Of a DNA stretch of 64,000 nucleotides, positions 1 to 64,000 are shown piece after piece (the stretch's first letter is position 1; each line of letters opens with the position of its first letter). The position numbers and the translations under genes are program-made. The notes under the pieces are model-generated. The model ran no database searches. It saw nothing but the letters and a program-made list of their open reading frames with translations, and was not told the DNA's origin. The DNA comes from Ignavibacteriota bacterium (GTDB lineage Bacteria > Bacteroidota > Ignavibacteria > Palsa-1295): the NCBI GenBank assembly GCA_963787835.1, contig CAWBEI010000003.1:128001-192000 (forward strand), read 5' to 3'.

Positions 1-134
1 CTATCCTGCAACTTGCTTTGATACGCTACCGCCGCCTGAACGATGGACCTGCCTTTCGATGCCTTAGGCTGCGAGTGCGCAACGCATGGAAGAATAACGG
101 CACAAAAAAATAGGATGCAAAATATTTTCCTCAT
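1..134 (-). CDS. 5' part of a secreted hypothetical protein, truncated by the window edge
   Basis: Manual translation from ATG at 134 gives MRKIFCILFFCAVILPCVAHSQPKASKG..., a signal-peptide-like N-terminus, open to position 1; same strand as the upstream genes. Confidence 0.55.
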   Translation of the reverse strand, partial: MRKIFCILFFCAVILPCVAHSQPKASKGRSIVQAAVAYQSKLQD

Positions 135-186
135 TACTCTAAGGAGGTTTTTGAGACAAACTTTAGTTCGCCGATACTGACCTATA

Positions 187-924
187 TCAAAATTGCCAAA
201 CCGCACCGACGGTAACGCGAATATCCCCAGACTTAACACCAGAGGGATCGATGGGATCCGGAAAAGGATTTCCATTCGTTGTAACTCGCGTTGGGCTTGA
301 TTTATAAATGTCAGAGAGTCCCACCGCGTATCCAGCCTCAAACGATAGGATCGGTCCATTATATATTTCGTCCTGGATCCCAAGTGCGCCGTAAATGGAG
401 AGGTCGGTTGACTGAAGATAGGATTTAAGGTTACCTACCGGCGCGAGCGAACCACTCGCAGCTTCGGAAGATTGAAGCAGTGAGCCGATCGAAGGTCCGG
501 CGCAAAGGTAGGGGCGAATCTCCCCGCGACCAAGGGAATATTTGAGCAAGATCGGGATCTCCACATAGCTCATGCTGAAATTATCATTCCCGGAATAGAT
601 CACGTCACCGACCTGACGATTCTTTGCTGCGTTCGCATACTGTTCATCCACACCCTTCAGATCATAGAGCACGTCAGCGCATATCGCCCAGGAATTATCA
701 AACCAATGCTCAAATGTGATCCCCCCGATGACACCCGTCATCATACTCGTGGAAGAATTATCCGGCAGCGTACTAAATGATTCATTCGCAAAGTTCGCAC
801 CAGCACTAACCCCGATCCACGACGTCCCGCCGAGCGATCGGATCGAGAATTGTGCGACAGCGTCAGAAGAAAGCATGACAAGGACACAAAGAATAAGGAT
901 AGATTTCATTACATTCGATTTCAA
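187..924 (-). CDS. Outer-membrane beta-barrel protein (PorT/OMP_b-brl_2-like)
   Basis: Signal peptide; motifs YVEIPILLKY and RPYLCAGPSIG typical of FCB porin-family proteins; C-terminal Phe. Confidence 0.8.
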   Translation of the reverse strand: MKSNVMKSILILCVLVMLSSDAVAQFSIRSLGGTSWIGVSAGANFANESFSTLPDNSSTSMMTGVIGGITFEHWFDNSWAICADVLYDLKGVDEQYANAAKNRQVGDVIYSGNDNFSMSYVEIPILLKYSLGRGEIRPYLCAGPSIGSLLQSSEAASGSLAPVGNLKSYLQSTDLSIYGALGIQDEIYNGPILSFEAGYAVGLSDIYKSSPTRVTTNGNPFPDPIDPSGVKSGDIRVTVGAVWQF

Positions 925-989
925 TGGTTACAAATATAAGCAATTTCTGAAATAATGCGAGAATACCGAGCCTTCCAATAACCGATCCC

Positions 990-3094
990 TCAAAAAGTCC
1001 ATTGCGCAGTTAATTGACTCTCAAGCTGTGGCGTTCTGGTAATAGCTGGAACATCGAAGGTCTGGTCTTTAATTACGGAATACCACACCGACCCGTTGAG
1101 CATGGGTCCCAAACCACCCCATCTTGATAGCGATATAATCAGAATAGGCCCAACGCGTACCTGTTGCTCTAATTGCTCAAAGACAGGTCCGGTCGCTAGC
1201 GAAACAGTGTTCTCTCCTTCGCGGCTTAGGAAAAATCCGCGTGCTCCCGCTTGAACTCTCCACGGTGCCCTGCCGCCAGCCGAAGCCAGGCCCAGCAGCA
1301 GCGATCCGGAAAGTTCGGTGATTCGCGTATCCAACACTTCGCTGAATGCCGGCTGATCGTAGCTGCCTTGTTCCGTTACACGGAGCGTAGCATCTTCTTC
1401 CACTGTAAAGGGCCCAACGGCGCCGGAGAGATTCCCAGTAACGGGCGCTACAACGGAATCCGAAAGTGTAAGCCCGCGCAGCACATAATTCCCAACACCC
1501 GCTAAGGCCGGAACGGAATCCAAAAAATCGAGCACGGTATAGTTCGCGAACACTTCTCCGCTTACCTGAGCGAGTACCGCCTGAGTGTAATATTGTGCGT
1601 TGGTCGTAAGCTCGAGCGATTGTGTGACATTATTTTGAGCGCTTCTGTCACTGAGCAGATATACCAAATGCGTTCGCGCGGCGCGCAGGGATATCCAGGC
1701 ACGCAGGTCATCCGAAAAAATGCGATCGTAACGAGCGTCAGCGCTTGTGACAAGCTCATCGTGGTCATCATCATTCAGCGGACTTGGGGTGTCATAGTTG
1801 AGCAAATTGGCATTGGTCTCGATCTGAAAACGCTCATGCGCATTGGGACGGTATTGCACGGTTGCGCCTGCCTGAGTTATTCGTTGCTCAAAGCTCGATT
1901 CATTCAAAATATCAGCGAATTTCGAGATGGTTGCCGGATCAATTCCCGAAAGCTCGCTGCCAAGCAGTTGCACATTCTCTGTTTTCTGGTCATAGCTCAT
2001 TCGCCCCTGTGCCGACCACTCATTCGAAGCAGCGAGATCGAGCCTGCCACCGATGAGCGTCCGAAGCACCGTTACTTCATTCGGGACCAGTAAACTCGAA
2101 AGCGCAGAAAAACTGCTTGAAGTGAGTTCACTGGACGAAATATCGCTCTGGCGTGTGATCGAACCAGGTTCGAGCACTGCATTCAGCGACGCACTGAGTG
2201 CATTGCCTACGATGGGGTAGTTTAGGGAATCTCGGAGGCTGAGCGAAAGCTCGGTACGTTCTTGCTTGATCGGAGCGGCACTTGAATCATTATTGTAAAA
2301 AAAATCCCGCCGGACCAGACCGGCATCGAGATAGACGTGATTGGAATCCAGCGTTCCAGCGCCTCCCACCGCGCTAACGGCCCCAAACGATGCGTGATCG
2401 CTGGAATATCGTTGGTCGCCGGCGCGGAAGAACCGCTCATCCACGCTGGCACCGGCAGCGATCGCAGTATTGTCAGATACAAGTTCCGATGGTGCATAAA
2501 ATACGCCCCGAACCGTTGGCCCGACTGCAGTGCCGACACCGGATTGAGATTCTACCGCTACCCCTGCCGCTGCTTCAAAGTCTAGATCAGAACCCGATGG
2601 TAAGACACGAAGTCCCGCCACGCCGAACCCATCGGACGCGCTGGGAACCAACGATGCCGCCGAAAAACCCGAAAGCCGCTGGTTGCATACGAACTTCCAC
2701 AGATCAGAATCATCGGGCGCAGTGAACCGCCATTCAACGGGGCATCGGCATAGAGCGAGTCGATCGTGGAGGTCGTTCGGATCGAATTATCCTGCAACAA
2801 TCTCGAAGCTCCCTCCAAGTGAATGGTATCGATTCCCACGCTATTGGATCTCGCAAATGCGGGCGATACCGGCGAACCATACTCGAATCGGCCGTGAGAT
2901 TCATAGATAGAGAGAAGATGATCGAAAGAAAAATACGCTCCGTTAGGAATATTCCATATCGGCATCATGGAAGAATCCGGGCGGATCGCGAAATGGGCCG
3001 TATCGATCAACCCCTGAGCGTCAGCGTTCGGGAGCGAAAACGCACCTAAGCACAAGACCATTAGTAGCAACGAATAGAGAGCACCGCGAACCAT
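990..3094 (-). CDS. Probable outer-membrane beta-barrel protein split by a 1-bp frameshift near 2676 (ORFs 2582..3157 and 990..2651)
   Basis: N-terminal ORF has a signal peptide (MVRGALYSLLLMVLCLGAFSLPNADAQ); adding one base at agcgg/ctt gives a continuous ...ATSGLSGFSAASLVPSASDG...; ends in AQWTF. Confidence 0.6.
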
Positions 3095-3193
3095 TCCCTG
3101 CAAAAATACCCATCCAACGACCCCTGTCCGGTAATTTTGATGGATTTCATTTGCCACTTCTGCGTGTTAACGCTTTCCACTATGCGATCAGAT

Positions 3194-4138
3194 ATGCTTT
3201 CACGAGAAATCGAAGCCCCCGCGAATGACTGGATTTCCGGCAGTGAGGACTCTGAGTTGCGCTCCCTGTTTTCCCTCCTGGACGACCCGGACGAGCGCAT
3301 CGCACAAGCCGTAACCGACCGAATTCTCCAGCGTGGAAGCGAGGCCATTGCGCCGCTTGCTATCTTTGCCGAGCGCGCCGATAGCACCCTTGCCAGAACG
3401 CGCGCCGAGCGAATTACGGCCGAATTCAGCGCCGGTTACCTTACCCGTGAATTTGAAACCCTTGCCATACAGTTCGCCGAAGGTAATCGGGTAGCATTCG
3501 AAAATGGGCTGCTCCTCATCGCTCGGTTTGGTAACCCACTCTTAAAGGTCGATCATATTCGCAGAGAGCTTGATGGGTTCGCCCAATTGCTCAATTACAG
3601 ATTAGCACGGGTTTCATCCGCGCTTGAGATCCTGGATGAGGTCAATCAATTCTTTTTCGAGGACCTGCGCTTCCGGGGAAACCAGACAAAATTCTTAGAG
3701 CCGGAGAACAGCTATATCGACCGCGTCATCGAGCGGCGCACGGGAATACCGATCTCGCTTGCGGCGGTCTATTTGTTGATCGTTCGCACGCGGCTGGGGT
3801 TACCGTTCTCCGGCGCAAGCGCACCGGGGCATTTCCTTGTCCGCTATGATGGCTTGCGCGGCGAACCGCTGTTCATCGATGCCTTCAATGGCGGCGTCAT
3901 CCTGCGCGAGCGGGACATCAAGCATTATCTCGAAGCCTCCGGCCTTCCCTTCCACAAACAATTTTTGGATCCAGCGCCTCCCAGAGCCATCTTGCTCCGG
4001 ATGCTTCGCAACCTTATCATCGTCTTTAGCGAGCAAGGCAACGCTCCGGCGCGGACAGCCATCGAACGTTTTATGCATGTCCTTGCGCCAAATTCGAGTG
4101 AAGCGCAGGAATTCCTGAGAGGCCTTGAAGAGCATTAA
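3194..4138 (+). CDS. Transglutaminase-like SirB1-family protein
   Basis: ENSYIDRVIERRTGIPISLA, PGHFLVRY, FIDAFNGG and ILLRMLRNL motifs of Transglut_core2. Confidence 0.85.
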   Translation: MLSREIEAPANDWISGSEDSELRSLFSLLDDPDERIAQAVTDRILQRGSEAIAPLAIFAERADSTLARTRAERITAEFSAGYLTREFETLAIQFAEGNRVAFENGLLLIARFGNPLLKVDHIRRELDGFAQLLNYRLARVSSALEILDEVNQFFFEDLRFRGNQTKFLEPENSYIDRVIERRTGIPISLAAVYLLIVRTRLGLPFSGASAPGHFLVRYDGLRGEPLFIDAFNGGVILRERDIKHYLEASGLPFHKQFLDPAPPRAILLRMLRNLIIVFSEQGNAPARTAIERFMHVLAPNSSEAQEFLRGLEEH

Positions 4139-4192
4139 TAGTCGCACCCAGCGACGGAGAGAACAAGTGTTAATTACCCTAAACATTCCCGC

Positions 4193-5131
4193 GTGAGTCA
4201 TCCCAAGATCGTTTCCGGACGAAGCAATGTGAAATTCGCCGAGAATGTCGCCGCGACGCTCGGAGTCCCTCTGGCAAGTGTGCGTATTAAAAATTTCGCC
4301 GATGGCGAAATTTGGGTGAAGTACGATGAGAACATCCGTGGCGAGGATCTTTTTATCATCCAATCGACGATGCCGCCGGCGGATAATCTGTTCGAGCTTC
4401 TCATGCTGATCGATGCCGCCGTTCGCGCAAGCGCAAAGCGCATCACGGCCGTCATCCCCTACTTTGGCTATGCCCGTCAGGACCGCAAGGATCAGCCCCG
4501 TGTTGCGATCACGAGCAAACTTGTCGCCAACCTCATCACCACCGCCGGCGCGGACCGCGTGATCGCGATGGATCTTCACGCACCGCAGCTCCAGGGATTT
4601 TTCGATATTCCTGTCGATCATCTATATGCTTCGAACACGTTCGTAAAATATTTCAAGGAAGAAAAGATCAAGCAGATGATCGTGGCGTCGCCGGATGTCG
4701 GTGGAACGAAAATGGCGCGCTCCTATGCCAAACGGTTCGATTCCGATCTGATCGTCATCGATAAACGCCGCCCCGCGCCGAACGTGGCCGAAGTGATGAA
4801 CATTATCGGTAATCCGGCTGGAAAAAATGTTATTCTCATCGACGATCTCATCGATACAGGTGGCACGTTCACCAATGCAGCCGTTGCTTTAAAGGCAGCG
4901 GGAGCGAAAGCCATTTATGGCGCGTGTACCCATCCCGTACTCAGTGGAGATGCGATCAGGCGCATCGAGGAATCCCCGCTCGAATCATTGATCGTGGCCG
5001 ATACGATCCCGCTCAGGAGAAAGTCGCCCAAGATCAAAGTCAAATCCGTCTCGAAAGTATTTGCCGAAGCCATCAAGCGCACGCACGAGGACCGGTCTAT
5101 CTCCTCGCTGTTCGAGGTGGAGAAGGGGTAG
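4193..5131 (+). CDS. prs: Ribose-phosphate pyrophosphokinase
   Basis: FADGE, PYFGYARQDRK, DLHAPQLQGFFD and LIDDLIDTGGT motifs. Confidence 0.97.
   Translation: MSHPKIVSGRSNVKFAENVAATLGVPLASVRIKNFADGEIWVKYDENIRGEDLFIIQSTMPPADNLFELLMLIDAAVRASAKRITAVIPYFGYARQDRKDQPRVAITSKLVANLITTAGADRVIAMDLHAPQLQGFFDIPVDHLYASNTFVKYFKEEKIKQMIVASPDVGGTKMARSYAKRFDSDLIVIDKRRPAPNVAEVMNIIGNPAGKNVILIDDLIDTGGTFTNAAVALKAAGAKAIYGACTHPVLSGDAIRRIEESPLESLIVADTIPLRRKSPKIKVKSVSKVFAEAIKRTHEDRSISSLFEVEKG
5055..5124 (+). repeat. Direct repeat, copy 1 (3' end of prs)
   Basis: 70 bp matching 5761-5830 with 4 mismatches. Confidence 0.9.
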
Positions 5132-5177
5132 TTGAGTGAGCATTAAGTCATAGCCGTTGTAGAAATAGAACGAAATA

Positions 5178-5498
5178 ATGACATTTGAACTCCGAGCTTA
5201 TGAATCGAAGATTGGCAAGAATTACTATCGCGAATGGGTTGAGAGTCTTGATGAAAGAACGGTCAACATCATAGACCGCCGTCTATTGCGACTGGAACTT
5301 GGCAATTTCGGCGATGTGAAGCCAATTGGCGATGGACTCTCAGAATTGCGAATTGACCTTGGCCCCGGATACCGCGTTTATTTCGGACGCCAGAACCGGG
5401 AAATTATTCTGCTATTATGTGGTTCTGATAAAAGCGGACAGGAGCGCGCAATCGCCAAAGCTAAGGAACTATGGGGCGAATACAGGGAGACAACATAA
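5178..5498 (+). CDS. RelE/ParE-superfamily type II toxin (addiction module killer, HI1419-like)
   Basis: RLELGNFGDVKPIGDGLSELRIDLGPGYRVYF...LLLCGSDK signature. Confidence 0.92.
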   Translation: MTFELRAYESKIGKNYYREWVESLDERTVNIIDRRLLRLELGNFGDVKPIGDGLSELRIDLGPGYRVYFGRQNREIILLLCGSDKSGQERAIAKAKELWGEYRETT

Positions 5499-5758
5499 TG
5501 CCTACAATCTCATTCGATGAAATATTGAAAGACCATCTGCAAGACCCCGAGCGGGTTGCGATATTCCTCAACGATGCCGTTGAGAGTGGCAATTCCGAGG
5601 AAATTGCACAGGCGATTGAAAAAGTCATGATGGTTCACGGCGATAGCGCAACCTGGAGCATGCTTTCGCTATACGTTCCAAAAATCCTGTCGCAACTCGA
5701 AAAATATGGCTTGAGCCTCGCATTCCGGCCAAGCTCCGCTGCCCTTCATTCACATTGA
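5498..5758 (+). CDS. Putative addiction-module antitoxin (HI1420-like, degenerate HTH)
   Basis: TAATG overlap with the toxin stop; N-terminal HLQDPERVAIFLNDA and C-terminal KILSQLEKYGLSL resemble the family, but the central HTH looks shortened. Confidence 0.65.
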   Translation: MPTISFDEILKDHLQDPERVAIFLNDAVESGNSEEIAQAIEKVMMVHGDSATWSMLSLYVPKILSQLEKYGLSLAFRPSSAALHSH

Positions 5759-5760
5759 TG

Positions 5761-5830
5761 AAGTATTTGCCGAAGCCATCAAACGCACGCACGAGGATCG
5801 GTCTATCTCCTCACTGTTCGAGGTGTAGAA
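5761..5830 (+). repeat. Direct repeat, copy 2 (duplicated prs 3' end, ending GTG TAG)
   Basis: aagtatttgccgaagccatcaaacgcacgcacgaggatcggtctatctcctcactgttcgaggtgtagaa. Confidence 0.9.
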
Positions 5831-5861
5831 TGAATGAGGTAGAGACCAGTTTTTATTAACC

Positions 5862-5889
5862 CAATAAGGATTCCTCAATAAGGATTCCT
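5862..5889. repeat. 14-bp tandem repeat (caataaggattcct x2)
   Basis: Seen directly. Confidence 0.8.
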
Positions 5890-5932
5890 TAAATTTTTCT
5901 ATTAATGCAAAAAGTTAATGTGAAAGTTTAAG

Positions 5933-5962
5933 GAAAGCCCACTGTAGCTACAGTGGGCTTTC
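5933..5962. terminator. Perfect 30-bp palindrome, likely terminator between convergent units
   Basis: gaaagcccactgtag/ctacagtgggctttc; T-rich tract follows on the minus strand downstream of 6034..6285. Confidence 0.7.
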
Positions 5963-6033
5963 GGTGCCATTTAACACTAACTAGTAAATATGCTGGAAAG
6001 AGTATGAAATTGTATCGTGGATCTCATATTTCA

Positions 6034-6285
6034 TTAACCATGACCAAAAGTTCCGAAGTCGATCCAATTGTCATCATCACATCCTTCGCCCCAAACATTT
6101 CCGTGACAATCGTCGTAAAGTTCGAAAGTCTCAGGCCCTGATCCACCTGTACCGGACTGTGCCTTTACTGTCAATGTTCCTTTATAGTCGGTGATATCAT
6201 CTAGATTGGGAGCAACTGCGAAACAATTTGTAGACGAAATTATGAGAATTGCTACCCCACTTAAGAATAGTTGAATTGTTTTCAT
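6034..6285 (-). CDS. Small secreted protein, acidic/Trp-rich C-terminus with 2 Cys
   Basis: Signal peptide MKTIQLFLSGVAILIISSTNCFA; directly follows the T9SS gene. Confidence 0.6.
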   Translation of the reverse strand: MKTIQLFLSGVAILIISSTNCFAVAPNLDDITDYKGTLTVKAQSGTGGSGPETFELYDDCHGNVWGEGCDDDNWIDFGTFGHG

Positions 6286-6321
6286 TGGTTTTGATTGATT
6301 AACTTAATGTTACATTACTCT

Positions 6322-7413
6322 TCATTGGGATGATTTAATTTGGAATTTGCCCGAAGAGCTCATTCCTTCCGAAGAAACTCTAATGATGTAATTCCCATCC
6401 TTAAATCCAGCTGTGGGGACATCAAAAGCATTAATACCTGTTGAAATATCAACTTGCTTAGAGTATATTTCCCTACCAACAACATCAAATATTTGAATTA
6501 GACCAGCATCGGTAAAATTCGATGAAAAGGTCAAAGAAAGGCCACCTGTTATTTGTGTCATTGTCTTAAGACTTAGTGTACTCCCGTTTATGGGATTGCT
6601 AGAAGGATTCCCGACTTTTTTCAAGCCTGGATCATAAGGATAACCCTCCTGATAAGTAAAGATACCAACGAAATCTGGCTGAAATGTTGACGCATTATTA
6701 TTTGGGTTAATCCCGGTTTGCCCAGTATAGGTAGGATTTGAGCCTGACGGGAGACTATTCACTACTCGAATTGCGAGATAGACACTCTGACCTGTTCGGG
6801 GTGTTGGAACATCTGGAGTTATTAATGCAAGGCTATATGAAGGCGGATAATTCTGATAACGAAGTTGACTCGATGAATTCAAGTAGCACTTTGTGGTATC
6901 GCTAGACCATATAACCGAATCTGAGGCAACGAGTCTTAGTTCTGTAATAAATAGCACAGACGAAGTTGAGGAAAACACTGCCGACGATGGCGTGGCATTG
7001 AAACCCGCATAAGCACTTCGCCAAACTGAATCTCCTAATTGCAAAGTTGTTTGCGCTTGAGCAAGACCCCGTGTGGTTGTCATTTTAGAATAATTGTCAT
7101 AATTGACGAATCTACTAGCCCATATCGTATCATCGGTTCCAGATAAAGTAAATGGCTCAGTTTTTAGATAGTTGTTAGGAAATGCTCCTGAAGTATCCAT
7201 AGAGTAAGCAAGGAAGCTACGTGTTCCACCTTGGCTCCAAATAACTGGGCCATGAATATACTTAATAATTGTTCCGTCTGAGAATGTGTACCACATCTGC
7301 CTTACCTGGCTTGTGTCCGAGGAATTTGCACAGCAAATTGAGTTATCAAAGGCAATAATGTTTATGATGCAAGTGACAATTAGAAGAACATCTCGGCTGA
7401 TTCTTGATAGCAT
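6322..7413 (-). CDS. Secreted protein with T9SS C-terminal sorting domain
   Basis: Signal peptide; C-terminal IQIFDVVGREI...GNYIIRV...KFQIK. Confidence 0.8.
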   Translation of the reverse strand: MLSRISRDVLLIVTCIINIIAFDNSICCANSSDTSQVRQMWYTFSDGTIIKYIHGPVIWSQGGTRSFLAYSMDTSGAFPNNYLKTEPFTLSGTDDTIWASRFVNYDNYSKMTTTRGLAQAQTTLQLGDSVWRSAYAGFNATPSSAVFSSTSSVLFITELRLVASDSVIWSSDTTKCYLNSSSQLRYQNYPPSYSLALITPDVPTPRTGQSVYLAIRVVNSLPSGSNPTYTGQTGINPNNNASTFQPDFVGIFTYQEGYPYDPGLKKVGNPSSNPINGSTLSLKTMTQITGGLSLTFSSNFTDAGLIQIFDVVGREIYSKQVDISTGINAFDVPTAGFKDGNYIIRVSSEGMSSSGKFQIKSSQ

Positions 7414-7509
7414 CTTGTATTTTAGTTTAAATTGTGAAAAGAGCGACTCATTACATTGTTGGATAGTGCTTTTTCATCTCCGCAATTCCGAACTTGAATT
7501 TGAATATTT

Positions 7510-8067
7510 CTAAGAATTATTTTTATCCCGTTTGGCATTATTCTTGCTGGGGGGGGGTATAATTCCCAATCTCATAGCAGTCTCTCTTGCTTTTTTCTTG
7601 GCGTTCTCATATCTGTCATAAATCGCTTTTCGAGGTTTATCCTCGGTTCTAGCAATTTCATCGAATGTTTGTCCCTCATAATCAATAGATTTGATTATCT
7701 CCGAATATCTTTTGTGGATCTTCGCAAAAATTCGTTCGATAGCTTCCGCTGCTTCATAGCTCTCCGTTGCTCTATCGGGTTCCGCAGGTTCCACCACAAG
7801 ATCATCGAGATGTGTCACCCTGCTCTGCTTCCTGCGTTCTCGCTGGTAAAGTCGCTCAGCAGTCGAAAGAAGCCATGAAAATGGTTTTTCAGGTTTGCGA
7901 ATATTAAGAATTCTCTCACGATCTGAAAACTCAATTTGTGCGCCTTGCGTGGCATCTTCTATTGATGAAGGATCGGCATTAAAGTGTCTTTTTTGAAGTG
8001 CGCGAACAACACTTGGCCCTTTTGCCACCGCATTTGCGACAAGATTATTATACTCAGCCTCGGACAT
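7510..8067 (-). CDS. Divergent ECF-type sigma-70 factor
   Basis: Region-2-like IEDATQ...FSWLLSTAERLYQRERRK and region-4-like YEGQTFDEIA HTH. Confidence 0.7.
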   Translation of the reverse strand: MSEAEYNNLVANAVAKGPSVVRALQKRHFNADPSSIEDATQGAQIEFSDRERILNIRKPEKPFSWLLSTAERLYQRERRKQSRVTHLDDLVVEPAEPDRATESYEAAEAIERIFAKIHKRYSEIIKSIDYEGQTFDEIARTEDKPRKAIYDRYENAKKKARETAMRLGIIPPPSKNNAKRDKNNS

Positions 8068-8255
8068 GGTCTTCGAGCAATAATGTTAAGGATCACAGCA
8101 AACCGGAAAATTTCCTTGTAATCCAAAGACGAACGAAGTAATGAAAACAAAGGAAAACGGTTTTGTTCCTGCTTAATAATAAAATAATTTAAGCCTCTGT
8201 AATCGTCAACGAATTTGAAATCATCCGAAATCTGGAATGCATGGTCGCGCAAAAC

Positions 8256-8278
8256 GGACGTGCGCAGCACGTCCCTAC
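8256..8278 (-). repeat. GTAG-type REP-like hairpin
   Basis: Reverse strand gtag-ggacgtgc-tgc-gcacgtcc. Confidence 0.7.
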
Positions 8279-8314
8279 GGTTGTCGAATTTTCAAAAAAT
8301 AATTTCGGATATCC

Positions 8315-8343
8315 TTGCTTTTGGGTTTTGGGTGTCGTATATT
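8315..8343 (+). promoter_or_regulatory. Putative sigma70-type promoter driving the repeated element
   Basis: TTGCTT-17 bp-TATATT; the TGTCGTATATTAGG part is conserved in copy 2. Confidence 0.5.
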
Positions 8344-8562
8344 AGGTGGTGAGATGATAGGCACCTATATCAATTTTCAATTAAGAATTGAGAATTAAGA
8401 ATAGGGGCTTTAAGAGTTCATTGACAATCATTCGCTTGGCTTTCGTTATGAACGAGTTCTTCGTGAAAGCAAATTATCCACATTTGCCGGAGCAAGTGGC
8501 GAAATTAGCTCGGAATCGAGGGTGGGTCGGGAAATCACAAGAAAAAGAAATGGCACCTATTT
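8333..8562 (+). other. Dispersed non-coding element, copy 1 (candidate structured ncRNA or MITE)
   Basis: Homologous to the reverse complement of 43544-43760; internal hairpin and terminal ggcacctat repeats. Confidence 0.75.
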
Positions 8563-8659
8563 CTTGGAGACATTGCAAACCATGACGCTCAACTTCACGG
8601 CATATTATTGGGCTTCTCCCACTCCACATGCTATCATATCGTAATTTTGCGATACATTC

Positions 8660-9367
8660 ATGCCACGCCCCGATTTCCATATCGAACATCTCAGCAAGAC
8701 GTACCAGATGGGCGAAGTGCTCGTCACGGCGCTGAAGGATGTTACGTTCGATCTGAAAGCGGGCGAACTCGTCGTTATTCTTGGCGCAAGCGGCAGCGGG
8801 AAATCCACGCTTCTCAACATTATCGGAGGGCTTGACACGCCTACCACCGGGTCTGTCAAGTATGGCGATCTTTCACTCACCACCGCTGTGGATAAAACGC
8901 TGACTATGTTCCGCCGTGCGCATATCGGGTTTGTGTTTCAGTTCTATAATCTGATTCCCAGCCTGACTGCGCTCGAAAACGTCCAGCTTGTAACGGATAT
9001 TGCGGCGAATCCCATGTCTGCCGAAGAAGCACTCAAGCGTGTTGGCCTGAGCGACAGGCTCTATCACTTCCCAGCCCAGCTTTCGGGCGGCGAACAGCAG
9101 CGCATAGCTATCGCGCGCGCCATCGCAAAACGTCCGGACATTCTGCTCTGCGATGAACCCACCGGCGCACTCGATTACACCACCGGCATCACCGTTCTGG
9201 AAACACTGGAACAAGTTCACAAGGAACTCGGAACGACAACGGTGATCATCACGCACAATTCCGCCATTGCGGAAATGGCGGACCGGGTGATCCACATGAG
9301 CAGCGGAGAAATTCTCGAGATAAAAGAGAACGCATCACGCGTATCACCCTCCGAGCTTCGCTGGTAA
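8660..9367 (+). CDS. ABC transporter ATP-binding protein (LolD/MacB type)
   Basis: [28 protein letters not shown]; TAATTTTG -7 motif just upstream. Confidence 0.95.
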
Positions 9368-9383
9368 ATATGAATGTATAGAA

Positions 9384-11750
9384 ATGCAGGCACTTCACCA
9401 CAAGCTTCTTCGCGACATCCTGCATTTGCGCGGTCAGGTAATGGCGGTTGCGGCAGTTGTCGCATGTGGAATTGCGGTGTTCGTACTCATGCGCAGCATG
9501 TTTGAAAGCCTCGAATACGAACAAAGCCATTTCTATGAAGAATACAATTTTGCCGATGTCTTTGCTTCGCTGAAAGAAGCGCCGCAATATGTGTCTGACC
9601 GGATTTCGGAGATCCCCGGAGTAAGTTCCGTTACCACGCGGCTTGTGTTCACCGTAACACTAAATGTTCCGGGACTCGATGAAGCCGCAACCGGACGTTT
9701 TGTCTCGCTTCCATTCTATGGCAAACCTACAATGAATGGCATTTTCCTTCGCGAAGGCCGTTTTCCGGAACCCTCCCGCGACGATGAAGCCATTGCAAAC
9801 GAGACGTTTATGAACGCAAACAAGCTGCATCTCGGCGATTCTGTTAGCGCAGTATTGAACGGCCGGTTGCAGGCATTTCGTATCGTGGGTGTTGGGCTTT
9901 CACCGGAATTTGTCTATGCCGTGAGCGGTGGAACTTCCATCTTCCCGGACGATAAACATTTTGGCGTATTCTGGGTCTCGCGAAAAGCGCTCGAACATGC
10001 CTTCGATATTACCGGCTCGTTCAACGATGTTACATTGCATCTTAGCCGCACCGCGAACAAGGCGGACGTCATTGCCGCGCTTGATCTTCTGCTTCGTCCG
10101 TATGGGAGTATTGGCTCGTATGACAGAACTCAGCAAATATCCCACCAATTCCTTCAGGCCAAGATCGATCAGTATAAATCCATGAGCGATTCGCTCCCGA
10201 TCTTGTTTCTCGCGGTTGCGGCGTTCTTAATTCACATTATCCTCACTCGACTGATAGCAACGGAACGCGAGCAGATCGCAGTGTTGAAAGCATTTGGCTA
10301 CACAAGCACACGCATTGCTATACATTACCTTGAATTTGCAATGGTTACCGTTCTCATCGGCGCATTCGCCGGAATTGTGCTTGGTGTTTGGGGTGGAAGT
10401 GGCGTGCTCGGTCTGCTCCTGAAATACTTCCATTTCCCGACACTGATATTCCATCTCGATGTTTCAACCTTTTTCTTTTCCTTTGGGGTGACGGCGATCG
10501 CGTCGCTCTTGGGCGCTCTTAATTCTGTTCGTGCAGCCGTGAAATTGCCGCCTGCGGAAGCAATGCGTCCCGAAGCCCCTGCACTATTCAAGCAGGGATT
10601 TTTCGAACACCTTGGTGTCCAGCGTATTCTCTCAACAAGCGGCAGAATGGCGCTAAGGGATTTCGAACGAAAACCCATAAAATCTCTGCTCTCGATGGTA
10701 ACCATCGCCTTTGCGGTCGCATTGCTTATCGCGGGTGGTGAAATGAATGATTCGATCCGCGATATCGTGACCATCGAGTTTTTTAGCGCCCGGCATGACG
10801 ATCTTTCCGTCGGGTTTCGGGTTCCGAGGCCAGAAGATGCCCGGTACGACCTTTCCAGGATGCCGGGTGTGCTTCGTGTGGAGGGTTCCCGAACCGTCCC
10901 TGTGGATCTCTCGCTCGGTTCTCGAAAAAAAAGGCTTGCTATCCAGGGACTTGATCGTATGGGAACCCTGCGACAGCTTGTCGATGCTAAACGAAGGATC
11001 CATGCGATTCCCCTTCGCGGTCTCGCGCTCACCTCCTATCTTGCACACGAATTGCATGCAAACGTCGGCGACACACTGCGAGTCGAAGTGCTCGAAGGCC
11101 ATCAGCGAACCACGCAGATGATCGTCGAAGACACGATTGACGAACTCCTTGGCATCTCTGCCTATATGGACATTGCGAATATCGGCCTGTTAACGGGTGA
11201 AGACCAGGATTATTCGGAAGCCCAGCTAACGATCGACCCCAGATCCGGCCCGGCAATTCAGCACGCGCTCGAAAATATGCCGCTCGTGACCGGAGTCTCA
11301 CTCCGCACCGGAATGATCGACGATTATCAGAAAACGCTTGCGGATAGTATGCTTACCCTCAACCTTGTCTTCATCCTGTTTGCGAGCGTCCTTGCGTTTG
11401 GGGTTGTCTATAATAGTGGGCGCATCACGCTGAGCGAGCGCGGGCGGGAATTTGCAAGCTTGCGCGTGCTCGGGTTCACAAAGCGCGAAGTAGCCATGAT
11501 CATGATCGGGCAGCAGACCGCGATCGTCCTGCTCGGAATGCCGCTCGGCTTCGCGATCGGGTACCTTCTCAACAAAGGGCTCGGCGGAGCGTATGCGTCC
11601 GAACTCTTTCGCCTGCCATTCGAATTCTCCTCGCAATCGCTCGGTTATGCCGCGATCGTTGTTCTTGCTGCAGGTATCGTATCGAATATTTTTATTATCC
11701 GAAGAATTTATCAGCTCGATATCATTGAAGTACTAAAGACCCGCGAGTAA
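9384..11750 (+). CDS. ABC transporter permease (duplicated MacB/FtsX domains)
   Basis: Two EREQIAVLKAFGY / ERGREFASLRVLGF motifs and many TM segments. Confidence 0.93.
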   Translation: MQALHHKLLRDILHLRGQVMAVAAVVACGIAVFVLMRSMFESLEYEQSHFYEEYNFADVFASLKEAPQYVSDRISEIPGVSSVTTRLVFTVTLNVPGLDEAATGRFVSLPFYGKPTMNGIFLREGRFPEPSRDDEAIANETFMNANKLHLGDSVSAVLNGRLQAFRIVGVGLSPEFVYAVSGGTSIFPDDKHFGVFWVSRKALEHAFDITGSFNDVTLHLSRTANKADVIAALDLLLRPYGSIGSYDRTQQISHQFLQAKIDQYKSMSDSLPILFLAVAAFLIHIILTRLIATEREQIAVLKAFGYTSTRIAIHYLEFAMVTVLIGAFAGIVLGVWGGSGVLGLLLKYFHFPTLIFHLDVSTFFFSFGVTAIASLLGALNSVRAAVKLPPAEAMRPEAPALFKQGFFEHLGVQRILSTSGRMALRDFERKPIKSLLSMVTIAFAVALLIAGGEMNDSIRDIVTIEFFSARHDDLSVGFRVPRPEDARYDLSRMPGVLRVEGSRTVPVDLSLGSRKKRLAIQGLDRMGTLRQLVDAKRRIHAIPLRGLALTSYLAHELHANVGDTLRVEVLEGHQRTTQMIVEDTIDELLGISAYMDIANIGLLTGEDQDYSEAQLTIDPRSGPAIQHALENMPLVTGVSLRTGMIDDYQKTLADSMLTLNLVFILFASVLAFGVVYNSGRITLSERGREFASLRVLGFTKREVAMIMIGQQTAIVLLGMPLGFAIGYLLNKGLGGAYASELFRLPFEFSSQSLGYAAIVVLAAGIVSNIFIIRRIYQLDIIEVLKTRE

Positions 11751-11758
11751 ACATCGAA

Positions 11759-12934
11759 ATGAAAAAGCGCTATTCGAAATATGTCCTTTGGAGTATCACG
11801 ATCTTGTTTGTGGTAGGGATGCTTGTGCTTGCGCTGATTCCCAAGCGCGTACCGGTCATCGGAGCGAGCGTCGTTCGCGGCTCATTAGTCGAAACGATCA
11901 CTGCTGAGGGTACTACGCGTTATCATGACACGTACTTAATAGCCGCTCCAATTGCTGGACTTCTCACTCGAACAGAATTTGAGGTTGGCGCTCGGCTGCA
12001 TAATGGCGAGATACTTGCTAACATCCTTCCACCGGAACTTGATCGCCGGCAAACGGATGAGCTTCAAGCGCGGCTCGAATCCGCTGAAGCATTGGATAAG
12101 CAAGCTCAAACTCAAATCTTTAATGCGCAGACAACACTCCTTCAGGCGACAAAAGACGAAGCAAGATCGAGATCTCTTTTCAGCGCAGGTGCAACACCAC
12201 GCACACAGTTGGAACATGATTCCGATGCCGCCGAACAAGCGCGGCAGGATGCGCAGGCTGCCGAAGCCAGGGAACGGTTTGCACACCACGACGCTGATGC
12301 CATACGAGCCTCGATGATGAATCGAGAAAAAGGAACGTATATTCCCCTTCTATCACCCATCGATGGAGTATTGCTTGATGTGTATGAAAAGAATTCCAGA
12401 GAAGTCGCGGCAAGTACCCCGCTATTCAATATTGGGGATACTACTAGGCAGGAAGTTGTCATCGATCTGTTATCGAGCGATGCACCGCGCGTTCACATCG
12501 GTGATTCCGTACTGGTATCGGTTCCTGGACTTGATAGAAAGCTTCATGCCACTATTCGCCTTATCGAACCGGATGCGTATATCAAAATATCCCCGCTCGG
12601 AATCGAGGAAAAGCGAGTGAATGTGATAGCTGCTTTGCATGATCGTGCATCTGAACTCGGCTCAACATATCGCGTGGACGCAACATTGGTGTTGTGGACT
12701 GGCGAGAACGTTCTTAAAGTCCCGATCGGCGCGCTATTCCGCGATGGAAAGGATTGGGCTGTTTGGATCGTCCGCGATGGCAAAGCCCACGAACAGAGAA
12801 TAACCATCGGCCATCTGAATGATGCGGAAGCAGAAGTCCTGACCGGACTCAAAAAAGGCGATGGGGTGATCGTGCACCCCAGCAATGATGTGATCGAGGG
12901 TGTGAATGTCTCCGTTGCCTCAATGAATCAATAA
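11759..12934 (+). CDS. Efflux periplasmic adaptor (HlyD/RND MFP)
   Basis: N-terminal TM, coiled coil, KISPLGIEEKRVNV, LKVPIGALF. Confidence 0.92.
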   Translation: MKKRYSKYVLWSITILFVVGMLVLALIPKRVPVIGASVVRGSLVETITAEGTTRYHDTYLIAAPIAGLLTRTEFEVGARLHNGEILANILPPELDRRQTDELQARLESAEALDKQAQTQIFNAQTTLLQATKDEARSRSLFSAGATPRTQLEHDSDAAEQARQDAQAAEARERFAHHDADAIRASMMNREKGTYIPLLSPIDGVLLDVYEKNSREVAASTPLFNIGDTTRQEVVIDLLSSDAPRVHIGDSVLVSVPGLDRKLHATIRLIEPDAYIKISPLGIEEKRVNVIAALHDRASELGSTYRVDATLVLWTGENVLKVPIGALFRDGKDWAVWIVRDGKAHEQRITIGHLNDAEAEVLTGLKKGDGVIVHPSNDVIEGVNVSVASMNQ

Positions 12935-12990
12935 ACACTCCTCTTTTGTGTCATGCGAACCCGTTTTGCTTCAATCGTGGTTAACGGTGC

Positions 12991-13890
12991 GTGACATCAA
13001 CCACAACGAACTGCCCAGTCTGCGGAAATGCTGAATCCAAGGCGTTTCCCATGTACTATTTCCTTAAAGAGAAGCGCTTCGATGCACGGAAGTGTATGCG
13101 CTGCGGATTCATCTTCCTCGACCCACGACCAACCGAGGACGATCTTCGCCTCATGTACAGCGATGAATATTTCCTGTTCGATGGGGCGGATTTCGGCGCT
13201 CATGCCTCCACTGATTATGAGACCGCTGCGATCAAAGGTTCTGTAAAATTCCCAGCCATTCTCGGCGCAATTCAAAAATGCAAGCCCAACGGAAAATTCT
13301 TCGAGATAGGTTGCGGCATGGGATATTTCTTGAATTATGCAAAAATGCATGGTTACGATGCCAGCGGAATCGAGTTTGCAGCATTAGGCACAGAAACCTG
13401 CCGGACAAGATTTGGACTCGATGTTACACAAAGCTCATTCGAAGCATGGAATGCTTCGCCCAACGCCTACGATGTGATCTTCATGGGTGATGTGCTCGAA
13501 CATTTCGTCGATCCTCTTCCAATGCTGAAAAAGGCTCATGCCATGCTCAAGCCTTCAGGCGTAGTGGCTGTTGAAGTTCCAGCAGTCTTTAATTCCCTTA
13601 TCGGGCGCGCCGCAGCGATCGGGCTACAACTACTTGGCAAACCGCGCAAAATGCAGATGCCTCCCTATCACGTCAACGAATTCACACCGGCCACGCTCCG
13701 CAAAATTCTGGAGAACGCCGGATATTCGAATATCAAGATCATTCAACGCATAAAGCCGCCCTCGACCATTACATTACGCGGAAGCGCATTCGATAAAGCT
13801 ATAAAGAAATCGCTACAATTCCCAAACTACTTCATTACCAAAACGTTTGGTGTTTTCGGCGATCGCATGCTGGGGATCGGTGTGAAATAG
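12991..13890 (+). CDS. Class I SAM-dependent methyltransferase with N-terminal Zn-ribbon
   Basis: CPVC...CMRCG; FEIGCGMG; DVLEHFVDP. Confidence 0.9.
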   Translation: MTSTTTNCPVCGNAESKAFPMYYFLKEKRFDARKCMRCGFIFLDPRPTEDDLRLMYSDEYFLFDGADFGAHASTDYETAAIKGSVKFPAILGAIQKCKPNGKFFEIGCGMGYFLNYAKMHGYDASGIEFAALGTETCRTRFGLDVTQSSFEAWNASPNAYDVIFMGDVLEHFVDPLPMLKKAHAMLKPSGVVAVEVPAVFNSLIGRAAAIGLQLLGKPRKMQMPPYHVNEFTPATLRKILENAGYSNIKIIQRIKPPSTITLRGSAFDKAIKKSLQFPNYFITKTFGVFGDRMLGIGVK

Positions 13891-13894
13891 TCTA

Positions 13895-14473
13895 TTATGG
13901 CAATTTCGCAAATGTGAAATCATCCACGGTATTCGGGTTCCCATGGACAATCGCTAATCCACTGGAAACTTCGAGCGTAACCGTATCGGTAGGGATCAAG
14001 GTTAGCGTATCGAACATAGTGTGAGGAAACCATGTGAGGCTATCTTGAACGGAATCCGATCGAATGGTTGCTACACCACCACTTTTTTTGGTGATCGAAA
14101 TCCAAGCGGGATGAAAAATGCTGTCAGGAAACACATACTTGGTGTGTGACCACAGCGTAAATTCATACACACCTGAAGTAAGATTAGTAAAGCTTCTGGT
14201 AATATTATCCGATTGAGTGGGAAAATCAACCGAGTGGATCTTGAATCCCCAGGTTCCAACTCCCGGAGGCGCATCCTGTTCAAAATCGACGGTATCTAAA
14301 GAGTGTTGGAATGACCAGCCATTGAACCCATGCGTTCCAGCAGAATCAAACGTGAGATTCTTCATTAAGAATGTTGTATCCGACGTATTCGAGTTGACAG
14401 GTGTGGTGCTGCTCTTGCAAGAGGATAGCAAAAGAACGGCGGGTCCAGCAACGAGGAGGAGATATTTGGTCAT
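13895..14473 (-). CDS. Lipoprotein of unknown function (paralogue of 14499..15128)
   Basis: Lipobox LSSC; shared NGW.F, SGVY.., DTLTL.P.DTV.L and HGNP...DD.TF.KL motifs. Confidence 0.75.
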   Translation of the reverse strand: MTKYLLLVAGPAVLLLSSCKSSTTPVNSNTSDTTFLMKNLTFDSAGTHGFNGWSFQHSLDTVDFEQDAPPGVGTWGFKIHSVDFPTQSDNITRSFTNLTSGVYEFTLWSHTKYVFPDSIFHPAWISITKKSGGVATIRSDSVQDSLTWFPHTMFDTLTLIPTDTVTLEVSSGLAIVHGNPNTVDDFTFAKLP

Positions 14474-14498
14474 GGTCAGGTTTCTCGTCATCAAAAAA

Positions 14499-15128
14499 TT
14501 AGTGTAGCTTCTTGAAGGTAATATCATCATACCAATAGGGATTGCCGTGGCAACTGCTGTCGCACATTCCCGACGCGATCGTGAGCGCAACCGTGTCCGA
14601 AGGCAGGAGGGTGAGTGTATCGAGCACGGTAACGGGATTCCAATCAGTGCTATCGCCGGCGGAAACGCTCGTAGTATCCAGTAGGCCGCCGCTGTGCTTA
14701 ACGATCCCAACCCACCCGACAGGATTATATCCTTGCACCGAATCGAGAACCTTCTTCATTCTGAGCCAAACCGTGAGCGAATAGACGCCGCTCGAACAGT
14801 GTATAAAACTTTTGGTCACATTATTCGTGATGGGTGGCACATCGCTTTTACGCAACGATATGGACCACGCAGCAGTATCGCCGGGAGGAACATAATTCCC
14901 TGAACTGGCGCCGTAAAATGTGATCGTATCACCCGGAATAGAAGGATGAAACACCCAGCCATTCAGCGAAGGCAACCCGTTCACATCGAAATTCTCGTTA
15001 TTCGGGAAAGACGTGCTATCAAAGACAGTCGTGGGGACGCTCGTCGTGTTGGGAGGACTGGTGCTCTTACTACAGGCTGCCAATAATACGGATCCGAGGG
15101 TGAGAAATATCAGGGTAAGCTTGGTCAT
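14499..15128 (-). CDS. Lipoprotein of unknown function (paralogue of 13895..14473)
   Basis: Lipobox LAAC; same shared motifs. Confidence 0.75.
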   Translation of the reverse strand: MTKLTLIFLTLGSVLLAACSKSTSPPNTTSVPTTVFDSTSFPNNENFDVNGLPSLNGWVFHPSIPGDTITFYGASSGNYVPPGDTAAWSISLRKSDVPPITNNVTKSFIHCSSGVYSLTVWLRMKKVLDSVQGYNPVGWVGIVKHSGGLLDTTSVSAGDSTDWNPVTVLDTLTLLPSDTVALTIASGMCDSSCHGNPYWYDDITFKKLH

Positions 15129-15423
15129 CAAAACTTCACAGGGAATAGACGGTAATTTAACGTGAGGCTAGTGCCGTAGGTTCACTCTCCTTCAAGGGTT
15201 AGTAACCTCGATAAATCGATGCCTTGCCTAAAGAAAGAATAGTGTGGGTTGAGTGCCGCAACCTTTGTGTCTGCAAAGTGTTCTCAACAGAGTAAAATTC
15301 TTGTAAAATGGTCAAATCAATTCGTGTTAATTTGCAAGTATTTTACCCGTCGTAGTTTGGTGTTTTTCAAATGAATCTAAGAAAGTGAGTACATTATGCA
15401 AAAGGTCAGTGTCTAGTCAGTTC

Positions 15424-16875
15424 ATGTTACCATCTCGAATTGTAACCCGTGTTCGTCGCGCTATTCCATTCTTACTGCTTCCTGCTGTATTGTTGGCTTT
15501 CGTGAGCGTTGTCGCGTTCCGAACACCGGCAACCCATTCGTTCCCCCCTCAGACCCTTAGCGACCCATTACAACTTCCTACTGGGTGGGAAATGCCTCCG
15601 GTTCCTGCCGGCAATCCCATCACGAATGAGAAGTTTGTGCTTGGCCGCCAATTATTCTATGAAATTGCCCTCAGTGGCGATGGAAAAACCTCATGCGGCA
15701 CCTGCCACAATTCGTATCTAAGTTTTGCTGCACGAGGATCTCACGCAGGAGCTTTCGGAGATACTTCGAAACCCGCCCGCATGGTTCCCAGACTTATAAA
15801 TGTTGCGTATGACACCATACTCACGTGGGATGGTCATATCCAGACGCTGGAACAGCAAGTTCAAATAGCGGTTCAAAAGAAGGGCGATCTTCAAGGCGAT
15901 ACGAGCGTTGCTTTTAGCAAACTTGCAAGTAACCCGGCCTATGCGGCCCTCTTTACTCAGGCCTTCGGGGACCCCGCAATCACATTGGATCGTGTTGCAA
16001 AAGCCATTGCGACCTTTGAGCGTTGCCTAATCAGTGGCAATAGTCCCTACGATCAATATTTAAATGGAGATACGCTGGCTATGTCCTCTTCCGCAATTCG
16101 CGGTATGAATCTTTTCTTCAATACTTCTCAGACCAATTGCACCGATTGTCATAATAACCTCGGTTCAAAAACGCCGAATGTACAAGGCAATATCTTTTCC
16201 GATAATAATTATTATCGCACCGGCACGTTCGAATCGTCTGCTCCGGGAGGAGGATACGGCATCGATACCACAGCGGATTCGCTTTTTTCCAACCTTGATC
16301 CAGGCCGTGAGGCAGTCACGCACGATTCGATCGATATTGGAAAGTTCCGCACTCCCACACTGAGGAACGTGGCACTAACGCCGCCATTTGGTGCGGACGG
16401 TACCGTCTTTAGCCTTGCGCAAGTGCTTGAAAATTATAATATGGGTGGTAGTAGTCGAAGCAATACCAAAATACCTAACCAAGATCCAAGGATCAAGCCA
16501 CTCGGTCTCGATAGCGGCGAATTGCTGGATCTCGAAGCATTTCTCAATAGCCTGACCGATCTTTCCTTTATTTCAAATCCTGCATTTCAGGATCCCGGAG
16601 CACCTGCGGTAGTAGAGGACGGCCATGTGATCTCCGGTAATCTTTCTGTTTATCCGAATCCTGCTTCGGGTTTTGTTAATGTGGAATGCCCAGATTTTAC
16701 CAGCGCTACCGAAGCCACTCTGATCTCCGAACGCGGCGCGACAGTGTGGCGGCAAACACTTAATGCTGATGGCAAACTGCGGCTCGATCTCTCCGGCATT
16801 TCGAACGGCTCGTATCGCCTCATACTGCGTTCCGGCGGGGTGTGGCAATCCGTACCGATCATTCTCCAACGGTAA
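15424..16875 (+). CDS. Di-heme cytochrome c peroxidase/MauG-family protein with T9SS C-terminal domain
   Basis: LGRQLFYE, CGTCH, CTDCH, GKFRTPTLRNVALT; C-terminal VYPNPAS...GSYRL. Confidence 0.88.
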   Translation: MLPSRIVTRVRRAIPFLLLPAVLLAFVSVVAFRTPATHSFPPQTLSDPLQLPTGWEMPPVPAGNPITNEKFVLGRQLFYEIALSGDGKTSCGTCHNSYLSFAARGSHAGAFGDTSKPARMVPRLINVAYDTILTWDGHIQTLEQQVQIAVQKKGDLQGDTSVAFSKLASNPAYAALFTQAFGDPAITLDRVAKAIATFERCLISGNSPYDQYLNGDTLAMSSSAIRGMNLFFNTSQTNCTDCHNNLGSKTPNVQGNIFSDNNYYRTGTFESSAPGGGYGIDTTADSLFSNLDPGREAVTHDSIDIGKFRTPTLRNVALTPPFGADGTVFSLAQVLENYNMGGSSRSNTKIPNQDPRIKPLGLDSGELLDLEAFLNSLTDLSFISNPAFQDPGAPAVVEDGHVISGNLSVYPNPASGFVNVECPDFTSATEATLISERGATVWRQTLNADGKLRLDLSGISNGSYRLILRSGGVWQSVPIILQR

Positions 16876-16888
16876 GGCGCCGCAAATC

Positions 16889-18991
16889 ATGGTTCTAATG
16901 AATCGTATCTTCTACATTTCAATGATCGTGCTCTCTGCCGCGCTCCACACGAGCGCGGCGCAAGCACAATGGGTGCAGACCAATGGGCCGTATGGGGCGT
17001 CGGTTACGAGCATTATTTCTTTCGGAAACAATATTTTTATTGGAACTGAGGGTGGAGTATTTGAATCGACAGATCAGGGTTCGAGTTGGCAGAGCAGGAG
17101 CAGTGGATTGCCCGGCGGTCGCTATTATTATACACTTACAACTCACGGCACCAATATTTTTGCAGCAACGTACTCGACAGTCTATTGCTCGACCGACAGT
17201 GGCGCCACATGGAGTTTAGTGTCTGCAGGCATGCCGGATTCCATTTTTATTTCCTCGTTGGGTTCAAGTAAGCTGTCTGTTTTTGTCCTTTCTGGTCCTT
17301 ACTCCTATGTTAGTTCGAACGATGGGAACGAGTGGAGGCTTTTGGATACGAATCTCACAAAATTTAGCAATCCACAAGTAGCTTTGACGGTTGACTCAAC
17401 AACATACGTCGCCGGCGGTTGGATCACCGAAACGACAAACGATGGTTTGAACTGGGAAATAATGGCCATCCCTCCTGATGATACATCATGGGACATCACA
17501 TGTCTCGCCAATTTAGGCGACTATATCTACGCGATTGATCGTAAATCGGGAATTTTGTTGTCAACAGATCGCGGCGCAACCTGGGAGAATATAATTTACC
17601 TTCCTCAGTTTCAGTTGGCTACAAACCTCGTTATCTTGGGCACTGAAATCTTTGCCGGATCTGACATGGGATCAGTCTTTTGCTCAAATGACAGTGGGAA
17701 GTCCTGGAAACTTGCGTCTTCTGGCCTTCCCATTGGCGATGCATTAAGTGCATTGTCATCAAGCGGGACCGAGCTACTCGCTGGCTACGATGGCTCTGGC
17801 ATGTTCCGCTCCTTCGACAGTGGCAAAACATGGTCGGAATGCTACCGGGGATTCATAAATACTTGCGTAAATGCCATTGCTTCTACCGGCGACACAACTA
17901 TTGTTGGCACGAATGCAGGTGTGTTTCTAAGCACTGATAACGGCTCTTCATGGCAATCGAAAAATAATGGACTGACAGATTACAACATAGCTTCTATACT
18001 TATTGACGGAGAAAATCTTTATGTGGGTTCGCAAAGCGGTACACTTCACTCAGGTGTTTTTCTTTCAACGGATTGGGGAGCTAATTGGAAATCTAATGGA
18101 CTACCCGGAACCATGACTCATTCCCTGCTAAAAAGCGATTCAAAAGTATTCGTTGGTGCAAGCGATGCTCTTTATTCTTCTACTGATAATGGGGCCAGTT
18201 GGAGAGAAACCATCCATGAGCCAACATTCGGTTTAAGCAAGATCGCATCTTATGCATTCTCTGCATCTGCAAATGGTGTTTTTGTTATCATCGACGACGC
18301 TGGTTCAGCTGAATGGTGGTTTGATACGAACGGAATACCAACGAATCCACCAATCATTGTCAGACGAATTTATGCATTAGATTCAGACCTGTTTATTAGT
18401 TGCACTGAGGATTCCTATAAGAGCCTGGGCGTTTTTCGTTCAAGCGATTATGGCTCTACCTGGCGTCAAGTAGCAGATACATTATTCCCATTGCGCGGAT
18501 ACGTAACCTGTTTTGCCTCTTTTGAAAACAACCTCTTTGCAGCAACTGACAGCGATGGAATTTTCCTCACTACCGACTACGGTACCAGTTGGACGCGTGA
18601 GAACTTGGGTTTAGGCGATTCGATGGTTGTCTCCCTCGCCGTACAAGGAAACGAACTCCTCGCAGGCACAGCAACTTCCGGTGTCTGGCGCCGTCCGCTT
18701 GCGGAGATGATACCTTCGTTAAGCGTAGCAGCTGGGAAGCAAATAGGTGACACGATCTCCGTCTATCCAGACCCGGCATCGAGTATTGTCACCGTCTCTT
18801 GCCCCGATATTGTCGGCATCACCGAAGCAAGCCTTATTTCTGAAACTGGCGCAACCGTTTGGCACCGAACAATAACCACGAATAGCCAGCCGTTTCAACT
18901 TGACCTTACCAGTGTTGTGAATGGTGCATATCAGCTGGAGCTTCGTGCTGGAAGCGTGAGTCAGACGACAAAGATCGTGCTCCAACGATAA
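16889..18991 (+). CDS. BNR/Asp-box beta-propeller protein with T9SS C-terminal domain
   Basis: QWVQTNGP start; many S-T-D-x-G-x-[ST]-W repeats; VYPDPAS CTD. Confidence 0.88.
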   Translation: MVLMNRIFYISMIVLSAALHTSAAQAQWVQTNGPYGASVTSIISFGNNIFIGTEGGVFESTDQGSSWQSRSSGLPGGRYYYTLTTHGTNIFAATYSTVYCSTDSGATWSLVSAGMPDSIFISSLGSSKLSVFVLSGPYSYVSSNDGNEWRLLDTNLTKFSNPQVALTVDSTTYVAGGWITETTNDGLNWEIMAIPPDDTSWDITCLANLGDYIYAIDRKSGILLSTDRGATWENIIYLPQFQLATNLVILGTEIFAGSDMGSVFCSNDSGKSWKLASSGLPIGDALSALSSSGTELLAGYDGSGMFRSFDSGKTWSECYRGFINTCVNAIASTGDTTIVGTNAGVFLSTDNGSSWQSKNNGLTDYNIASILIDGENLYVGSQSGTLHSGVFLSTDWGANWKSNGLPGTMTHSLLKSDSKVFVGASDALYSSTDNGASWRETIHEPTFGLSKIASYAFSASANGVFVIIDDAGSAEWWFDTNGIPTNPPIIVRRIYALDSDLFISCTEDSYKSLGVFRSSDYGSTWRQVADTLFPLRGYVTCFASFENNLFAATDSDGIFLTTDYGTSWTRENLGLGDSMVVSLAVQGNELLAGTATSGVWRRPLAEMIPSLSVAAGKQIGDTISVYPDPASSIVTVSCPDIVGITEASLISETGATVWHRTITTNSQPFQLDLTSVVNGAYQLELRAGSVSQTTKIVLQR

Positions 18992-19094
18992 AGTAAGCGG
19001 TCTCGACTTTACCGTAATATAAGTTTGTTTGCGAACGGCTACGGCTTCCCTGCTGTTTTCTAAACCGTTCTCACAATAACCAGCAAAATTTTAC

Positions 19095-20879
19095 GTGAAA
19101 CCAACCGACCAATATAATCCGGATTATTTTCATAAAGTAGTAGATTGCCAATGGGCGTGCCCGGCGCATACGAATGTGCCGGAGTACATCCGCCTTATCG
19201 CGCAAGGCAAGTACACCGAGTCCTACATGCTCAACCGCGAGTCGAACGTGTTTCCCGGCATTCTTGGCCGCACCTGCGACCGCCCCTGCGAGCCGGCCTG
19301 CCGCCGCGACCGCGTCGATGGCAAGCCTGTCGCTATTTGCCGCTTAAAGCGCGTCGCCTCCGATCTCCGTGACGACGATATTTCGATGCTGCTCCCGAAA
19401 ATTCCTACCGCAAAGAACGGCAAGCGCATCGCCTGCATTGGCGCGGGACCAGCCTCGCTCACTGTTGCGAACGACCTCATGCCGCTTGGTTATGAAGTCA
19501 CCATTTTCGAAGCAATGGATAAACCGGGTGGACTCATGCGCTCGAATATCCCCTCCTTCCGCCTTCCTGCCGGCGTGCTCGATGAAGAGATCGCGATGAT
19601 AACCGATATGGGAGTGGATGTAAAGTATAATAATCCGATCAAGAGCATGAGAGCATTGCTTGAAGTGAATTTCGATGCACTGTTCGTTGGTTCCGGAGCA
19701 CCGCGCGGAAAAGATCTTGAACTTCCCGGTCGTAAAGAAGCTGCCTCAAACATTCATATTGGTATCGACTGGCTGTTCTCTATCGCATTCGAGCATATCA
19801 AATCTATTGGCGAGAAAGTGCTCATCATCGGCGTTGGAAATACCGCAATGGATTGCTGCCGCTCGTCGCGCAGACTTGGCGGGAAAGATATTAAGGTAAT
19901 GGCGCGCCGTCCGCGAAAATATTTCAAAGCATCGCCATGGGAACTTGAAGATGCTGAGGAAGAGGGAATCGAGATCGTCATCAATCACGCCCCGAAGCGG
20001 TTTGTGATGGAAAATGGCAAGCTCGTTGGAATGGAATTCGAACGCCTAGAATGGAATGAAGGCGCGACCGAATCCCGCACAATTGATTCCGTGATCATTC
20101 CCTGCGATGATGTGATTCTTGCCATCGGTCAGGATAATGCGTTCCCATGGATTGAAAAGGATCTCGGAATGGAATTCGGCAAGTGGGATATGCCCAAAGT
20201 TGACGAAACAACCTATATGTCAACGCTGCCCGGCGTGTTTTTCGGTGGTGATGCAGCGTGGGGTCCGAAGAATATCATTTGGGCGGTCGAACACGGACAT
20301 CAGGCCGCTATTTCGATCAATAATTACTGCTTCGGCATTCCCGTCACTGAGCGAATGAAGCGCGGAATGAACCTCGTCTCAGCTAAGATGGGACTTTCGG
20401 AATGGTCGTACAATAATAATTACGATCCCGAGACGCGGCAGAAAATGAAGCATGTCGATCTTGTCGAACGCTTCAAGAATCTCACAACAGAAGTTGAGCT
20501 TGGCTTTTCTGCCGAGCAAACCGCGAATGAAGTCCAGCGCTGCCTGAACTGCGATATGGAGACCGTCTTCTTCGCGCCCAAATGTATCGAATGCGACGCT
20601 TGTATCGATGTGTGTCCGGTGCAATGCCTTACCATCACGCGCGATGGCGACGAGACCGATCTTCGTTCCCGGCTCTCCGCGCCTGCGCTCAATCTCTCGC
20701 AAGCGCTCTTTGTTTCGGAACCATTGAAGCAAACCGGACGCATCATGGCAAAGGACGAAGACCTTTGCGTCCACTGCGGCCTGTGCGCCGAACGCTGCCC
20801 TACCTTCGCATGGGATATGCAAAAATTCGATGCGATCATTCCCAAAGCGATCGATATGCGGGAATTGGTGATGGCGTAA
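19095..20879 (+). CDS. GltD-like FAD/NAD(P) oxidoreductase with C-terminal 4Fe-4S dicluster
   Basis: CQWACPAH, CDRPCEPAC, IGAGPA, CIECDACIDVCP, CVHCGLCAERCP. Confidence 0.92.
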   Translation: MKPTDQYNPDYFHKVVDCQWACPAHTNVPEYIRLIAQGKYTESYMLNRESNVFPGILGRTCDRPCEPACRRDRVDGKPVAICRLKRVASDLRDDDISMLLPKIPTAKNGKRIACIGAGPASLTVANDLMPLGYEVTIFEAMDKPGGLMRSNIPSFRLPAGVLDEEIAMITDMGVDVKYNNPIKSMRALLEVNFDALFVGSGAPRGKDLELPGRKEAASNIHIGIDWLFSIAFEHIKSIGEKVLIIGVGNTAMDCCRSSRRLGGKDIKVMARRPRKYFKASPWELEDAEEEGIEIVINHAPKRFVMENGKLVGMEFERLEWNEGATESRTIDSVIIPCDDVILAIGQDNAFPWIEKDLGMEFGKWDMPKVDETTYMSTLPGVFFGGDAAWGPKNIIWAVEHGHQAAISINNYCFGIPVTERMKRGMNLVSAKMGLSEWSYNNNYDPETRQKMKHVDLVERFKNLTTEVELGFSAEQTANEVQRCLNCDMETVFFAPKCIECDACIDVCPVQCLTITRDGDETDLRSRLSAPALNLSQALFVSEPLKQTGRIMAKDEDLCVHCGLCAERCPTFAWDMQKFDAIIPKAIDMRELVMA

Positions 20880-20891
20880 ATGATAAAAAAC

Positions 20892-21077
20892 ATGGAACAC
20901 GAGCAAGCATCAAAAAAACCTGAGAACAGCAAAATTGAATATGGCCTCATGAGCGTTTCGCTCACGCACGAGGATTTCCTTAAGCTGGGAACACTCGCCA
21001 GGGAGCAACACATGACACCCGAAGAGCTTGCCCCAAATATCCTTCACGAATGGATCAATCGGGGTAACCAAGATTGA
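20892..21077 (+). CDS. Small hypothetical protein (possible ribbon-helix-helix)
   Basis: SVSLTHEDFLKLGTLAREQHMTPEELA...ILHEWI pattern. Confidence 0.45.
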   Translation: MEHEQASKKPENSKIEYGLMSVSLTHEDFLKLGTLAREQHMTPEELAPNILHEWINRGNQD

Positions 21078-21080
21078 ATA

Positions 21081-21407
21081 TCAACCTTCTTTTAAAATGA
21101 ACTTCACTTTGATAGAAAATAGCCTATGACAGGTACCATAAGTTTTTCTTCCTTGCGTTGAACTAAGCGTTCCTTTGCAAAAGACAGTAGTTTTAAATTC
21201 AGTCATTTGTTCCGCAACCATCTTTTTCACGATTGCGGCTAACGATACTGATACCCCCCCATATTTGCATTGTGATTGGTGACAGGGATGGAATTCAGGG
21301 AAGTGCTTGCTATCGTAGCGAGATTTCGGCCAGTAATGGTCCTCTTTAACTTCAATAAGAAGATCATTGACTCCTGATGGAAGGTCTAATATCGGATTCT
21401 GATGCAT
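21081..21407 (-). CDS. Hypothetical protein with four spaced Cys (possible metal binding)
   Basis: CHQSQC...FCKG...TCH. Confidence 0.6.
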   Translation of the reverse strand: MHQNPILDLPSGVNDLLIEVKEDHYWPKSRYDSKHFPEFHPCHQSQCKYGGVSVSLAAIVKKMVAEQMTEFKTTVFCKGTLSSTQGRKTYGTCHRLFSIKVKFILKEG

Positions 21408-21487
21408 GACTAAACTATCTCCATTTTTGGAGTCGAATTCAAAAGTGAATCACTTCTTCTTTACAATAACCTTTTAATTATCTGACG

Positions 21488-22254
21488 TTACTTCGAAAGC
21501 AATCGGATCAATTCATCAATCGACATCGTATCACTTTTTGCCAAGACAATATAATTTAATTTTGGACGTTCTAAATTCTGAAGAAATTGGCGAAATTTTT
21601 CTTTATCTTCAAGCGGAGGAGCCTTAGAGTCAAGCTCCCTCAGCTGGGACGATATTCTTTTTATAGCAGTCCGAGCAGCTTCATGGGTTCCAGACGTGTA
21701 CTTCTCATTGCTGGCATCATCAGCTGCTTGTTGAATTGAGTCAACAGCCATGTCTATAATTGCAGAGCGAACTGAATTCCATTCATATTTCCTTAATTCA
21801 ACAGCAATAGCTTCCGAATTCAAATCTACAGTTGAAGAATTGGAATTATTTTGTTTTCAGCTTCAGACACTTCAAACTTTCTTTGGCTCTCTGCTGCGGC
21901 ATCGCGAGCACCAGCTTCAAAAGCATCACTGACTTGCTTGTTGGCATCAGAATGAGGCACTGAGTGCGTCAAAGGATCATCACTTGCTTCTCTTTGGCTG
22001 AGTGGAGTAACTTCAACTGACTCATTTTCATCAGTATTAATTATCTTAGAACGATCCACCAGTATCGCATCAACATTCGCTGACCAGAACTTAACGGTAA
22101 TGTAATCGTAGCTATAACGGACGTTCCATGATGTTCCATCATCAAGTATAATAACTTCTCCTCCGCTGGAAACGGCTCTAATTGTGTGCCTAGCAGTCTG
22201 AGCATTAACCGATACAGCAAAACACATGATCAAAATGAGTAACCATTTTTGCAT
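21488..22254 (-). CDS. Secreted hypothetical protein; ORFs 21826..22254 and 21488..21823 are possibly one frameshifted gene
   Basis: Signal peptide MQKWLLILIMCFAVSVNA; one extra A in the A4 run near 21855 joins EAEKQNNSNSSTVDLNSEAI; the second ORF has only a TTG start. Confidence 0.5.
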
Positions 22255-22312
22255 GACGTTTTAACGCTATATTTAATAATATTGTTCAGAAAAAACTTTT
22301 CTAAAAAATTAG

Positions 22313-22328
22313 GAAACCGAACGGTTAC
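22313..22328. promoter_or_regulatory. Putative ArsR operator (imperfect palindrome)
   Basis: gaaaccgaacggttac (AACC-N4-GGTT) just upstream of the ArsR start. Confidence 0.6.
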
Positions 22329-22347
22329 GCATTCGGTTATGGGGGTT

Positions 22348-22686
22348 GTGAGACGAGACGTATTTCAGGCCATAGCAGATCCGACGCGGCGGGCGATCCT
22401 CAGTTTGCTCGCCGTGCAAACTTTGACGATGACGAGCATCGCCGATCACTTTAAGGTGTCGCGGCCTGCGATCTCGAAGCACGTAAAGATACTGGAGGAA
22501 TGCGGCCTGGTGAGCATCACGCAGCAAGGCCGCGAACGGTATTGTGAGGCAAGCATGACCAAATTAGACGAAGTATCCGACTGGGTCGAACGTTACCGAA
22601 AAATGTGGGATGAACGGCTCGACCGGTTGGAAGAATACTTGAAAGAATTACAATCCAAAGAAAAAGAACATGGCAACAAGATCTGA
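22348..22686 (+). CDS. ArsR/SmtB-family regulator (SRPBCC-associated type)
   Basis: RRDVFQAIADPTRRAIL, SRPAISKHVKIL, WDERLDRLEEYL. Confidence 0.93.
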   Translation: MRRDVFQAIADPTRRAILSLLAVQTLTMTSIADHFKVSRPAISKHVKILEECGLVSITQQGRERYCEASMTKLDEVSDWVERYRKMWDERLDRLEEYLKELQSKEKEHGNKI

Positions 22687-23650
22687 TCTCGCCGTTTCGA
22701 CGGCTCCGCGCGAAGTTATTATCACCCGCACGATCAACGCTCCGCGCGAGCTTGTCTTCGATGCGTTCACAAAAGCCGAGCATTTAGCGAAGTGGTTCGG
22801 GCCTCGCGCATTTCGCACCACAGCAGAAACCGACACGCGCGTTGGAGGCAAATTTCGTATCACGATGCACGGCACCGATGCGCTCCCCGAGCCATTTGCC
22901 AGCGAGCATTATCCGATGACGGGCGAATACCTTGAGTTCGTGCGGCCCGAACGAATCGTCTATACGAACGATCTTCATGAGCATCCGGATAGCTGGAAGA
23001 GCTTGATGCAAAGTGGGATCGAGAATGGGGAAAAAGCAAATTTTCTATCGTCACTCGTAACTATAACGTTCGATGATCTTGGTGGCAATACGAAATTAGT
23101 TATTCGTACACGGTTTGACTCCGATGCCGTCCGCGATGGATACATTAAGTTCCAAATGGGCGAAGGCTGGAGCGAAAGCCTCGATAAGCTCGAAGAAATG
23201 CTTACCGGCGTTGTCGTTGTCGAGCGCACATTCGATGCTCCCGTGGAAAAAGTTTGGGATGCGATCTCAAATAATGATTCCTTAAAGCAATGGTATTTCG
23301 AGCTTCCAGAATTCCGTCCTGAAGTCGGATTCGAATTTGAATTTCAAGGTGGCCCTCCCGGTAAAGAGCCATACCACCATAAATGCAAAATAACAGAAGT
23401 TATTCCGGGGCGAAAATTAGCATACACCTGGCGTTACGAAGGATGGAAAGGCATCTCCACCGTCACCTTCGAATTATTCCCGGAAGGAAAGCAGACGAAG
23501 CTTCGACTAACCCATTCAGGGCTTGATTCCTTCGCCATCAATAACAATCCCGATCTCGATGCTCACAATTTTGTGGCGGGATGGTCGGATATTCTTGGCA
23601 GATCGCTGAAAGAATTTGTTGAGGCAGCTAAGATGGAGGTAACGCGATGA
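22670..23650 (+). CDS. Tandem SRPBCC (AHSA1/CalC-like) two-domain protein
   Basis: TRTINAPRELVFDAFT...EGWSESLDKL and ERTFDAPVEKVWDA...AGW. Confidence 0.92.
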   Translation: MATRSDLAVSTAPREVIITRTINAPRELVFDAFTKAEHLAKWFGPRAFRTTAETDTRVGGKFRITMHGTDALPEPFASEHYPMTGEYLEFVRPERIVYTNDLHEHPDSWKSLMQSGIENGEKANFLSSLVTITFDDLGGNTKLVIRTRFDSDAVRDGYIKFQMGEGWSESLDKLEEMLTGVVVVERTFDAPVEKVWDAISNNDSLKQWYFELPEFRPEVGFEFEFQGGPPGKEPYHHKCKITEVIPGRKLAYTWRYEGWKGISTVTFELFPEGKQTKLRLTHSGLDSFAINNNPDLDAHNFVAGWSDILGRSLKEFVEAAKMEVTR

Positions 23651-24195
23651 GAAAGGTCATATTCCAAATGTTGACATCGCTGGATGGTTACTTCGAGGGG
23701 CCAAACCACGAGCTCGATTGGCATAATGTCGGCGCAGATTGGAATTCGCATGTATTCGAGCTTTTCGAAGAAGTGGACACTTTCTTGTTTGGCCGCCGCA
23801 CCTACGAAATGATGGCTGCGTATTGGCCAACGGCCACGCGCGATCCGATCGCAGAAAAAATGAATTCGTTTCCAAAAATCGTTTTTTCTAAAACGCTTAA
23901 ATCTGCGGATTGGACAAACTCAAGAATTGCTACAGATGCGGCGGCTGAGGTAAGAACGCTCAAGCAAGAACCAGGAAAGAATATGGTGATCTTCGGCAGT
24001 TCGGATCTCGCTGTTTCTCTCATGAAAGAAAACCTGATCGACGATTTCCGTATTGTGGTAACACCAATCGTTTTGGGCAATGGGAAACCACTCTTTCATG
24101 GCTTGAACAATCGTTACAAATTCAAACTTGATAAAACACAAACATTTCAATCCGGTCACGTTATGCTATACTTCCGACCTGACCGTAGCGTATAG
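23647..24195 (+). CDS. Dihydrofolate reductase-family (RibD C-terminal) protein
   Basis: SLDGY, LFGRRTYE, IFGSSDLA, PIVLGNGKPLF. Confidence 0.92.
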   Translation: MRKVIFQMLTSLDGYFEGPNHELDWHNVGADWNSHVFELFEEVDTFLFGRRTYEMMAAYWPTATRDPIAEKMNSFPKIVFSKTLKSADWTNSRIATDAAAEVRTLKQEPGKNMVIFGSSDLAVSLMKENLIDDFRIVVTPIVLGNGKPLFHGLNNRYKFKLDKTQTFQSGHVMLYFRPDRSV

Positions 24196-24222
24196 TACTC
24201 ATTTATTCAGGAACTGATAATC

Positions 24223-24705
24223 ATGTCACAGAATAATCCAGCAATACTCGAGGCCGAACCGCGCAAAAGCGAAATGAGTCGTACCATGGCTGCAACGCGC
24301 ATCCTTAATGCTCCACGCGATCTCGTATGGAAAGTATTTACCGATCCGGAACACATTAAAAATTGGTGGGGGCCGAACGGCTTTTCACTATCGATGCACA
24401 AATACGAAATGCGAACCGGCGGCGAATGGAACTTCACTATGCACGGACCCGATGGCACCGATTTCCGGAACGAGATGGTTTTCGATGAACTCGTTCCGAA
24501 GGAGCGGATCGTCTATTCACATGGCCCCACCCCGAAATTTAAGGTGTTCATTCAGCTTTTCGATCTCGGGAACTAAACGGAGCTGCATTGGAAAAACGTC
24601 TTCGAGGACGACGAAGAGTTTAAGCGGGCCGTGGAAGTATTCCACGCTGTTGAGGGACAGCAACAGACCATCAACCGGCTTTCAGAATATCTCAAATCAC
24701 TTTAA
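24223..24705 (+). pseudogene. SRPBCC protein interrupted by an in-frame TAA at 24574-24576
   Basis: The frame continues after GN* as TELHWKNVFEDDEEF...EGQQQTINRLSEYLKSL*, completing the domain. Confidence 0.8.
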
Positions 24706-24722
24706 ACATCAATAGATAAATT

Positions 24723-25193
24723 ATGTCACAAAAAAACGAACTAAGTGTTATTGCGGAACCCGGCAAGAATGACACAATTCTTACCCGCGAATTCGATGCG
24801 TCACGAGAACTCGTATTCACAACAATGTGCGATGGCTCCGCTATTGACAAATGGTGGGGCTACGGCACCGAAGTTCAAGAATACGATGCGCGACCGGGTG
24901 GATCTTGGCGAATCATCAATCGCGTGGGCGATCAAGAACATAACTTTCGCGGCGTTTTCCATGATTTAGTGAAACCGGAACGCATCGTCCGCACATTCGA
25001 ATACCTCAATGTGCCTGGTCATGTATTGCTTGAAACCACAACCTTTGAAGATATAAACGGCCGAACAAAAATGACCATTCAAAACCTTTGTCAATCGGTT
25101 GCATCACGCGACGGCCTCGTGAATTCAGGAATGGAGCAAGGCGCCTCGATGAGCTTTGATAAATTAGAAGCCATTCTTGCTGCTTCTAAATAA
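24723..25193 (+). CDS. SRPBCC family protein
   Basis: TREFDASRELVF, DARPGGSWR, PERIVRTFE, SGMEQGA. Confidence 0.92.
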   Translation: MSQKNELSVIAEPGKNDTILTREFDASRELVFTTMCDGSAIDKWWGYGTEVQEYDARPGGSWRIINRVGDQEHNFRGVFHDLVKPERIVRTFEYLNVPGHVLLETTTFEDINGRTKMTIQNLCQSVASRDGLVNSGMEQGASMSFDKLEAILAASK

Positions 25194-25316
25194 TGAAGGG
25201 GTATAACAAATGATATACCGGCTCTCTGAATATCTCAATTTACTTTAAACTTCAAAGGATCATGTCACATGAATAATTCAACAACACTCGCGTATGAATT
25301 CGATGCGCCACGCACG
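25194..25316 (+). pseudogene. Relic of an SRPBCC gene junction (3' end plus internally deleted 5' end)
   Basis: 25217-25255 repeats 24674-24712 (5 mismatches in 39 bp); followed by ATGTCACA..NNSTTL..EFDAPR, matching SRPBCC N-termini. Confidence 0.65.
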
Positions 25317-25703
25317 ATGACCAAGAAAAATAAAATTATCTATTGGGTTTCTACTATCTGGCTTGCATTGGGAATGCTGTCGATTGGAATAGCACAGTTA
25401 GTCAAAATGAAAGGTGGAGCATCGGGAGCAGTTGAGACGATAACCCGTTTGGGGTACCCTGCTTATTTTCTAACAATACTCGGTATTTGGAAACTTTTGG
25501 GAGTTTTAGCTGTGCTTATCCCAAAATTTCCTTTGCTAAAAGAATGGGCTTATGCAGGCTTTTTCTTCGTCGCGTCAGGAGCAGTAATATCACATGTCGC
25601 ATCGGGCGATCCCGTAAATGCAATATTTCCCTCATTGCTACTTCTAATCCTGACGATGGTATCGTGGTATTTCAGACCTATGAATAGAAAAATAGTTTCA
25701 TAA
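25317..25703 (+). CDS. DoxX-family (DoxX_2) membrane protein
   Basis: KIIYWVST, LGYPAYF, LKEWAYAGFFF. Confidence 0.92.
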   Translation: MTKKNKIIYWVSTIWLALGMLSIGIAQLVKMKGGASGAVETITRLGYPAYFLTILGIWKLLGVLAVLIPKFPLLKEWAYAGFFFVASGAVISHVASGDPVNAIFPSLLLLILTMVSWYFRPMNRKIVS

Positions 25704-25778
25704 TGATACACGAAAAAAACTTAATTAAGGTTATAATCAATCACTATTAACGAGGTTTCGATAAGCCCAAAGAAAGAC

Positions 25779-26240
25779 ATGCAAAAATCAGCTAAGAGTA
25801 CCAGCGCAACTAATAAGAAGACACAGGGATTCACAGCCGAGGAAAAAGCTGCGATGAAAGTCCGCGCCCAGGAACTGAAGGCAGAGGCGCGCGCGAACAA
25901 GGATAAGGATGAAGGTGAAAACGCCGCACTTGAAGCGATAGCAGCCATGCAGGAATCGGATCGCAAAATGGCCACGCGGCTTCATAGCATTATAAAATCC
26001 AGCGTACCCGCCCTCATGCCGAAAACATGGTATGGAATGCCGGCCTATGCCAAAGATGGCAAGACCGTCTGCTTCTTCCAAAATGCACAAAAGTTCAAAA
26101 CCAGATACGCGACATTTGGCTTCAGTGATGCGGCAAACCTCGACGATGGCGATCTGTGGCCCGTCGCCTTCGCGCTGAAGGAGTTGACATCCGCCGCAGA
26201 GGCAAAGATCGTCGCGCTCTTGAAGAAATCTGTGGGTTGA
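25779..26240 (+). CDS. DUF1801/YdhG-like (iron-chaperone-like) protein
   Basis: FTAEEKAAMK, PKTWYGMPAYA, KFKTRYATFGF. Confidence 0.9.
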   Translation: MQKSAKSTSATNKKTQGFTAEEKAAMKVRAQELKAEARANKDKDEGENAALEAIAAMQESDRKMATRLHSIIKSSVPALMPKTWYGMPAYAKDGKTVCFFQNAQKFKTRYATFGFSDAANLDDGDLWPVAFALKELTSAAEAKIVALLKKSVG

Positions 26241-26328
26241 TAGCAACTGAAAGACTTTTAGATAAAATTGATTCTTAATAACTCACTTTCCTTTTTCATT
26301 TTTCATTCATTTTTTCAAGAAATAAACC

Positions 26329-26796
26329 ATGTCACAGAAAAATCCAACAACACTCAAGGCCGAACCCGGCCAACTCGATACCATACTCACACGCGAGTTC
26401 GACGCGCCGCGGGAACTCGTTTTCCGCGCACTAACGGACGGTAATGCCGTGCCTAAATATTATAACGAAAACGCGAAGGTCGAGCAATATGACGCTCGTC
26501 CCGGAGGATCCTGGGCCTTCACCGTTCGCGCGGAAAATGGATGGGAAACGCGGTTTCATGGCGTCTATCACGATGTCACCGCTCCGGAACGAATTGTCCG
26601 CACCTTCGAAATGCAGCCGGGAAAGACCACGCTCGAAACATACACGCTGGAAGACTTGGGCGGTAGGACAAAGATGACAACCCAAAGCATCCACCAGTCG
26701 GTTGCCGACCGTGATACCGTGCTTCAATACGGGTTTGGGAAATACGGCGGAGAGGCGCACGACCGGCTGGAATCGCTGCTTGCATCGTACAAATAG
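26329..26796 (+). CDS. SRPBCC family protein
   Basis: TREFDAPRELVF, DARPGGSW, PERIVRTFE. Confidence 0.92.
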   Translation: MSQKNPTTLKAEPGQLDTILTREFDAPRELVFRALTDGNAVPKYYNENAKVEQYDARPGGSWAFTVRAENGWETRFHGVYHDVTAPERIVRTFEMQPGKTTLETYTLEDLGGRTKMTTQSIHQSVADRDTVLQYGFGKYGGEAHDRLESLLASYK

Positions 26797-27348
26797 ATGC
26801 CAAGCGAACACGATCAAATAGTGACAATAGTTCGGGAACTACTTACAAAAAAGCAGCTGGTCCTGCTCGCCATTGGTGGCTACGGTGGCTCAGGCAAAAG
26901 CACGCTTGCTTTAGAAATTCAAAGCGAATTTCCCGGCTCGTCCATCATCACATTAGATGATTTCGCAATTCCGGGCGGAGGGTCGGATAGAAAGAGAATT
27001 ATTGACCAAGTGCTTGTGCCGCTCTCCGATGGTAAGACTGCAAGTTACCAACGATTCGATTGGCCAATGCAAGCGCCTGCCGAGTGGCGGGAAGTAAATG
27101 CGAATGGTCTAATTATCATCGAAGGAGTTTCAGTGCTCGGTGATGATTTTAATCCCTTTTTCGATTTTAGAATTTGGATCGATTGCCCACATGAACTCGC
27201 GTCTAAGCGCGGTATGGAGCGTGATAAAAATGTCTATAAAGTTGACCTCGACCGAATGTGGAACGAAATATGGATACCGGAGGAAATAGAATACGGCAGA
27301 ACAGAGCCGTGGAAGCGAGCAGACCTAATCATTCCCGCAGAATTGTAA
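26797..27348 (+). CDS. Uridine kinase-like P-loop protein
   Basis: IGGYGGSGKST, LDDF, YQRFDW, IIIEGV. Confidence 0.8.
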   Translation: MPSEHDQIVTIVRELLTKKQLVLLAIGGYGGSGKSTLALEIQSEFPGSSIITLDDFAIPGGGSDRKRIIDQVLVPLSDGKTASYQRFDWPMQAPAEWREVNANGLIIIEGVSVLGDDFNPFFDFRIWIDCPHELASKRGMERDKNVYKVDLDRMWNEIWIPEEIEYGRTEPWKRADLIIPAEL

Positions 27349-28314
27349 TTACGCATACTTATTCCGGTAATCGATCGGCGATAACCCGGTGATCTTTTTG
27401 AACGTCGTTCGGAATGCTTTCGTATCGGTATAGCCGACATCATACATCACTTCGGCAACATTTTTTCGGTTGCGTTCCAGGCTTTTTTTGGCTGCTTCGA
27501 TCTTCACGCGCTGCATGTACTCCACAACCGTATTCGATGTCGCTTTTTTGAATCGGCGTTCGAACGTCCTGCGACCCATCGCAGACATCGCCGCTAATTC
27601 CTCGATGGTTATCTTCTTCTGGAAATTGCTTTCGATGAAAGACTGCGCATCCTTGATCTGCTCATCTTCATGATCTTTCTGGCCCGTAAACATGATGAAT
27701 GGCGACTGCGAATCGCGGTCAATTTCTATTTCGTAGATTTTCGCGCACGCGATGGCCACTTCCCTTCCAGCATATTTATCGATGAGATAGATCACAAGAT
27801 TCCAAAAGGAATTAGCGCCGCAGCTGGAATAAATTCCCTTTTCATCAGTAATGATTTTTTCGGACACGAGATTTACCTCGGGGAACATTTTGCGGAACTC
27901 GTTTTGGGACAGCCAGTGCGTTGCACACTTTTTCCCATCGACGAGTCCTGTCGCAGCCAGTAAGAACGAGCCGACGCACAAGCTGGCAACCTCTGCTCCA
28001 TTTTTATATTGCTCTACGATCCACGGGAAGAATTCACGGTTCATCGCGATAACCTCATTCATCTCGCCATTGACAGCGGGAATGATAATAAGATCGGGTT
28101 GATAGGAATCCGTTATCGTTATGTCGGGACGAATGGTAATAAATCGGTTGTATGTTTGAGGCTCACTATCAATACCAACCATTTTCAGCTCAAAAATGGG
28201 CTCCTTGCCCATACCTGCCAAAACTTTGTTTGAGCGGGAAAAACCGATGAATGATCCTTCGATACAGCCCACGGAAGCTGCGCCACGGTGTACAAGAATT
28301 GCTATTTTTTTCAT
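27349..28314 (-). CDS. GlxA-family AraC regulator (DJ-1/PfpI + HTH)
   Basis: ASLCVGSFLLAATGL, ATHW, RTFERRFKKAT, VGYTDTKAFR. Confidence 0.93.
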   Translation of the reverse strand: MKKIAILVHRGAASVGCIEGSFIGFSRSNKVLAGMGKEPIFELKMVGIDSEPQTYNRFITIRPDITITDSYQPDLIIIPAVNGEMNEVIAMNREFFPWIVEQYKNGAEVASLCVGSFLLAATGLVDGKKCATHWLSQNEFRKMFPEVNLVSEKIITDEKGIYSSCGANSFWNLVIYLIDKYAGREVAIACAKIYEIEIDRDSQSPFIMFTGQKDHEDEQIKDAQSFIESNFQKKITIEELAAMSAMGRRTFERRFKKATSNTVVEYMQRVKIEAAKKSLERNRKNVAEVMYDVGYTDTKAFRTTFKKITGLSPIDYRNKYA

Positions 28315-28342
28315 AAATACAAAAATACGAAATAAAACTGTC

Positions 28343-28409
28343 GTAATCAACCCCTTAGAATGCCGTTTTTACGCCTCACTTTGCAATAATTTATGCTGTA
28401 GTTTTGTAG
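28343..28409 (+). promoter_or_regulatory. Putative AraC-dependent promoter, copy 1
   Basis: cccct.agaa...ttttac.cctcac...atgctg.a.ttttgta, repeated at 29018-29085; ends in a TAGTTTTG -7 motif. Confidence 0.6.
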
Positions 28410-28456
28410 CCGTTAACTGAATTACTTGTTATAGCAATCGAAAAAGATAGAAAAGT

Positions 28457-29014
28457 ATGAGAACACTAAAACTACAAATGCAGGTATCGCTTGATGGATT
28501 CGTCGGAGGGCCAAATGGAGAAATGGACTGGATGGTGTGGAATATCGATGATGAAGCCAAGAATTATATTACTCGATTGACCGAGCCGGTTGACTTGATC
28601 GTACTCGGTCGTGAACTCGCGGAAGGATTCATTCCTGCGTGGGAGTCGCGCGTCGCAAATCCTGAAACCGCAGATTGGTTCGCCCACAAAATGCGCGACA
28701 CAACCAAAATTGTTTTTTCACACTCGCTGAAAAAATCCGAATGGGCTAATACCGATGTAAATAACGGAAAGATGGTCGATGAGATTGCTAAACTCAAAGC
28801 TCAACCGGGCAAAGACATTGTTGCGTACGGTGGCGCGACATTTGTTTCGAATCTGATCGAGGCAGGTCTCGTTGATGATTTTCACCTTTTCGTTAACCCC
28901 TCAGCAATCGGAAGCGGACTGAGAATTTTCAATGGGCGCACAAATCTGAAACTGGTCAAGTCGCAGCCCTTCGAATGTGGCATCGTTGTGTTAAACTATC
29001 AACCTGCAAAATAG
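28457..29014 (+). CDS. Dihydrofolate reductase-family (RibD-C) protein
   Basis: VSLDGFV, YGGATFVSNL, NPSAIGSGLRIF. Confidence 0.92.
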   Translation: MRTLKLQMQVSLDGFVGGPNGEMDWMVWNIDDEAKNYITRLTEPVDLIVLGRELAEGFIPAWESRVANPETADWFAHKMRDTTKIVFSHSLKKSEWANTDVNNGKMVDEIAKLKAQPGKDIVAYGGATFVSNLIEAGLVDDFHLFVNPSAIGSGLRIFNGRTNLKLVKSQPFECGIVVLNYQPAK

Positions 29015-29017
29015 GGC

Positions 29018-29085
29018 GTGGTCAAAACCCCTCAGAACCCCTATTTTACTCCTCACATAGGCATTTTGAATGCTGCAATTTTGTA
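29018..29085 (+). promoter_or_regulatory. Putative AraC-dependent promoter, copy 2
   Basis: Same motifs and spacing as 28343-28409. Confidence 0.6.
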
Positions 29086-29120
29086 TTATTAAATTCATCA
29101 ATTAAACATTAAAGAACAAC

Positions 29121-29429
29121 ATGAAAATAGTCAAGGTAACGTACACGTCGAAAGCAGAGTATTCTGAGCACAATCAAGGCAATATTAAAAAGGTTATGGC
29201 TGATCTGCAAGCGATCAATAATCCAGGCATTAATTACAATTCTTGCCTCGCAGCCGACGGCAAAACATTTATTCATACCGCATTTTTTAATTCCGATGAG
29301 GAAGAGAAGGTGCTGCTGCAATTACCCGCTTTCATCCAATTTCAACAAGAGCTGAAAGCCAGCGGACCTGAAGCTCCGCCAAAGTCAGAGCAACTTACAT
29401 TAGTCGGCTCATCCACTAACATTTTTTAA
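29121..29429 (+). CDS. Small hypothetical protein (ABM/dimeric alpha-beta barrel-like)
   Basis: VKVTY...N..NIKKVM..L, DGKTFIH, LPAF..FQ pattern; in operon. Confidence 0.7.
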   Translation: MKIVKVTYTSKAEYSEHNQGNIKKVMADLQAINNPGINYNSCLAADGKTFIHTAFFNSDEEEKVLLQLPAFIQFQQELKASGPEAPPKSEQLTLVGSSTNIF

Positions 29430-29449
29430 TATTCTGAATATCAACTGTA

Positions 29450-29938
29450 ATGAGCAACGAACCATCCTTTCGCTCAAAAGAAGCATTTAAGATAGTCGGG
29501 ATCGAGCGATATACCGATACGGGAATTCCAGCAATTCGCGCAGCATGGGCCGAGTTTTCGAAGCGGAGTCACGAAATTCCGAACGCGATTTTGCCCGGTG
29601 TTTACGGTATCGAGGATTATTCGCGAGATTTCGATATGAACAAAGGCGGATTTCCGAAGTATTATTACATTGCGGGCTACGAAGTGAGCGATCTTTCAAA
29701 CATTCCGGCTGGGATGGTTGGCAAGGAGATTGCTGCTGCGAACTATGCTGTATTCACATACAATGGCGCCGTTGATGGTATTCACGCTTTTTTCGGATTT
29801 ATTTATGGTGAGTGGCTGCCAAAGTCAGGTTACTCGATGGATCCAAAGCTGTCACTCGATTTCGAGCATTATTCCGAGCCGAATATGGATATGAATAATG
29901 TTCATCTGGAAATTTGGGTACCTATAGTCAAGGAATGA
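29450..29938 (+). CDS. GyrI-like small-molecule-binding protein
   Basis: FKIVGI, YAVFTY.G, IYGEWLPKSGY, DFEHY, EIWVPI. Confidence 0.9.
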   Translation: MSNEPSFRSKEAFKIVGIERYTDTGIPAIRAAWAEFSKRSHEIPNAILPGVYGIEDYSRDFDMNKGGFPKYYYIAGYEVSDLSNIPAGMVGKEIAAANYAVFTYNGAVDGIHAFFGFIYGEWLPKSGYSMDPKLSLDFEHYSEPNMDMNNVHLEIWVPIVKE

Positions 29939-29989
29939 TAACAAGCATACAAAGCTGCGAAAAAATCACTATTTGATAATATCAATACC

Positions 29990-30598
29990 ATGAGAAAACT
30001 GATTGTTTTATCGTTTATATCTCTCGATGGCGTCATGCAAGCGCCAGGAGGGCAGGAAGAAGACACGAGCGGCGGCTTTAAATTTGGAGGATGGACCGCA
30101 CCGCACTGGGATGAATTTGCGCATGAAACGATGGTTACGCAGATGAGCAGTGGTTTCGACCTGTTGCTTGGTCGAAAGACGTACGATATTTTCGCAGCTT
30201 ATTGGCCGCTTGCCGAAAATAATATCGGCCCGATTGCCGCCAGCCTTAATAAAGCTACGAAATATGTGGCGTCACACCTGCCGCTCGATTCCAATTGGGA
30301 AAAGACGGTGAGCATCGGTGACAATGCAGTAGAGGAGATCAAGAAGCTCAAGGCAGGAGACGGGCCGGAGCTACAAGTGCATGGGAGCGGTAACTTAATT
30401 CAAACGCTGCTAAATCACGATCTGGTGGATGAACTCTGGCTCAAAACTTTTCCTGTTACACTCGGAACTGGTAAGAAATTATTTGCTGAGGGTACCATTG
30501 CCGCCGCGTTCGAGCTCACCGAAAGTAAGACTTCACCAAAGGGAATCATCGTGGCAAGCTACAAGCGAGCAGGCGAAGTTAAAACCGGAACTTTGTGA
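29990..30598 (+). CDS. Dihydrofolate reductase-family (RibD-C) protein
   Basis: ISLDGVMQAPGG.EED.SGGF..GGW, LLGRKTYD, VHGSGNLIQTL. Confidence 0.93.
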   Translation: MRKLIVLSFISLDGVMQAPGGQEEDTSGGFKFGGWTAPHWDEFAHETMVTQMSSGFDLLLGRKTYDIFAAYWPLAENNIGPIAASLNKATKYVASHLPLDSNWEKTVSIGDNAVEEIKKLKAGDGPELQVHGSGNLIQTLLNHDLVDELWLKTFPVTLGTGKKLFAEGTIAAAFELTESKTSPKGIIVASYKRAGEVKTGTL

Positions 30599-30660
30599 GG
30601 GCATCACTATCATTTTTTTGAACACGTTTTATTTATTAATTCACTAAAAAGGAGACGGCA

Positions 30661-31080
30661 ATGAATCTCACTCCCTTCTTACTCTTCGACGGGAATTGCG
30701 CCGAAGCAATGACATTTTACCAGTCGTGTCTCGATGGGGAGTTAACATTGACGAAGGTGAAAGACACACCGATGAAAGAGCATCAGCCGCCTGAACAGCA
30801 TGACAAGATCATCTATGCGCACCTGCGAAGTGGCACAATGGAATTTTCGGCCACGGATTGGCTACAAACCACCAGAACACCGAAACAAGGCAACACTGTC
30901 GCGATCTATATTAATGGCGGAAAGTATCATGAGCTTAAACCGATTTTCGATAAACTCTCCGCTGGATCAGACAAGCAACTCCTCGATGAATTGCGGGATT
31001 TGCCATTTGGGACCTATGGACATCTCGCCGATAAGTTTGGCGTTCATTGGTTCTTCCAGGGAGAGCACAGAACCGAATAG
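30661..31080 (+). CDS. VOC/PhnB-family protein
   Basis: LTPFLLFDGNCAEAMTFY, DKFGVHW. Confidence 0.9.
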   Translation: MNLTPFLLFDGNCAEAMTFYQSCLDGELTLTKVKDTPMKEHQPPEQHDKIIYAHLRSGTMEFSATDWLQTTRTPKQGNTVAIYINGGKYHELKPIFDKLSAGSDKQLLDELRDLPFGTYGHLADKFGVHWFFQGEHRTE

Positions 31081-31164
31081 AGATGGAACATGTAATAAGG
31101 TTACCAGGATAACCATTTTCAATTTTGGAAATATTCACCGATCATTTAGGAAAGGAATACAATC

Positions 31165-31560
31165 ATGAACTCAGTAGTACACTTCGAAATGCCGGCAAAA
31201 GATACCAAACGCATGAGCGATTTTTATTCGCAAACGTTTGGCTGGCAAACTCAGCAGATGGGCCCAGAGATGGGTAATTATGTGCTGGCAACGACCACCG
31301 AGGCAGATACGAACGGACGTCCCAAGGGTCCGGGTGCGATCAACGGTGGTTTTTACCCGCGCACCGAAGACCCCGTTTCCAACGCTCCCTCGGTCGTTAT
31401 TGCAGTGGATGATCTGCATGATCATATTAAAAAGGTTACAGCCGCAGGTGGTAAGATCATCGGTGAGCCGATGCCTATTCCGGGCGTAGGGATATGGGTA
31501 TCCTTCTTCGATACGGAAGATAACCGCGTCAGCATGTTACAGCCAAATCCCATGGGATAA
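31165..31560 (+). CDS. VOC (glyoxalase/bleomycin-resistance) protein
   Basis: VVHFEMPA, FYSQTFGW, GAINGG, FFDTEDNRV. Confidence 0.92.
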   Translation: MNSVVHFEMPAKDTKRMSDFYSQTFGWQTQQMGPEMGNYVLATTTEADTNGRPKGPGAINGGFYPRTEDPVSNAPSVVIAVDDLHDHIKKVTAAGGKIIGEPMPIPGVGIWVSFFDTEDNRVSMLQPNPMG

Positions 31561-31582
31561 CTCCATATTACCATCAAACGCT

Positions 31583-32047
31583 ATGCAAAAGATCCAAACA
31601 TTCTTATGGTTTAATGACCAAGCGGAGGAGGCCTCGAATTTTTATACCTCCATTTTTAAGAATTCGAAAATTCTGAGCACCATGCCCGGCCCCGGCGGCA
31701 AGCCGATGGGCATGACCGTCGATCTAGAAGGTCGTGAATTTATTTTATTCAACGGAGGGCCGATGAGCCCAGAATGGAAATTCACCGGCGCGACATCCTT
31801 CTTCATCAACTGCGAAACGCAGGATGAAGTTGATCATTACTGGGACAAACTTTCCGACGGCGGACGCACAGATCGTTGCGGGTGGCTCACCGATAAATTC
31901 GGCATTACCTGGCAGATCGTTCCGACGGCTCTTGGACGGCTACTCGGTGACAATGACCGAAAAAAGGCTGGGAATGTTATGCAAGCGATGCTGAAGATGA
32001 CAAAACTCGACATCGCGAAGCTGGAACAAGCGTATCAACAAGGATAA
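31583..32047 (+). CDS. VOC/PhnB (3-dmu-9_3-mt) family protein
   Basis: QKIQTFLWFNDQAEEA, CGWLTDKFGITWQIVP. Confidence 0.92.
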   Translation: MQKIQTFLWFNDQAEEASNFYTSIFKNSKILSTMPGPGGKPMGMTVDLEGREFILFNGGPMSPEWKFTGATSFFINCETQDEVDHYWDKLSDGGRTDRCGWLTDKFGITWQIVPTALGRLLGDNDRKKAGNVMQAMLKMTKLDIAKLEQAYQQG

Positions 32048-32104
32048 TCATTGTGTAACAATGATCATCGAACTTCTAAAACTATTAACTTACTAAAAAC
32101 AACC

Positions 32105-32551
32105 ATGGCAAAACTCAATCCATACATTAACTATCAAGGGAATACCGAGGAAGCATTCAACTTCTACAAATCTGTGTTTGGCGGCGATTTCTCCAGTATC
32201 GTTCGCTTTAATGATATGCCGGTCGATGCTAACTCCATGCCCGGTGGTAAGCCCCTTGCTCCAGATGAAGCGACCAAGATCATGCATATTGCTCTGCCGG
32301 TTGGCGGAAATACAATGATGGCGACCGATATGCTGGAATCCCAAGGGCATTCGCTTCGTCTGGGAAATAATCTCACACTCTCCCTCGAAGCTGATAGCAA
32401 GGAAGAAGCAGATAAGCTATTCAACGGCCTTTCAGCAGGTGGAAAAGTCGGAGCTCCCATCGCGGACGCACCCTGGGGCGCCTACTGGGGTATGCTCACC
32501 GACAAATTCGATGTGCAATGGATGGTGAACTATACCTATCCTAAAAAATAA
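32105..32551 (+). CDS. VOC/PhnB-family protein
   Basis: LNPYINYQGNTEEAFNFYKSVFGG, IMHIAL, DKFDVQWMVN. Confidence 0.92.
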   Translation: MAKLNPYINYQGNTEEAFNFYKSVFGGDFSSIVRFNDMPVDANSMPGGKPLAPDEATKIMHIALPVGGNTMMATDMLESQGHSLRLGNNLTLSLEADSKEEADKLFNGLSAGGKVGAPIADAPWGAYWGMLTDKFDVQWMVNYTYPKK

Positions 32552-32581
32552 GAATCTCACATCATTAACAGGAGGAATAAT

Positions 32582-32962
32582 ATGTTAGGGAATAAGGATG
32601 CTATTGCAACCATTGCTGTGAAAGATATTGATGCTGCCAGAAAATACTACGAAGGAACTCTCGGCTGGAAGATAGCCGAGAGTGGCAGTGGAGATGAGGG
32701 TGTCAGTTTCCAAACTGGAAATTCAACGATCTTCGTTTATCGCTCGCAATTCGCCGGGACGAATCAAGCTACTGCATTGACCATAAAAGTCGGGAACGAA
32801 CTCGACGATGTCGTACAGTCACTGAAAGCGAAAGGTGTGACATTCGAGCACTACGATATGCCAGGAATGACTCGAAACGGCGATATTCATGGCGAAGGAA
32901 ATATGAAAGCCGCTTGGCTTAAGGATCCAGATGGGAATATTCTTGCGCTCGTAAACGGATAA
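32582..32962 (+). CDS. VOC family protein
   Basis: VKDIDAARKYYEGTLG, GVTFEHYD, AWLKDPDGNIL. Confidence 0.92.
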   Translation: MLGNKDAIATIAVKDIDAARKYYEGTLGWKIAESGSGDEGVSFQTGNSTIFVYRSQFAGTNQATALTIKVGNELDDVVQSLKAKGVTFEHYDMPGMTRNGDIHGEGNMKAAWLKDPDGNILALVNG

Positions 32963-32991
32963 GACTCCGCTTCAGAGTGGTTACTCCCATA

Positions 32992-33030
32992 TGCCATGTA
33001 GGACGTTGCAAGTGCAAAGCTCTACATGGC
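32992..33030. repeat. REP-like palindrome (GTAG...CTAC) closing the VOC operon
   Basis: tgccatgtag-gacgttgca-ag-tgcaaagct-ctacatggca. Confidence 0.6.
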
Positions 33031-33099
33031 ACGCTATTATCGTGAACCTTCCTATCTGTTCAGGAATTAGTACACTGGGCACCATAGGTGCGATTTACG

Positions 33100-34710
33100 A
33101 TGGCTCATATTCTTATTATTGACGACGAAGCCGGGATCCGCGATACACTTGCGATGATCTTCGAATATGAGCAGCATCTTGTCACAACCGCTGAAAGCGG
33201 CATCGAGGGTCTTAAAATTGCCCAAAACGCCGAAACGCCAATCGATTGCGTACTTCTTGATGTCAAAATGCCTGGAATGGACGGCCTGGAGACACTTGAA
33301 AAGCTAAAAGAAGTGCGACCCGAGGTCCCCGTCATCATGATATCAGGACATGGCACGATCGAGACTGCCGTGGAAGCAACGAAGCGAGGTGCATTCGATT
33401 TCGTCGAAAAGCCACCTGATCGGCAGCGCCTCCTGCTCCTGGTCCGCAACGCAACAGAAAAGAAACAGCTCGTCAGTGAGAACCGCCTGATGCGCGAGCG
33501 GCTCAAAGGTAAAGAGCGTATGCTCGGTACCTCTGCTGCCATGCGAGCTATTCGGGCAATGATCGAGCGTGTTGCGCCAACGGATGCTCGTGTGTTGATC
33601 ACCGGCGCGAACGGTGTCGGTAAGGAACTTGTTGCCCGCGCGATCCACAGGGCTTCGAAGCGCTCTGACAGGCCCTTTGTCGAAGTAAATTGTGCCGCCA
33701 TACCGAAAGACCTTATAGAGAGCGAGCTTTTCGGCCATGAGAAAGGCTCCTTCACTGGAGCACTCACCCAACGGATCGGCAAATTCGAGCAAGCCGATCA
33801 AGGTACACTTTTTTTAGACGAGGTGGGCGATATGTCCCTTGACGCTCAAGCCAAAATGCTGCGCGTGATCGAGGAAGGTCGGCTTGAACGTGTCGGCAGT
33901 TCTTCCGGACGTCCGATTCCCGTCAATGTTCGTATTCTTGCGGCAACCAATAAAAACTTAGCGGAAGAAATACATCATGGTCGATTTCGCGAGGATTTAT
34001 ATCATCGCCTGAATGTCATACCCATTTTCATCCCACCGTTACGTGACCGGCGCGAGGATATACCCATGCTCGTCCGTGAATTCAGCAAGGAGTTCGCAGC
34101 GGAAATGAACCGTAAGCCCATTCGTTTCGATGATGCCGCGATGAAGTTGCTCACATCGCTCCCCTTCTCCGGCAATATCCGCGAACTGAGGAATGTGATA
34201 GAGCGTATTGTCATTCTCGTTCCGAAGGAGGTCGTGCATCTCGACGATGTCGAGCATCTGGGGCTAGCATTTTCGATGCCGGAACATTCACCATTATCTC
34301 AAGATGGGGCACCCTCACGAGATGTCAATTTCTTTGAGCAACCTGCAAGTGATTTCGCATTAGCCAATCCTCTACTGGACACCAATTACCAGGATAGGGA
34401 CGGATCAACCATTGGCAGAACGGATCAGTATGTTATGAATGCAGGGGAAACAAATCCACTTGACGAGGCTATGCAAGCTCAAACGTTTCAAGATTTTAAA
34501 GATCGAGCGGAAAAAGCATTCATTGAAGAAAAACTCCGTGAACAAAATTGGAACATCAGCCGGACGGCAGAGGCATTAGACATTCAACGCTCCCACCTCT
34601 ATACCAAAATGCGAAAGTTCGGTTTGATGAAGGATGGACGCGCTCAAGAGATTCCACCGAATGAACAAGACCCGGAAATACCGGATGAAGATAACGACGA
34701 TGTTCTTTGA
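33100..34710 (+). CDS. Sigma54-type response regulator (NtrC/NtrX-like: REC-AAA-Fis HTH)
   Basis: LLDVKMPGMDG, GANGVGKE, ELFGHEKGSFTGA, FLDEVGDM, WNISRTAEAL. Confidence 0.95.
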   Translation: MAHILIIDDEAGIRDTLAMIFEYEQHLVTTAESGIEGLKIAQNAETPIDCVLLDVKMPGMDGLETLEKLKEVRPEVPVIMISGHGTIETAVEATKRGAFDFVEKPPDRQRLLLLVRNATEKKQLVSENRLMRERLKGKERMLGTSAAMRAIRAMIERVAPTDARVLITGANGVGKELVARAIHRASKRSDRPFVEVNCAAIPKDLIESELFGHEKGSFTGALTQRIGKFEQADQGTLFLDEVGDMSLDAQAKMLRVIEEGRLERVGSSSGRPIPVNVRILAATNKNLAEEIHHGRFREDLYHRLNVIPIFIPPLRDRREDIPMLVREFSKEFAAEMNRKPIRFDDAAMKLLTSLPFSGNIRELRNVIERIVILVPKEVVHLDDVEHLGLAFSMPEHSPLSQDGAPSRDVNFFEQPASDFALANPLLDTNYQDRDGSTIGRTDQYVMNAGETNPLDEAMQAQTFQDFKDRAEKAFIEEKLREQNWNISRTAEALDIQRSHLYTKMRKFGLMKDGRAQEIPPNEQDPEIPDEDNDDVL

Positions 34711-34763
34711 AAATATTTTTAGAACTATCGCTTATCACTGTGCGTTAATCGCGCCTACAAAAC

Positions 34764-34979
34764 ATGAGTGAATCACTAAAAGACAAAATGGAGCGCGCAC
34801 TTTCGGATGGATTCGAGCGCGCACAAGAAGAAAAAGTTCGCGAACTCAACCGCCTCTCGGTCACTGGAAAGAAAATTTCTCGCAAGGACTACAACACGAA
34901 GAATCTTGCAGATATTTATCTCGAATTAGGTCTCGAATATCCCAGCGGCATACCGCATTTGGAATATTCAAAAGCTTAA
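34764..34979 (+). CDS. Small hypothetical protein
   Basis: 71-aa ATG ORF filling the gap; no recognisable motif. Confidence 0.5.
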   Translation: MSESLKDKMERALSDGFERAQEEKVRELNRLSVTGKKISRKDYNTKNLADIYLELGLEYPSGIPHLEYSKA

Positions 34980-35016
34980 AAAGCCGTTAGCCTGCTGGGT
35001 TGCTAAATTCTCCGGA

Positions 35017-35577
35017 TTATTCTGATTGGTTCGGTCGATATTTTATGCGCATACGTTCCCACCAGTCTATAAATCTTCGAAAATAATGCCGTTGCGGCTC
35101 TAATAATAGATTGTAATCTGCCGCGCAGGCATCGAAGCCTACAGACAGCGATGGCGTTGCAGCATGAGGTACAATTTTCAGAGTATAATGCTCATCACCG
35201 GCACATTGCTGATTAAGATCGTTCGAGTCGATCGCATAGAGTCTCCCATTTCGGATCAGCATTCTAAGAGAATCCATGTCAGGGGGATCTAAAGATGCCA
35301 TTGCAGTCAGGTCTTGATATTTCCCCTGCGAATTCATGGGAGAGGTGTGAACTGCAATCGTCCCAGAGGTATCTATCGTCCAGGAATCCGGCTGCTTATT
35401 CCTCCCTCCTATTGCACTGATATACAGGCTAAACTTAAAATTTACCGGGAGCGGATTTGTGGGGTCGATCTTGGTGACAGCAGGACGAGCTGTATCTGCA
35501 CTTGATTTCTCTATCTGCTTGCTTTGACACGAGGCCAGCAAGAGGGTGAAAAATAGAATACTTCTGTTAATTTTCAT
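35017..35577 (-). CDS. Hypothetical lipoprotein
   Basis: Lipobox LLASC; abuts the GH3 gene. Confidence 0.75.
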   Translation of the reverse strand: MKINRSILFFTLLLASCQSKQIEKSSADTARPAVTKIDPTNPLPVNFKFSLYISAIGGRNKQPDSWTIDTSGTIAVHTSPMNSQGKYQDLTAMASLDPPDMDSLRMLIRNGRLYAIDSNDLNQQCAGDEHYTLKIVPHAATPSLSVGFDACAADYNLLLEPQRHYFRRFIDWWERMRIKYRPNQSE

Positions 35578-37119
35578 TTATGCTTTAAGTCTCTCCACCG
35601 CAGCAAAGATCGAAACAGTCGATTCGCTGAAGGTCTTCATAACAAATGAAGGTGATGTTTCAAATTCCGAATCAAGGTACGGACTTCCAAAAAGAATGAG
35701 TCCTTGGAGCATAATCCCCTTCTCTGGTGAAGACGTAGCTATCGCCCTGATAATGGTTGGGACAGAAATCCTCTCACTAACAGGATCGACATAGCCACGC
35801 GCACGGTGGAATGTGACAAGAATGGTATCTACCCCGATATTCGCGCTTTCTGAAAACCAATTTTTAGTTGTGAAAACTTTAACTTCTGAAACGAAAGGTC
35901 TGATAAGATTTTCAAACAACTTAGACTTATCTATGGCTTCGGGGCGATCATCCGATAGAATAACTATATGAACCCCATCTAACCGTAGATTGCCTCTGAT
36001 TTTGATAGCCTTTCGTGCGATTTCTTCAGAAAGCACTGAATGCTCCGCTGCATATTCTGCTAATCGCTCTGGGTGAACAGAGTCAATCGCAAGATGCGTC
36101 ATTAGTTTAAGCTTTCGAATTCGATCAACTCGTTTGTTGACATCTTCAATGCTTATTCGCCCTAATTCGAGGGCCTGAACAAGAGCATTGAAAGTTGAAA
36201 GTGGGTCGGGAGTCAGAAGTAAAATATCTGCCCCTGCCTCAAAAGCAAACAGCGCTGCTTCATCGGCTCCAAAATATTCTGTGATCGCACGCATTTCGAG
36301 GGCATCGGTGACGATGACGCCTTCAAAACCAAGCCGCTCTCTCAAAAGCCTTGTTGTAAGTGCTGCTGAAAGCGTTGCAGGAAGATGTTGCTCCTGAACA
36401 TTTGCTCCGAAATAAGCTGCAAGCTTTGGTGCGGCAAGATGCCCTGTCATCACAGTCGAAACTCCGCACCGGATAAGAGCCCTAAATGGGGGCAATTCGA
36501 GATCTTCAAAACTCTCCCATGATCGTTCTATAACCGGACGTTTGCGATGGGAATCAATATCGGTATCTCCGTGACCCGGGAAGTGTTTTGCTGTAGCAAC
36601 AACCCCCTCCGATTGCAAACCAAGCATGAAGGCAGTAGCATATTCAGCAACAGTATCGGGATCCTCTCCGAAGGAACGGGTATTAATGATGGGATTTTTC
36701 GGATTGGAATTTACATCCGCGACCGGCGCAAAATTCCAAGATAGTCCTATTGCTCGCATTTCTCGCGCGATAGCCTGTCCGGATTTAAAGGCAAGTTCTG
36801 GCTCGCCCGTCTTCGCTATTGCCATCGCATCGGGAAATTCCGTCCCACCCTTAGCCAGCCGCATTGGGAGCCCAAATTCACAGTCGCAAGAAAAAAGAAA
36901 TGGCAAGCTTCCAGTGGAAGCTGCTATTCCCTGCAACTCTATGATAATATCCGCAACGGCGTTAGGGCTTCCGCCAAAGATGCAAAACCCTCCTGCCATC
37001 CCGTTCTTCGCTAAATATCGAATTGAGTCAGCATATTGCTCATCGGATGAATAATCATCGATATTAAGGCGGGGCATGATGAGCTCGCCAAGAAGTGCTC
37101 TTTGTTCGGATTCAAGCAT
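35578..37119 (-). CDS. nagZ: GH3 beta-N-acetylhexosaminidase
   Basis: NFAPVADVN, RSFGEDP, KHFPGHGDT..DSH, IVTDALEM. Confidence 0.88.
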   Translation of the reverse strand: MLESEQRALLGELIMPRLNIDDYSSDEQYADSIRYLAKNGMAGGFCIFGGSPNAVADIIIELQGIAASTGSLPFLFSCDCEFGLPMRLAKGGTEFPDAMAIAKTGEPELAFKSGQAIAREMRAIGLSWNFAPVADVNSNPKNPIINTRSFGEDPDTVAEYATAFMLGLQSEGVVATAKHFPGHGDTDIDSHRKRPVIERSWESFEDLELPPFRALIRCGVSTVMTGHLAAPKLAAYFGANVQEQHLPATLSAALTTRLLRERLGFEGVIVTDALEMRAITEYFGADEAALFAFEAGADILLLTPDPLSTFNALVQALELGRISIEDVNKRVDRIRKLKLMTHLAIDSVHPERLAEYAAEHSVLSEEIARKAIKIRGNLRLDGVHIVILSDDRPEAIDKSKLFENLIRPFVSEVKVFTTKNWFSESANIGVDTILVTFHRARGYVDPVSERISVPTIIRAIATSSPEKGIMLQGLILFGSPYLDSEFETSPSFVMKTFSESTVSIFAAVERLKA

Positions 37120-37204
37120 TGAATACTATTAACAGCGAGAGTGAAAGTGTCAGTCCCGATGAGGAGCTTTCATAAGCGCCAATGAGTTCAAGATTCACCA
37201 ATTC

Positions 37205-40200
37205 ATGCAACCAACCCCATCGCAAACAAAGGCGCTTTCGACGGACCGGCACCTGGCTATCACCGCTAACGCTGGCAGCGGAAAGACTCGCGTATTAGTT
37301 AATCGGTATGTTGATCTTTTCGTGCGGTATCCAGATCTCACGGTACGTAATGTTGTAGCAATTACCTTTACTGAAAACGCTGCCGCAGAGCTGAGGGCGA
37401 AAATCAGCAAGGAGATAAATGATCGCCTCAAAAACACGGAGCAATATAAGCCCGATGTCTGTGCGCGTCTCCGCATTATCCGAGATTCGCTTCCAAGCGC
37501 GTTCATCGGTACCATCCATGGTTTTGCTTCAAGACTCCTCCGCGCTTACCCCGTCGAAGCAAATATCGATGCAAGCTTCATTATTGTAACCGGGGCAGAT
37601 CAACGCTTGCTTGCTGAAGATGCTATAGGTAGCGTTTTTTATTCCGAGTTAGAACAAGCATATCAGGAGCCGACGGAAAATTCATCGTTGAATTTATTTC
37701 GAACGATCGGAAGACATGGCGTAACCAATCTGGTCAGGACCCTCTTGAACAACCGAATGCGAGCAGCAAGGATAACGAAAGATCTACTCTCGAAAAGTGA
37801 TACGGATATTTTGGCTTTTTGGCGGGGTGCGATAGAGCATTCCCTCAATTTTATTGATTCTCGAAAGACAAAGGATTTCCTGAATGAACTAACAAGATAT
37901 TTTAAATCAGGGAAAATTGCGATGGGTGTGCTTCCGGTGCTGCAAGTATATCTATTGTCTACGGGGTTCTTTGAGACCACACTTGCATTCTCTGAACTGG
38001 CAATATCATTGATCACGAATTCTGGAACCCTTCGAAAGAATATCATCGATGAGGAGAGCGTTCCCCATACTCAGCTTACCGAGATCAATCAATTGATTGA
38101 CACGGTCTCGAAAATTCGTCCACTCTTGGATCAATGCCCGGCGAATGAAGAGGAATTTACGAAGGTGCATCAACAGTATCTTGCTCAGCTTCGAACAGCT
38201 TTTGCTATTTACGATCAAGTGCTTCTTGAATATTCGTCGGTTAAGAATGATTATAGTTTGCTCGATTTTGACGACCTGATCGAGAAATTTCTTGCCTTGC
38301 TCGAAAATCCAACATTTCGAGACGAAATTACACAAGAGTTCCGATTCGTCATGATCGATGAATATCAAGATACTGATGAAAGCCAATTTGAACTTGCTAA
38401 AAGGCTAACAGAGAATTTTGGAAGCACAAATAATCTCGCCATTGTGGGAGATCCCAAGCAGGCGATCTATACGTTCCGTAATGCTGATCCGGAAGTATTC
38501 TCACAAACACGTGATGCTATCGCGCAGCAATTGCTTTCTGATGAGTCGAATAACGAGTCCGCACGGCTGTCACTTTCACCGCTTGAAGAGCAGGGATGGA
38601 TCGAGCTTGGTGAATCCTTCCGCATGACCCGCACACCACTTGCGGCAATAAATCACCTCTTTCGCAACCTGCTGAGTCAGCCAGAGCAGAAGTATTCTGA
38701 ACTTATTCATGCCCGAAAAACAAAGCTCGACGGAAGATTTGAATGGATTTGTCCTCCAGATGGATCAAATAAAAAAGGCATCGACTTGTCTTCTTCTGAA
38801 GATAGTATTGATGAAAATAATAATGATGAAGAATTAACCGAGACTACACTCATTGCCCAGAAGATCCGAAGCATCGTTCAACATACAGATTCTAATTACG
38901 ATATTGAAGATAAAGAAATCGTTCGAAAACCAGAGTATGGTGATATTGCAATTCTCCTACGTTCACGTGGCAACCTTCGAATGCTAGAGCGTTCTCTCAA
39001 TCAAGCCCAGATCCCTTATATTGTCTCAAAGGGTTCGGGGTTTTTTGAACAACAGGAAATTCTAGATATTACGAGCTACCTACAATTCCTTGCCTCACAA
39101 TCGAATGATATTGCTCTTGCCTCGATCCTACGTTCGCCATTTTTCGCAATATCTGACGTTGAATTGTTCCAAATAGCCCACCATAACTCTGCTCATCGTC
39201 AAACCAAAAGTGAATCGTGGACTTTTTGGCAGCAGTTCCAAAGTTATGCAGAATATTGTAACGATACCCACCTCCTTTGGAGCCTGAATCAACTTCAAGA
39301 GAACATTGCTCTAAGTGGTAGAACAAGAACCGCGCTTCTGATTGAGAAGATCTATTCAGAATCAGGAATTTTTGCATCCTTACAATCAGCTCCGCAATCC
39401 TCGCAAAAGATAGCTAATCTTGAGAAATTCCTCACTCAGGCCCGCACTTCGGATCAAAGCGGTTTCTCCGGGCTCCTCGACTTTGTCGATCGAATACAAT
39501 ACCTGACCGAATCCGAGGAACAGGAATCTCAGGCCGATCTTACATCTGAGCACGGTGCCGTTCACATTATGACCGTCCATGCAGCCAAGGGCCTTGAATT
39601 TCCGATCGTTATACTTCCCTTTCTGCAAAAGAAATTTAATTTTGACCATCTGCATTTGCTGGATAAGCAACTCGGGCTGCAGATAAGAAATCCCGATGAT
39701 AAATCTCAACCGATCATCGCAGAACTTATTCATCAACGTTCAAAAGCCAGCACCATTGCAGAAGAGAAACGGATTTTGTATGTAGCCATGACTCGTGCTC
39801 GTGACCATCTAATTCTTTCATCTACACTACCCGAGAAACCAAACGAACACTCATGGCTGGCCTGGATATATGAAAGATTCGGGGTTCCATCATCTGAAAA
39901 TCAACTTACCCTTGATGAGATTGTTTCTTATTATGATTCGATGACAAAAGAAATACATTCCGAGCAGTTCCAATTCACAATCCCTCTCATTCGCTCACTT
40001 TCCGATATCCCGGAGATTCCTGAACTGACCACGAAGGAACCCATTCCCATAGCGCCTCAAATCTACCTCGGCCCACTGGAGGTAAGCCATTTCACTGCCC
40101 CTTTTAGTGCTACGCGGTTGCTAAGATTCAAAGAATGTCCTACGAAATATCATCTTTCGAATGTTCTTGGAATGCCAGAAGAGCCAAAACTTGCGTTGGA

Positions 40201-40934
40201 TTTGGATCCCGATGAATATTCCGAACGCGTTCAAGGAACCCTGCTCGGTCAGATAGTTCATAAGACGCTAGAACATATAGATCGCATTGCTCCAACGGGA
40301 ACACTCGACAATAAGATCTTCAAGGTCGAAATAGAACGGTGTCCTCGATTCGCTCGAGATATCAGACGATATAGATCGAGCAAAATATTTCGATGCTGCG
40401 CAAAAACATGTAACTTCGTTCATCGAATCACCGATTGCCCGGCAAGTTCGATCATCCACAAATTCCCGCTCAGAGCTCCCGCTTCAAACTTTACTTCCAT
40501 CCGGCGATACTCTTTTCGGGATTATTGACTGCCTTTACCAAGATCTAGATGGCACCTGGACCATCCTTGATTGCAAGACTGACTCCAACGCTACCGATAA
40601 AAGCATCACTCGTTATCAATTCCAACTTCAGTTCTATGCCTATCTGGTTCACCTCAAGTATCCGAATGCCGGAGCAATCCGATGCATCCTTTTCTTTACC
40701 GCGACTGGCGAGACAAAAGAATTTCAATTCTCAAGTTCCGATTTCTCCAACTTTTCTGAGGAATGTACCAATCTCATCCAACAAATTCGAGAGCAAGAAA
40801 ACATTTCCGATCTAACCTTGCTTCCTCGCAACCTCGAACATTGTCCAGAATGCCGGTTCTTCGATCAAGCATCGAACCAGTGTATCGTTCTTGCTGCTAA
40901 TCTTCAAAACCCAACGGCGATCCCGGCCATATAG
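37205..40934 (+). CDS. UvrD/AddA-type helicase with C-terminal RecB-family nuclease; frameshift near 40335
   Basis: ANAGSGKT, IDEYQDT, VGDPKQAIY, MTVHAAKGLEF, YVAMTRA; after the shift GIIDCL...ILDCKT...QLQFY...CPEC...C, stop at 40934. Confidence 0.88.
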
Positions 40935-41632
40935 CCTATTTCACTGATGGCCCGAAGTGCTGGACCATTGTAGGCTTCCCCACCATCTCCGATCGGCCCA
41001 ATGAGTGGGAATGACCAATATCTTCCCATCAATTCGATCGCGACCTCATAGGAATCGCTTTGATAGACCGAATATCGTGCTCGAAGAAATACACTGATCA
41101 GCAGTGCGTCCCATGAAGTCGATGAAGGATTAGATGATTGAGCCTTCGTTACTGAATCATAAACGTTTGCATTTGCTCCACCTAATCCAAATCCTACTCC
41201 GATGCCTGCACCCAATCGGAACCCTCCTTCACTGATAAAATTCCGCAGTGTTTCGATCCCAACCGTTGTCATATCAAGCGACTCTTGTACCGACGCCGGA
41301 TAGTTGGGATTTTTTCCAGAAGCATACGTCGACCACATCCCATTCCAATCGCGAGTCTCGTTTACATTCTCGATAAAAACGGATACCGACTGTACGCCAT
41401 TCGAAGCAAAGCTATAGTATAAATGTTCGATCGCCGGATTCGTAAAAAATCCCCGGTTCGTTTCATTGGCAGAGATCAGCGGCTTCTGCCCATTGATAGC
41501 AAGCCACAGCCCTATCTCATGCGGCATGTTCTGGGCTCTTGCAGTGGATAGTGGATAGTGAATAGTGGATAGCCCAAAAACAATTGGCACTAACCACCTA
41601 AAACTATTCTTCCTCCACTTTCCACTATTCAC
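40904..41632 (-). CDS. Probable outer-membrane beta-barrel protein
   Basis: Signal peptide, amphipathic strands, C-terminal GF. Confidence 0.7.
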   Translation of the reverse strand: MNSGKWRKNSFRWLVPIVFGLSTIHYPLSTARAQNMPHEIGLWLAINGQKPLISANETNRGFFTNPAIEHLYYSFASNGVQSVSVFIENVNETRDWNGMWSTYASGKNPNYPASVQESLDMTTVGIETLRNFISEGGFRLGAGIGVGFGLGGANANVYDSVTKAQSSNPSSTSWDALLISVFLRARYSVYQSDSYEVAIELMGRYWSFPLIGPIGDGGEAYNGPALRAISEIGYMAGIAVGF

Positions 41633-41648
41633 TATCCGTTATCAACTA
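41543..41648. repeat. Two inverted arrays of 7-bp repeats (AGTGGAT x4 at 41543-41572; TCCACTA-like x5 at 41614-41648)
   Basis: Seen directly; the arrays are mutually complementary. Confidence 0.75.
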
Positions 41649-43412
41649 TTAATACACTCTCTTCTTCGGCTGGTATTTCGTGATCGCGACAGGGCGGTAT
41701 TCCAGCTTCGGTTTACCTTCACCGCTCTTGTATGCGAAGGTATGCTTCAGCCAGTTGTGATCATCGCGGTCGGGGAAATCTTCGCGGGAATGTCCGCCAC
41801 GTGATTCGGTGCGATTCAGTGCGCATTCCAGTGTCACATGCGCCGTATCCAGCAGGTTCCCGAGTTCGATGGCTTCCAGAAGATCGGTATTGAACTGACT
41901 TCCCTTGTCATCGATCACCACTGTTTTGTATTTTTCTCGAAGCTCTCCAATTCTATCGAGCGCCGATTGAAGTCCTTTGGCATCGCGAAAGATTCCGCAA
42001 TCATCCATCATCATTTGCTGCAATTCGGTGCGGAGCGGAGCCGGTTTGTTGCCCGAAGTTCTCGATTTGATCTCTTCAATTTTCGCTTTCGTTGTTTCGC
42101 CAGCATTTGAAAGCAGAGTAGGATATTCCGCTCCTGATTTGAGATATTCCGCAATTGCCTTACCGCCTCTACGGCCAAATACAATAAGATCGAGCAACGA
42201 ATTTGTCCCTAACCGATTCGCGCCATGAACGCTGACGCAGGCGCATTCCCCTGCCGCATAAAATCCCTGCACAATGCCATCCTTATGGTCGAGCCGTACA
42301 CGGCCATCGACATCCGTGGGAATGCCTCCCATCACATAATGCGCGGTCGGCTGGATCGGTACCCCTTCTTTCGTTGGCTCGACTCCAAGGTACGTTCTCG
42401 CAAAGCCAACGATCTCCGGAATTTTTTCCGTGATGATCTTAATATCGAGATGCGTCAGATCAAGCAGAATGTAATCCGTACCATCGGAGCCTCGAATGCC
42501 TCGGCCTTCGCGAATTTCCTGAATGATGGCTCGCGAGACCATATCGCGTGGTGCAAGATCCTTCACCGTTGGCGCATAACGTTCCATGAACCGCTCGCCA
42601 TCCTTATTGCGAAGAATTCCGCCTTCGCCGCGAGCCGCTTCCGATACTAAAATTCCGAGTTTCCAAAGTCCCGTCGGATGGAACTGCATGAATTCCATAT
42701 CTTCGAGCGGAAGTCCGGCATTATAGGCCAGCATAAATCCATCGCCGGTTCCCACGTGGGCATTCGAAGTGATGCGCCAAATTCTGCCATCACCACCGGT
42801 CGCGAACATCACGGCTTTCGCATGAAAGACGTGAACTTCGCCCGTCAAAATCTCTATCGCGACGACTCCGCTTGCCACGCCATTCTCGTAGAGAAGTTCC
42901 GTTACGAAAAACTCGCTGAAGAACCGCACATTATTCTTCAATGAATTTTCATAGAGCGTATGCAGCATCGTATGACCCGTGCGGTCAGCCGAATAGCACG
43001 AGCGCATCACCGCGACGCGCTTCGAATCCGGATCGCTCGGATCGACGGGCCGCGTATGACCGCCAAACCGGCGCTGGGCGATCTTGCCCTCATCGGTTCG
43101 CGAAAAAGGCATGCCCATGTGCTCTAACTCGACGACCGCCCTCGGCGCATCGTTGCACATCACCTCGATCGCGTCCTGATCGCCGAGGTAATCCGAGCCC
43201 TTCACGGTATCGTACGCATGCCAGTCCGGATGATCTTCTTCCAGATTGCCCAGCGCGGCGCATACCCCGCCTTGCGCTGCGCCCGTATGCGAGCGAAGCG
43301 GATGAACTTTGGTGAGCACGGCGCAGGTATAGCCGGCCGGAATTTCCACGGCCGCGCGAAGCCCTGCTCCGCCCGCGCCTACGATTATTACGTCAAATTG
43401 ATGTGTCGTCAT
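41649..43412 (-). CDS. sdhA: Succinate dehydrogenase flavoprotein subunit
   Basis: GAGGAG, RSHTGAAQGG, QFHPTG, SEAARGEGG, HGANRLGTNSLLD, ESRGGHSRED. Confidence 0.96.
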   Translation of the reverse strand: MTTHQFDVIIVGAGGAGLRAAVEIPAGYTCAVLTKVHPLRSHTGAAQGGVCAALGNLEEDHPDWHAYDTVKGSDYLGDQDAIEVMCNDAPRAVVELEHMGMPFSRTDEGKIAQRRFGGHTRPVDPSDPDSKRVAVMRSCYSADRTGHTMLHTLYENSLKNNVRFFSEFFVTELLYENGVASGVVAIEILTGEVHVFHAKAVMFATGGDGRIWRITSNAHVGTGDGFMLAYNAGLPLEDMEFMQFHPTGLWKLGILVSEAARGEGGILRNKDGERFMERYAPTVKDLAPRDMVSRAIIQEIREGRGIRGSDGTDYILLDLTHLDIKIITEKIPEIVGFARTYLGVEPTKEGVPIQPTAHYVMGGIPTDVDGRVRLDHKDGIVQGFYAAGECACVSVHGANRLGTNSLLDLIVFGRRGGKAIAEYLKSGAEYPTLLSNAGETTKAKIEEIKSRTSGNKPAPLRTELQQMMMDDCGIFRDAKGLQSALDRIGELREKYKTVVIDDKGSQFNTDLLEAIELGNLLDTAHVTLECALNRTESRGGHSREDFPDRDDHNWLKHTFAYKSGEGKPKLEYRPVAITKYQPKKRVY

Positions 43413-43543
43413 GTGTTATGGAGGTCTTCAACATTAGGGAGGAGTATTTAATCCACCACAAAAATACGGAATTGTAAGCCACTTCTCCCGGACATTGCTT
43501 TCACGAAAAGAAGATGAATTACCATCAACTAGTTTTCTATAAA

Positions 43544-43760
43544 AAATAGGTGCCATTTTTCTTTTTTGTGAGTTCCCGACGACCCTCGAATTTGAGCCAA
43601 TTTCTCCATTTGTTTCAACAAATTCTTTCTCAAAGAACTGGTTCATTACGAAATCTATGCCGTTGATTTTCAAAGAGCAAATGAGCACCTATTCTTAATT
43701 CTCAATTCGTAATTGAAAATTGATATAGGTGCCTATCATAGCACAACCTAATATACGACA
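43544..43760 (-). other. Dispersed non-coding element, copy 2
   Basis: Reverse complement homologous to 8333-8562. Confidence 0.75.
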
Positions 43761-43801
43761 TAAATTGCGACGGTGTTTAAAAAACAAAAATCCAGATCTG
43801 C

Positions 43802-43826
43802 GTAGGTCGGTGCTTCCAGCCCGACC
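43802..43826 (+). repeat. GTAG-type REP-like hairpin
   Basis: gtaggtcggtgct-tcc-agcccgacc. Confidence 0.6.
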
Positions 43827-43842
43827 CCCAAGTGGCGGAGCC

Positions 43843-44044
43843 ACGAAGTACTCGCAGCCCAGGGTGCAACGAAGTGGAACCCTGGGTTAACAAGCAAGCA
43901 TTTATTTATAGCCCTGAAAGGGCGATGTTCACTGTCGGAGATTACTCCGTCCTTTCAGGACTCTGGGATCTAAAACGAACGCAACCCCAGCATTCCGCTA
44001 CGCCGCAAGCGGCTTCGCTCCATGCTGGGCTGCGAGTACTTCGT
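43843..44044. mobile_element. MITE-like palindromic element
   Basis: Perfect 20-bp terminal inverted repeats acgaagtactcgcagcccag / ctgggctgcgagtacttcgt; internal cctgaaagg/cctttcagg and cccaggg/ccctggg stems. Confidence 0.7.
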
Positions 44045-44139
44045 CGCCCCGCGACTAAATGCCACCCACCCCCTCCTCTTTTCATATTTCAGCTTTTCCC
44101 CATGGGGGACGATACATCCAACCCAGCAGTTACCATAAA

Positions 44140-44394
44140 ATGCGTCCCCGCCCATACCTGTTCGCGATCCTCTTAATCCTCATTGCCTTCTCATCACCAT
44201 CCCACGCCCAGGGCAAACCCACCGACACCACTAAAATAGAAAAGACGACCGATTCAACCGTCTATGTCACAAACAGCGGCAAAAAATACCATCGCGCCGG
44301 ATGCATCTACCTCGGCAAAAGCTCCATCCCCATTAAACTCTCCGACGCAAAAAAATACTACCAACCCTGCAAACGCTGCAAGCCGGTGGAGTGA
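44140..44394 (+). CDS. Small secreted protein with Ada-metal-binding-like motif
   Basis: Signal peptide; VYVTNSGKKYHRAGC...PCKRC. Confidence 0.75.
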   Translation: MRPRPYLFAILLILIAFSSPSHAQGKPTDTTKIEKTTDSTVYVTNSGKKYHRAGCIYLGKSSIPIKLSDAKKYYQPCKRCKPVE

Positions 44395-44422
44395 GATAAA
44401 CGGATCTCATTCCTCCATAAAT

Positions 44423-45325
44423 CTAAATCCCATAGTTGACATGCCGCTTGAGCACTTGAATCAACTCCTCAATTATAGGCTTCCGCCTGTCTTCAGCAGA
44501 CTGGAAGGCGTATTGCTTATGAAAGCTTTCGAGGCACGCAGAAACGGCGTGAATTGCACTGTTTAGTATGAGTATGTGCTGGTCGGCAATGGTATTAGCT
44601 AGTTTTTCAGCATTGATTGGTCGAATCATTTCAAGGTATCCACAAAAATAGAGCGTACTATATAGAGTACCATGTAGCGCCTCAGATGCTTGTCGGTAGA
44701 TCATGAGCCGTGCCATATCAAGGTCGCTTTGAATCGACATACCTAACGCATTACCGACTGCAGCAATACGTTGATCTAGAGTTTTCTCTGTCCATTCTTT
44801 CGCTTTTCCATTGATTGTAGAAAATTCATCGATCGCTTCTTGCAGTTCTGGAACTTTATCCGCATCGGGTCTTCCTTCAAATGAAAACCGAAATCTACTG
44901 GATCCGAGACGCACGTCCTGTTCCATCTCGCGAAAGTGCTTTTGTTGGGCGTGTCGCAGTGCCTTCTTGGCCATCTCGGAACCCTCAGCAATAATATAGC
45001 AAATATTTACCGACAATTCGATGATTGAACGAGAAATGCCGTAGCAGTCTCTTGTTTGATCGCCTGCCCCATCTGAAAGATCCACGAGTGTAATCGTAGA
45101 AGACTCAATCGCCTTATAAAGTGGGAGTAGGGCGAATGTTAGGTCAGTGGGGACTTCTTCCTCTTCTCTGCGCAGCATGGAACCCCACTCGGAACGCATC
45201 AATACATGGACAGGCCCCTTAATAATACTTGAAATCCGCTCAAGAATTGACCTGAGTTCTTGAATGCACTGTTCTCTGTCCGGCGATGCTTTGACTCGAG
45301 GTGGTCTTCTCAATGTATTGTCCAT
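44423..45325 (-). CDS. Hypothetical protein, DUF5677/HEPN-like
   Basis: RSIIE and YRQASEALHG motifs; predicted mostly helical. Confidence 0.6.
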   Translation of the reverse strand: MDNTLRRPPRVKASPDREQCIQELRSILERISSIIKGPVHVLMRSEWGSMLRREEEEVPTDLTFALLPLYKAIESSTITLVDLSDGAGDQTRDCYGISRSIIELSVNICYIIAEGSEMAKKALRHAQQKHFREMEQDVRLGSSRFRFSFEGRPDADKVPELQEAIDEFSTINGKAKEWTEKTLDQRIAAVGNALGMSIQSDLDMARLMIYRQASEALHGTLYSTLYFCGYLEMIRPINAEKLANTIADQHILILNSAIHAVSACLESFHKQYAFQSAEDRRKPIIEELIQVLKRHVNYGI

Positions 45326-45402
45326 ATGAATTATTTTTCTCAGTAAACAATGTGGCAATGTAGTTGTGGTCCTTGAATAAACATTTAGGACTTGTGGATC
45401 TG

Positions 45403-45463
45403 CCATTTGGCAAGCTACCGCAGCGCTCGCCGTTTCGCTTGGGGCCCTTTCTATTGCCGCTCG
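45403..45463 (+). repeat. Direct repeat flanking vapBC, copy 1
   Basis: 61 bp, 4 mismatches vs 46147-46207. Confidence 0.9.
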
Positions 45464-45512
45464 CGGAGGTTTCACGGGGCACTGTCGGGGAGCACAAGCG
45501 GTTTAATCATAC

Positions 45513-45743
45513 ATGCAGGCGTACCACATCGACACCACCGTTACACCGGAAGGACTTTTGCTCCTACCGAAGCTGCCGCTCACAGCAGGTCAGCGTGTAA
45601 GCGTGACGATCGAGCCGAAGAATGGCGCTGCCCATACTCGCCGGTCGTTCCCGCTCCGGGGATTGCCGCACCGGTACACCGATCCGTTCGAGCCAGCCGC
45701 ACCATCCGAAGATTGGGAAGCATTGAACGATGACCCTTCTTGA
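45513..45743 (+). CDS. Putative antitoxin
   Basis: LP..AGQRVSVTI, PLRG....Y.DPFEP....DWEA; overlaps the PIN gene. Confidence 0.75.
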   Translation: MQAYHIDTTVTPEGLLLLPKLPLTAGQRVSVTIEPKNGAAHTRRSFPLRGLPHRYTDPFEPAAPSEDWEALNDDPS

Positions 45744-46121
45744 TACGCACGTTTGGTTCTGGTGGGTTTCGTCTCCGGAACTACTCTCGAATGCCCAACG
45801 CGAATTTTTAGAAAAGACGACCGATCAAATCGCTGTCAGTATTATTTCCCTATGGGAAATTTCATTGCTTGAGTCGAAAGGGCGTATAGATTTACCAAAG
45901 CAGTAAAAGAATGGTTCGAGATGGCGCTCGACGAACCAAAGATCGACGTGGTTGACCTGAACTCTGAAATCGTAATTGATTCCACTCACCTTCCAGGTAC
46001 ATTCCACCGAGATCCCGCCGACAGAATGATCGTAGCGACATCACGTGTTTTAAAGGCACCACTAATTACTTCGGATTCGAAGATTCTCAAGTATGAGTTC
46101 GTTGACAAAGTTGGAGTATAA
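45730..46121 (+). CDS. vapC: PIN-domain VapC toxin, frameshifted near 45899
   Basis: LLDTHVWFWW, SIISLWEI..L..KGRI, then HRDPADRMIVAT...LITSD in a second frame; one more A in ccaaag restores the frame. Confidence 0.85.
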
Positions 46122-46139
46122 CACTCCCTATCTCCTCAC

Positions 46140-46286
46140 TTGAAAACCATTTGGAAAGCAACCGCAGCGCTCGCCGTTTGGCTTGCGGCCCTTTCTATTG
46201 CCGCTCGGATCAATACGGATCGAGGAATATTTATGATCTTCTTAGATATGTCCGCCGTGGGTATCGCCGTGCTTGCCGTTCGCTGA
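46140..46286 (+). CDS. Small hydrophobic protein (48 aa), below the ORF-track cut-off
   Basis: TTG start, MKTIWKATAALAVWLAALSIAARINTDRGIFMIFLDMSAVGIAVLAVR*; contains direct-repeat copy 2. Confidence 0.4.
   Translation: MKTIWKATAALAVWLAALSIAARINTDRGIFMIFLDMSAVGIAVLAVR
46147..46207 (+). repeat. Direct repeat flanking vapBC, copy 2
   Basis: Matches 45403-45463. Confidence 0.9.
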
Positions 46287-46351
46287 TATCGCCAGCGCAA
46301 ATTAGATAAAGTTACGAGGGCGCAGATCGAATCGGTGCGGGGATAGTTACT

Positions 46352-46927
46352 TCACTGCTTCAAAGTATCAACTCTTACAGGAAGGAAACGGAGGGAATCG
46401 TTTTCGGCTACGATGCGCTGATGGTCTTCCGCTTCAGGACAGCACTGGGATTCGTTATGGAGCCAGTGCGCGGTTATCACATCGAGCGTATCTCCATAGA
46501 GCGTGTCTCTGAAATGCGGCCCACCAGCACATCCAACATATTTCGGTCCGTCAGGAGTCTGAAGAAAAATAACGGCTGTGGCAAAACCTCCTGAACCACC
46601 AGAGAAAAGCGTTATAATAGCATCTTCACGCCCGTCGTGATTTAAGTCGATATAGTTTGTTGGGAAAAAGCGTGTATATAAAGAACCGCCTCCCTGTTCC
46701 CGATCCAACACAAGCCGATAGGACGGGATCACCGTCCCAATTGTGTCCACGATGCTTGCAATAGAATCATACTCAAAATGCACATTATCATGTGCAAGTA
46801 GCGAATCCCACTTCACATTTCGGATCGAAGTATCGATTGCAGAAACTAAAGATGATTGCTGTTCCCTCTTTACACACGAAGGAAGCAAGATCGGAAGCGC
46901 AAGCAAAAAAATAAATCGCGCAGTCAT
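46352..46927 (-). CDS. Lipoprotein (LppP/LprE-like)
   Basis: Lipobox LPSC; DLNHDGREDA, SGGSG, CCP motif. Confidence 0.7.
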   Translation of the reverse strand: MTARFIFLLALPILLPSCVKREQQSSLVSAIDTSIRNVKWDSLLAHDNVHFEYDSIASIVDTIGTVIPSYRLVLDREQGGGSLYTRFFPTNYIDLNHDGREDAIITLFSGGSGGFATAVIFLQTPDGPKYVGCAGGPHFRDTLYGDTLDVITAHWLHNESQCCPEAEDHQRIVAENDSLRFLPVRVDTLKQ

Positions 46928-47431
46928 CTATTTCTTCGTCGAATCCATTGGTGGCGCCGCCGGAACCGGAAAGCTCGATTGTATCTCCGGATGGCGAATC
47001 AGCCCACCCTGATATGCGGTTTTTGCAAAGGTTGAGACCTCGAACAGTCCACCGATGACACATGCGATTATTACCCATTGCTTCGGTTCCTTGTTATCGG
47101 GGTTCCTCCATGCTTGAATTAGTCCAATAAGCGCGACCACTGCAAACACGTAACTGATATTGCGTGCCCAATCCGCAGCCTCGCTGTGTTCGTGAATGAG
47201 CTGTTTATCGATACCGCTTACGTTCTTCATTTCATGGGAAGCCTTCCCACCCGTGAGATCGGAAACATACGCCGCAACTCCAAGCAGCACGAATCCGACA
47301 AGCGCAAGCCGCTTCAGCTCCGCATTCTTGCGGATCATGGCATAAATAAGCAGCACAAGCACAATAATACTTCCCTCGACCGGGAAATGATTGACAAGCA
47401 AATGAAGGTGCGGCGGCGTGAGATCGAACAT
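46928..47431 (-). CDS. Membrane protein (DUF2231-like)
   Basis: HLHLLVNHFP, TGG.A, HEHSEAA, GGLIRHPEI. Confidence 0.75.
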   Translation of the reverse strand: MFDLTPPHLHLLVNHFPVEGSIIVLVLLIYAMIRKNAELKRLALVGFVLLGVAAYVSDLTGGKASHEMKNVSGIDKQLIHEHSEAADWARNISYVFAVVALIGLIQAWRNPDNKEPKQWVIIACVIGGLFEVSTFAKTAYQGGLIRHPEIQSSFPVPAAPPMDSTKK

Positions 47432-47464
47432 AAACGTTGTCTTGGTTAAAAATCCAAGACAAAG

Positions 47465-47911
47465 TTACGATTTATTTTTAGCCTTTGGGTGAAAAAGCAC
47501 ATGATCCAAACTCAGCATTCCCGGTCCTGCAAGGGCGATGGTGAGTGCCAGCATTGCAAGCGAGCCGGGAAATTCAAATCCGCCCGGCCCTAATAACCCA
47601 TTCTTGAAATGAACAGCGAATACCGCAACAAGCATATTGATAAGAACCGCAATACTAAAAAATCGAGTAAGCACTCCAAGTATGATGCCTATGCCGCCCA
47701 CTAATTCGGTGAAACAGGAGAGATAGGCCAGCCATGATGGCATACCAAGCCCTTTGCTCATTCCGTCCACCGTTGCGTCCAGCCCTTTTCCGCCAAAAAC
47801 GCCGAATACTTTCTGCGCCCCATGCGCGAACATGAGCACTCCGAGCGTCACACGTATGACGAGAATTGCTGCCCCGATAAGCTTCTCATTTGAGTGAATA
47901 AATATCTTCAT
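47465..47911 (-). CDS. DoxX-family membrane protein
   Basis: RVTLG..MFAHGAQKVFG.FGG.G, ELVGG, GGFEF, GPG.LSLD. Confidence 0.92.
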   Translation of the reverse strand: MKIFIHSNEKLIGAAILVIRVTLGVLMFAHGAQKVFGVFGGKGLDATVDGMSKGLGMPSWLAYLSCFTELVGGIGIILGVLTRFFSIAVLINMLVAVFAVHFKNGLLGPGGFEFPGSLAMLALTIALAGPGMLSLDHVLFHPKAKNKS

Positions 47912-47972
47912 TTTTAGTAAAAAATGATTTTACTTGTTCCAACAATTAATGTTTCATTTTTCTTGTTTAAAC

Positions 47973-48074
47973 GTCATTGCGAGGAGTCCCGGAGGGACGA
48001 CGAAGCAATCCGTTGCGATTACGCTTGTTCTCCCGAGATTGCTTCGTCGCTCCTTCGTCGCTCCTCGCAATGAC
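47973..48074. repeat. Palindromic element (RPE-like GTCATTGCGAG...CTCGCAATGAC)
   Basis: Terminal IR gtcattgcgaggag/ctcctcgcaatgac; inner gacgaagcaatc/gattgcttcgtc. Confidence 0.8.
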
Positions 48075-48464
48075 ATTATTATGGCCTTTGCACTAAGAAT
48101 CCTTAAATCTTATTAACTATACTCCCCAATTCATCTCATCTACCCAACATTCAGGCCAGAAAAAATGCAAATTGAAACATCCTGGAAGTTTTTGCGAATA
48201 TAACGGAGCTCTCGTGATTTATTGATCAGGTAACACCTCCGGATCGGTAATGTGGTCAAAACCAAGAAAACAGACTCTATTTGCGATAAATTTATGCTTT
48301 TCTTGGATTCAGACAAAAAATGTCGTACTTTTGCACGTTAATTTTTGGTCGGACAACAGTTAGGGCAAAAAGAGTGTATTGGTAACAATGCTGGTTTCGT
48401 GAATGAATCCCGCATTTTCCCATTCCGGACAGGGATGGGTGAACAGAGGATAATAAGGGTAAGC

Positions 48465-49175
48465 ATGACGCTCAGCGAATTAGACGAAAAAGGAATACGG
48501 GATCGACACCGCGACTTCGAACGCGAGGCGATGCCGCACATCAACGCGCTGTTTAACTTCGCGTTGCGCATGACCGGCGACCCTGACGATGCCAACGATC
48601 TCCTTCAGGAGACCTACATGAAAGCCTATCGGTTCTGGGACAAATTCGAGCCTGGCACCAACTGCAAAGCGTGGCTTTTCCGCATCATGAAGAACTCCTA
48701 CATCAACATTTATCGCAAGGAGTCGAAAGAGCCCGATAAAGTCGATTACGAGGACATCCAGAATTTCTACAACACCATTCGCTCGGAATACACCGACCCG
48801 AACGACATGGAAGCGCGCCTGTATCGTAATTTGTTAGATGACGATCTGACGAAAGCTGTCGAATCGCTGCCCGAGGATTTCCGCACCGTCGTGATCCTTT
48901 GCGATATTGAAGGATTTACCTACGAAGAGATCGCGGAGTTCGTCGATTGCCCGATCGGAACCGTCCGCTCGCGCCTTCATCGCGGACGAAAGCTTTTGCG
49001 CAACAAGCTCATCGAGTATGCGCGCGTGCGTGGATACAATGTAGATGAAGAACGCCATCGCAAATCCGGCATGGGCTGGGAAGACGAAACCGGTACGCTC
49101 ATCGGCAAAGAAAGTGGTATGCCGATCGTGGGCGACCGTATCGAGAACGGTCACACCAACGGCCACGCTCGGTAA
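48465..49175 (+). CDS. ECF sigma-70 factor (RpoE/SigH-like)
   Basis: DANDLLQETYMKAY, KAWLFRIMKN, FTYEEIA...PIGTVRSRLHRGR; TACTTTTG -7 motif near 48326. Confidence 0.93.
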   Translation: MTLSELDEKGIRDRHRDFEREAMPHINALFNFALRMTGDPDDANDLLQETYMKAYRFWDKFEPGTNCKAWLFRIMKNSYINIYRKESKEPDKVDYEDIQNFYNTIRSEYTDPNDMEARLYRNLLDDDLTKAVESLPEDFRTVVILCDIEGFTYEEIAEFVDCPIGTVRSRLHRGRKLLRNKLIEYARVRGYNVDEERHRKSGMGWEDETGTLIGKESGMPIVGDRIENGHTNGHAR

Positions 49176-50462
49176 TTATTCTTTTACGATCCGTTTTGTA
49201 ATGGGCTGGGGATTTCCCGGCCCATTTGCATTTGCACGAACAATATACGTCCCCCTCGGCAATCCACCCGTTTCCCACTCATAGCTCCCCTCCACGCGGA
49301 AACGATCTACTTCCCTGCCCAGCACATCGAAGATTTCAACATCAGCGGATGGCACACCTTCTAAACTAATAGTTGCGGGACCAGATGCTGGATTCGGAAA
49401 GACTTGAATGTTGCGGCCTGAGTTCGCAGCTGTGCTTTCTGAGACACTCGATTGATTAAAATCCGAAAGAGGACGTCTCCAAATACCACTATCGGTTGCT
49501 GCGAAAAGATAGCCATCGGCAACGGCAAGCGTGTAAATCGACCCATCCGTAAGACCTTCACTGGCATTCGACCAATTTGCTCCACTATCAGTTGACAAAT
49601 AAACTCCACTATCATTCGTGCCTGCAAAAATATCATTCTCGCTACCAACTAAGGCCGTGATGTTGAAAACAACGGATTGTGGTAACCCATTTGAAACTGA
49701 TTTCCAACTATTGCCGCTATCCGTCGAAAGAAATACGCCGCCATTGTAAAAGGGTCCATTATTGCACCCGACAAAAATCTCTGAGCCGTCTATTGCAAAA
49801 ACATTAATATCCAGGCTCGTCAAACCATCGTTTCGCTTCGTCCAACTTCGGCCCGTATCGGTAGAAACATAAACACCTTCGAACAAAGAGCCCGCAAGTA
49901 TATTAGTTCCAATCATCGCAAAGCCACCAGTAATAGCATTGTGAGCATCGTCAAGCCCACTATCCTCACACTCGATCCAGCTATTCCCAGAATCGATAGA
50001 ATAATAATTTCCAAGCCGCGAAAAATAGTAGTCAAAAGTGAACATCATGGCCGAAGTTCCACTGCCACCAACGACATCGAAAGCATCGAAAGCGTTCAGA
50101 ATGGAATCGACAGTCCAGGTTCTACCACTATCTGTTGACCGAAAACCAATATAATTGAATCCCCGATCTTGGGCAAATAAAGTGGTGCCAAGTACCGCAA
50201 TTATATTGAAGTCGTAAGAAGAATTAGGAATGGTTCCGAACGGATTCCAGGTTGCACCACTATCCGTAGAATGGAATATACTCGCAACAGGATGGAGGGA
50301 ATCCCACATCGTTTCGTTGGCAAAAAGATTCGTTCCACTCACAACAAGTTTAGAACTCCGCCCGAATAATCCTACATTTACCCATTGTCCATTCGCATTT
50401 GGCACAACAAAAAAAGAAACAGTAAGGAAGCTAAAGGAGATAAAAAAGAGCCTGAATTTCAT
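49176..50462 (-). CDS. BNR-repeat secreted protein with T9SS C-terminal domain
   Basis: STDSGxxW repeats; VFPNPAS...IFDVLGREV...GTYIVR. Confidence 0.88.
   Translation of the reverse strand: MKFRLFFISFSFLTVSFFVVPNANGQWVNVGLFGRSSKLVVSGTNLFANETMWDSLHPVASIFHSTDSGATWNPFGTIPNSSYDFNIIAVLGTTLFAQDRGFNYIGFRSTDSGRTWTVDSILNAFDAFDVVGGSGTSAMMFTFDYYFSRLGNYYSIDSGNSWIECEDSGLDDAHNAITGGFAMIGTNILAGSLFEGVYVSTDTGRSWTKRNDGLTSLDINVFAIDGSEIFVGCNNGPFYNGGVFLSTDSGNSWKSVSNGLPQSVVFNITALVGSENDIFAGTNDSGVYLSTDSGANWSNASEGLTDGSIYTLAVADGYLFAATDSGIWRRPLSDFNQSSVSESTAANSGRNIQVFPNPASGPATISLEGVPSADVEIFDVLGREVDRFRVEGSYEWETGGLPRGTYIVRANANGPGNPQPITKRIVKE
49249..49353. repeat. Near-identical CTD-coding repeat, copy 1
   Basis: 105 bp, 5 synonymous mismatches vs 50563-50667. 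Confidence 0.9.
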
Positions 50463-50486
50463 AGCTAATATTTCTTTCCGATCTAA

Positions 50487-52679
50487 TTACTCCTTCACAA
50501 TACGCTTCATTAACATCTGGGAATTCGATCCAGATTCATTAGTTGTTGCTCGCACGACATAAGTCCCCCTCGGCAATCCACCCGTTTCCCACTCATAGCT
50601 CCCCTCCACGCGGAAACGGTCCACTTCCCTGCCCAGCACATCGAAAATTTCAACATCGGCAGATGGCGCTCCAACGATAAAAATAGTCGCATCACCGAAG
50701 GCAGGATTGGGATAGATAGAAAGTTCAACCGCCGGTTGACCAGAAACAGGAACGGAAGCACTACTTCCAAAGCAGGTGTCAAATTTATTTCCTGCAAGAT
50801 CGATGGCTGTTATACAGAAGCTTCCTGATGCAAAGGTGTCCACATGTTGTACCGAAAAGCTTGCGACACCGTGTCCTCGAACGCTGTCAGATAGAGTAAT
50901 AAACTCATTGATCACGTTCGTAAAGTAGATTGTATCAAGTCCCCGATCCCATGCTTGCGTATCTGACACTTGATAAAAGCAGGGACCATTGACTGTATCA
51001 ATGCAAATTCCGCCTTGAACCAATGGTGAGTGCGTATCCGGAATTGTGCAATACGTATATTGCACAACACTTGAATTCCCAAGCGAGTCGGTCAGGCGAA
51101 TAGCTGCCGATCCATTCAGCAGCGAATCGACAACACAAACAGAGTAGTAGGTTGAATCCGCGCCGGCGTGATTGGGCGCAATGGAAAGCCGCATGTTCGT
51201 TAAACTATCGGCGCTCACCATGAGCACGGGAATTCTCCTCGCGCCGGTATCGAACGTTACCGCGCTGGTGCATCGGGTATTACACTCACTGCCATCGTAG
51301 CTGCCCGTTCGGCTGAGCACCGTTGCAGTTGGAGCGATAGGAGGTTCTGCGGAGCAATCGACCATAATTGGGCAACTGTATGTCCCATTGAGACACCCTG
51401 ATGCACCTAAATCCGAAGCAGTAGCAGAAAAAGCAATATCGTAGATCGAATCCGTCGAGCAATTTGTCAGAACGCTGGCAAGAACGGTGTCCTCCCATGT
51501 GAGTGTTGCGGCCATTCCTCCCTGAATCATTGAATTGATCGGGCTTTGCTGTTGCATGTGACCATTATGTGATGTGGGCTGCGGAGATATAATTTGCACC
51601 GGTCCACTGGCTTGGCCAGTCGCATCATTCGTGATCGACTGCGTACCGGATGCAGAAGTCCCTACTGTGTCTGTTTGATTCCATACGATCCCATCGACCG
51701 GAAAGTGATTGGGAACATATTCCGTACCATTCCAGATAATATGATCCGGATGGACAAGCATCGCGTCCAGCGCATTACCCAGGCATATCGGTGTACACGG
51801 TGGTGTGCCATAACTGCCGCGAGCAAGTTCCACGCTACCCCCTGCGCCAACGCTACTTGCTGGCCATTGAAAAAGTAAAGCCTCATCGCCAACAATAGGA
51901 TACTGAACTCCCACTTCTGGGGCACCCCATGTCCAATCAGTTACAATTTCTCGCCAATCGGTGTAAGCAAAGAGTGAGGGCTGGATGAGGCCCATCGGTT
52001 CGGGTGCAAGAAGATCGTTCAAGTATCCTATCGCCATGAGCGAGGGGAATGATCCGCCACTCAATGATTGCAATGACGCGATATAATAAGGAGGAATGGG
52101 ATATGAATCTGGGAATGAAATCCACTCATTGGAAACATAGCCATAGCGTGTCGTTATGGGTGCGTTATCATTACCCGTGTTGACATCTTTCGTTAGGCAT
52201 ACATCAAGTAGATACTGCGCTTGCGCATTTAATACTGTATCCGTATGATTGCGAACGCTGATCTTGAAGACGATCTGCCCGGAACCTGATATTGGGAACG
52301 CAACCGGATAAATATCCTGAACAATGTCGAACGCATTTTTCCCTTCAGGCTGCCAAACCGTCTCGATGGTATCGCCTATCTTAGTTGTGACCCCGAACTG
52401 CAACATGGTTGGATATACCGGTGCGGCACTTGGGACGAGATTAGGATTATTGGTATAGTACGCCGTATCCACATGAACGGTAAGATAAGAGGTTTGTGCA
52501 GCAAGGAATGAAATACCATCCCCATTTGCATAAGAATATCGAACCAGCCCTTCGCCGTCGTTCGTGACATCCGCCTTTACGAATGCATTACTTGCAACGA
52601 ACGAAGTTTGCCCATTCGCCGCAGTCGATGCGAATAAAGAAATAATAATAATTGATGCGAGTTTCCAGACCATAGACAC
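50487..52679 (-). CDS. Cys-rich secreted protein with T9SS C-terminal domain
   Basis: Signal peptide; AIDLAGN Ig-like motif; IYPNPA...IFDVLGREV. Confidence 0.85.
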   Translation of the reverse strand: MSMVWKLASIIIISLFASTAANGQTSFVASNAFVKADVTNDGEGLVRYSYANGDGISFLAAQTSYLTVHVDTAYYTNNPNLVPSAAPVYPTMLQFGVTTKIGDTIETVWQPEGKNAFDIVQDIYPVAFPISGSGQIVFKISVRNHTDTVLNAQAQYLLDVCLTKDVNTGNDNAPITTRYGYVSNEWISFPDSYPIPPYYIASLQSLSGGSFPSLMAIGYLNDLLAPEPMGLIQPSLFAYTDWREIVTDWTWGAPEVGVQYPIVGDEALLFQWPASSVGAGGSVELARGSYGTPPCTPICLGNALDAMLVHPDHIIWNGTEYVPNHFPVDGIVWNQTDTVGTSASGTQSITNDATGQASGPVQIISPQPTSHNGHMQQQSPINSMIQGGMAATLTWEDTVLASVLTNCSTDSIYDIAFSATASDLGASGCLNGTYSCPIMVDCSAEPPIAPTATVLSRTGSYDGSECNTRCTSAVTFDTGARRIPVLMVSADSLTNMRLSIAPNHAGADSTYYSVCVVDSLLNGSAAIRLTDSLGNSSVVQYTYCTIPDTHSPLVQGGICIDTVNGPCFYQVSDTQAWDRGLDTIYFTNVINEFITLSDSVRGHGVASFSVQHVDTFASGSFCITAIDLAGNKFDTCFGSSASVPVSGQPAVELSIYPNPAFGDATIFIVGAPSADVEIFDVLGREVDRFRVEGSYEWETGGLPRGTYVVRATTNESGSNSQMLMKRIVKE
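50563..50667. repeat. Near-identical CTD-coding repeat, copy 2
   Basis: Matches 49249-49353. Confidence 0.9.
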
Positions 52680-52794
52680 GCTCCTTTTTTGAAGTTAAAA
52701 TCGGACTCAAGTTTAACGGAATTCCCTAAGCTTTCAATCCCGCGAGTTTATACTCAATTTCTACTCAGATTCAAGGATACAAGCTTACCCCGCG

Positions 52795-54154
52795 TTAAAC
52801 ACTCAGGAAAAACTGCTGATAGATCAAATACGCATTCAAAGCTGCAATAGCCACAACAACAGCCCATGCAACTACTTTGAGCCACATCGGGCTTGCGAAA
52901 TCACCCATTACGGATCTCCTGCCGGTAAATAACACCAGCGGAACCGTAGCAAACGTAAGTTGCACAGAAAGTACCACTTGCGAGAGAAGTAACAAGCTAT
53001 AGATCGCGTGATTCTCAGCATCCACGCCACCTCCGGTGTTCATCGCAATGACGACCACTGCCGGAATGATCGCCAGGCTTCGCGTGATCAGCCGCCGCAG
53101 CCACGGGCGAACCTTTATCTGAAGAAATCCTTCCATCACCACTTGCCCGGCGAGCGTTCCGGTGATCGTCGAAGCCTGACCCGAAGCCAGCAATGCCACG
53201 CCAAAAGCTAAACTTGCGAGGCTGGTTCCCAGCAACGGAGACAGTGTGTAATAGGCCTGTTGAATTTCCGTCACAACCTTCCCGCGCTCGAAAAATACGG
53301 CGGCGGCCATCACAAGAATAGCCGCATTGACAAAAAATGCCATATTAAGCGCAAAGACGGTATCGAACACATTATATCGCAAGGCGGAACGAATTTCTTT
53401 GAACGATCGCCCCACTTTTCTCGATGTAACCAGATGGGAATGTAAATACAGATTGTGCGGCATCACCGTCGCGCCGAGAATGCCAAGCGCAATGTAAAGG
53501 CTGCCGTTCGTAAGCTTTGGAGTTACTAATCCATGGGCAATCGCCGGCCACGCCGGATGAGCAAGATAGATCTCGAAGAGATAACATAGGCTCATCGTAC
53601 CGATCAGCGCGAGAATAACAGCTTCCAATAAACGCACGCCCCTGCTTTGAAGCAAAAGGATAAGAAGCACATCCAGCGCGGTAATGAGTACCGCTGGAAG
53701 AAGAGGTATATGAAACAGCAAATTTATTGCTATGGCACTGCCCAGCACTTCCGCGAGATCGCAGGCAACAATAGCAACTTCCGCGATCATCCAGGAAAAA
53801 ATAGCGGGCAGGTTTCGAGAACCGTTCCCGACAGAGTTGCGGAAGATCTCGGCCGGTCACCACCCCCAAACGGCTCGAAAGAATTTGGAGCAGAATAGCA
53901 ACAAGATTGCTTGCAAGGATCACCCACAGCAGATCGTAGTGGAACCGCGAGCCGCCCTCGATGTCCGTTGCCCAATTGCCAGGGTCCATATAACCGATAG
54001 CAACTAAGAACGCCGGCCCCGAAAATGCAAACGTTCTGCGAAGCAGACCCTTGGACTTATGGGGTTCGATGCGAGGAGGATCAGCCCAATCGAGAGTTGA
54101 TTCTTTTACAACGAGCGTTTTGCTTCGCACGGAAGTGGCAGAGATATCAGTCAT
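52795..54154 (-). CDS. mntH: Nramp Mn2+/Fe2+ transporter, frameshifted at a homopolymer run near 53798
   Basis: [11 protein letters not shown] in ORF 53372..54154; [13 protein letters not shown] and [12 protein letters not shown] in ORF 52795..53790. Confidence 0.93.
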
Positions 54155-54798
54155 ACTACTCTTCCAAAAATTTGCGATGCCGCTTCTGGGGCCAATGCAA
54201 GAGGCTCCCCTTTGACCACAATATTAAATGGCCCGCCAAATGGCTGCTGTCCGTGAAATTCGATCGTCGAGCCGGGAAGAAGTTCCAACTTTGCGGCGTA
54301 ACGAAGAAGCTCGGGATCGTCCTGCAATCTCGTAATAACGAGAGTCGAATCTACAACAGCCGAATTAAGCGGTATTTCTTTGATCTCCGGCATGCGTCCT
54401 TCTGCGCTGGGGATCGGGTCGCCGTGGGGATCGAAATCCGGATGGCCGAGCTTTTCCGCGATCCGTTCTTCGAAGAGCGGGCTAATGTGATGCTCCAACC
54501 GCTCGGCTTCGGCATGAACCTCGTCCCAATGATAGCCCAGCTCACGCACGAGAAACAGCTCGATAAGCCGGTGTTTTCGAATCGTCTGAAGCGCTGTGCG
54601 CTCGCCGAAGGGTGTCAGATGAATTCCCGTCGAAGGATGAACTCGAATAAGCTTTAAGCTCACGAGTCTGCGAAGCATTTTACTCACAGCGGGAGCGCTT
54701 ACGCCCACGCGACGCGCAATATCACGCGAGGTGATCTCTCCCAGTGACTCTGCTTTATAGATGGCTTTAATATAGTCTTCGATGGATGGTGTATTCAT
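54151..54798 (-). CDS. mntR: DtxR/MntR-family metal-dependent repressor
   Basis: [37 protein letters not shown], FeoA-like C-terminus. Confidence 0.92.
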
Positions 54799-54807
54799 AG
54801 AGCAGAA

Positions 54808-54826
54808 AATTAACCATAGTTAAATT
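54808..54826. promoter_or_regulatory. Putative MntR/TroR operator
   Basis: Imperfect palindrome AATTAACCATAGTTAAATT about 10 bp upstream of the mntR start. Confidence 0.7.
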
Positions 54827-55211
54827 GAAAGGATTCCATTGGTAAACATTCTTGAAACGGACCATTGTTGACAATCACCCTACCGTATTCTTAGAAGCTG
54901 TATTTTGAGAACAATATTCATCTTTTTTGGCTATTTTGGCTATTTTTCCCTTCTAAAGAATGAAATTTATGGCATAGAAGAAAAATATTCGTATTTTAGT
55001 ACAAGTGTTTTGTAATGGGTGCTCCTTGGCTATCGTCAAAGTCAATATTTTTTGAGAATTGTAGGTGCTTATTCGCTTCTGATTCTCTTGTCGTCTGGAG
55101 CATAATCGTCCCATTACTGAATACTCGACAACCCAAACGTTGCGATTTTTTCTTGTGAAAGAGTGCTTACCCACCTGTCACTTTTTTCTTAACCCCAATC
55201 GAATGAATAGA

Positions 55212-58200
55212 ATGAAACGGTACTCGATACTCTCACTATTGGCACTCCTGATTCTCATCTCTGCCAATCTTTCTTTCGCCCAAACCACCGCGACCCCGTC
55301 GCAAACCCCGGACATCCCTCACCTTGTTAGTTATCAGGGCTTGCTTACTACTCCGTCCGGTCAACCTGTTCCAGATGGTAGCCAACTGATCACCATTCGG
55401 TTTTATACCGATTCGCAAGGAGTCAGTCCTGCGATGTGGGAAGATACCTTTCGTGTGGTGACAAGCGGCGGAGTGTTCTCCATTATGCTTGGCTCGCAAA
55501 ATCCATTGCCCGACGCCAAAGTGATGGGACAACCACTGTGGGTCGGAGTAGCGGTCGGTGAAAACGAACTGCGGCCGCTCTCGCCTATTTCCGCTGCTCC
55601 TTATGCAATGACGGTCGCCAACGGAGCGATCACCGCCGAGAAAATGGGCACAGACTACGTTGGCTCGATCTCGGTGAATGGAAGCAAGGTAACGGGTCAG
55701 GGATCGGGACTTAATCTTGTCGCCGGAGATGGCCTTTCCCTCAGTTACGATCCGATCTCCAGCTCTTTGACTTTGAGTGCGACAGGCTCCGGAGCTTCTT
55801 CAGGCAGCGGGATCAAGATCCAGTCACTCAGCCCTTACATAGACAACCAAACCTCGCAGCAGAGCAGTGCTAATTTTAACATTGATGGAAGCGGCGTGAT
55901 CGGTAAGAATCTTACCGTTGGCAGCAATGGAAGCTTTGGTGGAAACCTTTCTGTAACCGGTACATCGAGCCTCAATGGGAACGTCTCGATGGGTGGGAAT
56001 GCATCCATACATGGTAGCATATCGACCAATGGAACCGCGTCGTTCGGTGGGAACACCACCATAGGTGGAAATACGACCATAAGCGGGAACACCACGATCA
56101 ATGGCAATACATCCGTTGGAGGCAATACCTCCATTAGTGGAAACACTTCTGTTGGTGGCAATGAGACTGTTAATGGAAATGCCACGATCAACAATAATAC
56201 TTACATGAATGAAAATGCTTCGATCGAGAATAATCTCTCTGTTGAAGGCAACAGCGCGCTCCAGGGTCCGGTTACACTTGGGAATACCTGGAGCTATACA
56301 CCCGCTCAGCTCATTTTTAATGATGGAACCCCTTTCTCTTATAAGACCGCAACCGTCACCGGCGCTCAGCAATACTTAGGCAATCGTATTTACACGATCC
56401 CTGATGTCGGCGCCAATGCAAATTTTGTCATGACCGAAGGAAATCAAACGGTTAATGGAGTAAAGAATTTCACTGGTGCTGTAACTATTACCAACCAGGT
56501 CATTACAACAACGGTCGCTCCTCAATCAGATACGGGCGTATCACTCGGTGACACGGCCCACCGGTTCAGGGATCTTTATCTCGGACCCCATAGCCTTGTC
56601 ATGAACAACAATGCTTCTACGACAAATTTCGGCGTATCTACAACTGGCAGTCTCTCGATCACGCAATCCACCAGCGGTGCAACAACGGGATCTACTACGA
56701 TAACCGCAGGTGGAGCGGTCTCAACGACGGGATCGATCTCGACAGGAAATTCCATCACAGTCGATGGCACAACAACCCCACGTTCCATTTTGGGTGATCT
56801 CACAACGACCTTTTCAACTTCCTCTGGAAACATTTTGATCGATCCAGCGGGCCAGGTTGGGATAGGCATTATTTATCCAGCAGCCCCTGCTTACCTGTTG
56901 GATGTTAACGGAACGTTACACTCCTCCGGTGCTGCAACACTTGCAAGCCTTACTCTCGGAGCTCCGCTTTCCATTTCGAGTGGTGGTACCGGTCAGATCA
57001 CGGCGGCGGCAGCATTAAACGCGTTATTGCCAAGCCAAAGCAATCCTAATTACGTTCTCACGACCAACGGCTCAACGGCTTCGTGGCAACCGGTTCCCGC
57101 CAGCGCCGTTACAAGCGTGTTCGGACGAACTGGTGCGGTAGTTGCAGTGTCAGGCGATTATAGTTTCTCTCAGATCGGTGGAACCGCTACAACATCGCAG
57201 CTTCCGACCGTCGATGTGGCGCATGGTGGCACGGGGCAAACAACAGCCATAGCGGCATTGAATGCATTATTGCCAAGCCAAACGGGAAGTACTAACGATT
57301 TCCTCCAAACCAACGGCTCCACAGTCTCATGGCAACCTATGGTGAGCGGAGTTTCCAGCGTCTTTGGACGAAGCGGCGCCGTTACTGCCGTCACCGGCGA
57401 TTATTCGTTCGCTCAGATCAGTGGCACCATTGCTACATCACAACTTCCGACCGTTGATGTGGCTCATGGCGGCACGGGACTGACAACAACGGGTACTACT
57501 GGCAATTTTCTCAGAAGTAGCGCCGGTGCATGGGTAAGCTCGCCCATTCAACCGAGTGACCTCGCGGGAGCTGCCTGGGGTGTTACTGGCAACGCCAGCA
57601 CAACGCCGGGTACAGACTATGTGGGAACCTCCGATAACACCGCGCTTTATCTTGATGTCAACGGGTCGCCAAATATCATTCTGAATACCAATGGTAGCCT
57701 CCAGCGCGATGCAGGTGGCAATGCACGGGGCCAATGGTCCGTCGATATGCAGATCGATCGTGACTCTATTCAACAGGTTGCAAGTGGAAATGCCAGCACG
57801 ATAGCAGGCGGCTATAGCAACACGGCCACTGGCCTGCGCAACACTATAGGCGGCGGGGCGAATAATATGGCAGGATCAGCCGCATTAAATTACATTGATG
57901 ACGCTACCGTAGGCGGTGGTTGGCACAACACGGCCTCTAATTTCGAAGCCACTGTTGCCGGTGGCTCGGATAACGTCGCGAGTGGATTCGGTTCCTTTGT
58001 TGGCGGTGGCACAGGACCTGGAATCTATAATAATTCAGCAAGCGGAGATCATTCCTCGGTCGTTGCTGGGTATGTAAATACTGCGAGTGGAACAGGATCT
58101 TCTATCGGCGGCGGCGAAAACAATTCGGCTGGTGGTAACTACACTGCTATTCCTGGCGGTGATGGTCTTACGCTTTCTGGAAACCAAAGTTTTGGATTTA

Positions 58201-60266
58201 ATGGTGCCGATAATTCCGGATCGAATGTGATGACGATCTCCGCAAATCAAATTTCCGTGTTTGCAAACACCGACCTCTGGCTTGCGAATAACGATAACTC
58301 TGCGAGGGCGATTCTGTTTTATGCTCCGTATAGCACATCCGGTAATTTCCCGAACGGAACCGGTTATGTCGGCTTCAAAGCAGGGAACGTGGTAACCTCG
58401 ACAATATGGACCTTGCCAACTTCCGATGGCGCCAGCGGAGATGTACTTCAGACAGACGGCGCTGGCAACCTAAGCTGGTCCGCTGCCGGAGCTGGTCTGA
58501 CGTTACCATTCAGTCAATCCTCCTCCAATGTCGGACCTCTGTTCCAGATCGGAAATACCGACGGGATCGATCTCGTGAGCTATTCCGTCGAAGGCGACGT
58601 CATTAATGGTTATGGAGTGACCGGCAAAGGCACAGGCCAATACGGTAACGGCGTGTATGGGCTTGCCGAGGGTGACTCCAGTGGTGTTGTTGCTGAAAAC
58701 ACTGCATCTGGAACCGGGCTTACCGTCAGGGCCAGCGGAGGAGATGCGATCCATGCTACCTCGAACTTCGGATATGCCCTTACGGCGAGCGGAAATGTTT
58801 ACATTCACGGGACCACCTTCGATACTACTTCTTCCAGTCCGGGAGGGTATGCAATCAAAGCAGATAATGGTGGCGATGGCTTCGGTGTCTGGGCGATTGC
58901 CGAGGGCGAAAATGCGTATGGGGTGTGGGGACAAAATACTTCCGGAAACCCAGGTGCAGGTGTCGCTGGTGATGCAAAGGGTGTTGGAACCGGCGTTCTG
59001 GCAACAAATTCCGATTTTGCTGGTTCTGGCCCAGGCCTCTCTGCTTTAACAAATGGCACCGGCGATGCCATCGACGCAACGGCAAATGGAAGCGGTTATG
59101 CCTTGAATGCAACCGGCAAAGTGCAGATCAATGGACTTGGCCGTGCTGGTGCTGAGACAGATCAAGTGATATTCCAAGCTACCAACTATGGCGACGGGAC
59201 CGGGCTTGAAGGCGATGCTGGTCCTGGTGGTGGTGACGGTGTGATCGGCTCAACGAATACAAATGGAAACAACAAGATCGGAGTCTGGGGATATGACAAC
59301 TCGTCCGCCACAACTAATGCTGCTCTTGCGGGCTTTTCCGCAAATGGTGTGGGTGCGGCCGGAACCTCCATGAATGGAATTGGCATACAAGGCTATCTTC
59401 AGTTTGGTGGCACCGGTACCGCCGTCGTTGCTCAAAATGCAGGTAGTGGCGTTGCTCTCACCGCTTCATCCTCTAATGGTGACGCCATTGATGCGACTGC
59501 ATCGGGTGGGAACGCCATCAGTGCCACTGGAAATGTGGTCGTGACCGGAGCCGTTGGAATTGGAACATTAGCTCCGATCTATGACCTTGAGATTCATGGT
59601 GGCGCATTCCAGGCTGAAGGCCCGACCATGATGTTGCTCAACAAAACCGGAGGTGCAGGCGCGGCACCGGATATCGACTTTGCCACGACGGGTGATAATA
59701 ATCTCTCCGATGCAAGGATCAAAGCTATTGATGACGGTAGCGGTGGCGCAAACTTAGATTTAGAGACCAACTCGGGCTACAACGATGCCATTTCGCGGCT
59801 CTATATCCAAAGTACCGGCTTTGTTGGTATTGGAACGACGACCCCAGCGGATGCTCTGGATGTTGAAGGCAATATTCATGCATCGGCGGATGTCTCCGTT
59901 GGGACCCACCTGCTCTCTCCTGGAGTTCTCCCACCCGAGAACGTCCATATTGATCCTAACTCGAATGCACAATTTGCCTCGTATTCAGCGGGGAATGATG
60001 TTGCGGGACAAGTCTATATCTATACATCAGGCGCTCCTAATACGGGCGATCAGATTGACATTATTCCGATCACGCCATTCACTGAGGGTACTCCGATCGT
60101 GGTGGTCTCTGGTAATGATGGGCCGAGCGCAGGACTTTCGCCGTATGCTTACTATAATGGCGAAATTGGCGCGATCGTCATCGGCTTTCCTTCGGGCGCG
60201 TCTCCGCAGCCTTTGACTTCCTATACATTTAACTACCATATCACCGTAGTTCCTAATCCCCAATAA
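55212..60266 (+). CDS. Large secreted fibre/adhesin-like mosaic protein (tail-fibre-like)
   Basis: Signal peptide; SYQGLLT...GVFSIMLGS N-domain; hexapeptide GNTTIG repeats; duplicated ~80-aa unit; GGxxNxA repeats; VGIGT motifs. Confidence 0.8.
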   Translation: MKRYSILSLLALLILISANLSFAQTTATPSQTPDIPHLVSYQGLLTTPSGQPVPDGSQLITIRFYTDSQGVSPAMWEDTFRVVTSGGVFSIMLGSQNPLPDAKVMGQPLWVGVAVGENELRPLSPISAAPYAMTVANGAITAEKMGTDYVGSISVNGSKVTGQGSGLNLVAGDGLSLSYDPISSSLTLSATGSGASSGSGIKIQSLSPYIDNQTSQQSSANFNIDGSGVIGKNLTVGSNGSFGGNLSVTGTSSLNGNVSMGGNASIHGSISTNGTASFGGNTTIGGNTTISGNTTINGNTSVGGNTSISGNTSVGGNETVNGNATINNNTYMNENASIENNLSVEGNSALQGPVTLGNTWSYTPAQLIFNDGTPFSYKTATVTGAQQYLGNRIYTIPDVGANANFVMTEGNQTVNGVKNFTGAVTITNQVITTTVAPQSDTGVSLGDTAHRFRDLYLGPHSLVMNNNASTTNFGVSTTGSLSITQSTSGATTGSTTITAGGAVSTTGSISTGNSITVDGTTTPRSILGDLTTTFSTSSGNILIDPAGQVGIGIIYPAAPAYLLDVNGTLHSSGAATLASLTLGAPLSISSGGTGQITAAAALNALLPSQSNPNYVLTTNGSTASWQPVPASAVTSVFGRTGAVVAVSGDYSFSQIGGTATTSQLPTVDVAHGGTGQTTAIAALNALLPSQTGSTNDFLQTNGSTVSWQPMVSGVSSVFGRSGAVTAVTGDYSFAQISGTIATSQLPTVDVAHGGTGLTTTGTTGNFLRSSAGAWVSSPIQPSDLAGAAWGVTGNASTTPGTDYVGTSDNTALYLDVNGSPNIILNTNGSLQRDAGGNARGQWSVDMQIDRDSIQQVASGNASTIAGGYSNTATGLRNTIGGGANNMAGSAALNYIDDATVGGGWHNTASNFEATVAGGSDNVASGFGSFVGGGTGPGIYNNSASGDHSSVVAGYVNTASGTGSSIGGGENNSAGGNYTAIPGGDGLTLSGNQSFGFNGADNSGSNVMTISANQISVFANTDLWLANNDNSARAILFYAPYSTSGNFPNGTGYVGFKAGNVVTSTIWTLPTSDGASGDVLQTDGAGNLSWSAAGAGLTLPFSQSSSNVGPLFQIGNTDGIDLVSYSVEGDVINGYGVTGKGTGQYGNGVYGLAEGDSSGVVAENTASGTGLTVRASGGDAIHATSNFGYALTASGNVYIHGTTFDTTSSSPGGYAIKADNGGDGFGVWAIAEGENAYGVWGQNTSGNPGAGVAGDAKGVGTGVLATNSDFAGSGPGLSALTNGTGDAIDATANGSGYALNATGKVQINGLGRAGAETDQVIFQATNYGDGTGLEGDAGPGGGDGVIGSTNTNGNNKIGVWGYDNSSATTNAALAGFSANGVGAAGTSMNGIGIQGYLQFGGTGTAVVAQNAGSGVALTASSSNGDAIDATASGGNAISATGNVVVTGAVGIGTLAPIYDLEIHGGAFQAEGPTMMLLNKTGGAGAAPDIDFATTGDNNLSDARIKAIDDGSGGANLDLETNSGYNDAISRLYIQSTGFVGIGTTTPADALDVEGNIHASADVSVGTHLLSPGVLPPENVHIDPNSNAQFASYSAGNDVAGQVYIYTSGAPNTGDQIDIIPITPFTEGTPIVVVSGNDGPSAGLSPYAYYNGEIGAIVIGFPSGASPQPLTSYTFNYHITVVPNPQ

Positions 60267-60414
60267 GTGATTCCCGGCATCATCACAGGGGTTCTTATGC
60301 ACATTAAATTCTATCTGGTGTATTAGATGTTTGCAGAGGCGCGGTTTACCCCGCGCCTCTTTGCAATCACGCGCTGGCGGGACAATCCTTACTTCCTGCG
60401 CGTTAATAGTTGCC

Positions 60415-63400
60415 ATGCCAACTCCGAACGAACTTCGATTATTCCTATCCTCCACCTTCATCGACTTTCAGGCTGAGAGAGATTTTTTAACCAAAAAAGT
60501 TTTCCCGGGTTTACGGACTCTTTGCCGCGATCGTGGCGTGGAGTTCACGGAGATCGACCTGCGTTGGGGCCTCACGCAAGAAGATGCCGAACAAGGCCGG
60601 ATCATCGGAACGTGTCTTCAGGAGATCGATAATTGCCGGCCTTTTTTTATTGGCCTTCTTGGTGAGCGTTATGGCTGGGTTCCACCCATCGAGGAGCTTG
60701 GGAAAGATCCAGAGCTTCGGAAAGATCATCCCTGGCTTGAAACATCCTTCGGAGCGGGTCAAAGCGTAACGGAGATGGAGTTCCGGCATGGATTTCTGAA
60801 TCATGCCTCCTGGCCAGCACGTCCCCTTATCTATTTTCGCTCGTTATCCGCCGGACCTCCGGAGGAACATCAAGTAACCAATCTGAAGAACGAAGTGGTA
60901 CAGCGGCTCGGCACGGTTCCCGTCTTCAGCACGCCCGCCGAACTCGCAACCATGATCGAGAAGGATCTTATCCAACTCATCGAAACCAATTGGCCTGCCG
61001 CCGAGAAGAATTCCTGGCTCGATGAAGAGCGTGCCGGTCATGCGGCCTTTGCTCATTCCAGACGCAAGGGATATGTTGCCAATCCTTCCGTAATAGACGC
61101 GCTCAACACACAGCTCGACCAACCAGACTCAATTACGGTGGTTACAGGTGAATCGGGATCTGGAAAAAGCTCCCTACTCTCCTATTGGGCGGAAAGTCTG
61201 CGAGCCCGAGATCCTGGTCTGTTCATTATCGAGCATTACATCGGCGTAACCGCTGCCAGTACTGATCCAGACACGCTCATGCGCAGGATCGTCGAAGAGA
61301 TCAAGGAACGCATTCATTCCGACGACCCCGTTCCACAGTCTGCAACGGAGCTGGAGCAATCGTTTCCTTCGTGGCTCGGACGGATGACGGGAGAACGATT
61401 GGTGATCGTTATTGACGCGATCAATCAACTCAATCCGAATGATCGCTCTTCGCATGAAGGACGGTTCTTAGCGTGGTTGCCAGATTATCTCCAAAATAAT
61501 ATCCGATGGGTGATCTCTTCCACACAAAGTGAAGCTCTCGACCGTCTTCGAGATCGAAGCCGGATCACAGGACTTCCACTTCCGGAGATCGCCGTAACCC
61601 CTATCACCGTGCCGGAGCGGCGCAGAGTTCTACAAACATTTCTTGCCAGCTACCAAAAGAAGTTAAGCCGAAAACAGGAGGAGCAAATTGTCAACGACGA
61701 AAAATCTTCCGCCGCTCTTCCTGCGCACACTGCTTGAAGAGTTACGAGTCCAAGGCAAGCACTTTGAGTTAGACCACTATATCGCCCACTATCTTGAATC
61801 CTTCGATATTCCAGATCTCTTCTCGAGAATCCTGGAACGATTGGAATTTGATTACGGAACAGAAGAAATCCAAACGCTGCTCACCCGGATATGGGCTGCA
61901 CCGCAAGGACTTTCCGAATCGGAGATCATCGAGTCGAGTAACCTAGACAGAGCTACCCTTTCCCTCCTGCTTCACGCATTTGATTTTCACCTTATCCGCG
62001 TAAAGGGACGGTTGAGCTTTTTCCATGATTATCTTCGAACGGCCGTGGAAGGGCGCTATCTCAACCAGTCCCTGAAAAAGCAGGAAGCCTGGAAGGAACT
62101 TGCTCTCTATTTTCAGGATACCGAAGCTTCCTCGATCAAAGCGCTTTCGTTGCCGTGGCTTTTAAGTAAAGCCGAACAGTGGCATCTGCTTATGGAGGCG
62201 TTGCTCGATCTCAACCTTGTTCCGTTCATGACGGAGGGTTCCCGGTCGTACGATCTCTTAAGTTATTGGAATGCGTTGGAAAAGCGGGAAGAATCTGTTG
62301 CAGCTTCCAGAGCGAACAAGGACACCGACACATCCTCACAAGCGCATTGGCATATCGATGTCGTTGGAAAGTATGAGTCCGCTCTTACACAACATCCTGA
62401 CATGGTCGATGCTTCTAAAGAGTCCTCTCTTCGTTATGCGCTCGCCTTGTTTTTTAGGAATGCCGGATGGTATGAAGGCGCTGTCACTAATGCTGCTAAA
62501 GCGCTAGAACTAAGTGAAAGCAAGCTCCGGACTGCCGACAACCATTTATCAGACGATGCTTCCACACTCTTTTTCAAGATCGATATTTGCCTGGAACTTG
62601 GGAAAGCGTATCTCGATCGTGGCGATCTGATACATGCTTCGGAAACATTGGAAAAGGCTATGCGCTTGCTGGATCCTGACTGGACTCCCGATCAGGCCCA
62701 ACGAGCGATCAGTTCCGTTGGGCAAGCGAGTTACCCCGCTGGCTTCGAACTGCGAAGAATAAACGTGCGAAACGAATATGCACGTCTTCTGAAAGATCAG
62801 GGCAAGTATGCCGACGCGGAAGGCGTCTCTCAAATTACGTTGAATGCAGCCCAGGAGCGGTTCGGCTCCGCGCATTCAACTACACAGAACGAGATGCGGC
62901 TTCTGGCAGAGATCATGACGCTTGAAGGCAAATTTAATGAGGCGGAAGCCATGCATCGAGCACTTCTGAAAAGCGTTGAAGTCTCACTTGGGCCTGAAAG
63001 CCTTGATGTTGCGTATTACTTGAACGCTTTTGCGGATTTTTTTAAACTCCGTTCTTCTTCAATTCCTTCAACAAAGGATGGAAGGCCACAGTCTGGAGAG
63101 TATTACGAAGAGGCACAACAGCTGCTTGAAAGAGCAGTCGCGATCATCGAAAGCCGACTTGGTGAAAAACATCCAGATCTTGGCGCGCTCCTGAACAATT
63201 TTGCTGCACTTCATTCCCAAAATGGAAATTGGGAAAAAGCGGAACCACTTTTTTTACGCGGCCTGGCGATCGACGAGGTTGTCCATGGACCGGAACATCT
63301 AAGAACTGGATACAGTCTAAACAACTATGCTGTCTTCCTTTATATTCAAGGCAAATATGAACAAGCTGAAATTCCATACCGCCGGGCACTCACGATATGG

Positions 63401-63868
63401 CGCAAAGCCTTAGGTGAAGATCATCCTGGTACGGCAAATGGCTATAATAATCTGGCCAATCTTTTGAGAAAGCTGAATCGATATGAGGAAGCGGAAGAGT
63501 GCTATGCAAATGCACTCCGGATTCGATTGGCAACCATCGGCCCAGTGCATATCGAGACTGCGCGAACCTATGAGGGCTATGGCGGGCTAATGCGAACGAC
63601 GGGCAAACTCGATATGGCGGAAGACTTCCTTAACCGTTGCTACGAAGCCAGAAAACAAAGTATTGGCCCCGCAAAACACGACACAATATTTGTGGCACTC
63701 ACACTAACTGAAGTGCTTCTGGAAGAGGCAAAACCGGATGCTGCGAGAAATATCCTTGATGAAGTGATACGATTTATCGGTTCAGAAGATGCCATTCCTG
63801 ATGCACTCAAGGAAAAATTTGAGCATGTGGCGAAGCAACTCCACATGCCTACGGAGAGTGTCATCTAA
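60415..63868 (+). CDS. DUF4062 + P-loop (NACHT/AAA_16-like) + TPR protein (NPHP3/TEP1-like), frameshift near 61711
   Basis: FLSSTF.D...ER, IDLRWG, FIGLLGERYGW; GESGSGKS; IVIDAINQL; PLFLRT in the second frame; kinesin-light-chain-type TPRs (LGEDHP..A...NNLA). Confidence 0.85.
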
Positions 63869-64000
63869 TAGAAACTTTGCTTAGTACCATAGAAAATTCG
63901 GAACGGGAGACACGCGCAAGAAGTTTGAAGGCCTCACTTACCTCCTGCCCAGTGCAGAAGGTACGAACGCCGATCATTATCCTATTTTTAGCCCATGATC

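Follow-up and report, generated by a model that had tools for sequence, protein, structure and literature searches.

Dispersed gene-less repeats with a predicted SOS promoter and the 3′ flank of a RecA/DnaB-fold gene in an uncultured Kapabacteria bacterium

The window, meaning the whole stretch of 64,000 nucleotides that was analysed, lies in the 3.57-Mb genome of an uncultured Kapabacteria bacterium (G000; its relatives are numbered G001 onwards) and contains two copies of an intergenic element, one followed by an ABC ATPase gene and the other by sdhA. The two copies, already described as homologous in the earlier note, aligned with 77.7% identity over 233 nt (copy 1 at 8333-8565, plus strand; copy 2 at 43541-43760, minus strand; E 1.7e-47), and all six conserved blocks listed in that note fell within the alignment. 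The element was composed, in order, of a promoter and a palindrome (together the head), a variable filler carrying a boxA-like motif, then the conserved core, and finally a single half-site. The features of the window are as follows, X being the gene discussed below.

8256-8279, minus strand: GTAG-type REP hairpin, neighbour of copy 1, with many copies in the genome and not found with every copy of the element
8315-8343, plus strand: sigma70-like promoter of copy 1 (-35 TTGCTT, 17 nt, -10 TATATT), with the layout of the lexA promoter
8348-8365, plus strand: predicted LexA box of copy 1 (operator A), left arm with 2 mismatches
8366-8408, plus strand: variable module of copy 1, an AATT heptamer run and an imperfect inverted half-site (8401-8408)
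8416-8427, plus strand: boxA-like antitermination motif of copy 1, similar to a motif of the rRNA leader
8440-8549, plus strand: conserved core 1 of copy 1; its homologue is the 3′ flank of gene X-a at L192, which is not in the window
8550-8563, plus strand: distal half-site B of copy 1
8660-9367, plus strand: ABC ATPase gene 3′ of copy 1, preceded by a promoter-like motif of its own and possibly reached by read-through
41649-43412, minus strand: sdhA, 3′ of copy 2
43542-43653, minus strand: core 1 and distal half-site B (43556-43542) of copy 2
43667-43727, minus strand: heptamer run, inverted half-site (43692-43683) and boxA-like motif (43678-43667) of copy 2
43728-43745, minus strand: predicted LexA box of copy 2, which scores 18.7 bits and ranks in the genome's top six sites
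43750-43779, minus strand: promoter of copy 2, -10 TATATT at 43755-43750

The promoter proposed for copy 1 was found with TTGCTT at 8315, TATATT at 8338 and 17 nt between them; a generic promoter scanner omitted it because its -35 matches at 3 of 6 positions only. The GTAG hairpin reported upstream of copy 1 was present at 8256-8279, and so was the TAATTTTG motif ahead of the downstream ABC gene, whose orthologue in G002 had no element directly 5′ of it. Divergent from copy 1 were accessory genes on the minus strand (7510-8067 and 6322-7413) with sub-threshold Sigma70_r4_2 and Por secretion tail matches, and G002 carries other DNA in their place. A large REPIN-like inverted-repeat structure with many relatives in the genome was seen upstream of copy 2 (43800-44040), as well as a small, divergent Cys/His-rich ORF (44140-44394, plus strand) with a signal-like start and no Pfam match, which was also present at the same site in G002 and G014.

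The claim of two copies was an understatement, as 54 core-1 copies were counted in the genome (70 when sister cores were included). An nhmmer model gave 83 hits on G000, 54 of which exceeded 80 bits and extended to the 3′ end, and the tail motif was likewise counted 54 times. The head was retained by 53 of the 54 cores, with the -10 intact in 52, and these 52 cores were 62-96% identical (median 76%), core length being 100-124 bp. An AT-rich tract lay upstream in every copy; the -10 was TATATT in 49 of 52 copies and TAGATT in the other 3, and a canonical -35 at 17 nt was present in 22 of the 52. RRGCACC was located 14-15 nt 3′ of the -10, and a second GGCACC past the core. The apparent ends of the element are direct half-sites, and 18 of 52 copies also contain an inverted one internally. 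GCACCTAT and ATAGGTGC represent a single operator half-site read in either orientation, a relation missed in the earlier note. The variable module consisted of heptamer runs of several kinds, and one insert had a constant length with 16 different sequences among 18 copies. Sister elements had the common head and different cores, a core being present behind 70 heads (the lexA leader among them), and some elements were tandem, with cores 2 and 1 in this order behind one head and a half-site after each. Abundant long matches were found in 4 of 14 same-genus genomes (G002, G006, G009, and G014) and short matches only in the remainder of the 40 relatives; homologues of the element-linked protein were labelled Candidatus Kapabacteria or Bacteroidota. 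No repeat of this type was found in searches of the openly accessible literature.

The palindrome, GTGCY-N6-RGCAC, was perfect in 16 of 16 recA upstream regions of the family and was present with at most one mismatch upstream of lexA in 25 of 25 (lexA identity confirmed by TIGR00498). Upstream of dinB it was found, within the same one-mismatch limit, in 9 of 19 regions, its right arm in 18 of 19 vs 1 of 15 for tpiA; the whole palindrome occurred in 0 of 15 tpiA regions and, outside the family, in 0 of 10 recA and 0 of 5 lexA regions. GGCACC as a mere repeat arm was rejected on the recA/dinB vs tpiA contrast. The same head stood directly 5′ of lexA (C6:57598-58272) and two dinB genes in G000 (dinB confirmed), and of other ORFs that we take, from their translations, to be ssb, recQ, and an alkylation-repair gene. 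The head pattern was counted 81 times in G000, 5-65 times in each of 24 family relatives (the count of G011 not being above its reversed-pattern control) and 0-6 times in 16 other genomes. For the few-head genomes, 38 downstream ORFs (of 39, from 40 loci) were compared with Pfam: 10 matched families of the repair type (IMS, RmuC, radical SAM, methyladenine glycosylase, TfoX, DinB_2, and Cdd1), 13 matched other families, and 15 matched none. In the elements, operator A had 0, 1 and 2 mismatches in 3, 16 and 33 copies, respectively (all 52 heads), and site B was a half-site only. LexA autoregulates its own gene, and since the palindrome precedes lexA, we infer LexA to be the likely binder; from these upstream regions the palindrome is likely to be the LexA box of this lineage.

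Like known LexA (SOS) operators, the palindrome lies before lexA, recA, dinB, the presumed ssb, and other repair genes and overlaps the transcription start. It differs in its motif, GTGC-N8-GCAC, in belonging with a canonical LexA and not a phage-like repressor, and in that most boxes (about 70 of the 83 promoter-linked boxes of G000) are in gene-less repeats. The literature searches, with the scope given above, turned up no SOS motif described in Kapabacteria, Ignavibacteria or Chlorobi; the predicted SOS box of this Kapabacteria family had no forerunner in them. The GTGC-N8-GCAC motif was not found in the published literature searched and is absent from the accessible parts of the lists in PMC8565304 and PMC13148647. 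In heads of G001, G003, G015, and G020 (L043-L172), additional half-sites were seen repeatedly at constant distances 5′ of the operator, 50-51 bp for direct and 77-79 bp for inverted ones.

The core was traced to the flank of gene X. One core 1 had no head, and its start coincides with the stop codon of X-a, an ORF of 261 aa; the sole headless core 2 follows an X paralogue, and core 3 follows two more; the only gene-preceded copies of cores 1 and 2 were those behind X genes. The X-a flank matched 52 of 83 heads in G000, the X flank of G001 matched 15 of 30 heads (in G001 only) and that of G003 matched 11 of 30 (in G003 only), 30 heads being used of the 35-61 of each relative. Out of 12 X flanks tested, 8 matched standalone elements and 4 matched no standalone family, and four control flanks matched no head. 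The core is the 3′ flank of the RecA/DnaB-fold gene X, and in each of three genomes it is the flank of that genome's own X paralogue that has been amplified. This independent amplification of the flanks of different X paralogues is unexplained by known element classes.

The boxA-like motif, GTTC(A/T)TTGA(A/C)AA, was located 30-94 nt 3′ of the operator in RNA predicted to be untranslated, in 43 of 52 copies and in 0 of 24 X-gene leaders. It was similar to the boxA of the genome's own rRNA leader and enriched in untranslated RNA, 49 of the 66 boxA-like matches in the genome being in elements (48 and one with a degenerate -10). Antitermination by boxA and Nus factors acts before rRNA and CRISPR arrays according to the available part of PMC7862264; the elements resemble such sites in the motif and its place in untranslated RNA and differ in having no known long RNA downstream. 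No intrinsic terminator was found after the element, terminator-like hairpins past B being present in 5 of 52 copies vs 20 of 150 random sequences. On crude ORF calls, 35 of 50 copies pointed into the next gene and 14 were convergent. The downstream genes, which include sdhA, had their own promoters and no obvious repair link; from translations, mdh and several ribosomal-protein genes are presumably also neighbours of elements. In G000 (C4:405927-408870), the only 16S gene found has a core-2 element about 950 bp upstream; behind this 16S gene come a hairpin and a protein-like ORF, so that it may be unlinked from 23S.

The distance from operator A to half-site B was 146-240 bp and showed a best period of 11.1-11.2 bp (R 0.64, n=50 with two nested copies left out; R 0.50, p<=0.0005 for the 35 distinct lengths). 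On a spanning tree, every one of the 15 length steps in the core fell at 10-12 or 22-23 bp; for the variable part, p was 0.007. The phase in G002 (n=20) and G006 (n=11) was that of G000, though these genomes are kin. Neither core 2 (n=16, R 0.27) nor the G003 family (n=12, R 0.07) was phased, and the lengths of G001 elements were mainly two, 140 and 151. The position of the boxA-like motif was unphased, as expected of an RNA signal. Repression loops in vivo have about 11 bp per turn, as given in the accessible part of PMC3001091. The spacing steps of about 11 bp point to a phased protein-DNA complex, and the core length steps may trace to few events; such steps among natural copies provide a ready-made operator-spacing experiment. 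Curved DNA was rejected on the lack of a 10.5-bp AA/TT period.

Upstream of sdhA, the site of copy 2, there was an X gene in G005 and G009, an element with another core in G002 and G014, and the tail only in G006. An IS-like insertion was observed there in G006 (L177), where just the tail half-site remains. The X-b site of G000 (L235) was occupied by an element in G002, and at both sites X gene and element are alleles. The downstream gene could be placed for 40 core-bearing elements of G002 and G006; 25 had a headed G000 copy, 9 of them with a different core, and 15 had none. Of 13 orthologous core-1 pairs, 6 were mutual best matches, 1 ranked second and 6 ranked 14-49, and therefore modules have been replaced in place. 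The DNA upstream of the elements was rarely syntenic, the elements bordering non-syntenic accessory DNA, and for this reason no clean empty site was located. REP-like ends lay upstream of 22 of 52 copies vs 6% of random windows, and a check for linked RAYT genes placed 4 of 9 within 3 kb of an element (1 expected). The suggestion of a non-autonomous element with its own promoter fits the 54 dispersed copies, the conserved -10, and the presence or absence at orthologous sites.

The repeats were read as gene-less SOS-promoter cassettes. This reading, to which a probability of roughly 55% is given, sees in each copy the promoter and operator of gene X joined to its 3′ flank, filler standing where the gene would be, and has the copy repressed by LexA in a phased complex and upon damage producing boxA-protected read-through into the neighbour; gene X may have been lost from the cassette or captured by it. 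Speaking against this reading are the unphased core 2 and G003 family, the missing 10.5-bp AA/TT signal, the incomplete site B, the 2 mismatches in 33 of 52 A boxes, the promoters and lack of an obvious repair link of the downstream genes, the 4 of 12 X flanks that matched no standalone family, and the failure to locate a clean empty site. LexA, perhaps with another protein, would repress as a phased complex over promoter and core; the promoter would fire upon DNA damage; the boxA-like motif would protect from Rho (PMC7862264) a transcript with no ORF to shield it; and since no terminator follows, the transcript would run into the neighbouring gene. The palindrome before recA, lexA, and dinB, the identity of core and X flank, the presence and absence of elements, the swapping of cores between species, and the 11-bp steps are the observed parts. 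Ectopic recombination at intergenic hot spots rich in REPs and heptamers may have spread and exchanged the copies, with RAYT transposases as possible helpers. The host would keep them for tying neighbours (mostly housekeeping genes) to SOS and for carrying most promoter-linked LexA boxes; with about 70 of 83 boxes the repeats could also buffer LexA. If true, dozens of unrelated loci come under DNA-damage control, and a repeat has apparently expanded a bacterial regulon about six-fold, as transposons do in eukaryotes. It is doubtful that the element goes further and belongs to a new class of SOS-timed mobile cassette, in which the only gene encodes a RecA/DnaB-fold protein without catalytic activity that recognises the 3′ flank of its own gene, and in which each paralogue has seeded a gene-less family, these families now containing most LexA boxes of the genome and rewiring dozens of housekeeping loci.

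X had no Pfam or NCBIfam family; its model (pLDDT 82) matched the folds of DnaB, T7 gp4, KaiC, RadA, and RecA (Z 13-14). X was found in 21 of 24 family genomes, often multicopy, and in 0 of 16 others, usually with the operator upstream, and the search gave 28 homologues. An unlikely alternative, to which the fold, the phased core, and this distribution lend themselves, is that the element is selfish, non-autonomous and mobilised by X, which would bind its cognate core as a phased complex and copy full and empty cassettes during SOS, promoter and operator only timing mobility. The pairing of X paralogue and amplified core by lineage, and X being alone in preceding cores 1 and 2, also argue for it. 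However, the P-loop position of X is degenerate, with no GKT and no Walker A motif, a nuclease domain was not found in X, and terminal repeats or duplications were not seen at the elements. Moreover, a-type X was not found in G009 or G014, which are rich in core 1, and X-a of G002 and G006 is followed by a CRISPR array and not by core 1. X resembles inactive RecA-fold SOS proteins of the ImuA/SulA type in its RecA-superfamily fold, the lack of a Walker A motif, and its predicted SOS box; it differs in having no Pfam or NCBIfam HMM match, in the number of paralogues (several in a genome, the flank of each one amplified), and in that neither protein was among the listed fold matches.

The novel structured RNA put forward in the earlier note was rejected: RNAalifold found 0 pairs in 52 cores, the top covarying columns gave no helix, and the mean z of single folds was -0.6 (subfamily means -1.5, -1.9, +0.2, and -0.7). 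The view that no known RNA family is involved was upheld, the Rfam scan giving no match at gathering and, at E<=0.5, only sub-threshold miRNA hairpin matches in the flanks and the AT hairpin. As for two alternative folds, the pairings exist in the two window copies, copy 2 folding central-to-3′ (z -3.9) and copy 1 forming the 5′ hairpin (z -0.7), but the central motif that a two-state switch requires was present in just 18 of 52 copies (6 mismatched), and the switch was discarded. A damage-induced non-coding RNA of about 200 nt from many loci (decoy, antitoxin or X partner) is improbable. The conserved promoter and boxA-like motif would suit it, as would the core right behind the X stop codon, a placement known from the RNA partners of certain proteins. 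Copy 2 also folds better than shuffles, as do the AATT (mean z -1.5) and GTGTC (mean z -1.9) subfamilies. The ATGAA subfamily (z +0.2) does not, and the missing consensus structure, helix-type covariation, terminator, and Rfam match, together with helical-turn indels that are a DNA signature, speak against it. A small protein or decayed gene was rejected with a frame open in 25 of 52 copies and length classes in all three frames, and an IscB/TnpB/IS110 guide or bridge RNA was rejected among element-linked genes, the linked gene being X and a structured scaffold lacking.

Least probable is neutral debris, that is, leftover ends of X-gene or accessory-island insertions homogenised by gene conversion, which would agree with the bordering accessory DNA, the paralogous versions at 6 of 13 orthologous cores, the nearby RAYT genes, and a 21-nt lexA-leader block within the coding sequence of a long X gene, but not with heads on 53 of 54 cores and 52 intact -10 sequences at a median identity of 76%, invariant blocks next to free spacers, a boxA-like motif limited to gene-less forms, or the non-conserved frame.

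The gene-less SOS-promoter cassettes resemble Neisseria Correia elements and MITEs in their dozens of dispersed intergenic 150-250 bp copies with an outward promoter, in polymorphic insertion (54 copies, with 15 of 40 orthologous sites lacking a headed copy), and in their relation to a longer gene-bearing unit. They differ in that no terminal inverted repeats or target duplication were seen among sites of which none was cleanly empty, modules are swapped in place, and the cognate gene encodes a RecA-fold protein and not a transposase or recombinase. REP hairpins by 22 of 52 copies, internal heptamer runs, and nearby RAYT genes recall REP/REPIN-RAYT systems and intergenic heptamer repeats, although the element itself is no hairpin repeat and a REP end was undetected in 30 of 52 copies.

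Further observations were made at X loci. A CRISPR-like array (repeats of about 47 bp, 30-bp spacers) stands behind the X-a stop in place of core 1 in G006 (L194) and G002 (L195). Two near-identical X-c genes form an inverted duplication in G000 (L175; C2:4752-5522 and 9784-10470), and X-b and X-c are divergent from BrnT/CopG-type toxin-antitoxin genes (L174 and L175). G020 (L113-L142) contained one more amplified family, with 55 heads and a core of its own; it was not matched by the one G020 X flank tested, and one of its heads lies 5′ of a RAYT-like ORF.
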